Below are positions 1-64,000 of a DNA stretch of 64,000 bases, one piece after another. The position numbers and the translations under genes are program-made. The first letter of the stretch is position 1; the number at the start of each line of letters is the position of its first letter. Source of the DNA: Candidatus Marinacidobacterium sp. (lineage in GTDB: Bacteria; Acidobacteriota; Vicinamibacteria; Marinacidobacterales; Marinacidobacteraceae); the NCBI GenBank assembly GCA_965220965.1, contig OZ244852.1:1216001-1280000 (forward strand), in the 5' to 3' direction. Under the pieces are notes generated by a model, which searched no databases, was not told where the DNA came from, and saw nothing but the letters and a program-made list of their open reading frames with translations.

Positions 1-1
1 C

Positions 2-3000
2 TTCGAGGTGCGGGCGGTGAACGCCGGGGGCAACGGTGCGGCCGCCCAGGTGACGGCGACCCCGAACCCGCCGCTGCCCGAGGCGCCGGGTCTCACGGCG
101 ACGCCGGACGACACGAAGGTGACGCTGAACTGGACGGCGCCGACGAACACGACGAACATCGACAAGTACCAGTTCCAGTACCGGACGAGCCCGAGCGGGG
201 CGTGGGTCACCTGGGCGGACGTGGCGGGCGGCGGGACGGCGTCGAGCCAGGAGGTGACCGGGCTGACGAACGGGACCGCCTACGACTTCGAGGTGCGGGC
301 GGTGAACGCCGGGGGCAACGGGGCGGCCGCCCAGGTGACCGCGACCCCGAACCCGCCGCTGCCCGAGGCGCCGGGTCTCACGGCGACGCCGGACGACACG
401 AAGGTGACGCTGAACTGGACGGCGCCGACGAACACGACGAACATCGACAAGTATCAGTTCCAGTACCGGACGAGCCCGAGCGGGGCGTGGGTCACCTGGG
501 CGGACGTGGCTGGCGGCGGGACGGCGTCGAGCCAGGAGGTGACCGGGCTGACGAACGGGACCGCCTACGACTTCGAGGTGCGGGCGGTGAACGCCGGGGG
601 CAACGGGGCGGCCGCGCAGGTGACCGCGACCCCGAACCCGCCGCTGCCCGAGGCGCCGGGTCTCACGGCGACGCCGGACGACACGAAGGTGACGCTGAAC
701 TGGACGGCGCCGACGAACACGACGAACATCGACAAGTACCAGTTCCAGTACCGGACGAGCCCGAGCGGAGCATGGGTCACCTGGGCGGACGTGGCGGGCG
801 GCGGGACGGCGTCGAGCCAGGAGGTGACCGGACTGACGAACGGGACCGCCTACGACTTCGAGGTCCGGGCGGTGAATGCCGGGGGCAACGGTGCGGCCGC
901 CCAGGTGACGGCGACGCCGAACCCGCCGCTGCCCGAGGCGCCGGGTCTGAGCGCGACGCCGGACGACACGAAGGTGACGCTGAACTGGACGGCGCCGACG
1001 AACACGACGAACATCGACAAGTACCAGTTCCAGTACCGGACGAGCCCGAGCGGGGCGTGGGTCACCTGGGCGGACGTGGCTGGCGGCGGAACGGCGTCCA
1101 CCCAGGAGGTCACCGGGCTGACGAACGGGACCGCCTACGACTTCGAGGTGCGGGCGGTGAACAGCGGGGGCAACGGTGCGGCCGCCCAGGTGACGGCGAC
1201 CCCGAACCCGCCGCTGCCCGAGGCGCCGGGTCTGAGCGCGACGCCGGGCGACACGAAGGTGACGCTGAACTGGACGGCGCCGACGAACACGACGAACATC
1301 GACAAGTACCAGTTCCAGTACCGGACGAGCCCGAGCGGGGCGTGGATCACCTGGGCGGACGTGGCTGGCGGCGGGACGGCGTCCACCCAGGAGGTCACCG
1401 GGCTGACGAACGGGACCGCCTACGACTTCGAGGTCCGGGCGGTGAACGCCGGGGGCAACGGTGCGGCCGCGCAGGTGACGGCGACCCCGAACCCGCCGCT
1501 GCCCGAGGCGCCGGGTCTGAGCGCGACGCCGGACGACACGAAGGTGACGCTGAACTGGACGGCGCCGACGAACACGACGAACATCGACAAGTACCAGTTC
1601 CAGTACCGGACGAGCCCGAGCGGGGCGTGGGTCACCTGGGCGGACGTGGCTGGCGGCGGGACGGCGTCGAGCCAGGAGGTGACCGGACTGACGAACGGGA
1701 CCGCCTACGACTTCGAGGTCCGGGCGGTGAACGCCGGGGGCAACGGGGCGGCCGCCCAGGTGACGGCGACCCCGAACCCGCCGCTGCCCGAGGCGCCGGG
1801 TCTCACGGCGACGCCGGACGACACGAAGGTGACGCTGAACTGGACGGCGCCGACGAACACGACGAACATCGACAAGTACCAGTTCCAGTACCGGACGAGC
1901 CCGAGCGGGGCGTGGGTCACCTGGGCGGACGTGGCGGGCGGCGGAACGGCGTCGAGCCAGGAGGTGACCGGACTGACGAACGGGACCGCCTACGACTTCG
2001 AGGTCCGGGCGGTGAACGCCGGGGGCAACGGTGCGGCCGCCCAGGTGACGGCGACCCCGAACCCGCCGCTGCCCGAGGCGCCGGGTCTCACGGCGACGCC
2101 GGACGACACGAAGGTGACGCTGAACTGGACGGCGCCGACGAACACGACGAACATCGACAAGTATCAGTTCCAGTACCGGACGAGCCCGAGCGGAGCATGG
2201 GTCACCTGGGCGGACGTGGCGGGCGGCGGGACGGCGTCCACCCAGGAGGTCACCGGACTGACGAACGGGACGGCCTACGACTTCGAGGTGCGGGCGGTGA
2301 ACGCCGGGGGCAACGGTGCGGCCGCGCAGGTGACGGCGACCCCGAACCCGCCGCTGCCCGAGGCGCCGGGTCTGTCTGCGACGCCGGACGACACGAAGGT
2401 GACGCTGAACTGGACGGCGCCGACGAACACGACGAACATCGACAAGTACCAGTTCCAGTACCGGACGAGCCCGAGCGGGGCGTGGGTCACCTGGGCGGAC
2501 GTGGCTGGCGGCGGGACGGCGTCCACCCAGGAGGTCACCGGGCTGACGAACGGGACCGCCTACGACTTCGAGGTCCGGGCGGTGAACAGCGGGGGCAACG
2601 GTGCGGCCGCCCAGGTGACGGCGACCCCGAACCCGCCGCTGCCCGAGGCGCCGGGTCTGTCTGCGACGCCGGACGACACGAAGGTGACGCTGAACTGGAC
2701 GGCGCCGACGAACACGACGAACATCGACAAGTACCAGTTCCAGTACCGGACGAGCCCGAGCGGGGCGTGGGTCACCTGGGCGGACGTGGCGGGCGGCGGG
2801 ACGGCGTCGAGCCAGGAGGTCACCGGACTGACGAACGGGACGGCCTACGACTTCGAGGTCCGGGCGGTGAACGCCGGGGGCAACGGGGCGGCCGCGCAGG
2901 TGACGGCGACCCCGAACCCGCCGCTGCCCGAGGCGCCGGGTCTCACGGCGACGCCGGACGACACGAAGGTGACGCTGAACTGGACGGCGCCGACGAACAC

Positions 3001-6000
3001 GACGAACATCGACAAGTACCAGTTCCAGTACCGGACGAGCCCGAGCGGGGCGTGGGTCACCTGGGCGGACGTGGCTGGCGGCGGAACGGCGTCGAGCCAG
3101 GAAGTGACCGGGCTGACGAACGGGACCGCCTACGACTTCGAGGTGCGGGCGGTGAACGCCGGGGGCAACGGGGCGGCCGCGCAGGTGACGGCGACCCCGA
3201 ACCCGCCGCTGCCCGAGGCGCCGGGTCTCACGGCGACGCCGGACGACACGAAGGTGACGCTGAACTGGACGGCGCCGACGAACACGACGAACATCGACAA
3301 GTACCAGTTCCAGTACCGGACGAGCCCGAGCGGGGCGTGGGTCACCTGGGCGGACGTGGCTGGCGGCGGAACGGCGTCGAGCCAGGAAGTGACCGGGCTG
3401 ACGAACGGGACCGCCTACGACTTCGAGGTGCGGGCGGTGAACAGCGGGGGCAACGGTGCTGCCGCCCAGGTGACGGCGACGCCGAACCCGCCGCTGCCCG
3501 AGGCGCCGGGTCTGAGCGCGACGCCGGACGACACGAAGGTGACGCTGAACTGGACGGCGCCGACGAACACGACGAACATCGACAAGTACCAGTTCCAGTA
3601 CCGGACGAGCCCGAGCGGGGCGTGGGTCACCTGGGCGGACGTGGCTGGCGGCGGGACGGCGTCGAGCCAGGAGGTGACCGGGCTGACGAACGGGACGGCC
3701 TACGACTTCGAGGTGCGGGCGGTGAACGCCGGGGGCAACGGGGCGGCCGCCCAGGTGACGGCGACCCCGAACCCGCCGCTGCCCGAGGCGCCGGGTCTGA
3801 GCGCGACGCCGGACGACACGAAGGTGACGCTGAACTGGACGGCGCCGACGAACACGACGAACATCGACAAGTATCAGTTCCAGTACCGGACGAGCCCGAG
3901 CGGGGCGTGGGTCACCTGGGCGGACGTGGCGGGCGGCGGAACGGCGTCGAGCCAGGAGGTGACCGGGCTGACGAACGGGACGGCCTACGACTTCGAGGTG
4001 CGGGCCGTGAACGCCGGGGGCAACGGTGCGGCCGCCCAGGTGACGGCGACCCCGAACCCGCCGCTGCCCGAGGCGCCGGGTCTCACGGCGACGCCGGACG
4101 ACACGAGGGTGACGCTGAACTGGACGGCGCCGACGAACACGACGAACATCGACAAGTATCAGTTCCAGTACCGGACGAGTCCGAGCGGGGCGTGGGTCAC
4201 CTGGGCGGACGTGGCTGGCGGCGGAACCGCGTCGAGCCAGGAAGTGACCGGGCTGACGAACGGGACGGCCTACGACTTCGAGGTGCGGGCGGTGAACAGC
4301 GGGGGCAACGGTGCGGCCGCCCAGGTGACGGCGACCCCGAACCCGCCGCTGCCCGAGGCGCCGGATCTCACGGCGACGCCGGGCGACACGAAGGTGACGC
4401 TGAACTGGACGGCGCCGACGAACACGACGAACATCGACAAGTACCAGTTCCAGTACCGGACGAGCCCGAGCGGGGCGTGGGTCACCTGGGCGGACGTGGC
4501 GGGCGGCGGGACGGCGTCGAGCCAGGAGGTGACCGGGCTGACGAACGGGACCGCCTACGACTTCGAGGTCCGGGCGGTGAACAGCGGGGGCAACGGTGCG
4601 GCCGCCCAGGTGACGGCGACCCCGATGCTGGCGAACCAGCCGCCGACGGTCGTGGGGACCGGGATCGACGACCAGACCGTCGACGAGGGAGGGGCCACGA
4701 CCGTTGTGGAGCTCGCCGGCGCGTTCAGCGACCCCGAGGGCCAGCCGCTGACGTTCACGGCCGTTTCGAGTGACACCGCGCTGGCGACGGTGGCGGTGAC
4801 CGGTTCGACGCTGACGATCACAGGGGTCGCGTTGGGGACCGCGACGGTCACGGTGACCGCCGCCGATCCGGAAAACCTGTCGGTCACCGACGACTTCACG
4901 GTGACGGTCGAGGCTGTGCTCCCCGAGGCGCCCGGGGACTTCGAAGCGACCCACGGCGACACAAGGGTCACGCTGAGCTGGACGGCCCCCACGAATACGA
5001 GCCAGATCCTCTACTACGAGATGCGCTACGGGATCTGGGAGCCCTTCGAGCCAGGCGCCTGGACGAGGGTTCCCGGCGACGGAGGAGCCACCGGCCTCGA
5101 GGTGACCGGCCTCAGCAACCGCTATCGATACAGGTTCGAAGTCCGGGCGGTCAACGACGCCGGACGCGGCCCCGTCGCCTCGAAGACCGCGCATCCGCTG
5201 CCCTTGCTCCCCGATGCGCCCACCGGCTTCACCGCGGACGCGGGCGACGCCCAGGTCGTGCTGAACTGGACGGTTCCCACGAACACGACCGAAATCGACT
5301 GGATGGAGGTCCGCTACGGGAAGACCTCCGAGGGCCTCGACGGACGAGGCTGGGTCATCCTGCCGGGCAAACCGACCAAGACGACCTATACCGCGACCGG
5401 GCTGGAGAACGGTGAGGAATACACCTTCCACGTCCGGGCAAAGAACTACATCGGGTGGGGTCCCCACGCCTCCACGACCGCCACGCCGGTCCTTTCGGCT
5501 CCCGATGCGCCGACCGGCTTCACCGCGACGCCTGGCGACACCGAGGTCTCGCTGAGCTGGACACCGCCGACGAACACCAGCGAGATCGATGACTTCCAGA
5601 TCCGCTACCGGGAGACCTCGGACACGACGACCGAGGGCCCTTGGACCACTCTCGCGGCCAACGTCACGAGTTACACGGTTATCGGGCTGACGAACGGGAC
5701 GGAATACACGTTCGACGTCCGGGCGCGGAACACGGAGGGGGACAGCGCGCCGGCGACGACGACCGGCATTCCCGCCCTGAACGCGCCCGACGCGCCGGGG
5801 AGCTTCGAAGCAGCGCCGGGCGACACGAAGGTCACGCTGAGCTGGACCATCCCCACGAACACCAGCGAAATCGACAGCTTCCGGGTGCGTTACCGCGAAA
5901 ATGCGGCCCCCCCGAACTCGGGAACCTGGACCACGGTGGATGGAGCGGCGACCAGCTACGAGGTCCCGGGGCTCGCCAACTGGACCTTCTACCGGTTCGA

Positions 6001-9000
6001 GATCCAGGCGGTGAACACCGCCGGGAACAGCCCGATCGCGTGGAAGACCGCGACTCCGGCGGCCCCGACCCCCGACGCTCCCGAGAATCTCGAGGCGCGC
6101 CCGGGAGACACCGTGGTCGTGCTCACCTGGAGCGCGCCGGCGAACACCAACGAGCCCCTCATCTACACCTACCGCTACAAGCAGAGTTCGGCGGCGCAGT
6201 TCGGATCCTGGTTCCCGGTGGGCGGCGTAAACCCCACCGAACGACACGTCGACGGCCTGACGAACGGGATCGAATACACGTTCGAAGTGCGCGGGAGCCA
6301 CTTCGGAGGAGACGGCGCGGCCGCCTCGGTGACCGCAACGCCCACCCTGGCGCTACCCCCGGCGCCCGCGGACCTCCGAGCGACGCCAGGAGACACCCAG
6401 GTCACGCTGAACTGGGCCCGCACCAATGCCTCGACCGAGGTCGACAACTTCGAGGTTCGCCACCGGGGCACGGGCGGCTGGACCGCCTGGACCACCGTCC
6501 CGGGCGGAGAAGACGCCAGAAGCACCACGATCACCGGCCTTACGAACGGAGTCCGGTACTTCTTCGAAGTGCGGTCGGTCAACAGCCGGGGGAACAGCGC
6601 CGCCAACACGGCGTCGGCGATTCCGATTCCGCCGCTTCCCGACGCGCCGGGCAGCCTCACGGCGACGGCGGGCGACTCGAGCGTGTCGCTGAGCTGGACG
6701 ACGCCGGCGAACACGAGCTCGATCGACAAGTACCAGGTCCAGCACCGCACGAGCCCGAACGGGGCGTGGACCACCTGGACCGACGTTGACGGCGGCGGAA
6801 CGGCTTCCAGCCACACGGTCGCCGGGCTGACGAACGGGGTCCCCTACGACTTTGCGGTGCGGGCGGTGAACAGCGAGGGCGAGGGGCCGGCCGCCGAAGT
6901 GCCTGCGACGCCGATGAACCAGCCGCCGACGCTGGACAACCCGATCGCGGACCAGTCGGTCACGGTGGGGGAGACGACGGACGTGGAGCTGGCGAACGTG
7001 TTCAGCGATCCGGGTGGGCAGACGCTGACGCTGACGGCGCTCTCGAGGGACACCGCGCGGGCGACGGTGGTGGTGAACGGGACGACGCTGGAGATCACCG
7101 GGGTTGCGGTGGGGACGCCGACGGTGACGGTGACCGCCGACGATGGAGAGGGCGGCTCGGTCACGGACACGTTCACGGTGACGGTGTCGCCGGTGATCCC
7201 GGCGGCGCCGGGTCTCACGGCGACGCCGGACGACACGAAGGTGACGCTGAACTGGACGGCGCCGACGAACACGACGAACATCGACAAGTACCAGTTCCAG
7301 TACCGGACGAGCCCGAGCGGGGCGTGGGTCACCTGGGCGGACGTGGCGGGCGGCGGGACGGCGTCGAGCCAGGAGGTGACCGGGCTGACGAACGGGACGG
7401 CCTACGACTTCGAGGTCCGGGCGGTGAACGCCGGGGGCAACGGTGCGGCCGCCCAGGTGACGGCGACCCCGAACCCGCCGCTGCCCGAGGCGCCGGGTCT
7501 GTCTGCGACGCCGGACGACACGAAGGTGACGCTGAACTGGACGGCGCCGACGAACACGACGAACATCGACAAGTACCAGTTCCAGTACCGGACGAGCCCG
7601 AGCGGGGCGTGGGTCACCTGGGCGGACGTGGCGGGCGGCGGGACGGCGTCGAGCCAGGAGGTGACCGGGCTGACGAACGGGACGGCCTACGACTTCGAGG
7701 TCCGGGCGGTGAACGCCGGGGGCAACGGGGCGGCCGCCCAGGTGACGGCGACCCCGAACCCGCCGCTGCCCGAGGCGCCGGGTCTGAGCGCGACGCCGGA
7801 CGACACGAAGGTGACGCTGAACTGGACGGCGCCGACGAACACGACGAACATCGACAAGTACCAGTTCCAGTACCGGACGAGCCCGAGCGGGGCGTGGGTC
7901 ACCTGGGCGGACGTGGCGGGCGGCGGAACGGCGTCGAGCCAGGAGGTGACCGGGCTGACGAACGGGACGGCCTACGACTTCGAGGTCCGGGCGGTGAACG
8001 CCGGGGGCAACGGAGCGGCCGCCCAGGTGACGGCGACCCCGAACCCGCCGCTGCCCGAGGCGCCGGGTCTCACGGCGACGCCGGACGACACGAAGGTGAC
8101 GCTGAACTGGACGGCGCCGACGAACACGACGAACATCGACAAGTACCAGTTCCAGTACCGGACGAGCCCGAGCGGGGCGTGGGTCACCTGGGCGGACGTG
8201 GCTGGCGGCGGGACCGCGTCGAGCCAGGAGGTGACCGGGCTGACGAACGGGACGGCCTACGACTTCGAGGTCCGGGCGGTGAACGCCGCGGGCAACGGGA
8301 CGGCCGCCCAGGTGACGGCGACCCCGAACCCGCCGCTGCCCGAGGCGCCGGGTCTGTCTGCGACGCCGGACGACACGAAGGTGACGCTGAACTGGACGGC
8401 GCCGACGAACACGACGAACATCGACAAGTACCAGTTCCAGTACCGGACGAGCCCGAGCGGAGCGTGGATCACCTGGGCGGACGTGGCTGGCGGCGGAACG
8501 GCGTCGAGCCAGGAGGTGACCGGGCTGACGAACGGGACCGCCTACGACTTCGAGGTGCGGGCGGTGAACGCCGGGGGCAACGGGGCGGCCGCCCAGGTGA
8601 CCGCGACGCCGAACCCGCCGCTGCCCGAGGCGCCGGGTCTCACGGCGACGCCGGACGACACGAAGGTGACGCTGAACTGGACGGCGCCGACGAACACGAC
8701 GAACATCGACAAGTACCAGTTCCAGTACCGGACGAGCCCGAGCGGAGCGTGGATCACCTGGGCGGACGTGGCGGGCGGCGGAACGGCGTCGAGCCAGGAG
8801 GTGACCGGGCTGACGAACGGGACCGCCTACGACTTCGAGGTGCGGGCGGTGAACGCCGGGGGCAACGGTGCGGCCGCCCAGGTGACGGCGACGCCGAACC
8901 CGCCGCTGCCCGAGGCGCCGGGTCTCACGGCGACGCCGGACGACACGAAGGTGACGCTGAACTGGACGGCGCCGACGAACACGACGAACATCGACAAGTA

Positions 9001-12000
9001 CCAGTTCCAGTACCGGACGAGCCCGAGCGGGGCGTGGGTCACCTGGGCGGACGTGGCGGGCGGCGGGACGGCGTCCACCCAGGAGGTCACCGGGCTGACG
9101 AACGGGACCGCCTACGACTTCGAGGTCCGGGCGGTGAACAGCGGAGGCAACGGTGCGGCCGCCCAGGTGACGGCGACCCCGAACCCGCCGCTGCCCGAGG
9201 CGCCGGGTCTGAGCGCGACGCCGGACGACACGAAGGTGACACTGAACTGGACGGCGCCGACGAACACGACGAACATCGACAAGTACCAGTTCCAGTACCG
9301 GACGAGCCCGAGCGGGGCGTGGGTCACCTGGGCGGACGTGGCGGGCGGCGGGACCGCGTCGAGCCAGGAGGTGACCGGGCTGACGAACGGGACGGCCTAC
9401 GACTTCGAGGTGCGGGCGGTGAACGCCGGGGGCAACGGTGCGGCCGCCCAGGTGACGGCGACCCCGAACCCGCCGCTGCCCGAGGCGCCGGGTCTGTCGG
9501 CGACGCCGGACGACACGAAGGTGACGCTGAACTGGACGGCGCCGACGAACACGACGAACATCGACAAGTACCAGTTCCAGTACCGGACGAGCCCGAGCGG
9601 GGCGTGGATCACCTGGGCGGACGTGGCGGGCGGCGGGATGGCGTCCACCCAGGAGGTCACCGGGCTGACGAACGGGACGGCCTACGACTTCGAGGTGCGG
9701 GCGGTGAACGCCGGGGGCAACGGTGCGGCCGCGCAGGTGACGGCGACCCCGAACCCGCCGCTGCCCGAGGCGCCGGGTCTGTCGGCGACGCCGGACGACA
9801 CGAAGGTGACGCTGAACTGGACGGCGCCGACGAACACGACGAACATCGACAAGTACCAGTTCCAGTACCGGACGAGCCCGAGCGGGGCGTGGGTCACCTG
9901 GGCGGACGTGGCGGGCGGCGGGACCGCGTCGAGCCAGGAGGTGACCGGACTGACGAACGGGACAGCCTACGACTTCGAGGTGCGGGCGGTGAACAGCGGG
10001 GGCAACGGGGCGGCCGCCCAGGTGACGGCGACCCCGAACCCGCCGCTGCCCGAGGCGCCGGGTCTGTCTGCGACGCCGGACGACACGAAGGTGACGCTGA
10101 ACTGGACGGCGCCGACGAACACGACGAACATCGACAAGTACCAGTTCCAGTACCGGACGAGCCCGAGCGGGGCGTGGGTCACCTGGGCGGACGTGGCTGG
10201 CGGCGGGACCGCGTCGAGCCAGGAGGTCACCGGGCTGACGAACGGGACCGCCTACGACTTCGAGGTCCGGGCGGTGAACAGCGGGGGCAACGGTGCGGCC
10301 GCGCAGGTGACGGCGACCCCGAACCCGCCGCTGCCCGAGGCGCCGGGTCTGTCGGCGACGCCGGACGACACGAAGGTGACGCTGAACTGGACGGCGCCGA
10401 CGAACACGACGAACATCGACAAGTACCAGTTCCAGTACCGGACGAGCCCGAGCGGGGCGTGGGTCACCTGGGCGGACGTGGCGGGCGGCGGGACGGCGTC
10501 GAGCCAGGAGGTGACCGGGCTGACGAACGGGACCGCCTACGACTTCGAGGTGCGGGCGGTGAACGCCGGGGGCAACGGGACGGCCGCCCAGGTGACGGCG
10601 ACCCCGAACCCGCCGCTGCCCGAGGCGCCGGGTCTCACGGCGACGCCGGACGACACGAAGGTGACGCTGAACTGGACGGCGCCGACGAACACGACGAACA
10701 TCGACAAGTACCAGTTCCAGTACCGGACGAGCCCGAGCGGGGCGTGGGTCACCTGGGCGGACGTGGCTGGCGGCGGGACGGCGTCGAGCCAGGAGGTGAC
10801 CGGGCTGACGAACGGGACCGCCTACGACTTCGAGGTCCGGGCGGTGAACGCCGGGGGCAACGGTGCGGCCGCGCAGGTGACGGCGACCCCGAACCCGCCG
10901 CTGCCCGAGGCGCCGGGTCTCACGGCGACGCCGGGCGACACGAAGGTGACGCTGAACTGGACGGCGCCGACGAACACGACGAACATCGACAAGTACCAGT
11001 TCCAGTACCGGACGAGCCCGAGCGGGGCGTGGGTCACCTGGGCGGACGTGGCGGGCGGCGGAACGGCGTCGAGCCAGGAGGTGACCGGGCTGACGAACGG
11101 GACCGCCTACGACTTCGAGGTCCGGGCGGTGAACGCCGGGGGCAATGGTGCGGCCGCCCAGGTGACAGCGACCCCGGCGCTGGCGGTCCCCGGCCAGCCG
11201 CAGAACCTAACCGCCGCCGCGGGGAACGCCCAGGTCACGCTGAACTGGAATGCGCCAACGAACACGACCGAGATCCTCCGCTACGAGGTTCGCTGGCGGG
11301 AGACCCGGGCGAACACCTGGGCGAACTGGACCAATGTGATCGGGGCCACCACAACCACGATCACCGGGCTGAACAACGGAATCGAGCACATCTTCCAGGT
11401 GCGGGCCGTGAACAGCGAAGGGACCGGCCCCCACAACTCGGTGACCGCGACGCCGACCCTGACGAAGCCCGAGGCCCCCGGGGGCCTCACCGCGACGGCC
11501 GGGGACACCGAGGTCACGCTGACCTGGACCGCGCCGACGAACACCAACGAGATCGACGGCTACGAAGTCCGCTACCGGGAGGGCGCGGGGACGTTCGAGG
11601 AATGGGCCACGGTGAACGGCGGCGCCAGCGCCAGGACCACGACGGTCACCGGGCTGACCAACGGAATCGTTCACACCTTCGAGGTGCGCGCGGTCAACGA
11701 AATCCACGATGGCGACGTGGCCTCGACGACGGAGACGCCGACGCTGCCGAAGCCGGACGCGCCGGGGAACTTCAACGCGGCGCCGGGCGACACCGTGGTC
11801 ACGCTGACCTGGACCGCACCCACCAACGCGAGCTCGATCACCGACTTCCAGGTCCGCCACCGGCAGACCTCGGTCACGGCCGACGGCCCCTGGACCATCC
11901 TCGACGCCACGCAGACCAGCTTCACGGTCACCGGGCTGACGAACGGGATCAACTACACCTTCGACATCCAGGCGCGCAACGCCTCCGGGGAGAGCCCGGT

Positions 12001-15000
12001 CGCGACGGACAACGCGACCCCTGCCCTTTCGAGGCCCGACGCGCCGGACCTCACCGCGACGGCGGGCAACGCGACGGTCACCCTGCGCTGGACGCCGCCG
12101 ACGAACACGACCGAGATCACCGGCTACCAGGTTCGCTATGGCCCGAACGGCGCCTTCGGGACGTGGGCCGACGTGAACGGTGGCGCTTCCGCCAGGACCA
12201 CCACAATCGCCCCGCTGACCAACGACACCACTTACACCTTCGAGGTGCGGGCGGTGAACACCGCCGGGAACGGCGACGCGGCGTCCGTCACCGCGAGGCC
12301 GCGCGGCCCGAAGCAGACGACCGCCCCCACGAACCTCCAGGTGACCGCGGCAAGCCAGCGACTCAACACGACGTGGAACTGGTCGGACGACACCGGCGGC
12401 GTCTGCGTGGAGGGGAGCACGCGGGATGAGTACTTCAGGTGGGAGCTGGCCTACAAGAAGTCGAGCGTGACCCAGTGGATCACCGGCAACGACCAGACGA
12501 CGAACACCGCCGATGCCGGGATATTCACCCTGGATGGCATGAGCCTGCGGAGCTTCGTGATCAACGCGATGTCGCAGGGTGTCTTCACCTGGGAGACCGG
12601 GGTCGCGCTGGATCCGGTCCCCTATGACGTGCGGCTGAGCGCCTACGCCCACAGTTGCGCCACCGCCACCGACACGCCCTGGAGTGACTGGATCACGGTC
12701 CTCGGAGTCCCGCCGGTGGGCTCGCCGACGGTCCAGAATCCCCTGGCGGACCAGGCGCTCTTCGTGGGCGATACGACGGATCTGTCGCTCGCCGGCGTGT
12801 TCAGCGATCCGGCGGGCCAGACGCTGAGCCTCGCGGCCACATCGGATGACCCCGACACGGTGAGGGTCTCGCTGACCGGGACGACGCTGACCGTCTCCGG
12901 GGTCGCCGAGGGCGAGGCGACGGTGACCGTCCGGGCGACCGACACGGACGGCCTGTGGGCGGAAGACGAATTCACGGTGACGGTGTCCACCGGGCTGCCC
13001 GACGCGCCCACCGGCCTTGCCGCCACGCCGGGCGACACGACGGTGACGCTGAACTGGACGGCTACGACGGACGCCACCGTCACCGGATTCGAGGTCCGCT
13101 ACCGTGAGACCTTCGGCGGGAGCTTCAGGGACTGGGTTCCGCTGATCGGCGCAAACGTCACCACCTACGAGTTCACCGGGCTCCAGAACCGACGGGATTA
13201 CACGTTCGAGGTCAGCGCCGTCAACGCCCGCGGAAGAGGCCCCGCCGCCTCCATAAGGGCCATTCCGGTCCTCCCCGCTCCCGAGGCGCCCACCGGCTTC
13301 ACCGCGACGGGGGGCGACGCCCAGGTCGCGCTGAGCTGGACGGCGCCGACGAACACCAGCGAGATCGACCGCTTCGAGATCCGCTACCGGACGGCTTCGG
13401 GGACGTTCGGCGAGTGGAGCACGGTTGACGGCGACGAGACCAGCGAGACCGTGACCGGCCTGACGAACGGGACCGCCTACACGTTCGAGCTGCGCGCCGC
13501 CAACGACTCCGGGGAAAGCCCCGCGGTTTCAGCAACCGCGACGCCGAACCTGGTCGCTCCCGAGGCGCCGGGGAACTTCACCGCGACCGCCGGCGTCACC
13601 CGGGTCTCGCTGAGCTGGACCGCGCCGACGAACACCAGCGAGATCGACCGCTACGACATCCGCTACCGGGCTGGCTCGGGCGCATTCGTCCCATGGATTG
13701 ACGTGGGGACGGTGACCCGCCGGGAGATCTCCGGCCTCATCAACGGGACCGTTTACACCTTCGAGCTTCGGGCGGTGAACACCGCGGGGAACAGCCCGAC
13801 GGTTTCCACCACCGCGACGCCGCGCGGCGCGAAGCAGACGACCGCCCCGACGAACCTCCAGGTGACCGCGGCAAGCCAGCAACTGAACGTGACCTGGAAC
13901 TGGTCGGACGACACCGGAGGCGCCTGCGTCGAGGGGAGCGGGAGGACCGAGTACTTCCAGTGGGAGCTGGCTTACAGGAAGTCGAGCGGGACCCAGTGGG
14001 TAACGAGCGCCGCACAGACGCCGAACACGGCGGATGCCGGGATCTTCACCCTCCAGGGGATGAGCCGGCGGAACTTCGAGATCAACACATCGTCGAGCGG
14101 CATCCTCCCCGGGGAGACCGGAGTCGCGCTGGATGCGGTTCCGTATGACGTGCGCCTCATCGCCTACGCCGAGCTGTGCGCGACGCCGCCCGACACGCCC
14201 TGGAGCGAGTGGATCACGGTTTACGGGATCCCGCCCGTGGGGTCGCCGACGGTGGAGAACCCGATCGACGACCAGACCCTCGCGGTGGGAATCACGACGA
14301 ACGTGGAGCTCGCCGGCGTCTTCAGCGATCCGGAGGGCCAGACGCTGAACTTCGGGGCGGTTTCGAGTGACATCGCGAAGGCGAGCGTCTCGCTGAGCGG
14401 GACGACGACGCTGACCGTCACCGGGGTCGCCGTGGGCGAGGCGACGGTGACCGTCACGGCGACCGACACGGGCAACCTGTCGGTGGATGACGCCTTCACC
14501 GTGACGGTGGTTTCCGGCGCGCCGACCCTCGACGCGGCCGCGGGCGACACGAAGGTCTCGCTGACCTGGACGCCGCCGGCGAACACGACCGGCATCTCGA
14601 AGTACCAGTACCGCTACCGCAAGACCGCGGAGGCGACCTGGACCGCCTGGGAAGACGTGAACGGCGGGGCGTCGGCCGCCAGCCAGGAGGTCACCGGGCT
14701 GGACAACGGCGACGAATACACCTTCGAGGTGCGAGCGGTCATCAACGGCCAGAACGGGCTCGCCGCCTCGGCGCCGGCGACGCCCACGCTGCCGACGCCG
14801 GCCGCTCCCGGGAGCTTCGCCGCCGGTGCGGGCGACACGGTGGTCGAGCTGAGCTGGACGGCGCCGACGAACGCAAGCTCGATCACCGACTTCCAGGTCC
14901 GATACTGGAAGACCTCCGAAACGGCCCAGGACAACTGGGCCACGGTGACCGGAGGGGCCGACGCCACGACGACGACGATCACCGGGCTCACGAACGGGAC

Positions 15001-18000
15001 CCCCTACACGTTCCAGGTCCGGGCCCGGAACAGCGCCGGCGACGGGGACCCCGCCACGGCGACCGCAACCCCGGCGCTGGCGGTCCCGGGCGCGCCGACG
15101 CTCACCGCGAGCGCGGGCGACGCGACGGTCTCGCTGACCTGGATCGCGCCGGCGAACACGACCGAGATCGACAGCTACGAGGTCCGCTACCAGGCTGGCT
15201 CGGGCGCATTCGGCCCATGGGATGATGTCGGGACGGCGACCAGCCGGGAGGTCACCGGTCTCACGAACGGGACCGAATACACCTTCGAGGTGCGGGCTCG
15301 GAACACCACGGGCCCCGGGGCCTCCGCCTCCGCGAAGGCGACGCCGACCTTGGCGACGCCGGCCGCGCCGGGGAACTTCAACGCGGCGGCGGGGTACGCC
15401 CAGGTCGCGCTGAGCTGGACCGCGCCGACGAACACCAGCTCGATCACCGACTTCCAGGTCCGATACTGGAAGACCTCCGAAACGGCCGAGGACAACTGGA
15501 CCACGGTGAACGGCGGCGCCGACGCCACCACCCGGACCGTCACCGGCCTCGAGAACGGGACCGAATACACCTTCGAGGTGCGGGCGCGGAACACCACGGG
15601 CCCCGGGCCCGCCGCTTCCGCGAGAGCGACGCCGATGAACAGGCCGCCGGTCGTGGACAAGGAGATCGACGACCAGTCCGTCACGGAGGGCGAGTCGACC
15701 GAGGTGTCGCTCGACGGCGTGTTCAGCGATCCGGACCCTCAGACGCTCTCGCTCTCGGCCCGGTCGGGGGACATCGGGAAGGCCACCGTTGCGATCAACG
15801 GGACCACGCTGACGATCTCCGGAGTCGCGGTGGGAACACCGACGGTCACGGTGACGGCCACCGATCCGGACGGCCTGTCGGTCGACGAGTCGTTCACCGT
15901 GACGGTCCTGCCGGTGCTGCCCGACAAGCCGGAACCCTTCACCGCAACTCCGGGTGACGGCAACATCAGGCTGGAGTGGACAACGCCGACGAACACCACG
16001 GTCACCGGGTTCCAGGTACGTCTCCGCCGGACGGGCGCGCCGAACTGGGGCCCCTGGTCCGACCAGGGCCTGCACACCGTGCTCCATGTCCTCGAGCTGG
16101 AGAACGGGATGGGCTACGACTTCCAGGTCCGGGCGCGCAACGCCAACGGATGGGGTCCCCCGGCCGACGCGAACGCGACGCCGAAGGACGAGCCGCCGAT
16201 CGTGGCGAACCCGATCCCGGACCAGACCGTCGTGGCCGGCGGAACGACGGACGTGGCGCTGAACAGGGTGTTCAACGACGGGGGCAGAGACATGACCCTG
16301 ACGGCGACATCGGAGGACACCACCAAGGTGACGGTGTCGCTGGTCGAGCCGACGCTGACGCTGTTCGGCATCGAGGCGACGACCGGGACGGTGACGGTCA
16401 CAGTGACGGCCAGGGATTCGAGCGACCAGACGGTCAGCACCGAATTCGAGGTGACGGTGACCGGGGTGAACCAGCCGCCGACCGTGCCGAACCCGATCCC
16501 GGACCAGACCGTCACCGTGGGCGAGACGGCGACCGTGTCGCTCGACGGGGTGTTCAACGATCCGGAGGGCCAGACCGACAGGCTGACGTTCGCGGCCGTT
16601 TCGGCGGACACGACCAAGGCGACCGTCACGCTGAGCGGGACCACGTTGACCATCTCCGGAGTCGCGCTGGGAACCTCGACGGTCACGGTGACGGCCACCG
16701 ACCCGGGCGGCAAGTCGGCCACCGATGCCTTCACCGTGACGGTGTCGCCGGTGAACCAGCCGCCGACGGTGGTCAACCAGATCCCGGACCAGGCCGTTAC
16801 CGTGGGCGCCACGACCACCGTGTCGATCGACGGCGTCTTCGACGATCCGGACGGCGAAAACGCCAATCTGAGCTACTCGGTCGAGTCGAGCGACGATGCA
16901 CTGGCGACGGTCACGCTGAGCGGGACGGACCTGACCATCCGCGGGGTCGCGGTGGGGACGCCGACGGTGACGGTGACCGCCGAGGATTCGGCGGGCGATT
17001 CGGTCACCGACACGTTCACCGTGACGGTCTCGCCGGCGAACCAGCCGCCGACAGTGGTCAACCAGATCCCGGACCAGGCCGTTACCGTGGGCGCCACGAC
17101 CACCGTGTCGATCGACGGCGTCTTCGACGATCCGGACGGCGAAAACGCCAATCTGAGCTACTCGGTCGAGTCGAGCGACGATGCACTGGCGACGGTCACG
17201 CTGAGCGGGACGGACCTGACCATCCGCGGGGTCGCGGTGGGGACGCCGACGGTGACGGTGACCGCCGAGGATTCGGCGGGCGATTCGGTCACCGACACGT
17301 TCACCGTGACGGTCTCGCCGGCGAACCAGCCGCCGACAGTGGTCAACCAGATCCCGGACCAGGCGGTCACACCGTGTCGATCGGTCGAGTCGAGCGACGA
17401 TGCACTGGCGACGGTCACGCTGAGCGGGACGGACCTGACCATCCGCGGGGTCGCGGTGGGGACGCCGACGGTGACGGTGACCGCCGAGGATTCGGCGGGC
17501 GATTCGGTCACCGACACGTTCACCGTGACGGTCTCGCCGGCGAACCAGCCGCCGACAGTGGTCAACCAGATCCCGGACCAGGCGGTCACCGTGGGCGCCA
17601 CGACCACCGTGTCGATCGACGGCGTCTTCGACGATCCGGACGGCGAAAACGCCAATCTGAGCTACTCGGTGGAGTCGAGCGACGACGCACTGGCGACGGT
17701 CACGCTGAGCGGGACGGACCTGACCATCCGCGGGGTCGCGGTGGGGACGCCGACGGTGACGGTGACCGCCGAGGATTCGGCGGGCGATTCGGTCACCGAC
17801 ACGTTCACCGTGACGGTCTCGCCGGCGAACCAGCCGCCGACAGTGGTCAACCAGATCCCGGACCAGGCGGTCACCGTGGGCGCCACGACCACCGTGTCGA
17901 TCGACGGCGTCTTCGACGATCCGGACGGCGAAAACGCCAATCTGAGCTACTCGGTGGAGTCGAGCGACGACGCACTGGCGACGGTCACGCTGAGCGGGAC

Positions 18001-21000
18001 GGACCTGACCATCCGCGGGGTCGCGGTGGGGACGCCGACGGTGACGGTGACCGCCGAGGATTCGGCGGGCGATTCGGTCACCGACACGTTCACCGCGACG
18101 GTCTCGCCGGCGAACCAGCCGCCGACGGTGGACAACGAGATCCCGGACCAGGCGGTCACCGTGGGCGCCACGACCACCGTGTCGATCGACGGCGTCTTCG
18201 ACGATCCGGACGGCGAAAACGCCAATCTGAGCTACTCGGTCGAGTCGAGCGACGACGCACTGGCGACGGTCACGCTGAGCGGGACGGACCTGACCATCCG
18301 CGGGGTCGCGGTGGGGACGCCGACGGTGACGGTGACCGCCGAGGATTCGGCGGGCGATTCGGTCACCGACACGTTCACCGTGACGGTCTCGCCGGCGAAC
18401 CAGCCGCCGACGGTGGACAACGAGATCCCGGACCAGGCGGTCACCGTGGGCGCCACGACCACCGTGTCGATCGACGGCGTCTTCGACGATCCGGACGGCG
18501 AAAACGCCAATCTGAGCTACTCGGTCGAGTCGAGCGACGATGCACTGGCGACGGTCACGCTGAGCGGGACGGACCTGACCATCCGCGGGGTCGCGGTGGG
18601 GACGCCGACGGTGACGGTGACCGCCGACGATGGTGAGGGCGGCTCGGTCACCGACACGTTCACCGTGACGGTGTCGCCGCCGAACCAGCCGCCGACGGTG
18701 GACAACGAGATCCCGGACCAGGCGGTCACCGTGGGCGCCACGACCACCGTGTCGATCGACGGCGTCTTCGACGATCCGGACGGCGACAACGCCAATCTGA
18801 GCTACTCCGTCGCGTCGAGCGACGACGCACTGGCGACGGTCACGCTGAACGGGACGGACCTGACCATCCGCGGGGTCGCGGTGGGGACGCCGACGGTGAC
18901 GGTGACGGCCGAGGATTCGGCGGGCGATTCGGTCACCGACACGTTCACCGTGACGGTGAGCCCCACCTCCGGTCCCGCCGGGCCGAACTTCCAGGCGACG
19001 ATCCCGAACCAGACCTACACCCTGAACACGGCCATTGCGCCGCTCCAGCTCCCGGCGGCGACCGGCGGAGTCGCGCCGCTGACCTACAGCCTGAATCCGA
19101 CGCCCCCGGCGGGACTCTCCCTCGACGGCCAGCGCCGGTTGACCGGGACGCCGACCACCCCGCAGGCGGCGATCCCCTACACCTGGACGGCCACGGACGC
19201 GGATGGCGCCACCGCGACGCTGACGTTCACGATGACGGTGAACGTTACGACCAGTCCCACCGGACCGAGCTTCACGACGACGGTCCCGAACCAGACCTAC
19301 ACCCAGAGCGCACCGATCGCGCCGCTTCAGCTTCCGGCGGCGACCGGCGGCGTCGCGCCGCTGACCTACAGCCTGACGCCGACGCCCCCGCCGGGCCTCT
19401 CCATCAACACCGGGGAGCGGCGGCTGACCGGGACGCCGACCACCCCGCAGGGGCCGATCACCTACACCTGGGCGGCCACCGACGGGGCTGGCGACGCCGC
19501 AGCGCTCACCTTCACGATCGGCATCAACGCCCCGACGATTCCTGGCGGCGGCGGTGGCGGCGGCGGCGGAACTCCAGGTGGAGACACTCCCGCCCCCGGG
19601 ACCGCCTCGATCGAAGGCGTGCGCATCGTGTCGAGCCCGCCATCGGGCGTCTGGTACGGGATCGGAGACCAAATCGTCATCGGCGTCACGTTCAGCGAAT
19701 CGGTGACGGTGAGCGGCGGGCAGCCCTCGATCGGGATCCAGGTCGGGTCCCGGGTCCGGCGAGCGGTCTACACCGGCGGGAGCGGCGGGAGCGAACTCCG
19801 GTTCGCGTGGACGGTCGAAGCCGGACTCGAGGATGAGAACGGCGTGTCGGTCACGGCCGGCAGTCTGGCGGGGGCGACCCTGACCAGCAACGGGAACGAC
19901 GTCCCGCAGGACAACCCCTCTCTCGGCGACCAGGCGGGACACCGGGTCGACGGCATCGCGCCCAGCGTTGAAGGCTTCGAGTTCGCCTCCCGGCCGTCGA
20001 CGACCGAGGGTTACCGGGCCGGGGAGCGCATCGAACTCGATGCGCGGTTCAGCGAAGGGGTTTCGGTCGGCGGGGCGCCCGCGCTCCTGATCGATGTCGG
20101 CGGGGTCTACCGGGAAGCCGGGCTCCTCCTCTCCAGCGCGCAGACCGTCCGCTTCGGGTACGTCGTCAGCACGACGGACTGGGATGAAAACGGCGTCGCG
20201 ATCCCGGCGAACGCGCTGCAGGCGTCCTCCGGCGCGATCACGGACCGCGCCGGGAACGCTCCCGGGGCCTCCCCCGCGCGCGCCGCGGATCCCGCGCACC
20301 GGGTCCGCGGTCTTTCCCCGCCGGCGCTGCTGAACCCCCTCGCGGACCTGACGCTGGTCGCGGGCGCGGCGGCGGTGGACCTGGATCTGGGGCCGGTCTT
20401 TGGCCGCGCGGACAGCTACCAGGCCGCCTCCTCGCGCCCCGACGTGGCCGAGGTGTCCGTCACCGGCGCGACCCTGACGGTGCGGCCGCTGAGCGAGGGG
20501 TCGGCCGAGGTGGTCGTCGCGGCCCGGAACCTTGCGGGAACCACCGAGGACCGGTTCACCGTGACCGTGACCTCGGATCCGGCGGAAGTGGCGGCGGCGA
20601 ACGCGGCCCTCGGCGGCTTCGCCCGCGGCATGCTGGCCGGCGTCTCCGAGACGCTCGGCCGCAGGCTGGAGCAGGGGCCGGGGGCCAGCCGGCTCTACCT
20701 GAGCGGGCTCCAGCAGACGATGGGCGCCGAGGCGGGCCTGTCGCAGCTCGAGGAGCGCGGCGGCTACGGGGTTCGCTCGCTGTTCCTGGGCCGTGAGGCT
20801 CTGGGCGAGGATCCGACCGGGTTCGGCGGCTTCGACCCGATCCGCGACACCTTCGAGATCGCCCCGCAGATGGAAGCGGGCGCAGGCGATTCCGGGATGC
20901 GCTGGGGGATCTGGGGCGCCGGAACCCAGAGCATGTTCCGCGGGGACGCCGGCGGGGGAACGTATGACGGGACCCTGCTCTCGCCGTTCGTCGGTCTCGA

Positions 21001-22018
21001 CATCGGTGGCGAGAACTGGCTCATCGGGCTCGCCGGATCCCGGCAGACGGGGTCCGCGGACTACGCCTTCGCCGGAGAGAGCTCCGGAAGCGGGTCCATG
21101 GATCTCGAACTGAGCGCGATCTACCCCTACGCCAAGGTCACCCCGGTCGACGGGACCGAGGTCTGGGCGGCCGGCGGCATCGGCCAGGGCGGTCTGGAGC
21201 TGACGCGCAGTCTGTCCGGAGAGTCGAGCGCGGATGTCGAACTGACGCTCGGCATGCTGGGCGTCCGGCAGCGGGTGCGCCAGACGGCAAGCGGCGCGGA
21301 GATCGCGGTCCGGGCCGACGTGGGGATGGCGCGACTGGAGGCGGACGGCGCCGAAGGCTTCGCGTCCTCCCTGACCGGGGACGTCCGACGGGGCCGGGTG
21401 GGCCTGGAAGGCTCGCTGCGGCGGTCGATCGGGAACATGGTGATGCGGCCCTTCGCGCAGGTTGCGGGCCGCTACGACACCGGCTCCTCGGTCGAGGGCG
21501 GCGGACTCGATCTCATGGGCGGCTTCGACCTCGAGTCGCCGGGCGGCCGCTTCCGGCTCCAGGCGATGGGGCGCGTGCTGCTGGCGCACGACTCCTCCTA
21601 CCGGGAGACCGGATTCGGGGGCATGATCGAGCTGCGCCCGGCGCGGGACTCCGGAGAAGGCCTCTCGATGCGGCTCATGCCGCAGTTCGGGGTGGTCCAG
21701 TCCGGACAGACCATGTGGAACGAGCAGACGCCGCAGTGGTACGGCACCCTGCCGACGGGGGCGACGCCGCAGTCCGAGATGCAGCGGACACACGCCCTGC
21801 TCGAGTACGGCATCCCGGTGCGCGGCACGGTGGTGACTCCGTTCGCCGAGGCCATGACGGATCCGATGTCGCAGCGGATGCGCTTCGGCCTGCGGCACCG
21901 CCCGCCGGGCATGCTCGAGCGCTTCATCAACGTGGAGCTCTTCGCCGAGCGGACCCGGCTCACCGGATCCGAGCCGGTCCAGCACCGGTTCTTCCTCCAG
22001 AGCCTGATCCGGTTCTGA
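2..22018 (+). CDS. Giant FN3-repeat / cadherin-Ig-like surface protein (adhesin) with C-terminal autotransporter-like beta-barrel; 5'-partial
   Basis: Frame is open from base 2 to TGA at 22016-22018. It carries FN3 motifs (LxW..P...Y...GLTNGT.Y.FEVRAVN), NQPPTV...FxDPDG cadherin-like units, two putative-Ig (He_PIG-like) units, a poly-Gly linker, amphipathic beta-strands and a terminal Phe (LIRF). Confidence 0.93.
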   Translation, partial: FEVRAVNAGGNGAAAQVTATPNPPLPEAPGLTATPDDTKVTLNWTAPTNTTNIDKYQFQYRTSPSGAWVTWADVAGGGTASSQEVTGLTNGTAYDFEVRAVNAGGNGAAAQVTATPNPPLPEAPGLTATPDDTKVTLNWTAPTNTTNIDKYQFQYRTSPSGAWVTWADVAGGGTASSQEVTGLTNGTAYDFEVRAVNAGGNGAAAQVTATPNPPLPEAPGLTATPDDTKVTLNWTAPTNTTNIDKYQFQYRTSPSGAWVTWADVAGGGTASSQEVTGLTNGTAYDFEVRAVNAGGNGAAAQVTATPNPPLPEAPGLSATPDDTKVTLNWTAPTNTTNIDKYQFQYRTSPSGAWVTWADVAGGGTASTQEVTGLTNGTAYDFEVRAVNSGGNGAAAQVTATPNPPLPEAPGLSATPGDTKVTLNWTAPTNTTNIDKYQFQYRTSPSGAWITWADVAGGGTASTQEVTGLTNGTAYDFEVRAVNAGGNGAAAQVTATPNPPLPEAPGLSATPDDTKVTLNWTAPTNTTNIDKYQFQYRTSPSGAWVTWADVAGGGTASSQEVTGLTNGTAYDFEVRAVNAGGNGAAAQVTATPNPPLPEAPGLTATPDDTKVTLNWTAPTNTTNIDKYQFQYRTSPSGAWVTWADVAGGGTASSQEVTGLTNGTAYDFEVRAVNAGGNGAAAQVTATPNPPLPEAPGLTATPDDTKVTLNWTAPTNTTNIDKYQFQYRTSPSGAWVTWADVAGGGTASTQEVTGLTNGTAYDFEVRAVNAGGNGAAAQVTATPNPPLPEAPGLSATPDDTKVTLNWTAPTNTTNIDKYQFQYRTSPSGAWVTWADVAGGGTASTQEVTGLTNGTAYDFEVRAVNSGGNGAAAQVTATPNPPLPEAPGLSATPDDTKVTLNWTAPTNTTNIDKYQFQYRTSPSGAWVTWADVAGGGTASSQEVTGLTNGTAYDFEVRAVNAGGNGAAAQVTATPNPPLPEAPGLTATPDDTKVTLNWTAPTNTTNIDKYQFQYRTSPSGAWVTWADVAGGGTASSQEVTGLTNGTAYDFEVRAVNAGGNGAAAQVTATPNPPLPEAPGLTATPDDTKVTLNWTAPTNTTNIDKYQFQYRTSPSGAWVTWADVAGGGTASSQEVTGLTNGTAYDFEVRAVNSGGNGAAAQVTATPNPPLPEAPGLSATPDDTKVTLNWTAPTNTTNIDKYQFQYRTSPSGAWVTWADVAGGGTASSQEVTGLTNGTAYDFEVRAVNAGGNGAAAQVTATPNPPLPEAPGLSATPDDTKVTLNWTAPTNTTNIDKYQFQYRTSPSGAWVTWADVAGGGTASSQEVTGLTNGTAYDFEVRAVNAGGNGAAAQVTATPNPPLPEAPGLTATPDDTRVTLNWTAPTNTTNIDKYQFQYRTSPSGAWVTWADVAGGGTASSQEVTGLTNGTAYDFEVRAVNSGGNGAAAQVTATPNPPLPEAPDLTATPGDTKVTLNWTAPTNTTNIDKYQFQYRTSPSGAWVTWADVAGGGTASSQEVTGLTNGTAYDFEVRAVNSGGNGAAAQVTATPMLANQPPTVVGTGIDDQTVDEGGATTVVELAGAFSDPEGQPLTFTAVSSDTALATVAVTGSTLTITGVALGTATVTVTAADPENLSVTDDFTVTVEAVLPEAPGDFEATHGDTRVTLSWTAPTNTSQILYYEMRYGIWEPFEPGAWTRVPGDGGATGLEVTGLSNRYRYRFEVRAVNDAGRGPVASKTAHPLPLLPDAPTGFTADAGDAQVVLNWTVPTNTTEIDWMEVRYGKTSEGLDGRGWVILPGKPTKTTYTATGLENGEEYTFHVRAKNYIGWGPHASTTATPVLSAPDAPTGFTATPGDTEVSLSWTPPTNTSEIDDFQIRYRETSDTTTEGPWTTLAANVTSYTVIGLTNGTEYTFDVRARNTEGDSAPATTTGIPALNAPDAPGSFEAAPGDTKVTLSWTIPTNTSEIDSFRVRYRENAAPPNSGTWTTVDGAATSYEVPGLANWTFYRFEIQAVNTAGNSPIAWKTATPAAPTPDAPENLEARPGDTVVVLTWSAPANTNEPLIYTYRYKQSSAAQFGSWFPVGGVNPTERHVDGLTNGIEYTFEVRGSHFGGDGAAASVTATPTLALPPAPADLRATPGDTQVTLNWARTNASTEVDNFEVRHRGTGGWTAWTTVPGGEDARSTTITGLTNGVRYFFEVRSVNSRGNSAANTASAIPIPPLPDAPGSLTATAGDSSVSLSWTTPANTSSIDKYQVQHRTSPNGAWTTWTDVDGGGTASSHTVAGLTNGVPYDFAVRAVNSEGEGPAAEVPATPMNQPPTLDNPIADQSVTVGETTDVELANVFSDPGGQTLTLTALSRDTARATVVVNGTTLEITGVAVGTPTVTVTADDGEGGSVTDTFTVTVSPVIPAAPGLTATPDDTKVTLNWTAPTNTTNIDKYQFQYRTSPSGAWVTWADVAGGGTASSQEVTGLTNGTAYDFEVRAVNAGGNGAAAQVTATPNPPLPEAPGLSATPDDTKVTLNWTAPTNTTNIDKYQFQYRTSPSGAWVTWADVAGGGTASSQEVTGLTNGTAYDFEVRAVNAGGNGAAAQVTATPNPPLPEAPGLSATPDDTKVTLNWTAPTNTTNIDKYQFQYRTSPSGAWVTWADVAGGGTASSQEVTGLTNGTAYDFEVRAVNAGGNGAAAQVTATPNPPLPEAPGLTATPDDTKVTLNWTAPTNTTNIDKYQFQYRTSPSGAWVTWADVAGGGTASSQEVTGLTNGTAYDFEVRAVNAAGNGTAAQVTATPNPPLPEAPGLSATPDDTKVTLNWTAPTNTTNIDKYQFQYRTSPSGAWITWADVAGGGTASSQEVTGLTNGTAYDFEVRAVNAGGNGAAAQVTATPNPPLPEAPGLTATPDDTKVTLNWTAPTNTTNIDKYQFQYRTSPSGAWITWADVAGGGTASSQEVTGLTNGTAYDFEVRAVNAGGNGAAAQVTATPNPPLPEAPGLTATPDDTKVTLNWTAPTNTTNIDKYQFQYRTSPSGAWVTWADVAGGGTASTQEVTGLTNGTAYDFEVRAVNSGGNGAAAQVTATPNPPLPEAPGLSATPDDTKVTLNWTAPTNTTNIDKYQFQYRTSPSGAWVTWADVAGGGTASSQEVTGLTNGTAYDFEVRAVNAGGNGAAAQVTATPNPPLPEAPGLSATPDDTKVTLNWTAPTNTTNIDKYQFQYRTSPSGAWITWADVAGGGMASTQEVTGLTNGTAYDFEVRAVNAGGNGAAAQVTATPNPPLPEAPGLSATPDDTKVTLNWTAPTNTTNIDKYQFQYRTSPSGAWVTWADVAGGGTASSQEVTGLTNGTAYDFEVRAVNSGGNGAAAQVTATPNPPLPEAPGLSATPDDTKVTLNWTAPTNTTNIDKYQFQYRTSPSGAWVTWADVAGGGTASSQEVTGLTNGTAYDFEVRAVNSGGNGAAAQVTATPNPPLPEAPGLSATPDDTKVTLNWTAPTNTTNIDKYQFQYRTSPSGAWVTWADVAGGGTASSQEVTGLTNGTAYDFEVRAVNAGGNGTAAQVTATPNPPLPEAPGLTATPDDTKVTLNWTAPTNTTNIDKYQFQYRTSPSGAWVTWADVAGGGTASSQEVTGLTNGTAYDFEVRAVNAGGNGAAAQVTATPNPPLPEAPGLTATPGDTKVTLNWTAPTNTTNIDKYQFQYRTSPSGAWVTWADVAGGGTASSQEVTGLTNGTAYDFEVRAVNAGGNGAAAQVTATPALAVPGQPQNLTAAAGNAQVTLNWNAPTNTTEILRYEVRWRETRANTWANWTNVIGATTTTITGLNNGIEHIFQVRAVNSEGTGPHNSVTATPTLTKPEAPGGLTATAGDTEVTLTWTAPTNTNEIDGYEVRYREGAGTFEEWATVNGGASARTTTVTGLTNGIVHTFEVRAVNEIHDGDVASTTETPTLPKPDAPGNFNAAPGDTVVTLTWTAPTNASSITDFQVRHRQTSVTADGPWTILDATQTSFTVTGLTNGINYTFDIQARNASGESPVATDNATPALSRPDAPDLTATAGNATVTLRWTPPTNTTEITGYQVRYGPNGAFGTWADVNGGASARTTTIAPLTNDTTYTFEVRAVNTAGNGDAASVTARPRGPKQTTAPTNLQVTAASQRLNTTWNWSDDTGGVCVEGSTRDEYFRWELAYKKSSVTQWITGNDQTTNTADAGIFTLDGMSLRSFVINAMSQGVFTWETGVALDPVPYDVRLSAYAHSCATATDTPWSDWITVLGVPPVGSPTVQNPLADQALFVGDTTDLSLAGVFSDPAGQTLSLAATSDDPDTVRVSLTGTTLTVSGVAEGEATVTVRATDTDGLWAEDEFTVTVSTGLPDAPTGLAATPGDTTVTLNWTATTDATVTGFEVRYRETFGGSFRDWVPLIGANVTTYEFTGLQNRRDYTFEVSAVNARGRGPAASIRAIPVLPAPEAPTGFTATGGDAQVALSWTAPTNTSEIDRFEIRYRTASGTFGEWSTVDGDETSETVTGLTNGTAYTFELRAANDSGESPAVSATATPNLVAPEAPGNFTATAGVTRVSLSWTAPTNTSEIDRYDIRYRAGSGAFVPWIDVGTVTRREISGLINGTVYTFELRAVNTAGNSPTVSTTATPRGAKQTTAPTNLQVTAASQQLNVTWNWSDDTGGACVEGSGRTEYFQWELAYRKSSGTQWVTSAAQTPNTADAGIFTLQGMSRRNFEINTSSSGILPGETGVALDAVPYDVRLIAYAELCATPPDTPWSEWITVYGIPPVGSPTVENPIDDQTLAVGITTNVELAGVFSDPEGQTLNFGAVSSDIAKASVSLSGTTTLTVTGVAVGEATVTVTATDTGNLSVDDAFTVTVVSGAPTLDAAAGDTKVSLTWTPPANTTGISKYQYRYRKTAEATWTAWEDVNGGASAASQEVTGLDNGDEYTFEVRAVINGQNGLAASAPATPTLPTPAAPGSFAAGAGDTVVELSWTAPTNASSITDFQVRYWKTSETAQDNWATVTGGADATTTTITGLTNGTPYTFQVRARNSAGDGDPATATATPALAVPGAPTLTASAGDATVSLTWIAPANTTEIDSYEVRYQAGSGAFGPWDDVGTATSREVTGLTNGTEYTFEVRARNTTGPGASASAKATPTLATPAAPGNFNAAAGYAQVALSWTAPTNTSSITDFQVRYWKTSETAEDNWTTVNGGADATTRTVTGLENGTEYTFEVRARNTTGPGPAASARATPMNRPPVVDKEIDDQSVTEGESTEVSLDGVFSDPDPQTLSLSARSGDIGKATVAINGTTLTISGVAVGTPTVTVTATDPDGLSVDESFTVTVLPVLPDKPEPFTATPGDGNIRLEWTTPTNTTVTGFQVRLRRTGAPNWGPWSDQGLHTVLHVLELENGMGYDFQVRARNANGWGPPADANATPKDEPPIVANPIPDQTVVAGGTTDVALNRVFNDGGRDMTLTATSEDTTKVTVSLVEPTLTLFGIEATTGTVTVTVTARDSSDQTVSTEFEVTVTGVNQPPTVPNPIPDQTVTVGETATVSLDGVFNDPEGQTDRLTFAAVSADTTKATVTLSGTTLTISGVALGTSTVTVTATDPGGKSATDAFTVTVSPVNQPPTVVNQIPDQAVTVGATTTVSIDGVFDDPDGENANLSYSVESSDDALATVTLSGTDLTIRGVAVGTPTVTVTAEDSAGDSVTDTFTVTVSPANQPPTVVNQIPDQAVTVGATTTVSIDGVFDDPDGENANLSYSVESSDDALATVTLSGTDLTIRGVAVGTPTVTVTAEDSAGDSVTDTFTVTVSPANQPPTVVNQIPDQAVTPCRSVESSDDALATVTLSGTDLTIRGVAVGTPTVTVTAEDSAGDSVTDTFTVTVSPANQPPTVVNQIPDQAVTVGATTTVSIDGVFDDPDGENANLSYSVESSDDALATVTLSGTDLTIRGVAVGTPTVTVTAEDSAGDSVTDTFTVTVSPANQPPTVVNQIPDQAVTVGATTTVSIDGVFDDPDGENANLSYSVESSDDALATVTLSGTDLTIRGVAVGTPTVTVTAEDSAGDSVTDTFTATVSPANQPPTVDNEIPDQAVTVGATTTVSIDGVFDDPDGENANLSYSVESSDDALATVTLSGTDLTIRGVAVGTPTVTVTAEDSAGDSVTDTFTVTVSPANQPPTVDNEIPDQAVTVGATTTVSIDGVFDDPDGENANLSYSVESSDDALATVTLSGTDLTIRGVAVGTPTVTVTADDGEGGSVTDTFTVTVSPPNQPPTVDNEIPDQAVTVGATTTVSIDGVFDDPDGDNANLSYSVASSDDALATVTLNGTDLTIRGVAVGTPTVTVTAEDSAGDSVTDTFTVTVSPTSGPAGPNFQATIPNQTYTLNTAIAPLQLPAATGGVAPLTYSLNPTPPAGLSLDGQRRLTGTPTTPQAAIPYTWTATDADGATATLTFTMTVNVTTSPTGPSFTTTVPNQTYTQSAPIAPLQLPAATGGVAPLTYSLTPTPPPGLSINTGERRLTGTPTTPQGPITYTWAATDGAGDAAALTFTIGINAPTIPGGGGGGGGGTPGGDTPAPGTASIEGVRIVSSPPSGVWYGIGDQIVIGVTFSESVTVSGGQPSIGIQVGSRVRRAVYTGGSGGSELRFAWTVEAGLEDENGVSVTAGSLAGATLTSNGNDVPQDNPSLGDQAGHRVDGIAPSVEGFEFASRPSTTEGYRAGERIELDARFSEGVSVGGAPALLIDVGGVYREAGLLLSSAQTVRFGYVVSTTDWDENGVAIPANALQASSGAITDRAGNAPGASPARAADPAHRVRGLSPPALLNPLADLTLVAGAAAVDLDLGPVFGRADSYQAASSRPDVAEVSVTGATLTVRPLSEGSAEVVVAARNLAGTTEDRFTVTVTSDPAEVAAANAALGGFARGMLAGVSETLGRRLEQGPGASRLYLSGLQQTMGAEAGLSQLEERGGYGVRSLFLGREALGEDPTGFGGFDPIRDTFEIAPQMEAGAGDSGMRWGIWGAGTQSMFRGDAGGGTYDGTLLSPFVGLDIGGENWLIGLAGSRQTGSADYAFAGESSGSGSMDLELSAIYPYAKVTPVDGTEVWAAGGIGQGGLELTRSLSGESSADVELTLGMLGVRQRVRQTASGAEIAVRADVGMARLEADGAEGFASSLTGDVRRGRVGLEGSLRRSIGNMVMRPFAQVAGRYDTGSSVEGGGLDLMGGFDLESPGGRFRLQAMGRVLLAHDSSYRETGFGGMIELRPARDSGEGLSMRLMPQFGVVQSGQTMWNEQTPQWYGTLPTGATPQSEMQRTHALLEYGIPVRGTVVTPFAEAMTDPMSQRMRFGLRHRPPGMLERFINVELFAERTRLTGSEPVQHRFFLQSLIRF
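62..4621 (+). repeat. Tandem array 1: 16 complete 285-bp (95-aa) FN3 units, continuing upstream of the window
   Basis: Unit start ccgaacccgccgctgcccgag at 62, 347, 632 ... 4337, exact 285-bp period. Confidence 0.97.
7184..11173 (+). repeat. Tandem array 2: 14 x 285-bp FN3 units, same unit as array 1
   Basis: Unit starts at 7469, 7754 ... 10889, plus a first unit from ~7184; protein repeat essentially identical to array 1. Confidence 0.96.
12302..14255 (+). repeat. Two dispersed copies (~12302-12730 and ~13823-14255) of a ~143-aa two-cysteine FN3-like domain
   Basis: KQTTAPTNLQVTAASQ...WNWSDDTGGxCVEGS...YDVRLxAYAxxCATxxDTPWSxWITV occurs twice. Confidence 0.9.
16754..18967 (+). repeat. Tandem array 3: 8 cadherin/Ig-like units of 285 bp (third unit is 219 bp)
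   Basis: aaccagccgccg starts at 16754, 17039, 17324, 17543, 17828, 18113, 18398, 18683. Confidence 0.95.
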
Positions 22019-22089
22019 CCCGCGACGATCCCGCCGTGGCAGTCCGTCACCCGGGGGGCCTCCCGGCGTTCCCGCGGCCCGCTGATTTC

Positions 22090-22118
22090 TTGACCGTACC
22101 GAGGGGTGCGACTAGACT
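22090..22118 (+). promoter_or_regulatory. Sigma70-type promoter of the rplM operon
   Basis: TTGACC (22090-22095), 17-bp spacer, TAGACT (22113-22118). Confidence 0.75.
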
Positions 22119-22261
22119 CCCGGCTTCGGGTGGCGCCGCGGTTTCGCGGGTTCCGACGCCGAAGTTCGGAACTCCCCGGACCCCGGTCCGCCCGGCTTTT
22201 TTTATCGTCGCGCCACGTTCTTCCTGACCCCTTCCAACCCGACCGCTCCGAACCGACTCTC

Positions 22262-22720
22262 TTGTCCCGATCCGCAGGCACCACGTTCCTCCGGGCCGCC
22301 GAAGTTCGTCGGCGGTGGTTCCTGGCGGACGCCGGCGACGAGGTGCTCGGACGGCTGGCGACCCGGGTGGCGCGCGTCCTCACCGGAAAGCACAAGCCCT
22401 CCTGGACGCCGTTCCTCGACTGCGGCGACCACGTCATCGTGGTGAACGCGTCGCGGGTCCGTCTGACCGGCAGGAAGGAAGAGCAGAAGCTTTACCACCG
22501 GACGAGCGGGCGCCCCGGCGGGCTCAAGTCGCGGACCGCGGCCCAGGTGCGCAGCGCCCATCCCGAGCGCCTCATCGAGAGCGCGGTGCGCGGCATGCTC
22601 CCGAAGGGGAAGCTGGGCCGCGCGCAGTTCGGCAAGCTCAAGGTCTACTCCGGGACCGAGCACCCGCACGCGGCGCAGCAGCCGGAGCCGCTGCCTCCGG
22701 TCAACGTGGAGAGGGCCTGA
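22262..22720 (+). CDS. rplM: 50S ribosomal protein L13
   Basis: W..DA...LGRLAT.VA..L.GKHKP..TP..DCGD.VIVVNA...LTGRK; [10 protein letters not shown]; HPHAAQQP. Probable TTG start at 22262 (start uncertain). Confidence 0.95.
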
Positions 22721-23112
22721 TGCCGGCTCCCCTGGCCTACGGCACCGGCAAGCGCAAGTGCTCCATCGCCCGGGTCTACCTCCGCACCGGAACCGGCGAG
22801 ATCCTGGTGAACCACCGGAAGCTCGCGGACTACTTTCCCCGGGACACCTACCAGAACTGGGTGACGCAGCCCCTGCTCGCAACCGACCAGGGGAAGGCGG
22901 TCGATGTGGACGCCCGGGTGAAGGGCGGCGGGCTCTCCGGCCAGGCCGCGGCGGTCCGTCTCGGAATCGCCCGCGCGCTCAGCGAGAACGACGCCCGCCT
23001 CCGCCCGGAGCTGAAGCGGCGCGGATTCCTGACCCGGGACGCCCGGCGCAAGGAACGCAAGAAGTACGGGCAGCCCGGCGCCCGCAAGCGGTTCCAGTAC
23101 TCGAAGCGCTGA
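22720..23112 (+). CDS. rpsI: 30S ribosomal protein S9
   Basis: YGTGKRK.SIARV, GGGLSGQA.A.RLGIARAL, LTRDAR.KERKKYGQPGARKRFQYSKR; TGATG overlap with rplM. Confidence 0.97.
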   Translation: MPAPLAYGTGKRKCSIARVYLRTGTGEILVNHRKLADYFPRDTYQNWVTQPLLATDQGKAVDVDARVKGGGLSGQAAAVRLGIARALSENDARLRPELKRRGFLTRDARRKERKKYGQPGARKRFQYSKR

Positions 23113-23243
23113 GCGCGGTTCTTCGTCGGATGGCATCTCCCGGGGGCATGCGGCCCCACCGAGTCCCCTTCCCGGGGCCCGGATCGCTCCGACGGACCTT
23201 CTCGCCTACGGCGAGCCGCGGCTGAGAGAAGGCGGTCTTTCCC

Positions 23244-24092
23244 ATGGCGACCACCGTCACCATGAAGGACCTGCTGGAAGCAGGCCTCCATTTCGGCCAC
23301 GAGACGAAGTGGTGGAACCCGCGCATGCGGCCCTACATCTACGGGTCCCGCAGCGGCATCCACATCGTGGACCTGAACCAGACGCTGCCGATGTTCCGCG
23401 AGGCGCTCCACTTCGTCTCCCGACTGGGCGCGGAGGGCAAGACGGTCCTCTTCGTGGGCACGAAGCGGCAGGCGCAGGAAGTCATCGCCGCCGAGGCCTC
23501 CCGGGTGGAGGCCTTCTACGTGAACCACCGCTGGCTCGGCGGCCTGCTCACGAACTTCCGCACGATCCGCCGCAGCATCGCCCGGTTCCAGGAACTCCGC
23601 GAGCTGACCGAGAACGTCGGGCAGCGGGGCCTCTCGAACAAGGCCTGGTCGCGGCTGGAGAAGCGGCGCCGGCGGATGGAGAAGACCCTCGCCGGCATCG
23701 AGAAGATGGACCGGCTCCCCGACGCGGTCTGCATCGTGGACCCCAAGAACGAGATGATCGCGGTCCAGGAAGCGCGGAAGCTGAAGATCCCGGTCGTGGC
23801 GATCGTGGACACCGACTGCGACCCGGACCTCATCGACTACATCATCCCCGGGAACGACGACGCGCTCCGCGCCATCCGGCTCTTCGCCAACCTGATGGCA
23901 AGCGCCTACCACGATGGCCGCCAGTTGCGAGGGCTGACGCCCTTCGAGACGGAAGACGGGAGCGGAGACGAAGCCACGCCCGCCCCGCCGGAGAACGAGA
24001 CTCCCGGGGCTGCGGCGCCGCCCGCCGCCGCGCCGAGTGCGGAAGCGCCCGAGGCCCCCGCCTCCGCTCCCGCTCCGGAAGCGCCGTCCTGA
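23244..24092 (+). CDS. rpsB: 30S ribosomal protein S2
   Basis: LLEAGLHFGH...WNPRM, VLFVGTKRQA, RWLGGLLTNF, IPGNDDALRAI; Pro/Ala-rich tail. Confidence 0.97.
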   Translation: MATTVTMKDLLEAGLHFGHETKWWNPRMRPYIYGSRSGIHIVDLNQTLPMFREALHFVSRLGAEGKTVLFVGTKRQAQEVIAAEASRVEAFYVNHRWLGGLLTNFRTIRRSIARFQELRELTENVGQRGLSNKAWSRLEKRRRRMEKTLAGIEKMDRLPDAVCIVDPKNEMIAVQEARKLKIPVVAIVDTDCDPDLIDYIIPGNDDALRAIRLFANLMASAYHDGRQLRGLTPFETEDGSGDEATPAPPENETPGAAAPPAAAPSAEAPEAPASAPAPEAPS

Positions 24093-24147
24093 TTCCCGGC
24101 CAGCAGCCGCTGGCCATTCGCCGACTCCCCTGACAGGAGGATCCGAC

Positions 24148-24777
24148 ATGCCCGCCATCCCGGCCCGCGAGGTGAAGCGGCTCCGCGACCAGACCGGAGC
24201 CGGGTTCGCTGACTGCAAGGAGGCGCTCGTCAAGGCGGACGGGGACTTCGACAAGGCGGTTCGCCTGCTCCGGGAGAAAGGCGCGGCCGCCGCGGAGAAG
24301 CGCGCGGGACGCGCGACCTCCGAGGGCCTGATCCACGCCTACATCCACGACCGCCGGATCGGCGTCCTGGTGGAGCTCTCCTGCGAGACCGACTTCGTCG
24401 CCCGGAACGAGCAGTTCCGGAACCTGGCGAACGACCTGGCGATCCACATCGCCTGCAACTACCCCGCCCCCGCCCGCTGGGTGCGCCGGGAGGACGTGCC
24501 CGCCGCGCTGATCGAGGAAGAGTCGGCGCTGATCCGGGCGCAGCTCGCCAAGGATCCGAAGAACCAGAACAAGCCCCCGGCGGTCCTCGACCGCATCGTC
24601 ACCGGGAAGCTGGAGAAGTTCCTCGGCGAGCGGATCCTCCTCGAGCAGCCCTACGCGCTCGACGACACGAAGAAGGCAAAGGTCCAGGACCGGCTGATCG
24701 AGACCGCCCAGGCGACGAAGGAAAACATCCAGATCCGCCGGTTCGTGCGGTTCGAACGGGGCGAAGATCGGGGCTGA
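24148..24777 (+). CDS. tsf: Translation elongation factor Ts (short form)
   Basis: VKRLRDQTGAGFADCKEAL, ELSCETDFVARN, RRFVRFE.GE; AGGAGG SD before the ATG at 24148. Confidence 0.96.
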   Translation: MPAIPAREVKRLRDQTGAGFADCKEALVKADGDFDKAVRLLREKGAAAAEKRAGRATSEGLIHAYIHDRRIGVLVELSCETDFVARNEQFRNLANDLAIHIACNYPAPARWVRREDVPAALIEEESALIRAQLAKDPKNQNKPPAVLDRIVTGKLEKFLGERILLEQPYALDDTKKAKVQDRLIETAQATKENIQIRRFVRFERGEDRG

Positions 24778-24912
24778 CGCCCCTCGCTGGCGGTCCGTCC
24801 CGTAGGATTCGCGCAGGAAACCTCTCCTTCCACCGCCTCCGGACCGGAGGACGGCGCCGCCCGGCGCCGCCGCGCACCCGCTCCGGCGCGTGAAGGAGGG
24901 GCCGCAGGACAC

Positions 24913-25626
24913 ATGACCGGGACCCGACGCGTTCTCCTCAAGCTGTCGGGGCAGGCCCTGCGCGGGCCATCGCCGTCGGGGATCCACGCACCGTCGGTGC
25001 AGGCGATGGCGCGGACGATCGCGGAGATCCACCGGGGGGGGATCCAGGCGGGGTGCGTGATCGGGGGCGGGAACATCTTTCGCGGACTGGAAGCCGAGAC
25101 CCAGGGGATGGACCGGGTCCAGGCCGACTCGATGGGGATGCTCGCGACCCTCATCAACGCGCTGGCGCTCCAGGACGCCCTCGAGAAGCTCGACTGCACG
25201 ACCCGGCTCATGTCGGCGATCACCGTGCGGCAGGTCGCCGAGCCCTTCATCCGCCGCCGGGCGATCCGCCACCTCGAGAACGGCCGGGTCGTGGTGTTCG
25301 CCGCGGGAACCGGCAACCCCTACTTTTCGACCGATACCGCCGCCGCGCTGCGCGCCGCCGAGATCCACGCCGGGATCCTGATCAAGGCGACGCGCGTCTC
25401 GGGGGTCTACACCGGCGACCCGGAGCAGGACCCCGACGCCCGCAAGATCCCCCGGCTGACCTGGCGGGAGGCGATCCGGCGCGAACTCCGCTTTATGGAC
25501 CACACCGCGATCTCGCTCTGCAAGGAGAACCAGTTGCCCATCGTGGTCTGCCACCAGGACGACCTGGTGGCGGCCGCCCGGGGGGAGGACGTGGGCACCC
25601 TGGTCGGCTCGGCGCCGGGCGCCTGA
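24913..25626 (+). CDS. pyrH: Uridylate kinase
   Basis: LLKLSG.AL, GGGNIFRG, D.MGMLAT.INAL, GTGNPYFSTDTAAALRA. Confidence 0.96.
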   Translation: MTGTRRVLLKLSGQALRGPSPSGIHAPSVQAMARTIAEIHRGGIQAGCVIGGGNIFRGLEAETQGMDRVQADSMGMLATLINALALQDALEKLDCTTRLMSAITVRQVAEPFIRRRAIRHLENGRVVVFAAGTGNPYFSTDTAAALRAAEIHAGILIKATRVSGVYTGDPEQDPDARKIPRLTWREAIRRELRFMDHTAISLCKENQLPIVVCHQDDLVAAARGEDVGTLVGSAPGA

Positions 25627-25637
25627 AGGAGAACCCG

Positions 25638-26195
25638 ATGAACCATCCGATCCTCGACGACCTGAACCGCCGCATGGACAAGACGGTGACCGTGTTCGAG
25701 CAGGAGCTGGCGACGATCCGGACCGGACGCGCCTCGGTCACGCTCCTGGATGCGGTGCGGGTGGAGTACTACGGACAGCTCCTGCCGCTGAACCAGGTGG
25801 CGACGCTGAAGACTCCCGATGCCAGCACGATCCTCGTCCAGCCCTGGGAGCGCAACATGCTCTCCCCGGTGGACCGGGCGATCCGGGCGGCCAACCTGGA
25901 TCTGAACCCGGCGTCCGACGGCGCGGTGCTGCGGATCCCGATCCCGCCGCTCAGCCAGGAGCGGCGGCGTCAGCTCGCGCGCAGCATCGGGAAGATGGCG
26001 GAGGAACACAAGAACGCGCTCCGCCAGGTTCGCCGGGACGCCAACCAGCAGCTCAAGAAGCTGGTGAAGAGCAAGGAGCTCTCGGAGGATCTCGAGCACG
26101 ATCTCGAGGCCGAAGTCCAGAAGGCGACCGACGCCCACGTGAACCGGCTCTCCGAAGTCGCCTCCCGCAAGGAAGCCAGCATCCTCTCCATCTGA
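25638..26195 (+). CDS. frr: Ribosome recycling factor
   Basis: IRTGRAS..LLD.VRVEYYG...PLNQVA, NPASDG..LRIPIPPLSQERR; AAGGAG SD; follows pyrH. Confidence 0.96.
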   Translation: MNHPILDDLNRRMDKTVTVFEQELATIRTGRASVTLLDAVRVEYYGQLLPLNQVATLKTPDASTILVQPWERNMLSPVDRAIRAANLDLNPASDGAVLRIPIPPLSQERRRQLARSIGKMAEEHKNALRQVRRDANQQLKKLVKSKELSEDLEHDLEAEVQKATDAHVNRLSEVASRKEASILSI

Positions 26196-26239
26196 CCCGC
26201 CACCGGTCCCCTCCCCCACGCTCGCCGCTGGAGGCCGCC

Positions 26240-27421
26240 GTGTCCGAACCGCGCTACTCCTACATCTCGCACCTCGAGTGCTCCCGGACCGGCGAGCGGC
26301 ACGACGCCGGCCAGCCGCACGGCCTCTCCCGCGCCGGCGCCCCGCTCCTCGCCCGCTACGACCTCGAGGCGGCGGCGTCGGTCTTCACGCCGGAAGTGCT
26401 CCGGGACCGGCCCTTCGACCTGTGGCGGTACCACGAGGTCCTGCCCATCCGGCGGGAGCGGCACACGCTCCGGCTGGGCGAAGGGGGGACGCCGCTCACC
26501 CCGGCGTCCCGGCTGGGCGCCGAGCTGGGACTGGACCGGCTCTACGTCAAGGACGAGGGGAGGAACCCCACCGGGAGCTTCAAGGACCGCGGCCTGTGCA
26601 TGGCGGTCTCGGCCGCCTGGCAGTTCGGGGTCGCCGGCGTCGCGCTCCCGTCCGCCGGGAACGCCGGCGGCGCGGCGGCCGCCTACGCCGCCCGCGCCGG
26701 CCTGCCCTGCGTCGTCGCCGTGCCGGAGGACTGTCCGGCGGTGAACCGGGTCGAGGCGGGGGTCTACGGCGCGGAGGTCCACCGGGTGGACGGGCTCATC
26801 TCGGACGCCGGCCGACTCATCGCGGAAATGGCCCCGGAACGCGGGCTCTTCGACGTGGCGACGCTCAAGGAGCCGTTCCGCATCGAGGGCAAGAAGACGA
26901 TGGGGTACGAGCTGTTCGAGCAGCTCGGCCGCCTGCCGGATCTCGTGCTCTATCCCACCGGGGGCGGCACCGGACTCATCGGGATGTGGAAGGCGTTCGC
27001 CGAAATGGAGGCGCTCGGCTGGGTCGGGTCCGAGCGTCCCCGGATGATCGCGGTGCAGGCGGAGGGTTGCGCTCCCATCCCGAAGGCGTTCGCCGAGGGC
27101 GCAACGGAGTCCGAGATGTGGAGCGACGCCGCCACCGTGGCGAGCGGGATGCGGGTGCCCAAGGCGCTCGGCGACTTCCTGATCCTCGCCGCGGTGCGCG
27201 AGAGCGGGGGCGCAGCGATCGCGGTGTCCGATGCCGAACTCATGCGGGACGCCCGCCGCATCGCCTCCACCGAGGGGATCCACGCCGCGCCCGAGGGCGG
27301 AGCGTGCCTCAGCGCGCTGCGCCGGCTGATCGACGCGGGCGAGGTCGCCCCCGACGAGACGGTCGTCCTCTTCAACACCGGGACGGGCGCGAAGTACCTC
27401 GAAGCGTTCGAGAGCGCCTGA
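26240..27421 (+). CDS. thrC: Threonine synthase-like PLP enzyme
   Basis: LGEGGTPL, KDEGRNPTGSFKDRG, SAGNAG, EGKKTM, YPTGGGTG, FNTG.G.KY. Confidence 0.85.
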   Translation: MSEPRYSYISHLECSRTGERHDAGQPHGLSRAGAPLLARYDLEAAASVFTPEVLRDRPFDLWRYHEVLPIRRERHTLRLGEGGTPLTPASRLGAELGLDRLYVKDEGRNPTGSFKDRGLCMAVSAAWQFGVAGVALPSAGNAGGAAAAYAARAGLPCVVAVPEDCPAVNRVEAGVYGAEVHRVDGLISDAGRLIAEMAPERGLFDVATLKEPFRIEGKKTMGYELFEQLGRLPDLVLYPTGGGTGLIGMWKAFAEMEALGWVGSERPRMIAVQAEGCAPIPKAFAEGATESEMWSDAATVASGMRVPKALGDFLILAAVRESGGAAIAVSDAELMRDARRIASTEGIHAAPEGGACLSALRRLIDAGEVAPDETVVLFNTGTGAKYLEAFESA

Positions 27422-27428
27422 CCGACCC

Positions 27429-27470
27429 GGCGGCTCATCCGCGTCGGAGGGTCCGACGCGGAGGGCCGCC
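27429..27470. terminator. GC-rich hairpin between convergent genes (possible bidirectional terminator)
   Basis: TCCGCGTCGGA-ggg-TCCGACGCGGA is a perfect 11-bp stem, extended by ggcggc/gccgcc; no U-tract. Confidence 0.45.
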
Positions 27471-27481
27471 GCTCTTCGGAG

Positions 27482-29638
27482 CTACTGCTGGTCGTCGGTG
27501 GGCGTCTCAGCGGCCGGGTCGCCGAGGCGCACCGCCCACAGACCCGAGTTCCGGTCCGAGAAGAAGATCGTCCCCTTGTGCGGCTGCGCGCCCCAGACCT
27601 GGGGAGCGTTCGGGAGGAACCCGTCGGGATCGAGCGGCAGGAAGCGCGCGATCTCCCGCCCCTGGCGGTAGAGGTTACCGAGCAGCTCGCCCGAGACGTC
27701 CACGACCCTGAGGCCGCCGTTGTAGAACGCCACGTACATCACGTCGTCCTCGATCCAGATGTTGTGGCTCCCGGCCTCGGGCACCTCGTAGCGGCCCACC
27801 AGCCGGGGCTCCTGCTCGAAGTTCTCGTCCCACTCGAGGATGTGGATCCAGCCGCGCCAGCGCGTCGGCTCGTTGTCGTAGCCCGGCGTGCCGGTCCCGA
27901 CCTCGGACATCGGGCTGTAGCGCCCGGTGCGCGCCGCCTCGTCCCCGGCGAAGATGTAGAACTTGCCGGTGGAGACGCTGCGGTAGGGATAGACCGCGTG
28001 GTTCCAGCCGGTGGGGAACGGGAACTGGCCGATGAGCTGCGGGCTCTGGGGCGTGCCCCCCTTCCCGGCCCCGCCGACGTCGATCACCGCGACCCCGTCG
28101 CTCCAGTTCGCCGAGTAGGCGATCCCCTCCACGACCCACACGTCGTGGATCGAGCGCGCCGGGTTGTCGAGCGCGAAGCTGCCGACCCGGTGCGGAGTCG
28201 ACGGATCCTCGATGTTGACGATGTCGAAGCGCTGGCCGCCAGAGAGCGCGTAGATGTGCCCGTCGTGGATGAAAGTGTTGTGGACCCCGCCGGTGAGCTG
28301 GTCGTCGTACTCGGCCAGCCTGGTGACGCCGGTCGACGGGTCGGAGACATCCAGGATCACGAGGCCGTTCCGGCGGTTCGAGGCGCCCTCGCGGGAGATC
28401 ACCGCGGTCGCGCCGTCCTCGCTGATCTTCACGTCGTTCACCGTGCGGGCGTCGACGTGCACGACATCCACGATCTCGAGGCTCTCCGGGTCGGTCACGT
28501 CCCAGATGTAGGCGTGCCCGGCGGCGCTGTGGGTCCCGGTGATGGCGTAGTCCCGACCGTTGGGCGCCTCCCAGACCCACAGATCCGAGGTCGCGCGGTC
28601 CTTCACCCGGCCGTGGCCCACGAGTTCGATGGGACGCTGCGCGCCCCGGTCGGTGACGCTGACGATCGTGGAGGCGGAGACGCCCCCGGTGTGGGCGACG
28701 AGGGTGTAGAGCCCGGGCAGATCCGCCACGAAGCGCCCGTCCGCGGTGACCAGCCCGGAGGACGGTCCCCCAACCCCCATGGCGTCGGTGAGCGCCGAGA
28801 AGCTGTAGCCGATGTGGATGTCCTCGAGCGGGTTGCCGGAGGCGTCGGTGAGGTTCGCGTTGAGGTGGACCACGTCACCGGTGCGGGCGGCCGCCCGGTC
28901 CGCAGTGAGGGTCATCCGGGCCACCGGGTTCTCGGCGACCTCGAGTTCCATCGAGGCGGTCGCTCCCCCCGAGGTCGCGGTGAGGGTCACGCTCCCCGGC
29001 GCGCCGAGGCGGAGCACACCCCGCGTCCTCGACCGCTCCACGGTGGCCGGGCGGGCGACCGGGGCCGCAACCGAGGCGTCCGAGGTGCTCCACTCGACGG
29101 CGGCGCCCTCGACCAGCTCGCCGCCGGCGTCGAGCGGCGCCGCATCCACGGTCGTTTCGGTTCCCGAGAACAGCGGGCCGGACATCGCGACCTGGAGCTC
29201 CGCGACCGGACGGGGGGCGATCGTCAGCGGCACGCGCTGCTGGATGAAGCCCTCGCCCTCCGGATCGCGGTCGCCGCTCTCCACCCGGGCGCCCACGACC
29301 CGCACCATGACCCCGAACTCGCCGGGCCGGCGGGTGGAGACCTCGCCCTCGCGGGAGACCTTGAACAGGTTGAACCCCCAGGTTCGGCGCTCGATGTCCC
29401 AGAACTGGCCGTAGAGCGGCAGGTAGAGAACCTGGGCGTCCTCGATCTCGACGCCGTCCGCGTCGAGCACGCGGGCCTCGAGCTGCGCCGCCTCGCCGGC
29501 GACCAGGTGGAGCTCGGCGGGCGTCACCTCGATCGAGGCGGGCTGGCGGGCCTCTTCGCCGCCGGCGGCTTCCTGGCCGGCGACCGGCGCGGCGGCGAGC
29601 AGCCCCGCGAAGAGCAGACGGAGAGTCGGGCGCTTCAT
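27482..29638 (-). CDS. Secreted protein with Ig-like (Big_2-type) domains and an LVIVD-repeat beta-propeller
   Basis: Signal peptide; IEVTPAELHL and VEWSTSDASVA Ig motifs; repeats LVILDVSDP, FDIVNIEDP, LRVVDVS with HN/HD motifs. Confidence 0.8.
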   Translation of the reverse strand: MKRPTLRLLFAGLLAAAPVAGQEAAGGEEARQPASIEVTPAELHLVAGEAAQLEARVLDADGVEIEDAQVLYLPLYGQFWDIERRTWGFNLFKVSREGEVSTRRPGEFGVMVRVVGARVESGDRDPEGEGFIQQRVPLTIAPRPVAELQVAMSGPLFSGTETTVDAAPLDAGGELVEGAAVEWSTSDASVAAPVARPATVERSRTRGVLRLGAPGSVTLTATSGGATASMELEVAENPVARMTLTADRAAARTGDVVHLNANLTDASGNPLEDIHIGYSFSALTDAMGVGGPSSGLVTADGRFVADLPGLYTLVAHTGGVSASTIVSVTDRGAQRPIELVGHGRVKDRATSDLWVWEAPNGRDYAITGTHSAAGHAYIWDVTDPESLEIVDVVHVDARTVNDVKISEDGATAVISREGASNRRNGLVILDVSDPSTGVTRLAEYDDQLTGGVHNTFIHDGHIYALSGGQRFDIVNIEDPSTPHRVGSFALDNPARSIHDVWVVEGIAYSANWSDGVAVIDVGGAGKGGTPQSPQLIGQFPFPTGWNHAVYPYRSVSTGKFYIFAGDEAARTGRYSPMSEVGTGTPGYDNEPTRWRGWIHILEWDENFEQEPRLVGRYEVPEAGSHNIWIEDDVMYVAFYNGGLRVVDVSGELLGNLYRQGREIARFLPLDPDGFLPNAPQVWGAQPHKGTIFFSDRNSGLWAVRLGDPAAETPTDDQQ

Positions 29639-31584
29639 TACCAGGCCACCCCGTAGTCCTCGCCGTGCTGGCTGGAGCCGCCCCAGAGGGTGCCGTGCTC
29701 GCGATCGAACCAGATGGCGTTGATCGGGCCGGAGGTCCGGGGAGCGAAGCGCAGGTCGTACCCCATGCCGGTCAGCTCCTCGCGGATCCAGTCGGGCACC
29801 CGGTCGTTCAGCAGCAGGCTGCCGGGCTCGGACTCGTGGGCTCCGAAGGAACTGCGCATCTGGTAGCTGTTGAAGTTGGCGGCCTCGGCGGCCTCCTGGA
29901 CGTTCATGCCGAACTCGACCACGTTCAGGAAGAACTGCAGGAGGTTCTGGTCCTGGCCGTCGCCTCCCTGGACCGCGAAGGACAGGAACGGCTCCCCGTC
30001 CCGCAGCGCCAGGCTCGGTGTGAGCGTCGCGCGTGGGCGCTTCCCCGGTTCGAGGACGTTGTAGGGGTTCTTCGCCGGGTCGAGCACGAAGCTCTGCATC
30101 CGCTGGCTGAGCCCGATGCCGGTCTCGCCGGCGAGCACCGCCGGGAGCCAGCCTCCGCTGGGGGTCACCGAGACGACCCAGCCGGAAGCGTCCGCCGCCT
30201 GGATCGACGTGGTCCCGGCGACGAAGCCGTCGAGGAACTCCTGGCGCTCCTCCTCGGTGGTCGGCTGCCCCGAGGTTCCGCCGAAGTTCTCGAGGTAGTG
30301 GGCGAACGGGTTCTCCCCGCCCTGGAACGGATACGGGTCGCCGGGTCCGATGTTCGGGTCGTTGCGATCCGGCCGGATCAGCTTCGCCCGCTCCCGCGCG
30401 TAGTCCTTCGAGAGAAGTCCGCGGATCGGCTCCTCCGGCGGGAAGTAGGGGTCCCCGTAATAGAAGTCGCGGTCGGCGAAGGCGAGGTTCATCGCCTGGT
30501 AGATCGTGTGGATGTACCGCGTGCTGTTGTAGCCCATCCCCTTGAGGTCGAAGTCCTCGATGAGGTTCAGCGCCTGGAGCAGCACCGGGCCCTGGACCCA
30601 GTGGGTCAGCTTGTAGACCTCGATGCCCTTGTAGTTCGTGGAGACCGGCTCCTCGATCTCGACTCTCCAGTTGGCGAGGTCATCCGTCGTGATGAGGCCG
30701 CCCTGTTCCTGGGTTCCCCGGGCGATCTCCTCGGCGATGTCGCCCTTGTAGAAGCGGTCGTAGGCGGCGTAGATGGCGCCCTTGCGGTCCTGGCCGGCGG
30801 CGAGCGCCTCGGCCTCCGCATCGACCAGCTTCTGGAGCGTGGCGTGGAGCTCGGGCTGGCGGAAGACCTCACCCGGAAGCGGCCCGCCGGCGTCGAACTC
30901 CCGGGTGGACGCATCCTCGCGGTCCCAGTAGTTCCCGGTCTCGTCCTGCGGGCCGGACTCGGCCGAACGCTCGTCGCGGTGCGGGAGCAGGGTCCGGCGC
31001 GACCAGGGCCACTCGGCGATCCGGTCGGCGCCGCGCTGGATCGAGCGGGCGGTCGCCGCCTCGATGGGGTATCCCTCCGCCATCATCATCGCCGGCGCGA
31101 GGACCTCGGCGAGGCTCATCGTCCCGTATTCGGCGAGCATCGTCATGAGGCCGCCGGGAGTCCCGGGCGTCACCGCGGCGAGGGGTCCGACCGCGGGCGG
31201 ATAGTCCATCCCCTGCTCCCGGAAGAACTCGGGCGTGGCCCCGGTGGGCGCGACGCCGAGCGCGTTGATCCCGATGACCTTCTTCTGCTCGGGGTGCCAG
31301 ATCAGCGCCTGGGTCTCGCCTCCCCAGCTCAGCACGTCGAACATGGTCGCCGTCGCCCCCAGCATGGCGCAGGCGGCGTCGACCGCGTTGCCGCCCTGCT
31401 GGAAGATCATGGCGCCGGCGGTTGCGCCCAGCGGCTTGCCGGTGATCGCCATCCAGTGCCGTCCGTGGAGGACGGGCTTCTGGGGCCGGGCGAGACCCGA
31501 CGCGGCGATCGCCGAGGCGATCAGAAGGACAGTGGCGAACGCCGCTCGGCGTCCGGAACGGGATGGCTTGGGGAGAGTCCTCAT
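29638..31584 (-). CDS. ggt: Gamma-glutamyltransferase family protein (secreted)
   Basis: GGNAVDAA, FYKGDIA, AFADRD.YYGDP, autoprocessing Thr in GTTSIQAAD, PGKRPRATLTP; start uncertain (31584-31620). Confidence 0.88.
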   Translation of the reverse strand: MRTLPKPSRSGRRAAFATVLLIASAIAASGLARPQKPVLHGRHWMAITGKPLGATAGAMIFQQGGNAVDAACAMLGATATMFDVLSWGGETQALIWHPEQKKVIGINALGVAPTGATPEFFREQGMDYPPAVGPLAAVTPGTPGGLMTMLAEYGTMSLAEVLAPAMMMAEGYPIEAATARSIQRGADRIAEWPWSRRTLLPHRDERSAESGPQDETGNYWDREDASTREFDAGGPLPGEVFRQPELHATLQKLVDAEAEALAAGQDRKGAIYAAYDRFYKGDIAEEIARGTQEQGGLITTDDLANWRVEIEEPVSTNYKGIEVYKLTHWVQGPVLLQALNLIEDFDLKGMGYNSTRYIHTIYQAMNLAFADRDFYYGDPYFPPEEPIRGLLSKDYARERAKLIRPDRNDPNIGPGDPYPFQGGENPFAHYLENFGGTSGQPTTEEERQEFLDGFVAGTTSIQAADASGWVVSVTPSGGWLPAVLAGETGIGLSQRMQSFVLDPAKNPYNVLEPGKRPRATLTPSLALRDGEPFLSFAVQGGDGQDQNLLQFFLNVVEFGMNVQEAAEAANFNSYQMRSSFGAHESEPGSLLLNDRVPDWIREELTGMGYDLRFAPRTSGPINAIWFDREHGTLWGGSSQHGEDYGVAW

Positions 31585-31654
31585 GGTGCGGATTGTGGTC
31601 GCCCGGAGGCGGATCCGCAAAGGGGACTCTCCCCGTCAGGACGGGGCCCGCCGT

Positions 31655-33724
31655 TTACTCCCTCGAGGAAGCGTCGGTCGTCGTGAGGTCGCCCTCCACC
31701 GTGAACCGCTCGAACCAGTTGCGAAGCAGGAGCTGGACGCGGAGGAAGTTCGTGGGGGGAAGACTCCGGCTGTGCCAGCCATCGGTGAGCCGCACCATCG
31801 CGGTCGGGATCTTCCGCATCTTCAGCGCCATGTAGTACTGCTCGGTCTGCTCCATGGGCGTGCGGAGATCCCGCTCCCCGGTCATCAGCATCGTCGGCGT
31901 CGTCACTTTGCCGACGTACATCAGCGTGGAGCGCCGCAGGTGCTCCTCCGGGTCCTCCCACGGGAGCTTCTCGAAGTTGCGGTACCAGCTCGCCCCGTCG
32001 GTGGTGCCGACGAAGCTCAGCCAGTTCGTCACCGGAGCCTTCGCCACCGCCGCGGTGAAGCGGTCGGTGTTCCCCACGATCCACGAGGTCAGGACGCCGC
32101 CCCCGCTGCCGCCGTAGACGAACAGGTTCCGCTCGTCGATGTAGCCGCGCGAGAGGATCTCGTCGACGCCCGCCAGCAGGTCGTCGAGGTCCTTGCCGGG
32201 GTAGGCGTTGTCGATCTCGTTCCCGAAGGAGCTGCCGTAGCCGCTGCTGCCCCTCGGGTTCGTGTAGAGCACGACGTAGCCGTTCGCGGCGTGGTCGTGG
32301 TTCTTGAAGTCGAAGCCGCTGTTGTACATGGCGTGCGGTCCGCCGTGGATCCGGAGGATCAGCGGGTACTTGCGGGCGGGGTCGAAATCGGGCGGCTTGA
32401 CGATCCAGCCCTGGATGTCGAGCCCGTCGGGGGACTCGTACCAGATCTCCTCGACCTCGCCGAGCTTCACCTGGTCGAGCCACGCGGCGTTCGTGACGTG
32501 GAGCGTGGTCAGGGTCTCGGGCGCATCCACATCGAAGACGACGAGGTTGCCCGGAGTGTGGTAGCTGGTCACGACCCCCGCGGCGGTTCCGTCCTCGCTG
32601 ATCGAGGACACCGAGAGCATGTGGTTGCCCGAACTCACCGGACGGACCTCGCCGTCCATCCGGGCGAAGTAGAGGTTGTTCGTCCCGCGCAACTGCGCGC
32701 CGAAGTAGACGCCGCCGCCGTCGGGCGCCCAGCCCACGATCGAGGGCCGCCGGCCCATCTCGCTGGCGAGGACTCTCGGCCCCGAGCCGTCCGCCGCCGC
32801 GACCACCAGGTCTTCCTCGCGGTAGGTGTCGTGGTTGAAGTCCATCCCGGTGTAGGCGATCCAGCGCCCGTCGGGTGACGGGACCGGGCCGCTGTCTGGT
32901 CCGCTGCGGTCGGTCAGCGCGGTGATCTCCCCGGTCGCCACCTCCACGCGGTAGATGTCGCCCTCCCGCCAGGCGTGCTCGGCATCCGGGGTCCGGAGCG
33001 AGGTGAATACGAGGGAGCTCCCGTCGCCGAGGAACCGCGGCCCGTCGTGGTGGTAGTCGCCGCTCGTCAACTGGCGCGGCGTCCCGCCGTCGGCGCTCAC
33101 CAGGAACAGGTGCCGGAATCCCTTCGGGTGGTAGCCGACCCCGTCGCGCCGGTAGTTGAGGCGGGTGACGATCCGCGGCGGCGCGGTCCAGTCGGCGCCT
33201 TCGGGCGCGTTCGGCATGTCGATCGCCCAGTCAGGATCGGGACCCGGCGAAACGACGGCGCGGAAGGCCAGCGAGTCGCCGTCGGGTGACCACTGGATCT
33301 GCGAAGGGGAGTTCTCGAGCCGGGTCACCTGGCTCTCCGCCCCCTCGGCGTCCATCCAGCGGACGAAGATCTGCGACCCGCCCGGGTCGGCGCTGCGGGT
33401 GAAGGCGATCCGGTCACCGGCCGGGGACCACCGGGGCCCGCTCCCCTCGGTGAGGAACCGGTTCCGCGAACCGTCGACGCCGACGATCCAGAGCTCGGTC
33501 TTCCAGCGGTCCTCCATCGAGTCCACGAACCGGCGCTCGTAGACGACGGTCTGGCCGTCAGGAGAGATCCGGGGGTTCGAGACCGCCTCCCACGAGAGGT
33601 AGTCGGCGAGCTCGAGCGGGCGCTGGCCGGTCTGGGCGGCGGCGGGCAGCGCGAGCGCTCCCGCCAGCAGGAACAGCGTGGAGAGGGCGGCCACGCGCCG
33701 CATCAGGTTCTGCTGGGTACTCAT
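31655..33724 (-). CDS. S9-family (prolyl oligopeptidase / acylaminoacyl) peptidase with PD40 propeller
   Basis: WSPDG repeats, IHGGPH, NPRGSSGYG, nucleophile GGSGGG, DLRTP and catalytic His; GGAGG SD before the ATG at 33724. Confidence 0.92.
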   Translation of the reverse strand: MSTQQNLMRRVAALSTLFLLAGALALPAAAQTGQRPLELADYLSWEAVSNPRISPDGQTVVYERRFVDSMEDRWKTELWIVGVDGSRNRFLTEGSGPRWSPAGDRIAFTRSADPGGSQIFVRWMDAEGAESQVTRLENSPSQIQWSPDGDSLAFRAVVSPGPDPDWAIDMPNAPEGADWTAPPRIVTRLNYRRDGVGYHPKGFRHLFLVSADGGTPRQLTSGDYHHDGPRFLGDGSSLVFTSLRTPDAEHAWREGDIYRVEVATGEITALTDRSGPDSGPVPSPDGRWIAYTGMDFNHDTYREEDLVVAAADGSGPRVLASEMGRRPSIVGWAPDGGGVYFGAQLRGTNNLYFARMDGEVRPVSSGNHMLSVSSISEDGTAAGVVTSYHTPGNLVVFDVDAPETLTTLHVTNAAWLDQVKLGEVEEIWYESPDGLDIQGWIVKPPDFDPARKYPLILRIHGGPHAMYNSGFDFKNHDHAANGYVVLYTNPRGSSGYGSSFGNEIDNAYPGKDLDDLLAGVDEILSRGYIDERNLFVYGGSGGGVLTSWIVGNTDRFTAAVAKAPVTNWLSFVGTTDGASWYRNFEKLPWEDPEEHLRRSTLMYVGKVTTPTMLMTGERDLRTPMEQTEQYYMALKMRKIPTAMVRLTDGWHSRSLPPTNFLRVQLLLRNWFERFTVEGDLTTTDASSRE

Positions 33725-33805
33725 CCTGGACACCTCCGCGGACGCCTGCCGGCGCCGCCGAATCAGATTGCCGGCCACGGACCGCCGTCTGGCCGGTTCG
33801 GCGCG

Positions 33806-34690
33806 TCAGACGATCAGCGCCTCGTCGTGTTCGTCGGAGAGCGCGAGCAGCCCGATCCCTCCGAGAACCGCCAGATCGGCGAACAGGAGCGGCGCGAGCG
33901 GAGGCGCTCCGTACAGGAGGGATTCCGTCGTCAGGCCGCCGGACGCACCGACCGCCGCCTGCAGATGCAGTATAAGACCGAGGATCCCCACGGCCGCCTG
34001 GGCGATGAGAACCCACCCGGCGAGCCGGACGCTTCCCCGGTCCGGCCGGCGACGCGCCGCCACCAGCGCGAGCGCCGGAACCGCCACCGCCGCCGCCGCC
34101 ACCGGGATCCACTCGGTCCAGCGGAAGAAGCCGTTCTGCTCGTGGTCGAGGACCGAGAGCAGGAAGTTTCCGGCGAAGCCGGCGGCGGTGAACAGCAGGA
34201 CCCACTGCCCCCACCCCATCCCGTCGGCGCTCCGCCAGACGCCGCGGCTGCGGTTCGCCAGCAGCAGGAACCCGACCCCGGCGTAGGCGAGCGGCGCCAC
34301 CACCGGCGCGGCGTAGACCAGGCTGTCGGGCCGCCAGGTGATCAGGAACTCGGACTGCAGATGGAGGACGGTCCCCGCCCCGCCGCAGAGGATCGAGAGC
34401 GCGCCCACCGCGCCGCCGACGAACCGGGAGGTTCGGGAATCAGGCATTCGACCGCCGAGGAGCAGCGCGGCGAGCGCCGCGCTCCCCAGCAGCGAGAACG
34501 CCACCGGCGCCCATTCGAGCGGCTCCCGGAAGGCGTTCACCGAGTGGGCGAGGAGCACATCCACGCCCAGAAAGAACAGGTTCGCGGTCAGAAAGACCTC
34601 GAGGAGCGTCCGCCGCCGGGACCGCAGCGCGGCGAGGCCCCACCCCGAGGGGCGCGGGGTCACCGCGGTCGCGGAATCACTCGGAGCCAC
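33806..34690 (-). CDS. Integral membrane protein (~8 TM) with an internal two-fold repeat and 4 conserved His
   Basis: Hydrophobic helices; the halves LAHSVNAF..EWAPV..LHLQS..LVYAAPVVAPL and LDHEQNGF..EWIPV..LHLQA..LLYGAPPLAPL align; overlaps the upstream cytochrome gene. Confidence 0.8.
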   Translation of the reverse strand: MAPSDSATAVTPRPSGWGLAALRSRRRTLLEVFLTANLFFLGVDVLLAHSVNAFREPLEWAPVAFSLLGSAALAALLLGGRMPDSRTSRFVGGAVGALSILCGGAGTVLHLQSEFLITWRPDSLVYAAPVVAPLAYAGVGFLLLANRSRGVWRSADGMGWGQWVLLFTAAGFAGNFLLSVLDHEQNGFFRWTEWIPVAAAAVAVPALALVAARRRPDRGSVRLAGWVLIAQAAVGILGLILHLQAAVGASGGLTTESLLYGAPPLAPLLFADLAVLGGIGLLALSDEHDEALIV

Positions 34691-35942
34691 GCCGGGCCAC
34701 GTGGTCCTCGATCTCGGCGAGACGGCTCATGAGATCGTAGGTTCCGTGCCACTGGACGAAGTCGGCCCCGTCCATGAACGCCCCGTGCTTGACCGATCGC
34801 CCGGCGAAGTGCCACGCGTCGAAGAGCATGAAATCGAGCGCCTCGTCGAACGGCGCGGGGGTGAGCGCCCCTGATTGCTGGAGCTCGGCGACCCGCTCCA
34901 TGAGCGTTCCCACGCGGACGTTCGTGTCCTCGACCACGGCCTCCGCCTCGGCGTAGAACCGCTCGACGTGGCCCGCCGAGTGGCACTTCAGGCAGATGCC
35001 CTGCATCTCGGCCTGGGCGCCGACGTAGTTGGGGCGCTTCTCCGAGACCGGGGCGAACAGCGTCCACGACAGCCGCTCGGTCACGTCGTGCGTCACCTCC
35101 GCGCCGTCCAGCCCGCTGAGATGGCAGGTGGAGCAGGTCGGGATCGGCATGTCGAAGGACGTGAGCGCCTGCGGGTCGGCGTCGAGATTCATCGCGCTTC
35201 GCTGCGCCGCGAACAGGACTCCGTGCTTCGACTCCTCGTAGATCTCCTTCTGCGGATGGTCCGGACCCATGTGGCACTGCCCGCAGGTCTCGGGGGAGCG
35301 GGCGAGCGCGATCGAGGTGGAGTGCCGGCTGTGGCACGCCGTGCAGGACCCGACGGATCCATCGGCGTTCGGCTTGCCGATGTTGTGGCAGGCGAGGCAC
35401 CCGGCGGTCACCGTCGCCTCGCCCTCGACGCCCACCAGCGGATTGGGCGCCCGCCGGACCGCTCCCGGATGGATGCGTTCCGCCGCATCGATGAGACCCG
35501 CCGGAAAGGCTTCCGGATACCCCTCGGTCCCCATCACCGCGGCGTAGGACGGCAACGCGTGACGGCTCGCCGTGAACTGCCGGTACTCGTCGGCGTGACA
35601 CCCCTGGCACGCCAGCGCGGTCGCCTCGGTCGAGAGGTCGAACCCGTGGTGGAGCTCGACCTCCTGCCCCGGGAGCGCCCGGTGGCAGTCGAGGCACGTC
35701 ACCCCGGCCGCCGAGTGGGCGCTCTTCTCGAACTGGGCGACGATGGCCCCGGTCTCCTGCCGGTGACAGGACGCGCACTCGCCGCGAGCGCGCACCACCT
35801 GCGGCGTCAGGGCGCCCCCCGGCCCGCGGTCGGGACGCGCGAGATGAAGCCCGACGGCAAGGACGACCAGAAACCCCGCCGCCGAAGCGACGAGCACCAG
35901 ATCGCGAAAACGGATACGCCTCAAGACCTCTTTACCCACCAT
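34677..35942 (-). CDS. Octaheme c-type cytochrome, hydroxylamine oxidoreductase (HAO) family, with N-terminal membrane anchor
   Basis: Eight CxxCH motifs (CASCH, CLDCH, CQGCH, CLACH, CTACH, CGQCH, CSTCH, CLKCH); HAO-family signature CGQCHMGPDHPQKEIYEESKHG; ATG at 35942. Confidence 0.9.
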   Translation of the reverse strand: MVGKEVLRRIRFRDLVLVASAAGFLVVLAVGLHLARPDRGPGGALTPQVVRARGECASCHRQETGAIVAQFEKSAHSAAGVTCLDCHRALPGQEVELHHGFDLSTEATALACQGCHADEYRQFTASRHALPSYAAVMGTEGYPEAFPAGLIDAAERIHPGAVRRAPNPLVGVEGEATVTAGCLACHNIGKPNADGSVGSCTACHSRHSTSIALARSPETCGQCHMGPDHPQKEIYEESKHGVLFAAQRSAMNLDADPQALTSFDMPIPTCSTCHLSGLDGAEVTHDVTERLSWTLFAPVSEKRPNYVGAQAEMQGICLKCHSAGHVERFYAEAEAVVEDTNVRVGTLMERVAELQQSGALTPAPFDEALDFMLFDAWHFAGRSVKHGAFMDGADFVQWHGTYDLMSRLAEIEDHVARRGSE

Positions 35943-36038
35943 GTCACACAACCTAGCGCGCTCCGTCAGGAGGCGCAAACGCCGGCCCGAAGCGCGGAGG
36001 TTCCGCGAGGGGGGTCCTCCTCCTATGCTCTCCGCCCC

Positions 36039-37481
36039 ATGCGCCGTCTCTTCGTCCTCTCCCTGTTGCTGCTCGTTCCTGGTCTGGCCGGCGGCCAGCC
36101 CCCGGACCCGCCGAGCTTTCCGGGTGACCGACACGAGCTCGCGGAGGACTACCGCGAGGTCGCCGGCCGGATCCTCGGCGCGGCGCTCACCGACGTGGAC
36201 GGCTGGGAGAAGCTGGAGCACCTGTCGCTCCGGATCGGGCATCGCCTCAGCGGTTCGGAGGGCCTCGAGCGCGCCATCGAATGGGCCGCGACGCTCATGC
36301 GCGAGGAGGAGCTCGACCGGGTTCACCTCCAGCCGGTCATGGTCCCGCACTGGGTCCGGGGGCCCGCGCGGGCGACGCTGCTGACCCCGATGGAGGACGA
36401 CCTTCCCATCCTCGCGCTCGGCGGCAGCGTCGCCGCGCCGCCGGGCGGCGTCACCGCCGATGTGGTGGTGGCCCGCTCGTTCGAGGAGCTCGCCGCGATG
36501 CCCGACGAGGCGGTCGAGGGGAAGATCGTGGTCTGGGCGGTCCCCTGGATGGGCTACGGCGGCACTGGCGCCTACCGCCGCATGGGCGCCGCCCGCGCCG
36601 CCGCGAAGGGCGCGGTGGCGAGCCTCGTCCGCTCGGCCACCGGCCGCAGTCTGAATACCCCCCACACCGGGAACATGGCCTACGAGGAGGGCGTCCCCCG
36701 GATCCCGGCGGCGGCCCTCACGGTGGAGGATGCGGAGCGCCTGCGGCGGCTCGACGACCTCGGACAGCCGATCCGGATCCGGCTCGAACTGGAGGCCGAG
36801 ACGCTTCCCGACGCGCTCTCCCACAACCTGATGGCCGAAATCACCGGCAGCGAACTCCCCGACGAGGTCGTCGTCATGGGAGGGCACTACGACTCGTGGG
36901 ACGTGGGGCACGGCGTCCACGACGACGGCGCCGCGTGTCTCGCGGCGTGGCACGGGCTGACGCTGCTCCGGCGGCTGGGGCTGCGGCCGCGGCGCACCCT
37001 GCGGGTCGTCCTCTGGACGAACGAGGAGAACGGCCTCCGGGGCGGCGCGGCCTACCGCGAGTTCGTGGGAGACGCGATCGCCGACCACGTCGCCGCCATC
37101 GAAATGGACGGCGGCGCGGAGCGGCCGGTGGGGTTCGGGGTCGGACTGCGCTGGGTCGGAGAAGGGCCGGAAGCCGACGCCGCCTACGGGGAAGCGCTCT
37201 CCATCCTCCGTCCCATCGGGAGCCTCTTCTCGGCCATCGACGCGGACGCCATGACCCGGGGCGGCGGAGGCGCCGACATCGGGCCGCTGATGGCGGACGG
37301 CGTCCCCGGGCTCGGGTTCCGCACGGTGGGGGAGCACTACTTCGACTGGCATCACACCGCAGCCGACACGCTCGACAAACTGGATCCCGACCACTTCCGC
37401 CGCGCGACCGGCATGCTGGCGACCCTCGGATTCATCCTCGCCGACATGCCGGGGCGGCTGCCGCACGGAGCCCGTCCCTGA
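36039..37481 (+). CDS. M28-family metallopeptidase (carboxypeptidase Q-like, PA domain), secreted
   Basis: Signal peptide; IGHRLSGS, GGHYDSWDVG.G.HDDG, NEENGLRG, YFDWHHT.ADT. Confidence 0.9.
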   Translation: MRRLFVLSLLLLVPGLAGGQPPDPPSFPGDRHELAEDYREVAGRILGAALTDVDGWEKLEHLSLRIGHRLSGSEGLERAIEWAATLMREEELDRVHLQPVMVPHWVRGPARATLLTPMEDDLPILALGGSVAAPPGGVTADVVVARSFEELAAMPDEAVEGKIVVWAVPWMGYGGTGAYRRMGAARAAAKGAVASLVRSATGRSLNTPHTGNMAYEEGVPRIPAAALTVEDAERLRRLDDLGQPIRIRLELEAETLPDALSHNLMAEITGSELPDEVVVMGGHYDSWDVGHGVHDDGAACLAAWHGLTLLRRLGLRPRRTLRVVLWTNEENGLRGGAAYREFVGDAIADHVAAIEMDGGAERPVGFGVGLRWVGEGPEADAAYGEALSILRPIGSLFSAIDADAMTRGGGGADIGPLMADGVPGLGFRTVGEHYFDWHHTAADTLDKLDPDHFRRATGMLATLGFILADMPGRLPHGARP

Positions 37482-38365
37482 CACCGCCAGCCACGCCGCT
37501 CACCCCCTCGGGGTTCGGACTCGCGCTTCGGGGGGTCCGGCTGGAGGAGGCGGACGCGGAAGCGCTCGCCGGGCTGCGCCGGCTCTGGCTGCGTTCGGGC
37601 GGCCTTCTCGCGCTCCCGGGACAGCGGGAGCTCTCCCCCGAGGCCTTTCTGCGGTTCTGCCGGGCCTTCGGCTCCCTCGAACACAACGAGAAGTACGACC
37701 CGGACTTCCTGCTCCCCGGCCATCCGGAGATCCTCCGGCTGGGGAACCTGCGGGAGAACGGCCGGTACCGGTCGCTCTTCGTCCGCTCCGAGCCGGGGGA
37801 CATCCAGTGGCACACCGACGACAGCTTCCGCTGCCCGCAGCCCGCCGGATCCATCTTCCACTGCCTGCGCCACCCCGAGTCCGGCGGCGGCACCTGGTTC
37901 GCCGGGATGGCGCACGCCGCGAGGGCGCTCCCCGCGGGGCTGCGGGCCCGGGTGGAGGGCCGCTTCGCCGTCCATTCCTACGCCTTCCTGGACGACATCC
38001 TCCGCCGCACGAATCCGCACCGGCGCCCCCTCCCCCTCGAGGTGCGCCGCGCCCACCCGGCGGTCGTGCGTCCCCTCCTGTTGTCCCATCCGGAGACCGG
38101 CGAGGAGACGCTGTGCATCCCCGACTGCCACATCTCCTCGATCAGCGGCATGGGGGACGACGAGGCGCGGGCCCTGCTGGCCGAGCTCCTCGCTCATGCG
38201 ACCGGGCCCGACTTCACCGTCTGCTACCCGTGGCGCCCGGGCGATGTCGCCGTCTGGGACAACCGCTCCGCGATGCACGCCGGGTCGCCGTTCGAAGAGA
38301 CCCGCCCCCGCCTCCTCCACCGCGTCACGTTCGCCGGCCCCGACGCCTTGCTGACGCCGGGTTGA
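37478..38365 (+). CDS. TauD/TfdA-family Fe(II)/2-oxoglutarate dioxygenase
   Basis: WHTD (HxD), GGGTWFAGM, HPETG, W.PGD..VWDNR..MH...R; probable CTG start overlapping the upstream stop. Confidence 0.85.
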   Translation: MTPPATPLTPSGFGLALRGVRLEEADAEALAGLRRLWLRSGGLLALPGQRELSPEAFLRFCRAFGSLEHNEKYDPDFLLPGHPEILRLGNLRENGRYRSLFVRSEPGDIQWHTDDSFRCPQPAGSIFHCLRHPESGGGTWFAGMAHAARALPAGLRARVEGRFAVHSYAFLDDILRRTNPHRRPLPLEVRRAHPAVVRPLLLSHPETGEETLCIPDCHISSISGMGDDEARALLAELLAHATGPDFTVCYPWRPGDVAVWDNRSAMHAGSPFEETRPRLLHRVTFAGPDALLTPG

Positions 38366-38439
38366 GGACAAACCGAAACGTGGGAAACTATCCGGCTGCA
38401 GTCACACAGCCCACAGATCAACTCCCGGAGACCCGACCC

Positions 38440-39459
38440 ATGACCCGCACCCGGATCGCAGTCCTCGCCGTCACCGCGCTCGCCGTTGCGGCGCCGCTTT
38501 ACGCCCAGCACGACACGAGCAACCCCTTCCGCCCGGTCTACGGCTGGGGCGAGCTGCCCGAGGGGCGCGCGTGGGGCTCCACCAGCGCCGTCGAGATCGC
38601 GCTCGACGGGAACATCTGGGTCGCCGAGCGCTGCGGCCAGAACAGTTGCGTCGGCTCCGACGTGGATCCGATCCTGCTGTTCGACAAGGAGGGCAACCTG
38701 CTTCGCAGCTTCGGCGGCGGCCTGATCGCGTGGCCCCACGGGATCGATGTCGACCACGAGGGGAACGTGTGGGTGACCGACGCCTGGCGGACCGGCGCGA
38801 CCACCACCGGCCACACGGTGCTCAAGTTCTCGGCGGAGGGCGAACTGCTGATGACGATCGGCACTCCCGGCGTGGCCGGCGATCCGCCGAACCACCTCAC
38901 CCAGCCGTCCGATGTGGTCGTCGCGCCGAACGGCCAGTTCTACGTCGCCGACTCGCACGACCGCACCCGCGGCCGGATCGTCCGCTACAGCGCCGACGGG
39001 GAGTACATGGAGACCTGGGGCGAACTCGGTTACGGACCGAAGCAGTTCCGGGACCCCCACGCGCTCGCGATGGACTCGCAGGGGCGGATCTTCGTGGGAG
39101 ACCGCTACAACAACCGCATCCAGATCTTCGATCAGGAGGGCGAGTTCCTCGCCATCTGGACGCAGTTCGGCCGGCCGAGCGGGATCTACATCGACGCCGA
39201 GGACAACATCTACGTGGCCGACTCCGAGTCGAGCCCCGCGCCCAACGAGTACACCGGGCAGCGCAACGCCGGATGGGAGAAAGGGATCCGCATCGGCGAC
39301 GCCCGCATGGGCTGGGTCCACCACTTCCTGCCCGATGACCGGGCCAACGTAATGGGCTTCAGCGGACCCGAGGGCGTCGCGGTCGACGACGAGGGGAACG
39401 TCTACGGCGCCGAGGTCTCCCAGCAGCGCATCACCAAGTGGGTGCGGTTCCGTCCGTAA
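38440..39459 (+). CDS. Secreted NHL-repeat beta-propeller (peptidyl-alpha-hydroxyglycine amidating lyase-like)
   Basis: Signal peptide; PHGIDVDHEGNVWVTD, PSDVVVAPNG.FYVAD, PHALAMDSQGRIFVGDRYNNRIQIFD. Confidence 0.85.
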   Translation: MTRTRIAVLAVTALAVAAPLYAQHDTSNPFRPVYGWGELPEGRAWGSTSAVEIALDGNIWVAERCGQNSCVGSDVDPILLFDKEGNLLRSFGGGLIAWPHGIDVDHEGNVWVTDAWRTGATTTGHTVLKFSAEGELLMTIGTPGVAGDPPNHLTQPSDVVVAPNGQFYVADSHDRTRGRIVRYSADGEYMETWGELGYGPKQFRDPHALAMDSQGRIFVGDRYNNRIQIFDQEGEFLAIWTQFGRPSGIYIDAEDNIYVADSESSPAPNEYTGQRNAGWEKGIRIGDARMGWVHHFLPDDRANVMGFSGPEGVAVDDEGNVYGAEVSQQRITKWVRFRP

Positions 39460-39495
39460 CGGACACGCAGCGCGCCGGGCGGCGCCGTCCCGGGT

Positions 39496-40170
39496 TCAGG
39501 CGTGGAGCACGCCGTGGTCGAGCCGGAGACGCCGGTCGGCGCGGGCCGCCACCGACGGGGAGTGGGTGGCGAGGATCGACGTCAGGTGATGCCGGGCGTG
39601 GAGGGCGACGATCAGGTCCACGAGCTGGCGGCTCGAGTCGTCGTCCAGGTTCCCGGTCGGTTCGTCGGCGATCAGCAGCGCCGGGGCGCCGGTAAGGGCG
39701 CGGGCCACCGCCACCCGCTGCTGTTCGCCGCCGCTCAGCTCCTCGGGACGGTGGGCGAGCCGGTCGCCGAGCCCCAGTTCCTCGAGGAGCTGGATCGCCC
39801 GGGCCTCGGCGGCGCGGCGGGAGACCCGACGGATCCGGAGCGGCAGCGAGGCGTTTTCCACCGCGCTCAGCTCCGGGAGCAGCCGGTGGTGCTGGAACAC
39901 GAACCCGACCGTCCGGTTGCGGAACCGGGCCGCCTCCCGCTCCGGGAGCCCGCCGACCTCGGTTCCCGCCAGCCGGAGCGTCCCGGCGTCGGGCCGATCC
40001 AGCGCCCCGAGGACGTGGAGGAGCGTCGTCTTCCCGACGCCGCTGCGGCCCATGACCGCGACCATCTCGCCCTCGGCGACCTCGAGGTGCAGCTCGCGGA
40101 GCACGGTGATCCGGCCGGCGCCGTCGCCGAACCCGCGGGAGAGGCCGCGGGCCTCCACCAGGTGGTTCAC
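39496..40170 (-). CDS. lolD: Lipoprotein-releasing ABC transporter ATP-binding protein
   Basis: [44 protein letters not shown]; follows a LolC/E permease. Confidence 0.9.
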
Positions 40171-41462
40171 TGGAACCGGAGGGCGTCGGTGACCACCAGC
40201 GAAGCCGCCCGCCGCGCCGGGTAGAGCGTGGCCGCGAAGCAGACGATCGGCGCGAAGAGGCAGACGAGCGCCAGATCCCCGGGCAGGAGGGTGAACGGCA
40301 CCGCGGTGATCTGGTAGACGTCCTCGGGGATCGTGATCCGACCGTCGAGGATCTCGCAGGCGAGGATCCCGAGGCCCGCGCCGAGGGCGGTGCCGGCGAG
40401 CCCGATGACCGCCCCCTGGGCCATGAAGAGCGCCATGACGCTCCGCCGGGTCGCGCCCATCGAGCGCAGCACCGCGATGTCCCGGGTCTTCTCGGTGACG
40501 GTCACGATCTGGCCCGCCACGATGTTGAGCGCCGCCACCCCCACGATGAAGCCCACGAACAGCGCGGTGGCCAGCTTCTCCAGCCAGAACGCCGAGAAGA
40601 GCGTCGTGTTCATGTCGATCCAGTTCAGGGCGGCGTAGCCGGGGCCGAGCGTCTCGCGGACCTCCGCCTCGAGTTCGCGCACGCCGAACATGTCCTCGAC
40701 GCGGGCCTCCACATGGCTCACCGCGCCCGCGTTCCCCGCGAGCCGCTGGGCCTCGCCCAGCGGGATGAGCGCCCAGCCGTTGTCGTAGTCGTAGAGCCCC
40801 AGCCGGAAGGACCCCGCGACCCGGAACCGGCGGCTCGCGGGGATGGCGCCGACCGGCGTCAGCCGCCCCTCCGGCACGACGAGCCGCACGGGATCGCCCA
40901 GCGTGACGCCGAGCGCCAGCGCCAGCTCCTCGCCGAGGACCACCGGCGGTGGTTCGCCCGAATGGTCGGCGCCGAGGTCCGCGAAGTCGCCCGAAGTCAT
41001 CCGGGAGGCGAACTCGCTGACCCGGGGCTCGCGTTCCGCGTCCACGCCCTTGAGGGTGACGAGCGCCGAGCGCCGCCCGAGCGCCAGCGCCTTGCCGTAG
41101 ACCACCGGAGCGGCGGCCTCGACGCCGGGGACCGCCTCGATCGTGGCGGTCACGTCGCGGTAATCGGTGAAGCCCTCCACCGAGAGGTCATAGACCGAAA
41201 GGTGCGCCAGCGCCCCCAGGATCCGGGCCCGGAGCTCTCCCTGGAAGCCGGTCATGATCGCGAGCGCGACGAGCAGGATCGCCACGCCGAGAACGACGCC
41301 CAGCGCCGAGATCGCGGAGATGACCGAGATGAACATCCCCTTCTGGCGCAGCATGAGGTAGCGCGCCGCGATCTGCAGCTCGAACGGAAGCGACCCGCCG
41401 AGGCCGGAGAGGAGGCGTCGGGGGCGCCGGTCTCCGCGTCGGGCGTCCGGGGCCTCGCTCAC
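40167..41462 (-). CDS. lolE: Lipoprotein-releasing ABC transporter permease LolC/E
   Basis: [46 protein letters not shown]; GTG start overlapping the lysS stop. Confidence 0.88.
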
Positions 41463-43009
41463 GACTCCTCCCGGGGCCGCAGGTGCGGGAACAGGATGAC
41501 GTCCCGGATCGCGGCCGAGTCGGTGAGGAGCATGGCGAGCCGGTCCACGCCGACGCCGACCCCGCCGGTGGGCGGCAGACCGTGGCGGAGCGCCTCGATG
41601 TAGTCGCGGTCCATGGCGTGTTCCTCGCCTCCCTGTCGCCGGGCGATCTGCTCGCCGAAGCGCGCCGCCTGCTCGTCCGGGTCGTTCAGCTCGGAGAACC
41701 CGTTCGCAATCTCGAGGCCACCGACGAACAGCTCGAACCGCTCGGTGAACCCGGGAACGTCGGGGTCCGCCTTGGAGAGCGGGGACACCTCGACCGGGTA
41801 GCCGGTCACGAATGTGGGCTGGATGAGGCTGCGCTCGCAGAGCGCCTCGAACAGGCTGAGCAGCAGCTTGCCCGGGCCCGCCGGCGGCGGGGGCGGAACG
41901 AGATCCAGCTCGCGGTGGAGCTCGGCGAGCCTCGCGGCGTCGCCCAGCTCTTCGGGCGCCAGGTCGAAACCGCGCTCCGCGAGCGCCCCGAGCGTCGCGC
42001 CCGAGAGCGTGGCCCGGGCGAAGGGCGGCTGGAAGGCGATCTCGTGCTCCCCGAACCGGACCGGACCCGCGCCCCGCACCTCCGCGGCGGCCGCCGCGAC
42101 CAGCCGCTCGGTGAGGTCCATCATGAAGGCGCAGTCGCTGAAGGCCCGGTAGAACTCGAGCATCGTGAACTCCGGGTTGTGCCGCGTCGACAGGCCCTCG
42201 TTCCGGAAGTTGCGGTTGATTTCGTAGACGCGGGGGAAGCCGCCCACCACGAGGCGCTTCAGGTAGAGCTCGGGGGCGACCCGCAGGAACAGGTCGATGC
42301 CGAGCGCCTGGTGGTGCGTCTGGAACGGGCGGGCCGCGGCGCCGGTCGCGAGCGGCTGGAGCATCGGCGTCTCGACCTCGAGGAAGCCCTCGCCGTCCAT
42401 GAACCGCCGCAGCGCGGCCACCAGGCGCGCCCGGCGGAGGAAGACCTCCCGGGTCGCCGGGTTGGAGAGCAGGTCGAGGTAGCGCTGGCGGTAGCGGGTG
42501 TCGCGGTCGGTCAGGCCGTGCCACTTCTCCGGAAGCGGAAGGAGCGCCTTGGAGAGGAACGTCACCCGGTCGGCGCGCACCGTGAGTTCGTCGGAGCGCG
42601 TCCGGAACACCGGCCCTTCCACCCCGATCCAGTCGCCGTGGTCCAGCAGGCGGGTGATCCGGAAGTCGCGTTCCGGGAGCACGTCCTTGCGAACGTGCGC
42701 CTGGAGCGTCCCCTGCCCCTCGGCGAGGCGCAGGAACGCGGCCTTGCCGAACGACCGGATGGCGGCGACGCGGCCCGCGACCCGGACCTCGCGGTCGGTC
42801 TCGGGCGACTCCTCGAGCGCCGCGCCGTCGAGCCCGCCGAACGCCGCATGGACCGCTTCGAGCGTGTGGCTCGCGTCGAAGCGGTTCGGCCACGCCGCAA
42901 CGCCGAGTTCGCGGATCTGCGCCAGCTTCTCCCGGCGGTTGGCCTCGTCGCGGCCGGGAGCGCTCGCGCCCGCCGGAGGTCGCCGACCGGCCGCGCCCTC
43001 GCCGGTCAC
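41459..43009 (-). CDS. lysS: Lysine--tRNA ligase (class II)
   Basis: PLPEKWHGL, RYRQRYLDL, FLEVETPML, FRNEG.STRHNPEFTMLE, GLPPTGG.GVGVDRL, IRDVILFP. Confidence 0.97.
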   Translation of the reverse strand: MTGEGAAGRRPPAGASAPGRDEANRREKLAQIRELGVAAWPNRFDASHTLEAVHAAFGGLDGAALEESPETDREVRVAGRVAAIRSFGKAAFLRLAEGQGTLQAHVRKDVLPERDFRITRLLDHGDWIGVEGPVFRTRSDELTVRADRVTFLSKALLPLPEKWHGLTDRDTRYRQRYLDLLSNPATREVFLRRARLVAALRRFMDGEGFLEVETPMLQPLATGAAARPFQTHHQALGIDLFLRVAPELYLKRLVVGGFPRVYEINRNFRNEGLSTRHNPEFTMLEFYRAFSDCAFMMDLTERLVAAAAAEVRGAGPVRFGEHEIAFQPPFARATLSGATLGALAERGFDLAPEELGDAARLAELHRELDLVPPPPPAGPGKLLLSLFEALCERSLIQPTFVTGYPVEVSPLSKADPDVPGFTERFELFVGGLEIANGFSELNDPDEQAARFGEQIARRQGGEEHAMDRDYIEALRHGLPPTGGVGVGVDRLAMLLTDSAAIRDVILFPHLRPREES

Positions 43010-43470
43010 CCTGTCACCTCACCGGGCTGCGGTTCCGGTTCCGGCTCACCCTCCGGACCGAAACCCTGGATCACCGCGTCCACGACCGCGTGGATGAAGC
43101 TGGTGGAAGCCTCGCCGGCGTAGCGCCGGGCGACTTCGACCGCCTCGGTCAGGACCACGCGGGGAGGCGCGCTGCCGACGAGCAGTTCCGCGACCGCAAC
43201 GCGCAGGACGCTCCGCTCCACGCGGCCCATGTTGTCCCGCCACCACGGCCGGGTGGCCTCGCCGACCCGGCGATCGATCTCGGGGAGGCGCTCCCAGGCC
43301 GCGCGCGCCAGCGTCCCGGCGAACTCGAGGTGGGCGGCGCTGGCGCGGGTCAGCGCCCCGACGTCGCGGATGATCTGCTCACCGGGCGCCGGGTTGGCCT
43401 CCCACGAGGAGAGCATCTGCGCCGCCAGTTCCCGGCCGCGCCGGCGCCGCCTCGCCGTCTTCGAGTCCAT
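43006..43470 (-). CDS. nusB: Transcription antitermination factor NusB
   Basis: Arg-rich N-terminus RRRGRELA.Q.L, VERSVLR.AV.EL, EAVE.AR.Y...F..AV.D; adjacent to ribH. Confidence 0.85.
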   Translation of the reverse strand: MDSKTARRRRRGRELAAQMLSSWEANPAPGEQIIRDVGALTRASAAHLEFAGTLARAAWERLPEIDRRVGEATRPWWRDNMGRVERSVLRVAVAELLVGSAPPRVVLTEAVEVARRYAGEASTSFIHAVVDAVIQGFGPEGEPEPEPQPGEVTG

Positions 43471-43482
43471 GGGGGAATCGTC

Positions 43483-44007
43483 TCACGCGGATCCCGGGGC
43501 CGATCCATCGACCGGACCGAGATCCACCGGCCGGCCGCGGGTCTGCGACGCGCGGGCTCGCAGCAGCCCGGCGACCGCGCGGGCGGCGTCCTCGCCCCGG
43601 TTCCCCTTCGCTCCCCCGGAGCGCGCCTCCGCCTGTTCCGGAGTGTCCACCGTGAGCACCGCGTTCCCGACCGGGACGCCGGTGCGGACCGCGACCTCGA
43701 GCAGCGAGGCGGTCACCGCCGCCGCCAGGTGGCGGTCGTGCGAGGTCTCGCCCCGGACGATCGAGGCGCACGCCACGACCCCGTCCACCTCGCCCTCCGC
43801 CGCCAGCCAGGCGGTGAACTGCGCCACCTCGAAGGCGGCGGGAACGCCGTGACGGTCCACGCGGGCGCCCCGCTTCTCGAGCCAGGCGCAGGCGGCGTCG
43901 GCGAGGCGCGCCGAGGCGGCGTCGCGCTCCGAGGCCACGACCCCGATCCGGCGCCCCTCGAGGGGCGAGGCTTCCGGAGCGGACCGGGGGGCGGCGTCAG
44001 CGGCCAC
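43483..44007 (-). CDS. ribH: 6,7-dimethyl-8-ribityllumazine synthase (divergent)
   Basis: VP.AFE, VRGET.H, GVPVGN.VLT.DT.EQA..RSG...GNRG..AA; ribH-nusB synteny; GTG start at 44007. Confidence 0.82.
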   Translation of the reverse strand: MAADAAPRSAPEASPLEGRRIGVVASERDAASARLADAACAWLEKRGARVDRHGVPAAFEVAQFTAWLAAEGEVDGVVACASIVRGETSHDRHLAAAVTASLLEVAVRTGVPVGNAVLTVDTPEQAEARSGGAKGNRGEDAARAVAGLLRARASQTRGRPVDLGPVDGSAPGSA

Positions 44008-44785
44008 GGAATCGCGGCGGGCGCTTCTCGAGGAACGCGGCCAGGCCCTCCCGCATGTCTTCGGTGCCGGCGAGCGAGGCGAAGAGCGAGGCCTCGAGCG
44101 CCAGACCGCGCTCCATGTCGCCCCCCGACCCGCGGATCGCGGCGAGGGCGTGGCGGACCGCGACCGGCCCGTTCGCGTAGACCCGGTCGACGAGCGCGAA
44201 CGCCGCCTCGACCGGGTCATCATGGACCTTATCCACCAGCCGGAAGTGGTGCGCCAGCGCCGCGGTCACCGGCTCGCCGGTCAGGACCATGCGGATGGCC
44301 TCCGACCGGCCGACGAGTCGGGGGAGACGCTGCGTTCCGCCGTACCCGGGGATGACCCCGAGCCGGACCTCGGGAAGGCCCAGCCGCGCCCTGGGGCTCG
44401 CGATCCGGATGTGGCAGGCGAGGGCCAGCTCGAGGCCGCCGCCGAGCGCAAAGCCGTTCACCGCGGCGATGACCGGACGCGAGGAGGCCTCGATCCGGGA
44501 GAACAGCGCCTGGCCCCGGCGGGAGACCGCGAGCGCGCGCTCGGGAGTGAGCCCCTGGAGTTCGGTGATGTCGGCCCCCGCGACGAAGGCCCGGTCGCCC
44601 GCCCCGGTGATGACGACGGCTGCGAGTTCCTCGTCGCCCTCCAGCTCGCGGAAGGCGTCCTCGAGCTGGTCCAGCGTGGCCCGGTTCAGCGCGTTCAGGG
44701 CCTTCGGCCGATCCACCGTGACGAGCGCCGCCGGATGGCCGGCCGGGGTCTTCCGCCGGTCGACGCGGACCGTGGTCGCGCTCAC
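43997..44785 (-). CDS. Enoyl-CoA hydratase / crotonase
   Basis: RPKALNALN, AFVAGADI, AVNGFALGGGLELALAC, PEVRLGVIPGYGGTQRL. Confidence 0.92.
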   Translation of the reverse strand: MSATTVRVDRRKTPAGHPAALVTVDRPKALNALNRATLDQLEDAFRELEGDEELAAVVITGAGDRAFVAGADITELQGLTPERALAVSRRGQALFSRIEASSRPVIAAVNGFALGGGLELALACHIRIASPRARLGLPEVRLGVIPGYGGTQRLPRLVGRSEAIRMVLTGEPVTAALAHHFRLVDKVHDDPVEAAFALVDRVYANGPVAVRHALAAIRGSGGDMERGLALEASLFASLAGTEDMREGLAAFLEKRPPRFRGR

Positions 44786-44816
44786 GACTCTCTTGCGGGA
44801 AGCGGGGATCGCCGCC

Positions 44817-46019
44817 TCACGCCGACTCGACGACCATCGCGATCCCCTGCCCGCCTCCGATGCACGCGGTCGCCAGACCGAAGCGGCTTCCGCTCCGGCG
44901 CAGCTCGAGCAGGAGGGTCAGCAGCAGCCGGGTCCCGGTGGCGCCGAGCGGATGCCCGAGCGCGATGGCGCCGCCGTTCACGTTGACGCGGTCGCGGTCG
45001 AGCCCCAGCTCGCGCTCCACCGCCAGGTACTGCGGCGCGAAGGCCTCGTTGACCTCGATGCGGTCCATGTCTTCGAGGCGGAGCCCGGCGGCCTGAAGAG
45101 CGGCGCGGCTCGCCGGGACCGGGCCCAGGCCCATCGACTCGGGAGGGACGCCGGCGGTCGCCCAGGAGACGACCCGTCCGAGCGCCTCGGCCCCGCCGGC
45201 GGCCTCCTTCGTCGCGAGCACCAGCGCGGCGGCGCCGTCCACGATGCCGCTCGCGTTCCCGGCGGTGACCAGGCCGTCCTTCCGGAAGGAGGGGCGGAGG
45301 CTGCGGAGCCCCTCGAGCGTCGTCTCCGGCCGCCGGTGGCCGTCCTCGGCGACAACGGTTTCGCCCTTGCGCGTCTTCAGCGTGACCGGGACGATTTCCT
45401 CGGCGTGGACGCCGGCGCGGAAGGCCCGGTCGGCGGTCTGCTGACTGCGGAACGCGAACTCGTCGCACTCGTCCCGCGTCACGCCGGTCTGCGCCGCCAC
45501 GTTCTCGGCGGTGTCCGACATCGTCATCCCGCAGCGGTTGTCGGTGAGGGCCGCCACCAGGCTGTCCTCGAGCGCGCCGTGCCCGAGCCGGAGCCCGGTT
45601 CGGGCCCTGCGGATCACGAAGGGCGCCTGGCTCATCGACTCCATGCCGCCGGCGAGCACCAGCCCGGCCTCGCCGGCGAGCATCAGGTGGGCGCCCGAGA
45701 TCACCGACTGGATCCCCGAGCCGCAGAGGCGGTTCACCGTCAGCGCGGGAACCGGATCCGGCGCGCCGGCGCCGAGCCCGACGTGCCGCGCGCCGTAGAT
45801 CCCGTCCGCGCTCGTCTGCTGGGCGTTGCCGAAGACCACGTGGTCGACGCGGTCCGGCGCCACCTCCGCGCGCGCCAGCGCGCCACGGGCGGCTTCCACC
45901 CCGAGCTCGACCGCCGTCCGTTCCGCAAACGGCCCGAGGAACTTCCCCATCGGGGTCCGCGCTCCCGCCAGGACCAGGATGTCCGTCGCCGGCGCACAGG
46001 CGTTGTTTCCGGAGGCCAC
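44817..46019 (-). CDS. Acetyl-CoA C-acyltransferase (thiolase)
   Basis: [51 protein letters not shown]; GTG start at 46019. Confidence 0.93.
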
Positions 46020-46088
46020 GGCGGGCGGAAGGCTATCGCGGCAAGGCCGGGCCGCCCGGCCGCCGGTCGGGTGACTATGCTCTTCGCC

Positions 46089-46520
46089 GTGAACGACCCG
46101 GGCGCGGCCGCCAGCAGCCCGGACGCGCGCCGGAAGACCGGCGAGCGGGATCCGGTGGCCCCCTGCGCGCTGGGGCTGCTCGTCCCCGGGCTCGGGCACG
46201 CGCTCCTCGGGAGGCGGGGGACCGGGGCGGTCTTCTTCGCCTCGATCAGCCTCCTGTTCGGCTTCGGGATCGCGATGGAGGGCGAGCTGTTCCCGCTGGA
46301 GCCCGCGGCGCCGCTGACCCTGCTCGCCGGTCTCGCCGAGATGGGCTCGGGAGGGCTCTACGTGGCGGCGCGCCTCCTCGGCCTCGGCGAGGGGGTCCCG
46401 GCCGCGCCCACCTACGAATACGGTTACGCCTACCTGATCGTCGCCGGACTGCTGAACGCGCTCGTCGTGCTCGACGCCTGGGACATCGCGACCGGACAGA
46501 AGGGCGCCGCTTCCTCGTGA
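46089..46520 (+). CDS. Membrane protein (DUF6677-like)
   Basis: LLVPGLGH..LGRR, EYG.AYL.VAGLLN.LVVLDA.DIA; family assignment is from memory; start GTG 46089 or ATG 46077. Confidence 0.7.
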   Translation: MNDPGAAASSPDARRKTGERDPVAPCALGLLVPGLGHALLGRRGTGAVFFASISLLFGFGIAMEGELFPLEPAAPLTLLAGLAEMGSGGLYVAARLLGLGEGVPAAPTYEYGYAYLIVAGLLNALVVLDAWDIATGQKGAASS

Positions 46521-46687
46521 GCCACTTCGAGGCGCTCACGCTGTTCGCGGCGCTGGTGTCCCCGGCGCTCGCCTGCCTGCTGCGCGAGGGGACGCGCCCC
46601 CGGGTCCGCTTCGCCCTGTGGTCCTTCGCGGCGTTCCTCGGTTTCGCGTTCGGGGTGGGCTGGCTCATGTACCTGCTGGGCGCCTGA
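46517..46687 (+). CDS. Small 56-aa two-helix membrane protein (missing from the ORF track)
   Basis: GTGA overlap with the upstream stop; MSHFEALTLFAALVSPALACLLREGTRPRVRFALWSFAAFLGFAFGVGWLMYLLGA; fills the gap before nupC. Confidence 0.7.
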   Translation: MSHFEALTLFAALVSPALACLLREGTRPRVRFALWSFAAFLGFAFGVGWLMYLLGA

Positions 46688-46715
46688 TCGCAGGCGGCGA
46701 GACTCCCCGACTCCC

Positions 46716-47921
46716 ATGGGCTCGGCGACGGCGATCCTCGGGATCCCTGTCCTGATCGGGATCGCCTGGGCCGCGTCCACCGACCGCCGGCGGTTCCCCT
46801 GGCGGGTCGTCGCGTGGTCGCTGGCGCTCCAGGTCGCGTTCGCGCTGCTGGTGCTGAAGACGACCGCGGGGGCGGCGGCGCTCGGCGCGGTCGCCGACGT
46901 GGTGGAGCTCGGGCTCCAGCAGGCGCGGGCGGGCATCGAGCTGCTGTTCGGCCCGCTGGCCGACGAGGAGCGCTTCGGCGTCATCCTCGCGATTTCGGCG
47001 CTCCCGGCGATCATCTACATCGCCTCGTTCTTCGGCGTCCTCTACTACCTGGGCATCCTGCAGCTCGCCGTCTTCGGGATGGCCAAGCTCATGGTCCGGA
47101 CCCTCGGGACGAGCGGCGCGGAAACGCTCGCGGCGGCGGCGAACGTGTTCATGGGTCAGACCGAGGCCCCGCTGGTGGTGGCGCCCTACCTCGAGCGCAT
47201 GACGAAGTCCGAGATCCACGCCGTCATGGTGTCGGGGATGGCGACGGTCTCGGGGGGCATGCTGGCGGCGTTCATCGCGCTGGGAGTCGACGGACGGCTG
47301 CTGCTCGCGGCGAGCGTGGTGAACGCCCCGGCGGCGCTCATGATGGCCAAGATCATCGCGCCCGAGACCGGCAAGCCGGTGACCGCGGGGCGGGTCCGCT
47401 ACGAGTTCGAACGGAAGGAAGTGAACCTGATCGAGGCGGCGGCCAACGGCGCCTCGGCGGGGATGCGGCTCGTGCTGAACGTGGCGGCGATGCTGATCGC
47501 GTTCCTCAGCCTGGTGGCGCTGGTGGACCTGCCGCTGGGCCTTCTCGGCCTGTCGCTCTCGCAGATCCTGGGATGGGTCTTCGCGCCGATCGCCTTCCTC
47601 ATCGGGGTTCCCGCCGGCGAGATCTCCACCGTCGCCTCGATGCTCGGCAAGAAGCTGATCCTGAACGAGTTCGTCGCGTTCCTCGATCTCGCCGCGCTGA
47701 AGGGGACCGGGGCGCTCTCCCCCCGGAGCGAGGTCATCGCGACCTTCGCCCTCTGCGGGTTCGCGAACCTGAGCTCGATCGGCATCCAGATCGGGGGCAT
47801 CGGGGCGCTGGCTCCCGGCCGCAAGAAGGATCTCGCGCGGCTCGGCATGCGGGCGCTTCTCGGCGGGACGCTCGCGACGCTCGTCACCGCGGCGATCGCC
47901 GGCATGCTGTCGGGCGCCTGA
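46716..47921 (+). CDS. nupC: NupC/CNT-family nucleoside transporter
   Basis: LP.IIY.AS, GTSGAE....ANVFMGQTEAPL, GMATVSG, K.ILNEFVAF, FALCGFANLSSIGIQIGGIG. Confidence 0.92.
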   Translation: MGSATAILGIPVLIGIAWAASTDRRRFPWRVVAWSLALQVAFALLVLKTTAGAAALGAVADVVELGLQQARAGIELLFGPLADEERFGVILAISALPAIIYIASFFGVLYYLGILQLAVFGMAKLMVRTLGTSGAETLAAAANVFMGQTEAPLVVAPYLERMTKSEIHAVMVSGMATVSGGMLAAFIALGVDGRLLLAASVVNAPAALMMAKIIAPETGKPVTAGRVRYEFERKEVNLIEAAANGASAGMRLVLNVAAMLIAFLSLVALVDLPLGLLGLSLSQILGWVFAPIAFLIGVPAGEISTVASMLGKKLILNEFVAFLDLAALKGTGALSPRSEVIATFALCGFANLSSIGIQIGGIGALAPGRKKDLARLGMRALLGGTLATLVTAAIAGMLSGA

Positions 47922-47922
47922 G

Positions 47923-48804
47923 ATGGACCCCGAAGTCCGCCGCGAGCTCGACCGAGCCGCCTCGGCGGTGCGCCGGGAGGTCGGCGCGGCGTTTCCGCAG
48001 GTGGGGCTGGTGCTCGGGTCCGGCCTCGCCGGCGCGGCGGACGCCCTCGGCGCCGCCCGGAGCCTGCCCTACGACCGGATCCCGGGTCTCGCGGACTGCA
48101 CCGCGCCCGGACACCGGAGCCGCCTGGTCGTGGGGGAGCTCGCCGCAGCCTCCGGGCCGGGCCTGCCGGTCGCGACGCTCTCGGGGCGGCATCACCTCTA
48201 CGAGGGACACAGCGCCGCGAGCGCGGCCTTCGGGGTGCGCCTGCTCGCCACGCTCGGGGTGCGGCGGCTCGTCCTGACCGCGGCCGTCGGAGCGATCCGC
48301 CCCGGGCTCGACGCCGGGGACTTCCTGCGCATCGAGGACCACCTCAACCTCACCGGAACGAGCCCGCTCGAGGGGCCGGAGCCGGGCCCGGAAGCCCGCT
48401 TTCCCGACATGTCCCGGGTCTGGGATCCGGCGCTGGGAGCGGCCCTCGACCGGGCGGCGGAGCGGGTGGGGATGAAGCTGCCCGCCGGGGTCTACGCCGG
48501 GGTCCGCGGCCCGCAGTTCGAGACGCCGGCCGAGATCCGGATGCTCGCCCGGATGGGCGCCGATGTCGTCGGCATGTCGGTCGTGATGGAGGCGATCGCC
48601 GCCCGGCACTGCGGCGTTCGGCTCGCCGGACTCGCGTTCGCCTCGAACCTCGCCGCCGGGATCAGCCCGGTCCCGCTCGACGCCGACCACGTCACCGAGG
48701 CCGCCAGGCGAGCCGTCCCCCGGCTGACCGCGCTCCTCGGCGCGGCGGCGGACGAGGCGGAGTTTCGCGGGGAGGACGCTCCCCCGACTCAGGTTGAGGC
48801 CTGA
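47923..48804 (+). CDS. punA: Purine-nucleoside phosphorylase (trimeric type)
   Basis: LVLGSGL, GRHHLYEGH, GPQFETPAEIR, GAD.VGMS.V.E. Confidence 0.88.
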   Translation: MDPEVRRELDRAASAVRREVGAAFPQVGLVLGSGLAGAADALGAARSLPYDRIPGLADCTAPGHRSRLVVGELAAASGPGLPVATLSGRHHLYEGHSAASAAFGVRLLATLGVRRLVLTAAVGAIRPGLDAGDFLRIEDHLNLTGTSPLEGPEPGPEARFPDMSRVWDPALGAALDRAAERVGMKLPAGVYAGVRGPQFETPAEIRMLARMGADVVGMSVVMEAIAARHCGVRLAGLAFASNLAAGISPVPLDADHVTEAARRAVPRLTALLGAAADEAEFRGEDAPPTQVEA

Positions 48805-49361
48805 GGCGACTCCAGCCAGCCCACGAACGGCAGGTGCCGGTAGCGTCCGGCGAAGTCGAGGCCGTATCCGACGACGAAGCGGTCCGGGATCACGAACCCG
48901 GTGAAGTCCGCCTCGATGGGGAGCCGCCGCCGGGCCGGCTTCGAGAGAAGCGCGGCGGAGCGCAGCGTGCGCGGCCGGTGCGGCGCAACCGCGCGCACCA
49001 GCGCGTCGAGCGCGATTCCGGTGTCCACGATGTCCTCCACGATGAGGACGTCGCGGTCCCGGAGGCTCTCGGCGTCGTAGAGGTGGACTTCGGGGGTTCC
49101 CGGCTCGGTCCCGTCCCGGTAGCTGACGATCCGGCAGAAGTCGACCGTGACCTCCATCCCCTCCCCCGCGAGGGCGCGGGCCAGATCGGCCGCGAACAGG
49201 AAGGCGCCCCGCAGGACGACCAGCAGGTGGAGGTCGGCGCCGCCTCCCGCCGCGTCGCGGCGCCCGGCGGCGATATCGCGGGCCAGCTCCCGCACCCGCC
49301 CGGCGATGGCGGACGCCGAGAGCAGTTCGGGCGGCGCCTGCCCGGAACCGGTCTTCGTCAC
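48789..49361 (-). CDS. hpt: Hypoxanthine phosphoribosyltransferase
   Basis: VLRGAF.FAADL, VLIVEDIVDTG, LLSKP.RR, IPDRFVVGYGLD. Confidence 0.92.
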   Translation of the reverse strand: MTKTGSGQAPPELLSASAIAGRVRELARDIAAGRRDAAGGGADLHLLVVLRGAFLFAADLARALAGEGMEVTVDFCRIVSYRDGTEPGTPEVHLYDAESLRDRDVLIVEDIVDTGIALDALVRAVAPHRPRTLRSAALLSKPARRRLPIEADFTGFVIPDRFVVGYGLDFAGRYRHLPFVGWLESPQAST

Positions 49362-49389
49362 AGGGAGGCGGTCCGGAAAGAGGACCGCG

Positions 49390-50337
49390 TCAGGGCGTCG
49401 GGAACAGGCCGAAGGTGACGATGATCACGCCGACGGCCTCGACCGGCTTCCCGTCCTTGAGCGCCGGCTTCCAGCGGTAGAGCGCCGCGTGTTGCCGCGC
49501 GGTCTCGACGCACGCCCGGCAGCCCGACTTGATGACGCCCAGCACCTCGGTGCTGCCGTCGAGCTTGACCAGAACCTGGAGCATCACGTCCCCGGTGATC
49601 CGCCGCCGGCGCGCCGACTCGGGGTACGGCGGCTCGTCGGGCTCGTAGACGAGCTCTGGCTCCACGTCGTAGCCGCCGGGGCTGTAGGCGCCGCCCCCGG
49701 AGCCGCCGCCATAACCGGGGCCCACGCCCCAGCCGCTGCCCTCTCCGGTCCCGATGCCTTCCCCGCCGCCGATGCCGCCGCCCTCGCCGGCGCTGGGGGC
49801 GGTGTCGCGTCCGCCGCGGTCCTCGAAGTCCGAGAGCGAGAGCCCGGGGAACTCCATCGCCTGCGGGGAGAACACGCTGCCGAGCAGCATGTCCGAGACG
49901 TCGGGCGAGTCCATGAGGTTGTCGAGGTCGTCGAACTTGAGGGGACGCGGTTTCCGGGGCGCGATCGGCGCCTCGCGGGGCTGCTCGGGCTCCGGGGCGG
50001 GCTGCGGCGCCTCTACCCGGACCGGGATGTAGGCGCTGATCCGGTCGCCGCGGCTACCGCCGCCCCCACCGCCGCCGCCGGCGCCCTCGCCTCCGGCGAT
50101 GCGGAAGTCGAAGCGCGGCAGCCCCGTCATGCTGCTGTCCGAGGAGTCCCGGAATGCGTTGAGGCCCGGGAGAATCAGGACGGCGCCCAGCGCCAGATGG
50201 AACCCGACCGAGACGAGCGCGGAGCGCCACTCCCCGTCGTGACCGGTGCGGCCCGATGCGACTCCCCCGGACGCCAGGCCGCTCAGCCGGTGCGCGGACC
50301 GCGACGCGGAGGCGTCCCGGCCTTGAGCGGTGTCCAT
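49390..50337 (-). CDS. tonB: TonB-family energy transducer
   Basis: N-terminal TM with S...H, Gly/Pro-rich linker, C-terminal P.YPE.AR...I.G.V...V..DG; GAGGAG SD. Confidence 0.8.
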   Translation of the reverse strand: MDTAQGRDASASRSAHRLSGLASGGVASGRTGHDGEWRSALVSVGFHLALGAVLILPGLNAFRDSSDSSMTGLPRFDFRIAGGEGAGGGGGGGGSRGDRISAYIPVRVEAPQPAPEPEQPREAPIAPRKPRPLKFDDLDNLMDSPDVSDMLLGSVFSPQAMEFPGLSLSDFEDRGGRDTAPSAGEGGGIGGGEGIGTGEGSGWGVGPGYGGGSGGGAYSPGGYDVEPELVYEPDEPPYPESARRRRITGDVMLQVLVKLDGSTEVLGVIKSGCRACVETARQHAALYRWKPALKDGKPVEAVGVIIVTFGLFPTP

Positions 50338-50371
50338 CACGAACTCCTCACCGCCTACCCCTGTGAGAATC

Positions 50372-51541
50372 CTAGCAGTCACTCGCGGACCCGCCCGCAG
50401 ACCGCAGAGGGGCCAAAACCTCGTCGGTGTGCTGTCCCTGCGTCGGGGGCGGGAGGTCGGCGGTGTGCGGCGTTCCCTCGAACTGGATCGGGTTGCCCAC
50501 GAGGCGCAGCTCCCCGACGGTCGGGTGTTCCCGCGAGACGACCATCTTCCGGGCCGCGAGCTGCGGGCTCGAGAGGATGTCGCTGACGGATCGGACGCGC
50601 CCCACCGGGATCCCGGCGTCGCCGAGGAGTTCCTCCCACGCGGCGACGGTCCGGTCGCGGAACCGGGGCTCGAGAAGCGCGCGCAGCTCGGCGCGGCGGC
50701 GCACGCGATCCGGGTTGACCCGGTACTCGGGCCGGTCCAGGTCGGGGGCGCACGCCTCGCAGAACCGCCGCCAGGCGGCGTCGTTTCCGACGCCCACGAT
50801 GACGTGCCCGTCGCTCGCCTCGAAGCTCTCGTAGGGGGTCAGCGAAGGGTGGCAGTTCCCGCTGCGGGCCGGGTCTTCGCCGGTCAGGAGCGTCCCCTGC
50901 GCCTGGTAGGTGAGCGTCGCCACCACCGAATCGAACAGCGCGATGTCCACCCGGCGCCCGCGTCCGGTGCGCTCCCGGTCGAAGAGCGCGGCGAGGATCC
51001 CGGAGGAAGCCATCATCCCGGCGGTGATGTCGGCGAGCGAGGCCCCCACCTTGGTGGGGGGACCTTCGGGAGGACCGGTGAGTCCCATCCAGCCGGCTTC
51101 GCCCTGCATGATGGCGTCGTAGCCGGGGAGCGAGGCCAGCGGGCCGTACTGCCCGTAGGCCGACACCGAGCACCAGATCATGCGGGGGCGCCGCTCGAGG
51201 ACCTTCTCGGCGGGAAACCCGAGCCGCGCGAGGGTTCCCGGGCGGAAGTTCTCGACGAGGACATCGGCCCGGTCGATGAGGAGCTCCAGGTCCGCGCGGC
51301 CGCGTTCGGTCTTGAGATCGATCGTGACGCTCTTCTTGCCCCGGTTCACCGCGAGGAAGTAGGCGCTCTCTCCCCCGGCGAACGGGGGGCCCCAGCTCCG
51401 GGTGTCGTCTCCGCTCGGCGGCTCCACCTTGACGACCTCGGCGCCGAGGTCGGCCAGCATCATCGTGGCGTACGGCCCGGCGAGAACCCGCGAGAGATCC
51501 ACCACCCGCACTCCGGCGAGCGGCGCGCCGGCAGAGGTCAA
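50372..51541 (-). CDS. CaiB/BaiF-family (class III) CoA transferase
   Basis: PLAGVRVVDLSRVLAGPY, LADLGAEV.KVE, NRGKKS, ENFRPG, GYD; probable TTG start. Confidence 0.9.
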   Translation of the reverse strand: MTSAGAPLAGVRVVDLSRVLAGPYATMMLADLGAEVVKVEPPSGDDTRSWGPPFAGGESAYFLAVNRGKKSVTIDLKTERGRADLELLIDRADVLVENFRPGTLARLGFPAEKVLERRPRMIWCSVSAYGQYGPLASLPGYDAIMQGEAGWMGLTGPPEGPPTKVGASLADITAGMMASSGILAALFDRERTGRGRRVDIALFDSVVATLTYQAQGTLLTGEDPARSGNCHPSLTPYESFEASDGHVIVGVGNDAAWRRFCEACAPDLDRPEYRVNPDRVRRRAELRALLEPRFRDRTVAAWEELLGDAGIPVGRVRSVSDILSSPQLAARKMVVSREHPTVGELRLVGNPIQFEGTPHTADLPPPTQGQHTDEVLAPLRSAGGSASDC

Positions 51542-51555
51542 CCCCGCCGACGGAC

Positions 51556-52917
51556 TCAACGGAACGAGGCCTCGGCGGCGGAGAGCGCGCGGTCGAGGAG
51601 CCGCAGCGCCTCTCGGGCGTCGCCCTTGCTGATGTTGAGCGGCGGCGAGATCCGGACGCAGTTCCCGTAGAGCCCGCCCTTCCCGATCAGCAGGCCCTCG
51701 TCGCGGGCGCACTGGAGGAGCCGGGCGGTGAAGGCGGCGTCGGGGGCCTTGGTCCCCCGGTCCTCCACGAACTCGAGCGCGAGCATGAGGCCCTTGCCGC
51801 GGACATCGCCGATCCTCGGGTGGGACTCGGCGAGCTCCTCCAGCCCGTCCCGCAGGACGGCGCCCACCACCTGGGCGTTCTCCGCCAGGTTGTCGCGCTC
51901 GACGACGTCGATCACCGCGCGGGCGGCGGCCATGCTGACCGGGTTGCCGCCGAAGGTGGAGAGGGTGTTCCCGACGAGCGACTCCGCGATCTCGCTGCGC
52001 GCCACCGTCGCCGCGACCGGGACTCCGTTGCCGAGCCCCTTCGCGTAGGTGACGATGTCGGGCTCCACGTCCCAGTGGGAGATGCCGTTCCAGGCGCCCC
52101 CGGTGCGGCCGGCGCCGGTCTGGATCTCGTCGCAGATGAACACCCCGCCGTAACGGCGGACGATCTCCACCGCGACCTCGAAGTAGCCGGGGGGAGGGGT
52201 GATGAAGCCGCCCACGCCCTGGATGGGCTCGGCGATGAACCCCGCGATCCGGCCCGAGGTCGTCGTCTGGATCACGTCCTCGATGTCGCGGGCGCAGCGA
52301 AGGTCGCACGACGGGTATTCGAGGCCGAAGGGACACCGGTAGCAGTAGGCGTTCGCCACGTGGCGGATCCCGGCGGCGGCGCCGCCCCCGAGCCGCCACG
52401 GCGCCTGCCCGGTCGCGCCCATGGTGAGCCGGCTGCGGCCGCTGTAGCCGTGCCGCAGCGCGACGATCTCGCTGCGGCCGGTGTGGACTTCGGCCACTAG
52501 CAGCGCGAACTCGTTCGCCTCGGTCCCCGAGTTGGTGAAGAAGCTCCGGTCGCAGTCCCCGGGAGCGACGCGGGCCAGCCGCTCGGCGACCTCGACCATC
52601 GGCTGGTTCGGAAACAGCGTGGAGACGTGCTGGAGGGTGTCCACCTGCTCGCGGATCGCGTGGTTGACCTCCGGGTGGCAGTGCCCGAGGCCGACGGTCA
52701 GGATGCCGCCGAAGAAGTCGACGTAGCGGTTCCCGTCCGCATCCCACACGTGCTGGCCCTGGCCGCGCACGATCGGCATGGGCTCGTCATAGAAGGTCTG
52801 GACCGCCGGAAACACATGGCGGCGGTGCGCCTCCCGGATCGACTCGGTCGTTCGGGAAGCCCGACAGGCGGGTGGGGTTTCGTCGGCCGCGGCCGGCTCG
52901 CTGAGCTTCGCTGACAT
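51556..52917 (-). CDS. Class III PLP aminotransferase (AGXT2 / omega-amino acid type)
   Basis: WD.DGNRYVDF.GG, FFTNSGTEANE, AEPIQGVGG, DEIQTG.GRTG, AKGLGNG, TFGGNP. Confidence 0.9.
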   Translation of the reverse strand: MSAKLSEPAAADETPPACRASRTTESIREAHRRHVFPAVQTFYDEPMPIVRGQGQHVWDADGNRYVDFFGGILTVGLGHCHPEVNHAIREQVDTLQHVSTLFPNQPMVEVAERLARVAPGDCDRSFFTNSGTEANEFALLVAEVHTGRSEIVALRHGYSGRSRLTMGATGQAPWRLGGGAAAGIRHVANAYCYRCPFGLEYPSCDLRCARDIEDVIQTTTSGRIAGFIAEPIQGVGGFITPPPGYFEVAVEIVRRYGGVFICDEIQTGAGRTGGAWNGISHWDVEPDIVTYAKGLGNGVPVAATVARSEIAESLVGNTLSTFGGNPVSMAAARAVIDVVERDNLAENAQVVGAVLRDGLEELAESHPRIGDVRGKGLMLALEFVEDRGTKAPDAAFTARLLQCARDEGLLIGKGGLYGNCVRISPPLNISKGDAREALRLLDRALSAAEASFR

Positions 52918-52980
52918 GGCGGGATTGTCGCACGCGAACGGGCTCTTCGAACCGGGAGCGGGCGCCCGCGCGCCCACCGG

Positions 52981-54168
52981 TCAGGAAGCGGCGAAGAAGC
53001 GCTGGAGCCGGGCGAGCCCCTCGTCGATCTGGTCGTCGGAGGTGGCGAAGCTCATCCGGAGGTGGGTGTCGTGGCCGAAGGCGACGCCGGGCACGGTGGC
53101 GACCCGCTCCTGCTCGAGCAGCGCCGAGGCGAGCGCGCCGGACCCCTGCCCCGGCCGGAGCCGGTCGGCGAAGTTGGGGAACAGGTAGAAGCCCCCATCC
53201 GGGGTCGCGCAACGGACCCCCGGGATCTTCAGCAGGCCCTCGCGCATCCGCACCGAGCGCCGGGCGAACTCCCGGACCATCCAGGCGAAGTCGGCCGGAT
53301 CCGCCTCGAGCGCGGCGAGCGCCGCCTTCTGCGAGACCGAGCTGGCGTTGGAAGTCATCTGGCTCTGAAGCGCGGCCGCGCCCCGGATGAGCTCCTCGGG
53401 TCCGATGGCCCAGCCCACCCGCCAGCCGGTCATGGCCCAGGTCTTGGAGACGCTCCCGGCGATGAGGAAACGCGGCCCCAGAATCTCCTGCATCCGCCGG
53501 TAGGCGCCCTCCGGAGAGGGCTCGAACGTGAGCCGGGCGTAGGTGTCGTCCCAGAGCAGGAAGGCGCCGCAGCTCTCGGCGAGCGCCGCCATGTCCTCGA
53601 GTTCCCCGGGGTCGAGGACGACGCCCGACGGGTTCCCGGGGATGTTCAGGATGATGACCCGGGTCCGGTCGGTGACCCGGGGCGCCACCACCGCCCGCGT
53701 GGGACGGAACGCGGAGGCCTCGTCCGCGGGCGCCAGCACCGGCTCGGCGCCGGCGATGCGGACCTGTTCGGGGAACGTGGGCCAGAACGGCGTGGGGATG
53801 ACGACCTCGTCGCCCGGTTCGCAGGTGGCGAGCAGAATCCCGGTGAGCGCGTGCTTGCCTCCCGAGGTGACCAGGACGTTCGGCGCCGAGAAATCGAGCC
53901 CGAAGTCCCGCCGGTAGGCGGCCGCGACCGCCGCGCGCACGTCGGGGGCGCCCGGATTCGGGGTGTAGCGGGTGTAGCCGGACCGGATGGCCTCGATCCC
54001 GGCCTCGCGCGCCACGTCCGGGGTGTCGAAGTCCGGCTGTCCGGCGGAGAAGTCGACCACGTCCTCGCCGGTCGCCTTGAGGCGCATCGCTTCCGCCATG
54101 ACCGCCATCGTGGGCGACGGGGCGATGGCGCGCACCCGGGCCGCCAGCCGCAGGTTCGAACCGGACAT
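52981..54168 (-). CDS. aspC: Class I/II PLP aminotransferase (aspartate aminotransferase-like)
   Basis: AGQPDFDTP, VTSGGK, NPSG, DD.Y, SKTWAMTGWRVG. Confidence 0.85.
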   Translation of the reverse strand: MSGSNLRLAARVRAIAPSPTMAVMAEAMRLKATGEDVVDFSAGQPDFDTPDVAREAGIEAIRSGYTRYTPNPGAPDVRAAVAAAYRRDFGLDFSAPNVLVTSGGKHALTGILLATCEPGDEVVIPTPFWPTFPEQVRIAGAEPVLAPADEASAFRPTRAVVAPRVTDRTRVIILNIPGNPSGVVLDPGELEDMAALAESCGAFLLWDDTYARLTFEPSPEGAYRRMQEILGPRFLIAGSVSKTWAMTGWRVGWAIGPEELIRGAAALQSQMTSNASSVSQKAALAALEADPADFAWMVREFARRSVRMREGLLKIPGVRCATPDGGFYLFPNFADRLRPGQGSGALASALLEQERVATVPGVAFGHDTHLRMSFATSDDQIDEGLARLQRFFAAS

Positions 54169-54185
54169 TCGCGTGGCTCCCCGGA

Positions 54186-54689
54186 TCAGCCGCCCGAAGA
54201 CTCTCCGGTCCCGGGTCCGATGAGGCGCGCGGCGACCGGCGGGGGCACGAGGTCGGCCACATCGCCGGAGAGCGCCGCGATCTCCTTGACGAGCTTCGAA
54301 CTCACGTAGGAGAACTCCTCGGCGGGCGTCAGGAAGACGGTCTCGACTTCGGGAGCGAGGCGCCGGTTCATGAGCGCCATCTGGAACTCGTACTCGAAGT
54401 CGGAAACCGCCCGGATCCCGCGCACGATGGCGGCGGCGCCCCGGCGGCGGGCGTAGTGCACCAGGAGGCCCGAGAAGGCGTCGGCTTCCACCCGGGGATC
54501 CTCGGCGAAGGTGGCGCGGATGAACCCGAGGCGATCCGCGACGGTGAACCGGGCGGTTTTCTCCGAGTTCGTGAGCACCGCGACGACGACGCGGTCGAAC
54601 TGGCGGGCGGCCCGGCGAACGATGTCGACATGGCCCAGGGTGAGAGGGTCAAAGGACCCCGGGCAGATGGCCAGACGGGTCGATTCCAA
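54186..54689 (-). CDS. coaD: Phosphopantetheine adenylyltransferase
   Basis: PGSFDPLTLGH, RGIRAVSDFEYE.QMA.MNR, SSKLVKE. Confidence 0.96.
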   Translation of the reverse strand: MESTRLAICPGSFDPLTLGHVDIVRRAARQFDRVVVAVLTNSEKTARFTVADRLGFIRATFAEDPRVEADAFSGLLVHYARRRGAAAIVRGIRAVSDFEYEFQMALMNRRLAPEVETVFLTPAEEFSYVSSKLVKEIAALSGDVADLVPPPVAARLIGPGTGESSGG

Positions 54690-54892
54690 CGCTCAGGCGC
54701 CCGGCGGGGCGTGGCGGGAAACTAACACAGCATCCCGGGCGTCAGGACTCTCGCGGCGCTCTTCCGGTCCAGCGGGTCAGTTTTCGACAGAACCGCAACT
54801 TTCCGGCAATCGATGCTACGGGGGGACCGCGGCCCCCGTCGTGCACCGGGTGTGAACAACCTCCGGAGGCGGCGGGTCATTGGAGCGGCGCC

Positions 54893-55525
54893 TCACTCAC
54901 CGCGGGCTTTCTCCGGGTCCGGCCGGTACAGCGAGACGGCGCTGTCTCCCGCGGTGAGCGTCCGGACGCGGACGTATTCCGCTTCGCCCGGGCGTCCCGC
55001 TTCGGGATTCACCCGATCCGCCAGTTCGAGCGAACGTTCGTGCTCGACCGCCGCCACGGTCGGCCCGAGACCGAGGGCGGACGCCAACAGCCTCCACGCG
55101 GCGCCCTCCCGGAAGTCGGCCCAGGGCGGATCGAAGAAGACTGCGCCCGGCGAACCCTCGAAGTCCCAGCCGGAGGCGGCGAGGCGACGAAGCTGGGCTC
55201 CGGCGTCGCCGGGCAGAACCCGGAAGGACTCCACGCCGAGACGGGCGGCGTTCCGGCCGATCCGCCGCACGAGGACCGGATCCCGTTCGAGGAAGACGGC
55301 GCGCCGCGCGCCTCGGGAAAGCGCCTCGAAACCGAGAGTTCCCACGCCCGCGCACACATCGAGGGCGGTCACGCCGGAGAGTTCTCCTCCAAGGACCTCG
55401 AAGAGGCTCTTGCGCAGCCGGACCGCCGTGGGGCGGATCCCCGGGGAGACGGCGCCCCCGGGACGTCGGGGTGGACCGAGCAGCAACCTTCCGGCGAAGG
55501 CGCCGCCGGCGATGCGAACGCTCAT
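54893..55525 (-). CDS. rsmD: 16S rRNA m2G966 methyltransferase RsmD
   Basis: VRIAGG...GR.L, IRPT..R.R..LF, LDVCAG.G.LG.EALSRGA, FFDPPW; upstream of coaD. Confidence 0.85.
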   Translation of the reverse strand: MSVRIAGGAFAGRLLLGPPRRPGGAVSPGIRPTAVRLRKSLFEVLGGELSGVTALDVCAGVGTLGFEALSRGARRAVFLERDPVLVRRIGRNAARLGVESFRVLPGDAGAQLRRLAASGWDFEGSPGAVFFDPPWADFREGAAWRLLASALGLGPTVAAVEHERSLELADRVNPEAGRPGEAEYVRVRTLTAGDSAVSLYRPDPEKARGE

Positions 55526-55629
55526 GGAACCGCTTTCAAGCCGGCCGATTGTCAGCGCGGGCGCCAGGGGGCGCAAGCTCCGGCGCCGCGCCGGCCTGTT
55601 CCCGATACCGACCTGCGAGGAAGACGCCC

Positions 55630-56829
55630 ATGTCCCGCCCCCTCCCGAAACGAGCCGCTCATCCCGTCCTGGCGGTGGTCCCGATGCCCGCCCGGGCGCG
55701 CTGGCCCCGCAGCCAGCCCGACCCGCTCCCGGTTCCGATCACCGACCCGGAGCACGGGCGCCCGCTCCGGCCGGCGGCGGCGATCGCCTGCGAGGTCTCG
55801 GAAGACGGCATCGGAGGCGAGTTCGACACCGCCCGCGAGCGGATCCTCGAGTGGGTGGAGACCCGCACCGGTCCGCTCCCGGAGAGCTTCGCCGAACGCC
55901 GCCAGGAGAGCGCGACCTCACGGATGGCGCGTTTCGAGTGCGGCGGAGCCCGGGTGGAGGCCGTGGACCGGGCGCTGGGGCGCGGCCGGTACTTCGGACT
56001 CCTGCTCGAGAGCGGAAGCGCCCCCGAACAGCCCGTTTCGCGCGTCCGGGCGGCCATCTTCCGCTCGGGCGGCGGAACGCACCTGCGAATGACGCTCGAG
56101 GCGCCGCGGCGCTTCGCGGAGGGGCTCCGCCCGATGGCGTGGACGCCCCGCGTGGTCCACGACCTGATCGCCTCTCCCGGGCTCATCGACTACGGCTGGC
56201 GCATCGTGAACGAGCCCTGGGTGGTGGATGACGAGGAGAGCGTGGAGGGCCTGATCCACCTCATCGCCGATCCGGCGCGGACCCGGCCGGTCTTCGCGAC
56301 CGGGCTCAGCGGGGCGCAGACCGACCCGGAAGCGTGCAGCGTGGATCCCTGGGACCTCGCCCTGCGGACCGCCGGGCTCGCCCACGTGGTGGTGCTGACC
56401 GGACCGATGACCTACGTGCTCTCGGACCGGGTCGGCCGGCGCTTCAGCGTCTTCGGGGATGCGTTCCGCACCTACCGGCCGGGGCGCCGAATCCTCGAGG
56501 ACGCCCGCGCGCACCCGATCGCGCTTTCCGACACGGTGCGGGAGTGGCCCGACGGCGGACCACGGCGCTTCGCGCTCTATCTGGCGCGCGAGGCGGCGCG
56601 GATGAGCCTCGCCTGCCAGATGACGCGCTCGGGGTGGGGGATGGGCGACATGATCGGAGCGACCACCGGGATCCGCCTGGCCGATGTTTCCGTGACGCAG
56701 CGGGTCGAGCTCCCCGTCGAGGACGGCGGCCTGGACCATCCGGTCGGAACCGGGACCGACGCCGGCGAAGCGGCGGAACCGGCGCGCCTGCGAGCGGTCG
56801 CCGGAGCCAAGGCGCGGCCCGCCTCCTGA
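55630..56829 (+). CDS. Hypothetical protein (accessory island)
   Basis: GAGGAAG SD and ATG at 55630; globular-looking core (LIADPARTRPV...LA.RTAGLAHVVVL...SVFGDAFRTYRPG). Confidence 0.65.
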   Translation: MSRPLPKRAAHPVLAVVPMPARARWPRSQPDPLPVPITDPEHGRPLRPAAAIACEVSEDGIGGEFDTARERILEWVETRTGPLPESFAERRQESATSRMARFECGGARVEAVDRALGRGRYFGLLLESGSAPEQPVSRVRAAIFRSGGGTHLRMTLEAPRRFAEGLRPMAWTPRVVHDLIASPGLIDYGWRIVNEPWVVDDEESVEGLIHLIADPARTRPVFATGLSGAQTDPEACSVDPWDLALRTAGLAHVVVLTGPMTYVLSDRVGRRFSVFGDAFRTYRPGRRILEDARAHPIALSDTVREWPDGGPRRFALYLAREAARMSLACQMTRSGWGMGDMIGATTGIRLADVSVTQRVELPVEDGGLDHPVGTGTDAGEAAEPARLRAVAGAKARPAS

Positions 56830-56869
56830 CGCGCGCCGCAGGCGCCGGAGGGCGCCCGGTGCGGTCCGG

Positions 56870-58108
56870 CTACGGCGTCCCCGGACCCTTTTTCCACAGG
56901 CGGACGGTGAAGCGGCTCTCGTCCTCGACGAGCTCGGGCTCCGTCCCGTTGTGCGCCTTCATACCGGGGATCATCCGCTGGCGCACGCCCATCCCGCGAA
57001 ACTCCACGTAGCCGTAATCGCGCATGAAATTGACCAGGTTCTGGTTGCGCGCGTAACGGGTTCCCGAGCGCATCCCATCCGGCGTGACCGTGTTCGGCAG
57101 CCGCCCGGGGCTGACGACCTCGAGGCGGTCCGAGAAGATCGTCAGCATGATGTCGGCGCCGGTGATGCTGTAGTCGCGGTGAACCAGCGCGTTCCCCACC
57201 GCCTCTCGCACCACCGCTTCCGGGTAGTCCCAACGGTCGATGCGGCGACCCCCTTCCAGCCGGGCGGTCGGCGTGGTGTTCCGGCGCACGAAATCGATGG
57301 CCTGGTCCACGAGTCCCGGTTCGACCCGCGAGCCGTCGCGGGCGCCGAGCGGAACCATCGGGCCACGCAGGACTTCATCGGCCCGCGCCGCATAGTCCGG
57401 CGCCTTGCCCGGAAAGCAGATGGCGCGGATGCCCGATTGCGGAAGGAACCGCTTCGTGTTGCTCCCGAAAAGCAGCATCCCGTCGACGGTCGCCGCCGGG
57501 CGCTCCACGGCCGGGGTCGCGAGCTCCAGATTCACCAGCAGGTGGCGCCACGCGTCCGGATCGTCCTCTCCGGGCGCCTCGCCTCCGAGAACCCGGGTGA
57601 AATAGTCGCGGAGCCGTCGCTCGTCGAGCATCCCGATACCGGACCCGGGAACCGGTTTGCATCCGTACCGCAGCTGACCCGACGCCTGGTAGAGGCGTCC
57701 TTCCTCGTCGCGCGTCGCATCCCGCGTGGTCGTTCCGACCCGGACCCTGGTCAGCCAGGCGCCTCCGCGCTTCGCCTTGTAGGGCTTGTCAGGCGCGTCC
57801 GTCGGCAGCGAGACGACGCCGACGACCTTCCCGTCGTCCCAGAGGATCGTCTCCCACCAGGGATTCGTCGCCGGCTGGAGGTGAGTCCGGGCCGCCTCCA
57901 TGACCCATTCCTCGGCCTTGCGGCGATCGCGCGTGAGGCCACTGACCGTTCCGTCGTCCTCCACGCCGAGGAGGATGCGGCCACCCGCCAGGTTCAGGAA
58001 CCCGGCCATTTCCTCCGCGAGCTTCTGCGCCGAGATGTCGTCCCGCTTGAACTCCACACCCGAGCTCTCGCCATTGCGGAGCAGATCGATCAGTTCGGCC
58101 CTGGTCAT
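56870..58108 (-). CDS. Schlafen/AlbA_2-domain protein with 'RecG C-terminal' HATPase_c_4-like domain
   Basis: GES..VEFKR, A.FLN..GG.ILLGV.DDG, YP...VREA..NALVHRDY, DRLEV.SPG, RN. Confidence 0.85.
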   Translation of the reverse strand: MTRAELIDLLRNGESSGVEFKRDDISAQKLAEEMAGFLNLAGGRILLGVEDDGTVSGLTRDRRKAEEWVMEAARTHLQPATNPWWETILWDDGKVVGVVSLPTDAPDKPYKAKRGGAWLTRVRVGTTTRDATRDEEGRLYQASGQLRYGCKPVPGSGIGMLDERRLRDYFTRVLGGEAPGEDDPDAWRHLLVNLELATPAVERPAATVDGMLLFGSNTKRFLPQSGIRAICFPGKAPDYAARADEVLRGPMVPLGARDGSRVEPGLVDQAIDFVRRNTTPTARLEGGRRIDRWDYPEAVVREAVGNALVHRDYSITGADIMLTIFSDRLEVVSPGRLPNTVTPDGMRSGTRYARNQNLVNFMRDYGYVEFRGMGVRQRMIPGMKAHNGTEPELVEDESRFTVRLWKKGPGTP

Positions 58109-58237
58109 GAGGATCGGAGTTTCAGCGTCTGGTCAGGAAGTCCGCCGCCCGGCGCGAGCGCCTCAACCTGCGCTGGCGGCCTCGCCGGCAGCATAGTGTC
58201 GCAAAGCGCTCCAATCGGCCCCGGGAAATCCACTGGC

Positions 58238-58503
58238 GCGGCCTCGGCCCGACGTCAGGGTCGCAGTCAGCGGCGCCCCAAACTGACAATCTGCCGAAGC
58301 TCGAATTGACAATCGGCCGACGAGTACACTGGCATTCAGCCGGAACCACTACTACTAGTCATGTTTATCATCAACTTATATGATCTCATAATGCCAGATA
58401 TGTGATCGGAAACACGATTCCTGACCCTCATTCGACCCCTATTCTGACAATCAGCCGGGCCCTATATTGACAATTGGCCGAAGCCTCAACCTACAATCAG
58501 CCG
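58238..58503 (+). repeat. In-phase 23-bp-period direct-repeat array (13-bp core TGACAATCRGCCG + 10-bp variable spacer) flanking an AT-rich centre
   Basis: Cores at 58261, 58284, 58307, 58330, 58422, 58445, 58468, 58491 (degenerate at 58238); all are 58238+23n. Confidence 0.85.
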
Positions 58504-59856
58504 ATGCCGCACCCGTTTCTCTTCCGACGCCGCATCGAGCCGCGGCTGATGGAGGCGCTGGACGACTCGCCGGTGGTGCTGATTCACGGCCCGCGCCAGT
58601 GCGGCAAGACGACGCTCGCCCGCTACGCCTGCACCAGGGACCACCCCTGGGCGTCGGGCGACGCGCATCCACATGTCAACGACGGTGGGCGGGCTGGTTC
58701 GGGAGGGTCCGACGGGCGGCGCGACTACGCGTACATCAGTCTGGACGATGCGGTGGCGCGCGAAACCGCCCGGGCCGATCCCGCCGGCATGGTCGCCGAG
58801 CTGCCGGAGCGGGTCATCCTGGACGAGGTTCAGCGGGTCCCGGAGCTGTTCGAGGCGATCAAGCTGGAAGTGGATCGCCGGCGGGCGGCGGGCCGGTTTC
58901 TGCTCACCGGGTCCACGAACGTGCTGCTGATTCCGCGCCTTTCGGACTCGCTGGCCGGCCGCATGCAGATCGTGCGGCTCCATCCGCTCGCGCAGCGGGA
59001 GCTCACGGCTGAGGCGCCACCGGCCAATGTCGCGCAACAGCCGGAGTTCCTCGACGTTCTGTTCGGCGCCGCCTTCCGGGTGCGCCGAACCGCCCGCCTC
59101 GGTGGCGAGCTCCTCGAACGGATCGTCGCCGGCGGCTTTCCGCCGGCGCTGGCGAATCCGACGGACCGTCGCCGGGCCAACTGGCAACGCGACTACATGA
59201 CCACCCTGCTGGAGCGCGACGTGCGCGAGATGGCGCGGATAACGGCGCTCGATGCGCTTCCGAGGCTGCTTCAGGCGGCGGCGACGCAGACCGCGCGCCT
59301 GTTCAACCTGGCGGACCTTGCGGCGCCGTTCCGGGTCAGCCGGGGGACGATCGGCGGCTACGTCGCGCTGCTGGAGCGGCTGTTCCTGCTGGAACGGGTA
59401 CCGGCGTGGCACAGCAATCGCCTGCGGCGGCTCGTGAAGAGCCCCAGGCTGCACTTCGGCGACACCGGTCTGGCGGCGGCGCTGCTGGGGGCCGACGCGC
59501 CCGCGTTACGGGACGACGGAACGCTGCTGGGGCAGCTCCTGGAGACTTTCGTCTACCAGGAACTGCGGCGGCAGGCGAGCTGGCATGCGAGCGCCACCAA
59601 CTTCTTCCACTTCCGCGACCGTGACGGCGCGGAAGTCGACATCGTCATCGAACGGGGACACCGCGCGGTCGCGGGCGTGGAGGTCAAGGCCGGGGCCACG
59701 GTCAGGGCATCCGACTTTCGCGGGCTGAAGAAACTGGCCGCGGCCGCGGGAGATCGCTTCGCCTGCGGCGTCGTGCTCCACAACGGCGAGATGTGCGCGC
59801 GCTTCGGGGATCGCCTCTACGCCGCGCCCATTCGCACCCTGTGGGAGACGCCCTGA
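58504..59856 (+). CDS. AAA+ ATPase (AAA_14-type) with DUF4143 / C-terminal PD-(D/E)xK-like nuclease domain
   Basis: Walker A GPRQCGKT, Walker B ILDEVQ, LLTGS, SLAGR, GGFP, K...DTGL, LE.FV..EL, RD.DG.EVD.VIE...VEVK; ATG at 58504. Confidence 0.9.
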   Translation: MPHPFLFRRRIEPRLMEALDDSPVVLIHGPRQCGKTTLARYACTRDHPWASGDAHPHVNDGGRAGSGGSDGRRDYAYISLDDAVARETARADPAGMVAELPERVILDEVQRVPELFEAIKLEVDRRRAAGRFLLTGSTNVLLIPRLSDSLAGRMQIVRLHPLAQRELTAEAPPANVAQQPEFLDVLFGAAFRVRRTARLGGELLERIVAGGFPPALANPTDRRRANWQRDYMTTLLERDVREMARITALDALPRLLQAAATQTARLFNLADLAAPFRVSRGTIGGYVALLERLFLLERVPAWHSNRLRRLVKSPRLHFGDTGLAAALLGADAPALRDDGTLLGQLLETFVYQELRRQASWHASATNFFHFRDRDGAEVDIVIERGHRAVAGVEVKAGATVRASDFRGLKKLAAAAGDRFACGVVLHNGEMCARFGDRLYAAPIRTLWETP

Positions 59857-59908
59857 GGCTGGCCGTCAGCAGCCCGCCGTCGATTCCGCCGCGCCGGCGA
59901 ACGCGCGA

Positions 59909-60598
59909 TCAGGGTTTCGTCGCCACCGCCACCAGCAGCGGCGTGCGGCGCCAGGGCCAGGCGACCTCGAATCCGGCCGCCTGCAGGGCGTCGCGTTCCG
60001 CCTCCGCCGGAAAGTAAGTGTCCTCCTCGGCCCACTCGGCGAACAGCTCGTAGGCGCGGGCTTCGGGCGTCCCGCGGGCGGCCATCCACGCGGCCCACTC
60101 CTGGTAAGCGGCGGCCGAACCCTCAGGCTCGGCGGGGATGACCACATCCACGTTCACGAGGAGGCCGCCGGGACGCAGCGCTTCGTGGATCCGGCCGAAC
60201 AGGCGACGCTTGTCGTCGAGCGTGGGGACATGGTGCAGGGCGAGCGACGCCGTCACCGCATCGCACTCCGGCAACGGGTCATCGAACGACGCCTGGCGCA
60301 GCGCGGCGCGGTCGCCGAAGCGCGCCAGACGGCCGCGGGCCCGCCCGAGCATCTCCGGATCGGCGTCCACCAGCTCCACGACGGCGTCCCCGGCGCGGCG
60401 CAGGACCGCCTCGGAGAGCGCGCCGGTCCCCGCACCGAGGTCCACGACGCGCCGAGGCCGGACCGCGGCGATCGTCCGGGCGGCGGTCTCGAGAGCCTCC
60501 TCGTACCCGGGGATCCACTTCCGGATCGTGGCGTCGTACTCCTCGATCTCCACCCGCAGATGCCGGCGGACGGAGTGAGCGTCGGTCGAATGAGCCAC
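59909..60598 (-). CDS. Class I SAM-dependent methyltransferase
   Basis: IPGYEE, VVDLGAGTG, VDADPEML, SLALHH, LRPGG; GTG start at 60598. Confidence 0.85.
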   Translation of the reverse strand: MAHSTDAHSVRRHLRVEIEEYDATIRKWIPGYEEALETAARTIAAVRPRRVVDLGAGTGALSEAVLRRAGDAVVELVDADPEMLGRARGRLARFGDRAALRQASFDDPLPECDAVTASLALHHVPTLDDKRRLFGRIHEALRPGGLLVNVDVVIPAEPEGSAAAYQEWAAWMAARGTPEARAYELFAEWAEEDTYFPAEAERDALQAAGFEVAWPWRRTPLLVAVATKP

Positions 60599-60615
60599 CG
60601 GCTGGAGGATAAGGG

Positions 60616-62775
60616 TTACCCGCCCTCCGTCAGGCCGAAGCGTTCCCCCCAGCGCTCGTGGACCTGCTCGAGGATGCGGCGGCCCTCGAGGCTGTCGGCT
60701 TCGGGCGACGCCAGAAAGTCCCGGGCCTCCCGGCGGGCGTCGCGGAGGATCTCCGCATCCTCGACCAGGTCGGCGACCCGGAAGGCGGGCAGGCCCCACT
60801 GCCGGGCGCCCCGGAAGTCCCCGGGCCCCCGGATCCGCAGGTCCTCCTCGGCGATCCGGAAGCCGTCAGTCGTCTTCTCGAGGATCGCGAGGCGCTGGCG
60901 GGCGGTGTCTCCGGGCTGGCTCCCGGTCACCAGGATCGCCGTCGCGGGATCCTCCCCCCGCCCGACCCGCCCGCGGAGCTGGTGGAGCTGGGCCAGCCCG
61001 AAGCGCTCGGCGTGCTCCACCACCATCACCGTGGCGTTCGGAACGTCGACGCCGACCTCGATGACCGTCGTGGCGACGAGAACGTCGAGGTTGCCAGCGA
61101 CGAAGTCGGCCATCACCCGCTCCCGCTCGCGCGACGGAAGGCGGCCGTGAACCAGACCCACCCGCAGGTCGCGGAAGACTCCTTCCGAGAGCTCGCGGTG
61201 TCGGGCCTCGACGCCGGGGCCCGGGAACCCCTCGGCCTCCTCGATCGACGGCCCGACGAGAAACGCCTGCCGGCCCCGCCGGACCTCACGCCGGATCAGC
61301 TCCGCCACCTCGGGGAAATCACGCTCGCTGTGGATCAGCGTCCGGACCGGCTGGCGGCCGGGGGGCAGCTCCCGCAGCTCCGACAGGTCGAGGTCCCCGT
61401 GGAGCGCCAGCGTGAGCGTGCGCGGGATGGGCGTCGCGGTCATCACGAGGAGATCCGCGCCCCCGCCCCGCTCGACGAGGGCGCGGCGCTGCGCCACGCC
61501 GAAACGGTGCTGCTCGTCGATGATGGCGAGGCCCAGGTCGTGGAACTTCGCCCCCTCCTGGATCAGCGCGTGAGTCCCCACGACGAACTGCGCCCGGCCG
61601 GTCTCGGCCGACCAGAGCGCGGCGCGGCGCTCGGCCGCCCCGAGCCCGGCGGTGAGGAGGACGACCCGGATCCGTTGCGGCGCAAGGAGCCGCTGGATCG
61701 TCCCGTAGTGCTGCTCCGCGAGCACCTCGGTGGGCGCCATGAGCGCCACCTGCGCGCCGTGGTGCATCACCATCATCCCGGCAATGACCGCGACGATCGT
61801 CTTCCCGGAGCCCACGTCGCCCTGGAGGAGCCGCCGCATCGTGAACTCCGAGCGGAACTCCTCGGCGATCGTGCGAAGCGCCTCCCCCTGCGAGCCGGTG
61901 AGCCGGAACGGGAGCATCGCGCGGACCCGGTCGCGCAACCGGTCGTCCACCGTGAAGGTGTGGGCGCCGGAGCGGCCCACCCGGTCCTGGCGGCGACGGA
62001 GCAGCAGCCCGAGGGCGAAGAGGAAGAACTCCTCGTAGATCAGCCGGCGATGGCCGGCGGAGCGGCGACGGCTCAGCTCGTCGAGCGGGACCTCTGGCGG
62101 CGGGAAATGGACCGCCCGGAGCGCCGCGAGACGGTCCGGAAGGCCGAGCCGGCGGACGAGCGACTCCGGGAGGAGCCCCGGTCCGGCGGCCTCCTCCGAC
62201 TGGAGCGCCCGGTGGAGGATCGTGCGGAACTGCCGGGGAGACAGCGGGCCGAGCCGTTCGTAGACCGGGACGACCCGGCCGGCGTGGGCGGTCGGCGGCC
62301 CTGGGGCCGCGGCCTCCGGCGCAGGGTCGGGCGCCTCGGCCTCCGCTCCGGACCCGGTCACGAGCTCGTAACGGGGGCTGCGGAACTCGGGCGCCGCAAA
62401 CGGGCCGGCGCGGCGGACCGTTCCGTAGAGCAGGACGCGCCGTCCGGGGAACAGCAGACGGGGCAGATGGAGCTGGTTGAACCAGGTCGCGCGGACCGGA
62501 CCGGAGGCGTCGCGGCCCCGCAGCTCCACGATCTTCAGCCGCGGACGGCGCGTGGGACGGACCTGGATCGACTCGATCACGACCTCGACCGCGCCCTCCT
62601 TCCCGTCCTCGAGCGCCGTCGCCTGCTGCTCCCCGCTGCGGTCCTCGTAGCGGAACGGGAGCCGCAGGAGGAGGTCACTGACCCGCCGGATCCCGACCTC
62701 GGCGAGCGCCTCGGCGCGCTGCGGCCCGATCCCCTTGAGAAAGCGGACCTCGGTGTCCGCCCGGAGATCCGTCAC
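60616..62775 (-). CDS. recG: ATP-dependent DNA helicase RecG
   Basis: LP.RYEDRS, RLLQGDVGSGKT, IDEQHRFGV.QR, MTATPIPRTL, AERFGLAQLHQLRGRVGRG, DGF.IAE.DL.IRGPG. Confidence 0.97.
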   Translation of the reverse strand: MTDLRADTEVRFLKGIGPQRAEALAEVGIRRVSDLLLRLPFRYEDRSGEQQATALEDGKEGAVEVVIESIQVRPTRRPRLKIVELRGRDASGPVRATWFNQLHLPRLLFPGRRVLLYGTVRRAGPFAAPEFRSPRYELVTGSGAEAEAPDPAPEAAAPGPPTAHAGRVVPVYERLGPLSPRQFRTILHRALQSEEAAGPGLLPESLVRRLGLPDRLAALRAVHFPPPEVPLDELSRRRSAGHRRLIYEEFFLFALGLLLRRRQDRVGRSGAHTFTVDDRLRDRVRAMLPFRLTGSQGEALRTIAEEFRSEFTMRRLLQGDVGSGKTIVAVIAGMMVMHHGAQVALMAPTEVLAEQHYGTIQRLLAPQRIRVVLLTAGLGAAERRAALWSAETGRAQFVVGTHALIQEGAKFHDLGLAIIDEQHRFGVAQRRALVERGGGADLLVMTATPIPRTLTLALHGDLDLSELRELPPGRQPVRTLIHSERDFPEVAELIRREVRRGRQAFLVGPSIEEAEGFPGPGVEARHRELSEGVFRDLRVGLVHGRLPSRERERVMADFVAGNLDVLVATTVIEVGVDVPNATVMVVEHAERFGLAQLHQLRGRVGRGEDPATAILVTGSQPGDTARQRLAILEKTTDGFRIAEEDLRIRGPGDFRGARQWGLPAFRVADLVEDAEILRDARREARDFLASPEADSLEGRRILEQVHERWGERFGLTEGG

Positions 62776-63812
62776 GGGGCCGTTCGGGCCATTCGGTCGG
62801 CCGGGGCCCCGGACCCGGGCGCCTCGGGGACCGCGCCGGCCTCGAGCGCCTCCCGGAAACGCTCCACCGCGGCTGTGAACGCGCCGGGGTCGTCACCGGG
62901 AAGCCGGATCCAGGTGAGACCCGGCTCGGCGCGGAACCAGGTGAGCTGCCGCCGGGCGTAGCGGCGGGTCGCGGCGACGATGCTCCTCTCGCGCTCCCGA
63001 ACGAGGTCCTCCGGAAACGCGCCGTCCTCGGACGCGGCGAGCGCCCCCAGGATCTCCCGGTAGCCGATCGCCAGCCGCCCCGGCCAGTCCTCCCGGTAGC
63101 GCTTCCGGAGGGCGCGCGCCTCCTCGATCCAGCCGGCCGCCAGCATCGCCCGGACACGGTCCGCGATCCGCGCGCCCAGCAGTTCACGGGGCGGATCGAG
63201 CGCGAGCACCGTCCAGGCGGCGGAGCCGAGAGGGGAGGCCCGACGCATCCGGAGACGGGAAATCGGCTCGCCGGCGGCGAGCGCGACTTCGAGCGCGCGG
63301 AGGCGCCGCACCCGGTCGTTGGGATGGACGCGCTGGTGGGACTCGGGATCCAGGCGGGCGAGCAGCCGGTCCAGCCGGACGCGTCCCCGGGGGCGGGCAT
63401 CGAGGCGCTGGAGCCGCGCGCGGAGATCGGGATCCACCTCCGGTCCGTCGAAGACGCCCTCGCGCAGCGCGCGGAAATAAAGGCCGCTCCCCCCGACCAC
63501 CAGCGGGACCCCGCCGCGCGCCCGGATGTCCCGGATCGCGCTTGCGGCGAGCCCGGCGAAACGGCCTGCCGTGCTCGGGTCGTCGGGCGCCAGAGCGCCG
63601 ATCAGATGGTGGGGAACCGCCGCCAGCTCGTCTGAGTCCGGCTTCCCGGTCCCGATGTCCAGATCCCGGTAGATCTGGAACGCGTCGCAAGAGACGACCT
63701 CCACCGGCGCCGGTATCGCCTCGGCCACCCGGACGGCGAGTCCGGTCTTTCCGGCGCCGGTCGGACCCAGGATGGCCAGAACCGGCGCGTCAGGGGATAC
63801 GGGGTCCGCCAC
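62772..63812 (-). CDS. miaA: tRNA dimethylallyltransferase
   Basis: GPTGAGKT, DAFQIYR.LDIGT.KP, VPHHL, VGGSGLY, AIGYRE, TRRYARRQ.TWF. Confidence 0.95.
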   Translation of the reverse strand: MADPVSPDAPVLAILGPTGAGKTGLAVRVAEAIPAPVEVVSCDAFQIYRDLDIGTGKPDSDELAAVPHHLIGALAPDDPSTAGRFAGLAASAIRDIRARGGVPLVVGGSGLYFRALREGVFDGPEVDPDLRARLQRLDARPRGRVRLDRLLARLDPESHQRVHPNDRVRRLRALEVALAAGEPISRLRMRRASPLGSAAWTVLALDPPRELLGARIADRVRAMLAAGWIEEARALRKRYREDWPGRLAIGYREILGALAASEDGAFPEDLVRERERSIVAATRRYARRQLTWFRAEPGLTWIRLPGDDPGAFTAAVERFREALEAGAVPEAPGSGAPADRMARTAP

Positions 63813-63823
63813 CGGGCGGGGGG

Positions 63824-63940
63824 TCAGAGGATGGCCCGGCCGACCGCCAGCAGGAGGAGCAGCAGGACGAGCAACGCGGCGGCGCGAATCTGCGTCGGGC
63901 GAAACGCGCGGGACGGGGTGCGGGGCGCGCCGGAGGTCAA
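63824..63940 (-). CDS. Putative 38-aa single-TM small protein
   Basis: TTGA overlap with the upstream stop; MTSGAPRTPSRAFRPTQIRAAALLVLLLLLLAVGRAIL; ends 11 bp before miaA. Confidence 0.45.
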   Translation of the reverse strand: MTSGAPRTPSRAFRPTQIRAAALLVLLLLLLAVGRAIL

Positions 63941-64000
63941 CGGGTGGCGATCCCGGTCCCCGGGTAGTAGTGGGCGAGGATCTCCCGGTAGGTCGCGCCC
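63937..64000 (-). CDS. C-terminal end of a SpoIID/LytB-domain protein (5'-partial)
   Basis: GATYREILAHYYPGT matches the typical SpoIID C-terminal G..Y.EIL.HYY.G motif; only 20 codons are visible. Confidence 0.65.
   Translation of the reverse strand, partial: GATYREILAHYYPGTGIATR

Follow-up and report, generated by a model that had tools for sequence, protein, structure and literature searches.

In theta plasmids, the Rep gene is preceded by direct repeats of 17-22 bp, the iterons, and in plasmid iteron origins such repeats, arrayed in tandem with a period of about two turns of the helix, adjoin an AT-rich stretch. In parC of plasmid R1, centromere-like repeats double as the promoter of the partition operon, and in arrays of this type two blocks of direct repeats surround a core region, where a DNA-binding protein encoded in the operon coats them cooperatively and represses its own synthesis. 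The ends of Tn7- and Mu-type transposons are inverted clusters of transposase sites, present at both ends of an element that also encodes the transposase. C proteins, which time the restriction subunit in type II systems, have a size of about 10 kDa and act as small Xre-type helix-turn-helix dimers on palindromic pairs of sites, the C-boxes; the known C systems are of type II, not type I, and their promoters have no clear -10 element. As described in the accessible part of PMC2632904, the C gene is preceded by its own sites just before the start codon and is autoregulated, many C genes are predicted or shown to be leaderless (the mRNA lacks a leader in the studied cases), the next gene encodes the toxic nuclease and is often co-transcribed, and these systems spread horizontally.

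PDC-S01 (AAA_14 plus DUF4143, COG1373) comes fourth in abundance among the defence candidates of prokaryotes, and no function has been validated for it, according to the accessible part of a 2026 survey (PMC12988326). The family was defined from genes embedded within other defence operons, as far as the available portion of its description goes (bioRxiv 10.1101/2024.01.29.577857). Four of eight candidates gave protection against one or more of T7, T5 and T4, and these did not include the single PDC-S01 representative, which was assayed in E. coli B, as far as the accessible text goes (bioRxiv 10.1101/2024.09.26.614923). In the portions of this literature that are available, PDC-S01 is described as a single protein-coding gene, and an upstream array is not mentioned. 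Here, a PDC-S01 gene was analysed in a 64,000-nucleotide stretch of contig OZ244852.1 of Candidatus Marinacidobacterium sp. (hereafter the window), where it is directly preceded by an array of 23-bp phased units (Table 1). This array is, with reasonable probability, a portable leaderless promoter which also carries candidate operators for the product of the gene itself. As far as literature searches reach, such an array has not been described, as an earlier sequence-only reading of the window had supposed.

Table 1. Features of the array locus, with positions counted within the window; unit scores are from a weight matrix derived from the relatives.
Feature	Position	Strand	Score or basis
Schlafen-type gene (SLFN_AlbA_2 + HATPase_c_4)	56870-58108	-	Pfam
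Outermost degenerate unit, TCGCAGTCAGCGG	58261-58273	+	-0.6 bits; in 23-bp register with the others
Distal block, three strong units starting at 58284, 58307 and 58330	58284-58342	+	18.3, 18.4 and 14.2 bits
AT-rich centre, exactly three unit registers long	58353-58421		69 bp, 34.8% GC, two GATC
Degenerate unit, TGACCCTCATTCG, first of the proximal block	58422-58434	+	-0.4 bits; in register
Proximal block, three strong units starting at 58445, 58468 and 58491	58445-58503	+	18.4, 19.9 and 19.6 bits
AAA_14 + DUF4143 ATPase-nuclease gene, 450 aa	58504-59856	+	Pfam: AAA_14 2.1e-23, DUF4143 3.7e-45
Probable remnant of the 5' end of hsdR (type I restriction)	59857-59905	+	aligned by eye

The array occupies positions 58261-58503 and comprises six strong and two degenerate units, which flank the AT-rich centre. 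All units share a 13-bp core, TT[G/T/A]CAAT[C/T][A/G]GCCG, of which the window version is TGACAATCNGCCG. Two exact copies of the latter are found in the distal block, whose units are spaced by 23 bp, and four in the whole window, with no match in any of 100 dinucleotide shuffles. The degenerate units at 58261 and 58422 each agree with the window's own consensus at nine of the 13 positions, as judged by eye. Conversely, the three 23-bp registers within the centre score -17.7, -7.6 and -24.7 bits with the weight matrix and are therefore not units. The self-identity of the array at lag 23 is 0.477, compared with a mean of 0.255 (sd 0.029, maximum 0.355) in 5000 base shuffles, and a repeat search returned a four-copy family with spacings of 23, 138 and 23. 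Tandem Repeats Finder, run with a minimum score of 30, did not report the array, and the TGACAATCNGCCG pattern with up to three mismatches showed no window-wide enrichment (51 matches against 69 expected). A search of a plasmid collection with the intergenic DNA of the window gave no match. Every core, linker and coordinate listed in the sequence-only reading was found again in the sequence, as were the length, composition and GATC sites of the centre and the register kept across it. Its term "repeat-spacer" is an overstatement: the 10-nt linkers are partly conserved, being rich in A at some positions and having a C directly 5' of the next core. A reading of the repeats as coding sequence was dropped because the repeats recur every 23 nt, which is no multiple of three, and an in-frame TGA occurs at 58468.

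With regard to the relatives, the locus set comprised 81 loci, namely the window and 80 relatives from 19 phyla, which were obtained by a genome scan with alignment A1; an earlier scan with a single protein had confirmed no relative. At least two same-strand units were detected by the weight matrix within 600 bp upstream of the gene in 70 of the 81 loci. Out of 207 unit spacings, 165 measure 23 bp and 23 measure 22 bp, and the upstream zones of all loci together hold one minus-strand match, the background being 0.04 matches per kb. A motif-free autocorrelation of the 150 nt upstream of the gene likewise peaks at lag 23 (0.448), with values of about 0.25 at most lags, 0.31 at lag 22 and 0.39 at lag 46; two control regions had no peak at lag 23. 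Taken locus by locus (n = 79), the best lag is 23 in 64 cases and 22 in seven. The periodicity upstream of homologous genes which the sequence-only reading had put forward for checking is thus present. Nine loci have no matrix match, and among them L017, L024, L052 and L080 carry 22/23-bp arrays with other cores. The arrays have between two and eight detected units, usually three to five, and at least 18 in L015.

The information content of the core positions is 1.2-1.7 bits, values which are inflated because of seed selection, and that of the linkers is about 0.05-0.5 bits. Cores of the same array have a mean identity of 0.875, compared with 0.740 for cores of different arrays. The core appears to be under selection. 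In all five arrays in which the second core base is other than T, the protein has a residue other than Pro at position 281, in the putative recognition helix (residues 279-283), compared with eight of 64 among the other arrays, but this residue was picked after viewing the alignment and the association amounts to two to four phylogenetically independent pairs (sign-test median p 0.5). In L059, two tandem paralogues that are 54% identical have similar cores, so that specificity is not finely tuned.

The protein encoded by the window gene matches the PADLOC model of PDC-S01, PDLC04790, with an E-value of 5.7e-154 (510.9 bits), and combines the features of that family, that is, an AAA_14 P-loop and a DUF4143 domain with a PD-(D/E)XK-type motif. 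The Walker A sequence GPRQCGKT at residue 29 is followed by ILDEVQ, both invariant in alignment A1, and the C-terminal part contains the motif D..EVD..EVK, with D372, D374, E377, D379, E393 and K395 invariant in the same alignment. DUF4143 is among the PD-(D/E)XK families listed in the accessible part of PMC3424549. None of the three proteins of the island is named by NCBIfam. The protein may plausibly hold a DNA-binding module of the winged-helix type. At positions 215-288, the family profile has weak matches to the MarR and IclR winged-helix regulators (PDB E-values of 0.15-0.3), and the Atlas language-model neighbours of the same segment of a stored homologue carry HTH_5, HTH_IclR or DUF234 at scores of 0.79-0.84, which, being below 0.9, count as leads only. 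No close relative of the family was identified when solved structures were searched by sequence, the matches being limited to the P-loop and weak winged-helix similarities. The AlphaFold model, built from the shallow alignment A1, has a mean pLDDT of 61.9 and falls below 50 for residues 211-320.

The promoter elements noticed in the sequence-only reading are in place: TTGACA (58467-58472) and TACAAT (58492-58497) lie within the last two units, separated by 19 bp, and the last unit directly abuts the ATG at 58504, as would suit a leaderless gene. A 19-bp spacer is long, and a promoter scan left this pair unreported. Across the arrays, TAnnnT is found in the last unit in 36 of 45 cases and in seven of 137 other units, while the penultimate unit most often reads TTGCAA or TTTCAA. 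An in-frame start codon is located 0-3 nt past the last core in 43 of the 70 arrays, and in 33 of the 40 rows of alignment A1 the predicted protein begins at a Met aligned to the ATG at 58504. In the homologues on Agrobacterium pAt and on a Chelativorans plasmid, the annotated start codons abut a 22-bp array; in those of R. etli CFN42 p42f and Sphingomonas, 13-24 nt separate the end of the array from the start. Thermus thermophilus, too, has a homologue with an array. The last unit thus seems to be a -10 variant positioned for a leaderless mRNA, with the -35 hexamer carried by the unit before it, and we infer that transcription of the ATPase gene would start at the A of the ATG.

This geometry also raises the question of whether the units need a dedicated binding protein at all, for they could be bound by another factor or by nothing, as a promoter module of repeated -35-like hexamers or as sites for a common host factor which would provide strong, portable expression. 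The 5' half of the core resembles a -35 hexamer (TTGCAA, TTGACA), the last unit has the -10 form, and RNA polymerase is the sole DNA-binding machine common to all 19 phyla. On the other hand, only the penultimate unit stands at -35 distance from the -10 element, and conservation is as strong in the 3' half (..[C/T][A/G]GCCG), which to our knowledge has no role in sigma-70 recognition, as in the 5' half. Furthermore, in more distant relatives the 22/23-bp layout is retained while the cores differ, and in relatives that are 26-39% identical the corresponding site is occupied by palindromes (namely in second copies in L007 and L039 and in plasmid genes of Azotobacter and Moraxella), which fits a factor that diverges with the gene rather than a universal one. 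Such a module without a cognate protein is for these reasons considered unlikely. Of 50,697 phage records, only three contain a distant relative, at 26-29% identity.

The array and the gene form the sole conserved unit across the 19 phyla, and the two travel together between phyla. In unrelated hosts, DNA similarity begins within the array and stops at or just past the stop codon; for instance, L006 and L055 are 79% identical over -97 to 1325. The flanking genes are heterogeneous, as a scan of 71 upstream and 73 downstream ORFs showed, and phyla are mixed on the protein tree, with 39 label changes where the minimum possible is 18 and the shuffled mean 51. A Schlafen homologue lies within 6 kb in three of the 80 relatives' loci, at varying positions, which does not bear out the co-regulation of the divergent Schlafen gene that had been suggested from the sequence. 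The Schlafen protein was also considered as the binder of the units, a candidate that was dropped because its gene is not a conserved neighbour.

Downstream of the gene, the blastn similarity of the window to L001 extends for about 34 nt beyond the stop codon, and the DNA directly following the window gene aligns by eye with HsdR-like N-terminal coding DNA found after the stop codon in L001, L006 and L013. This segment is probably a remnant of hsdR that was carried along with the element. An intact hsdR on the same strand lies directly downstream in four loci (L040, L054, L060 and L067) and a 5' remnant alone in five, the window included; the remnants vary from about 12 to 55 codons, as estimated by eye. 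Additionally, a second array without a gene is present past the gene in five loci (L002, L049, L068, L077 and L074), that of L002 repeating the first two units and their linker. These orphan arrays are not accounted for by operators for the gene's own product.

A transferred unit that starts inside the array could indicate that the array is a cis site for movement of the cassette, used for recombination or integration when it is copied into new places. The gene-less second arrays would be in line with this, as would the embedding in other defence operons from which, in the available text, the family was defined (bioRxiv 10.1101/2024.01.29.577857). Nonetheless, inverted arrays are absent from the upstream zones apart from the one minus-strand match, and the flanking ORFs scanned do not consistently include a recombinase or transposase, two respects in which the locus differs from transposon ends of the Tn7 and Mu type. 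The downstream breakpoints are ragged, judging by the hsdR remnants, and look like the result of illegitimate or homologous recombination and not of a site-specific event, and tandem duplication of the kind seen in L059, with one gene copy lost afterwards, can explain the orphan arrays. A role as a movement site therefore appears quite improbable.

In the explanation preferred here, a self-regulated leaderless promoter, the array would be a control region integral to the ATPase-nuclease gene, and both would be mobile as one compact unit. The last unit would double as the -10 element, lying 6 nt ahead of the first base of the ATG, from which it would follow that the mRNA begins at the start codon and has no leader, and the penultimate unit would provide the -35 element. 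Each core would be the target of the protein's winged-helix part, with protomers loading head to tail, one per 23 bp, over the promoter, so that the protein would repress its own synthesis; the AAA+ module may render the loading cooperative or dependent on nucleotide. With a promoter close to consensus, translation of a leaderless mRNA and a repressor of its own, the cassette would need no host-specific signals, which would explain how it works after transfer to very different bacteria. This is probably autoregulation, an ordinary mechanism, in an unusual form.

In its arrangement, the locus resembles the C systems. As in those systems, the sites are located just before the start codon of the gene for their proposed binder, a geometry that fits if transcription starts at the ATG, and a subset of the array loci lies directly upstream of hsdR. 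Unlike C-boxes, the units are direct repeats of 23 bp, numbering two to eight or more, and the proposed binder is an AAA+/nuclease fusion of 450 residues instead of a small dimer; moreover, the -10 element is clear here and the associated restriction genes are of type I.

An arrangement of this kind may also be more than an operator. In a further interpretation, the array would be an assembly platform on which the AAA+/winged-helix/nuclease protein would polymerise in register, the anchored filament representing the resting or sensing state of a defence nuclease, and in type I operons the promoter would also time the restriction subunit, as C proteins do in type II. The arrays are long for a plain operator, given the at least 18 units of L015, and in the window and in L045 the phase carries on across a stretch without units (69 and 46 bp, respectively). 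The intact hsdR genes and 5' remnants described above point in the same direction, as do the autoregulated, often leaderless C genes with a toxic nuclease gene downstream in the accessible account (PMC2632904). Against it stand the flanking ORF scan, which places most loci outside restriction operons, and the assayed PDC-S01 representative, which was not among the E. coli B protectors in the available part of that study (bioRxiv 10.1101/2024.09.26.614923). We regard the platform as rather unlikely. In a fuller version, likewise considered unlikely, the array would be the track for a head-to-tail filament with one protomer per 23 bp, and this DNA-anchored assembly would constitute the working state of one of the commonest candidate defence genes of prokaryotes. 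It could be a self-marked complex at rest, from which the nuclease is released or activated when infection occurs, it could time the restriction subunit in type I operons, and it could be the recombination site for embedding of the one-gene cassette in further defence loci.

The sequence-only reading had proposed an origin-like platform on which the ATPase would oligomerise in register and melt or repress the AT-rich centre. As regards the units serving as a platform for the gene's own product, this proposal fits the comparative data, namely the array and gene as the sole conserved unit in 19 phyla and the 22/23-bp layout kept in distant relatives; the part concerning an origin or melting is not supported. 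An iteron-type replication origin, where the units bind an initiator and the centre unwinds, is suggested by same-strand direct repeats of about two helical turns beside an AT-rich stretch with GATC, upstream of the gene for an AAA+ protein with a putative DNA-binding domain, and iterons share with the favoured mechanism the self-repression of their binder. However, the DnaA-box-like sequence TTATNCACA, allowing up to one mismatch, is absent from 58109-58503, with four occurrences in the window against 2.6 expected. Neither Pfam nor NCBIfam assigns any of the three genes in the window island to a Rep-type family, and the setting is chromosomal: the window locus lies between rsmD/coaD and recG/miaA, and the relatives have housekeeping genes around them, on contigs that are several megabases long. 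An AT-rich gap is limited to the window and L066 out of the 70 arrays and is thus no general unwinding element. An origin is accordingly very unlikely.

The split layout recalls parC-type arrays, with their two blocks of direct repeats and self-repressing binder, but it is not general here: the window and L045 have it, and L066 has it out of phase. In contrast to parC, there is no gene for a partition ATPase or filament, and the repeat length and protein family are unrelated. The AT-rich centre of the window and the phase kept across 58353-58421 are left unexplained by operators for the gene's own product.

The second proposal of the sequence-only reading was a transcribed mini repeat-spacer RNA used by the nuclease, which it would guide. 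In its favour, there are regular repeats with variable intervening bases beside a nuclease gene. The plus strand of the centre has two sigma-70-like matches, at 58356-58384 and 58365-58392 (0.1 expected in the 4.6-kb region scanned), which point into the four proximal units. Yet the linkers are just 10 nt long and partly conserved, and, in contrast to acquired spacers, the sequence as well as the 23-bp period is conserved from phylum to phylum. The putative transcription start is, in most loci, downstream of the whole array. Neither the single units nor the whole array fold better than shuffles (whole-array z = +0.43), and no Rfam family exceeds its threshold, the only match being CRISPR-DR29 at 21.3 bits (cut-off 39), located inside the gene. 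No cas gene was found among the 11 ORFs scanned at 52.8-64 kb, in agreement with the sequence-only reading, or among the flanking ORFs of the relatives. A guide RNA thus seems highly improbable.

With regard to the family, if a large clade of PDC-S01 has a fixed control region, which would be a leaderless promoter made up of tandem sites for the gene's own product, its functional unit would be the array together with the gene, and not the ORF alone. Tests in which the ORF is placed under a foreign promoter, or in which the array is cut off, could mislead. The array would also offer a defined DNA ligand for a family without a known substrate, with which binding, ATP dependence and control of the nuclease become directly testable. 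Several copies, including that of the window, retain the first codons of hsdR, which may be the footprint of cassettes leaving type I restriction operons. If the proposed mechanism is true, the array and its gene would constitute a clean example of a self-contained expression cassette, workable in at least 19 phyla.

The 395-bp gap between the two divergent genes (58109-58503), which houses the array, has a GC content of 57.5%, against 71.6% for the window. The layout proposed by the sequence-only reading is borne out: the unit starts fall in two blocks (see table), the last core ends at 58503, immediately before the ATG of the ATPase gene at 58504, and the blocks are separated by an in-phase, AT-rich centre of 69 bp (34.8% GC, two GATC). 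This centre spans exactly three 23-bp registers, none of which is unit-like when scored with a weight matrix derived from the upstream regions of relatives. With this matrix, six units are strong (14.2-19.9 bits) and two are degenerate (58261, -0.6 bits; 58422, -0.4 bits). An exact search for the core pattern gives four matches in the window and none in 100 shuffles, and the lag-23 self-identity of the array is 0.477, a value for which shuffles reach at most 0.355. The array went unreported by Tandem Repeats Finder, and the core pattern showed no enrichment over the window when three mismatches were permitted. One of these exact matches, the fourth copy of TGACAATCNGCCG, sits on the minus strand (55542-55554), 3 kb away from the array and without a neighbouring second unit. 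It lies 16 nt ahead of the start codon of rsmD (55526) and is oriented towards rsmD; it may be a remnant of an older array, a stray putative binding site or the island edge.

Features of the array and the neighbouring defence-type genes (window coordinates)
Feature	Coordinates	Length	Domains or match
ORF adjoining the divergent Schlafen gene	55630-56829		candidate HEC-07
Divergent Schlafen/AlbA_2 gene	56870-58108 (minus strand)		SLFN_AlbA_2 + HATPase_c_4
Distal block of 23-bp units	starts 58261, 58284, 58307, 58330		
Proximal block of 23-bp units	starts 58422, 58445, 58468, 58491		
ATPase gene	58504-59856	450 aa	AAA_14 + DUF4143

Close relatives of the ATPase protein are very numerous (63-76% identity) and come from sources named for different phyla. 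A first hint that the repeats are conserved came from over-extended N-terminal gene calls in the protein alignment A1, where six rows (P0027, P0029, P0030, P0036, P0103 and P0111) read into upstream DNA and four of them (P0030, P0036, P0103 and P0111) close in a similar peptide right before the Met. A genome scan with the single ATPase protein confirmed no relative; with the alignment, relatives were found encoded in 582 of 591 candidate stretches, of which the best 80 were retained. Periodic repeats upstream of homologues, which the sequence-only reading had proposed to look for, are found both by the matrix and by autocorrelation. In 70 of 81 loci (the window included), the 600 bp upstream contain at least two same-strand units, mostly three or four, spaced by 23 bp in 165 and by 22 bp in 23 of 207 cases, with one minus-strand match in all upstream zones and a background of 0.04 hits per kb. 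The motif-free self-identity of the 150 nt upstream reaches 0.448 at lag 23, 0.39 at lag 46 and 0.31 at lag 22, and is about 0.25 at most other lags; the lag-23 peak is absent from both control regions, and of 79 loci, 64 score highest at lag 23 and 7 at lag 22. The matrix finds nothing in nine loci. Of these, L017, L024, L052 and L080 have 22/23-bp arrays built on other cores; two copies are present in L073 and a 46-bp repeat in L076, and no array is seen in L044 or L079.

Arrays with a 22-bp period are also present on plasmids of cultured strains. In Agrobacterium pAt and Chelativorans the array extends to the annotated start codon, in Rhizobium etli p42f and Sphingomonas it stops 13-24 nt short of it, and Thermus thermophilus has weaker 22-bp repeats, with TACAAT 6 nt ahead of the ATG. 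In L015, a Bryobacterales locus, at least 18 units (upstream -540..-100) end about 100 nt before the gene and are organised into a 69-bp (3 x 23) higher-order repeat in which three core types alternate. The array is conserved and, as far as can be told, previously undescribed: no account of it was found in the literature searched.

The ATPase protein has intact Walker A, Walker B and D..EVD..EVK motifs and matches the PADLOC candidate PDC-S01 (E = 5.7e-154). DUF4143 is tabulated among PD-(D/E)XK families whose function is unknown (PMC3424549), and the PDC definitions go back to genes lying inside BREX, DISARM and type I systems (bioRxiv 10.1101/2024.01.29.577857). PDC-S01 is ranked as the fourth most common defence across prokaryotes, in a source that describes validation as pending for most PDCs (PMC12988326). 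In a further preprint, four of eight candidates gave protection against one or more of T7, T5 and T4, and the one PDC-S01 representative was not among these four (bioRxiv 10.1101/2024.09.26.614923). In the window, three defence-type genes (HEC-07-like, Schlafen/AlbA_2 and PDC-S01) lie within 55527-59908, with rsmD/coaD on one side and a methyltransferase gene, then recG and miaA, on the other; together they resemble a small defence island inserted within a housekeeping region. Elsewhere, a giant plus-strand ORF (2-22018) runs in from the window's 5' end, where it is open, and encodes 7338 aa or more. A 285-bp (95-aa) repeat recurs in about 39 tandem copies across 1-11176, more 285-bp repeats follow at 16.5-19 kb, and the ORF is strongly skewed towards A over T.

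With regard to what travels with the array, all-against-all blastn between unrelated hosts shows similarity that starts inside the array and stops at or just past the stop codon (L006 and L055, 79% over -97..1325; L022 and L030, 85% over -61..1264). The flanking ORFs are mixed housekeeping genes, with defence or restriction genes in a minority. The Schlafen gene does not hold up as a conserved partner of the array, since a homologue lies within 6 kb in only 3 of 80 loci, at differing positions. On a FastTree tree of 80 rows (79 loci plus the window; 19 phyla), from which L045 was omitted because its frame runs on beyond the expected end, the phylum label changes 39 times, the least possible being 18 and shuffles giving 51; phyla are extensively mixed, though some MAG labels are possibly wrong. 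Second, gene-less arrays of two to four units occur just past the stop codon in L002, L049, L068 and L077 and at +3637 in L074, the one in L002 duplicating the first two units plus their linker. These five would be accounted for if one copy had been lost after a tandem duplication, and a role in recombination is also conceivable. L059 has two tandem paralogues (-1844..1235; 54% mutual identity) with separate arrays and similar cores. In L027, the 3'-terminal 35-40 nt of the ATPase gene recur about 1.7 kb downstream (7280-7314, 8995-9035), bracketing a 1.65-kb segment that in the related L036 sits upstream of the gene.

An intact type I hsdR lies directly downstream in L040, L054, L060 and L067, with hsdS upstream as well in L040 and L060, and in L001, L006, L013 and L064 the stop codon is followed by no more than the opening codons of an HsdR-like N terminus. 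About 45 nt past the stop codon of the window's gene (59857-59905) align by eye with the hsdR-like starts of relatives, so the cassette probably derives from a type I restriction operon, which it would have left with a ragged downstream break.

The position of the array points to a promoter. In 43 of 70 arrays, the last detected core is followed within 0-3 nt by an in-frame start codon; in about 14 further arrays the last unit is degenerate, several having a TATAAT-like hexamer 6-7 nt before the ATG. Where arrays abut the start codon, core positions 2-7 of the last unit follow the pattern TAnnnT in 36 of 45 loci, vs 7 of 137 other units, and the penultimate unit is most often TTGCAA or TTTCAA. 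The -10 ends 6 nt before the A of the ATG, so that, from this geometry, transcription should start at the start codon and give a leaderless mRNA. The best -35 in the window is TTGACA, present as earlier noted with a long spacer of 19 bp; the promoter scan, limited to 16-18 bp spacers, does not list it and places two sites inside the AT-rich centre.

Present and in register in the window, the centre is particular to it: the only comparable gap, in L066 (64 nt, 19% GC), is out of phase, and the in-phase 46-bp gap of L045 is GC-rich. Random decay in a 72% GC genome would not give AT-rich DNA, so the centre was selected or imported, possible roles being those of a second promoter or a bending site. 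The iteron or origin model of the sequence-only reading was rejected: the gap has no DnaA-box-like site, Pfam and NCBIfam show no Rep family among the three island genes, the settings are chromosomal and AT-rich gaps are confined to 2 of 70 arrays. Its other model, a repeat-spacer guide RNA, fails on short, semi-conserved linkers, folding not above shuffles and an Rfam search in which no family reached threshold. A transposon end was also discarded, inverted arrays being absent and the neighbours including no consistent transposase.

RNA polymerase alone does not explain the units, as conservation is equally high in the 3' half of the core and in its -35-like half. The sole protein that accompanies the array in every case is the product of the gene right behind it, and core identity is 0.875 within arrays vs 0.740 between arrays. 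Residues about 255-318 of this protein are winged-helix-like, with a conserved S-R-P-T-I segment; the family profile matches MarR and IclR (E = 0.15-0.3), and language-model neighbours carry HTH_5, HTH_IclR or DUF234 (0.79-0.84, rated by the tool as leads only), both of which point weakly to a winged-helix fold. The structure model is poor in this region. As for the suggested co-variation of the core with the HTH region, residue 281 is non-Pro in all five arrays whose cores have a non-T second base (the window included) and in 8 of the 64 remaining arrays, an association that amounts to a hint, since the column was picked after inspection and holds only 2-4 independent pairs.

Most likely, the array is a self-repressed leaderless promoter with tandem direct-repeat operators, which the ATPase gene product would bind to repress its own expression. 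The closest regulatory parallel is with the C proteins (PMC2632904), and the reading does not make the array a new class of system. Relatives at 26-39% identity (second copies in L007 and L039; plasmid genes of Azotobacter, L086, and Moraxella bovis, L088) have palindromic, not direct, repeats just before the start codon, followed in the L007 copy by TATACT 6 nt ahead of the ATG. Self-control at a leaderless start may be a theme of the whole family.
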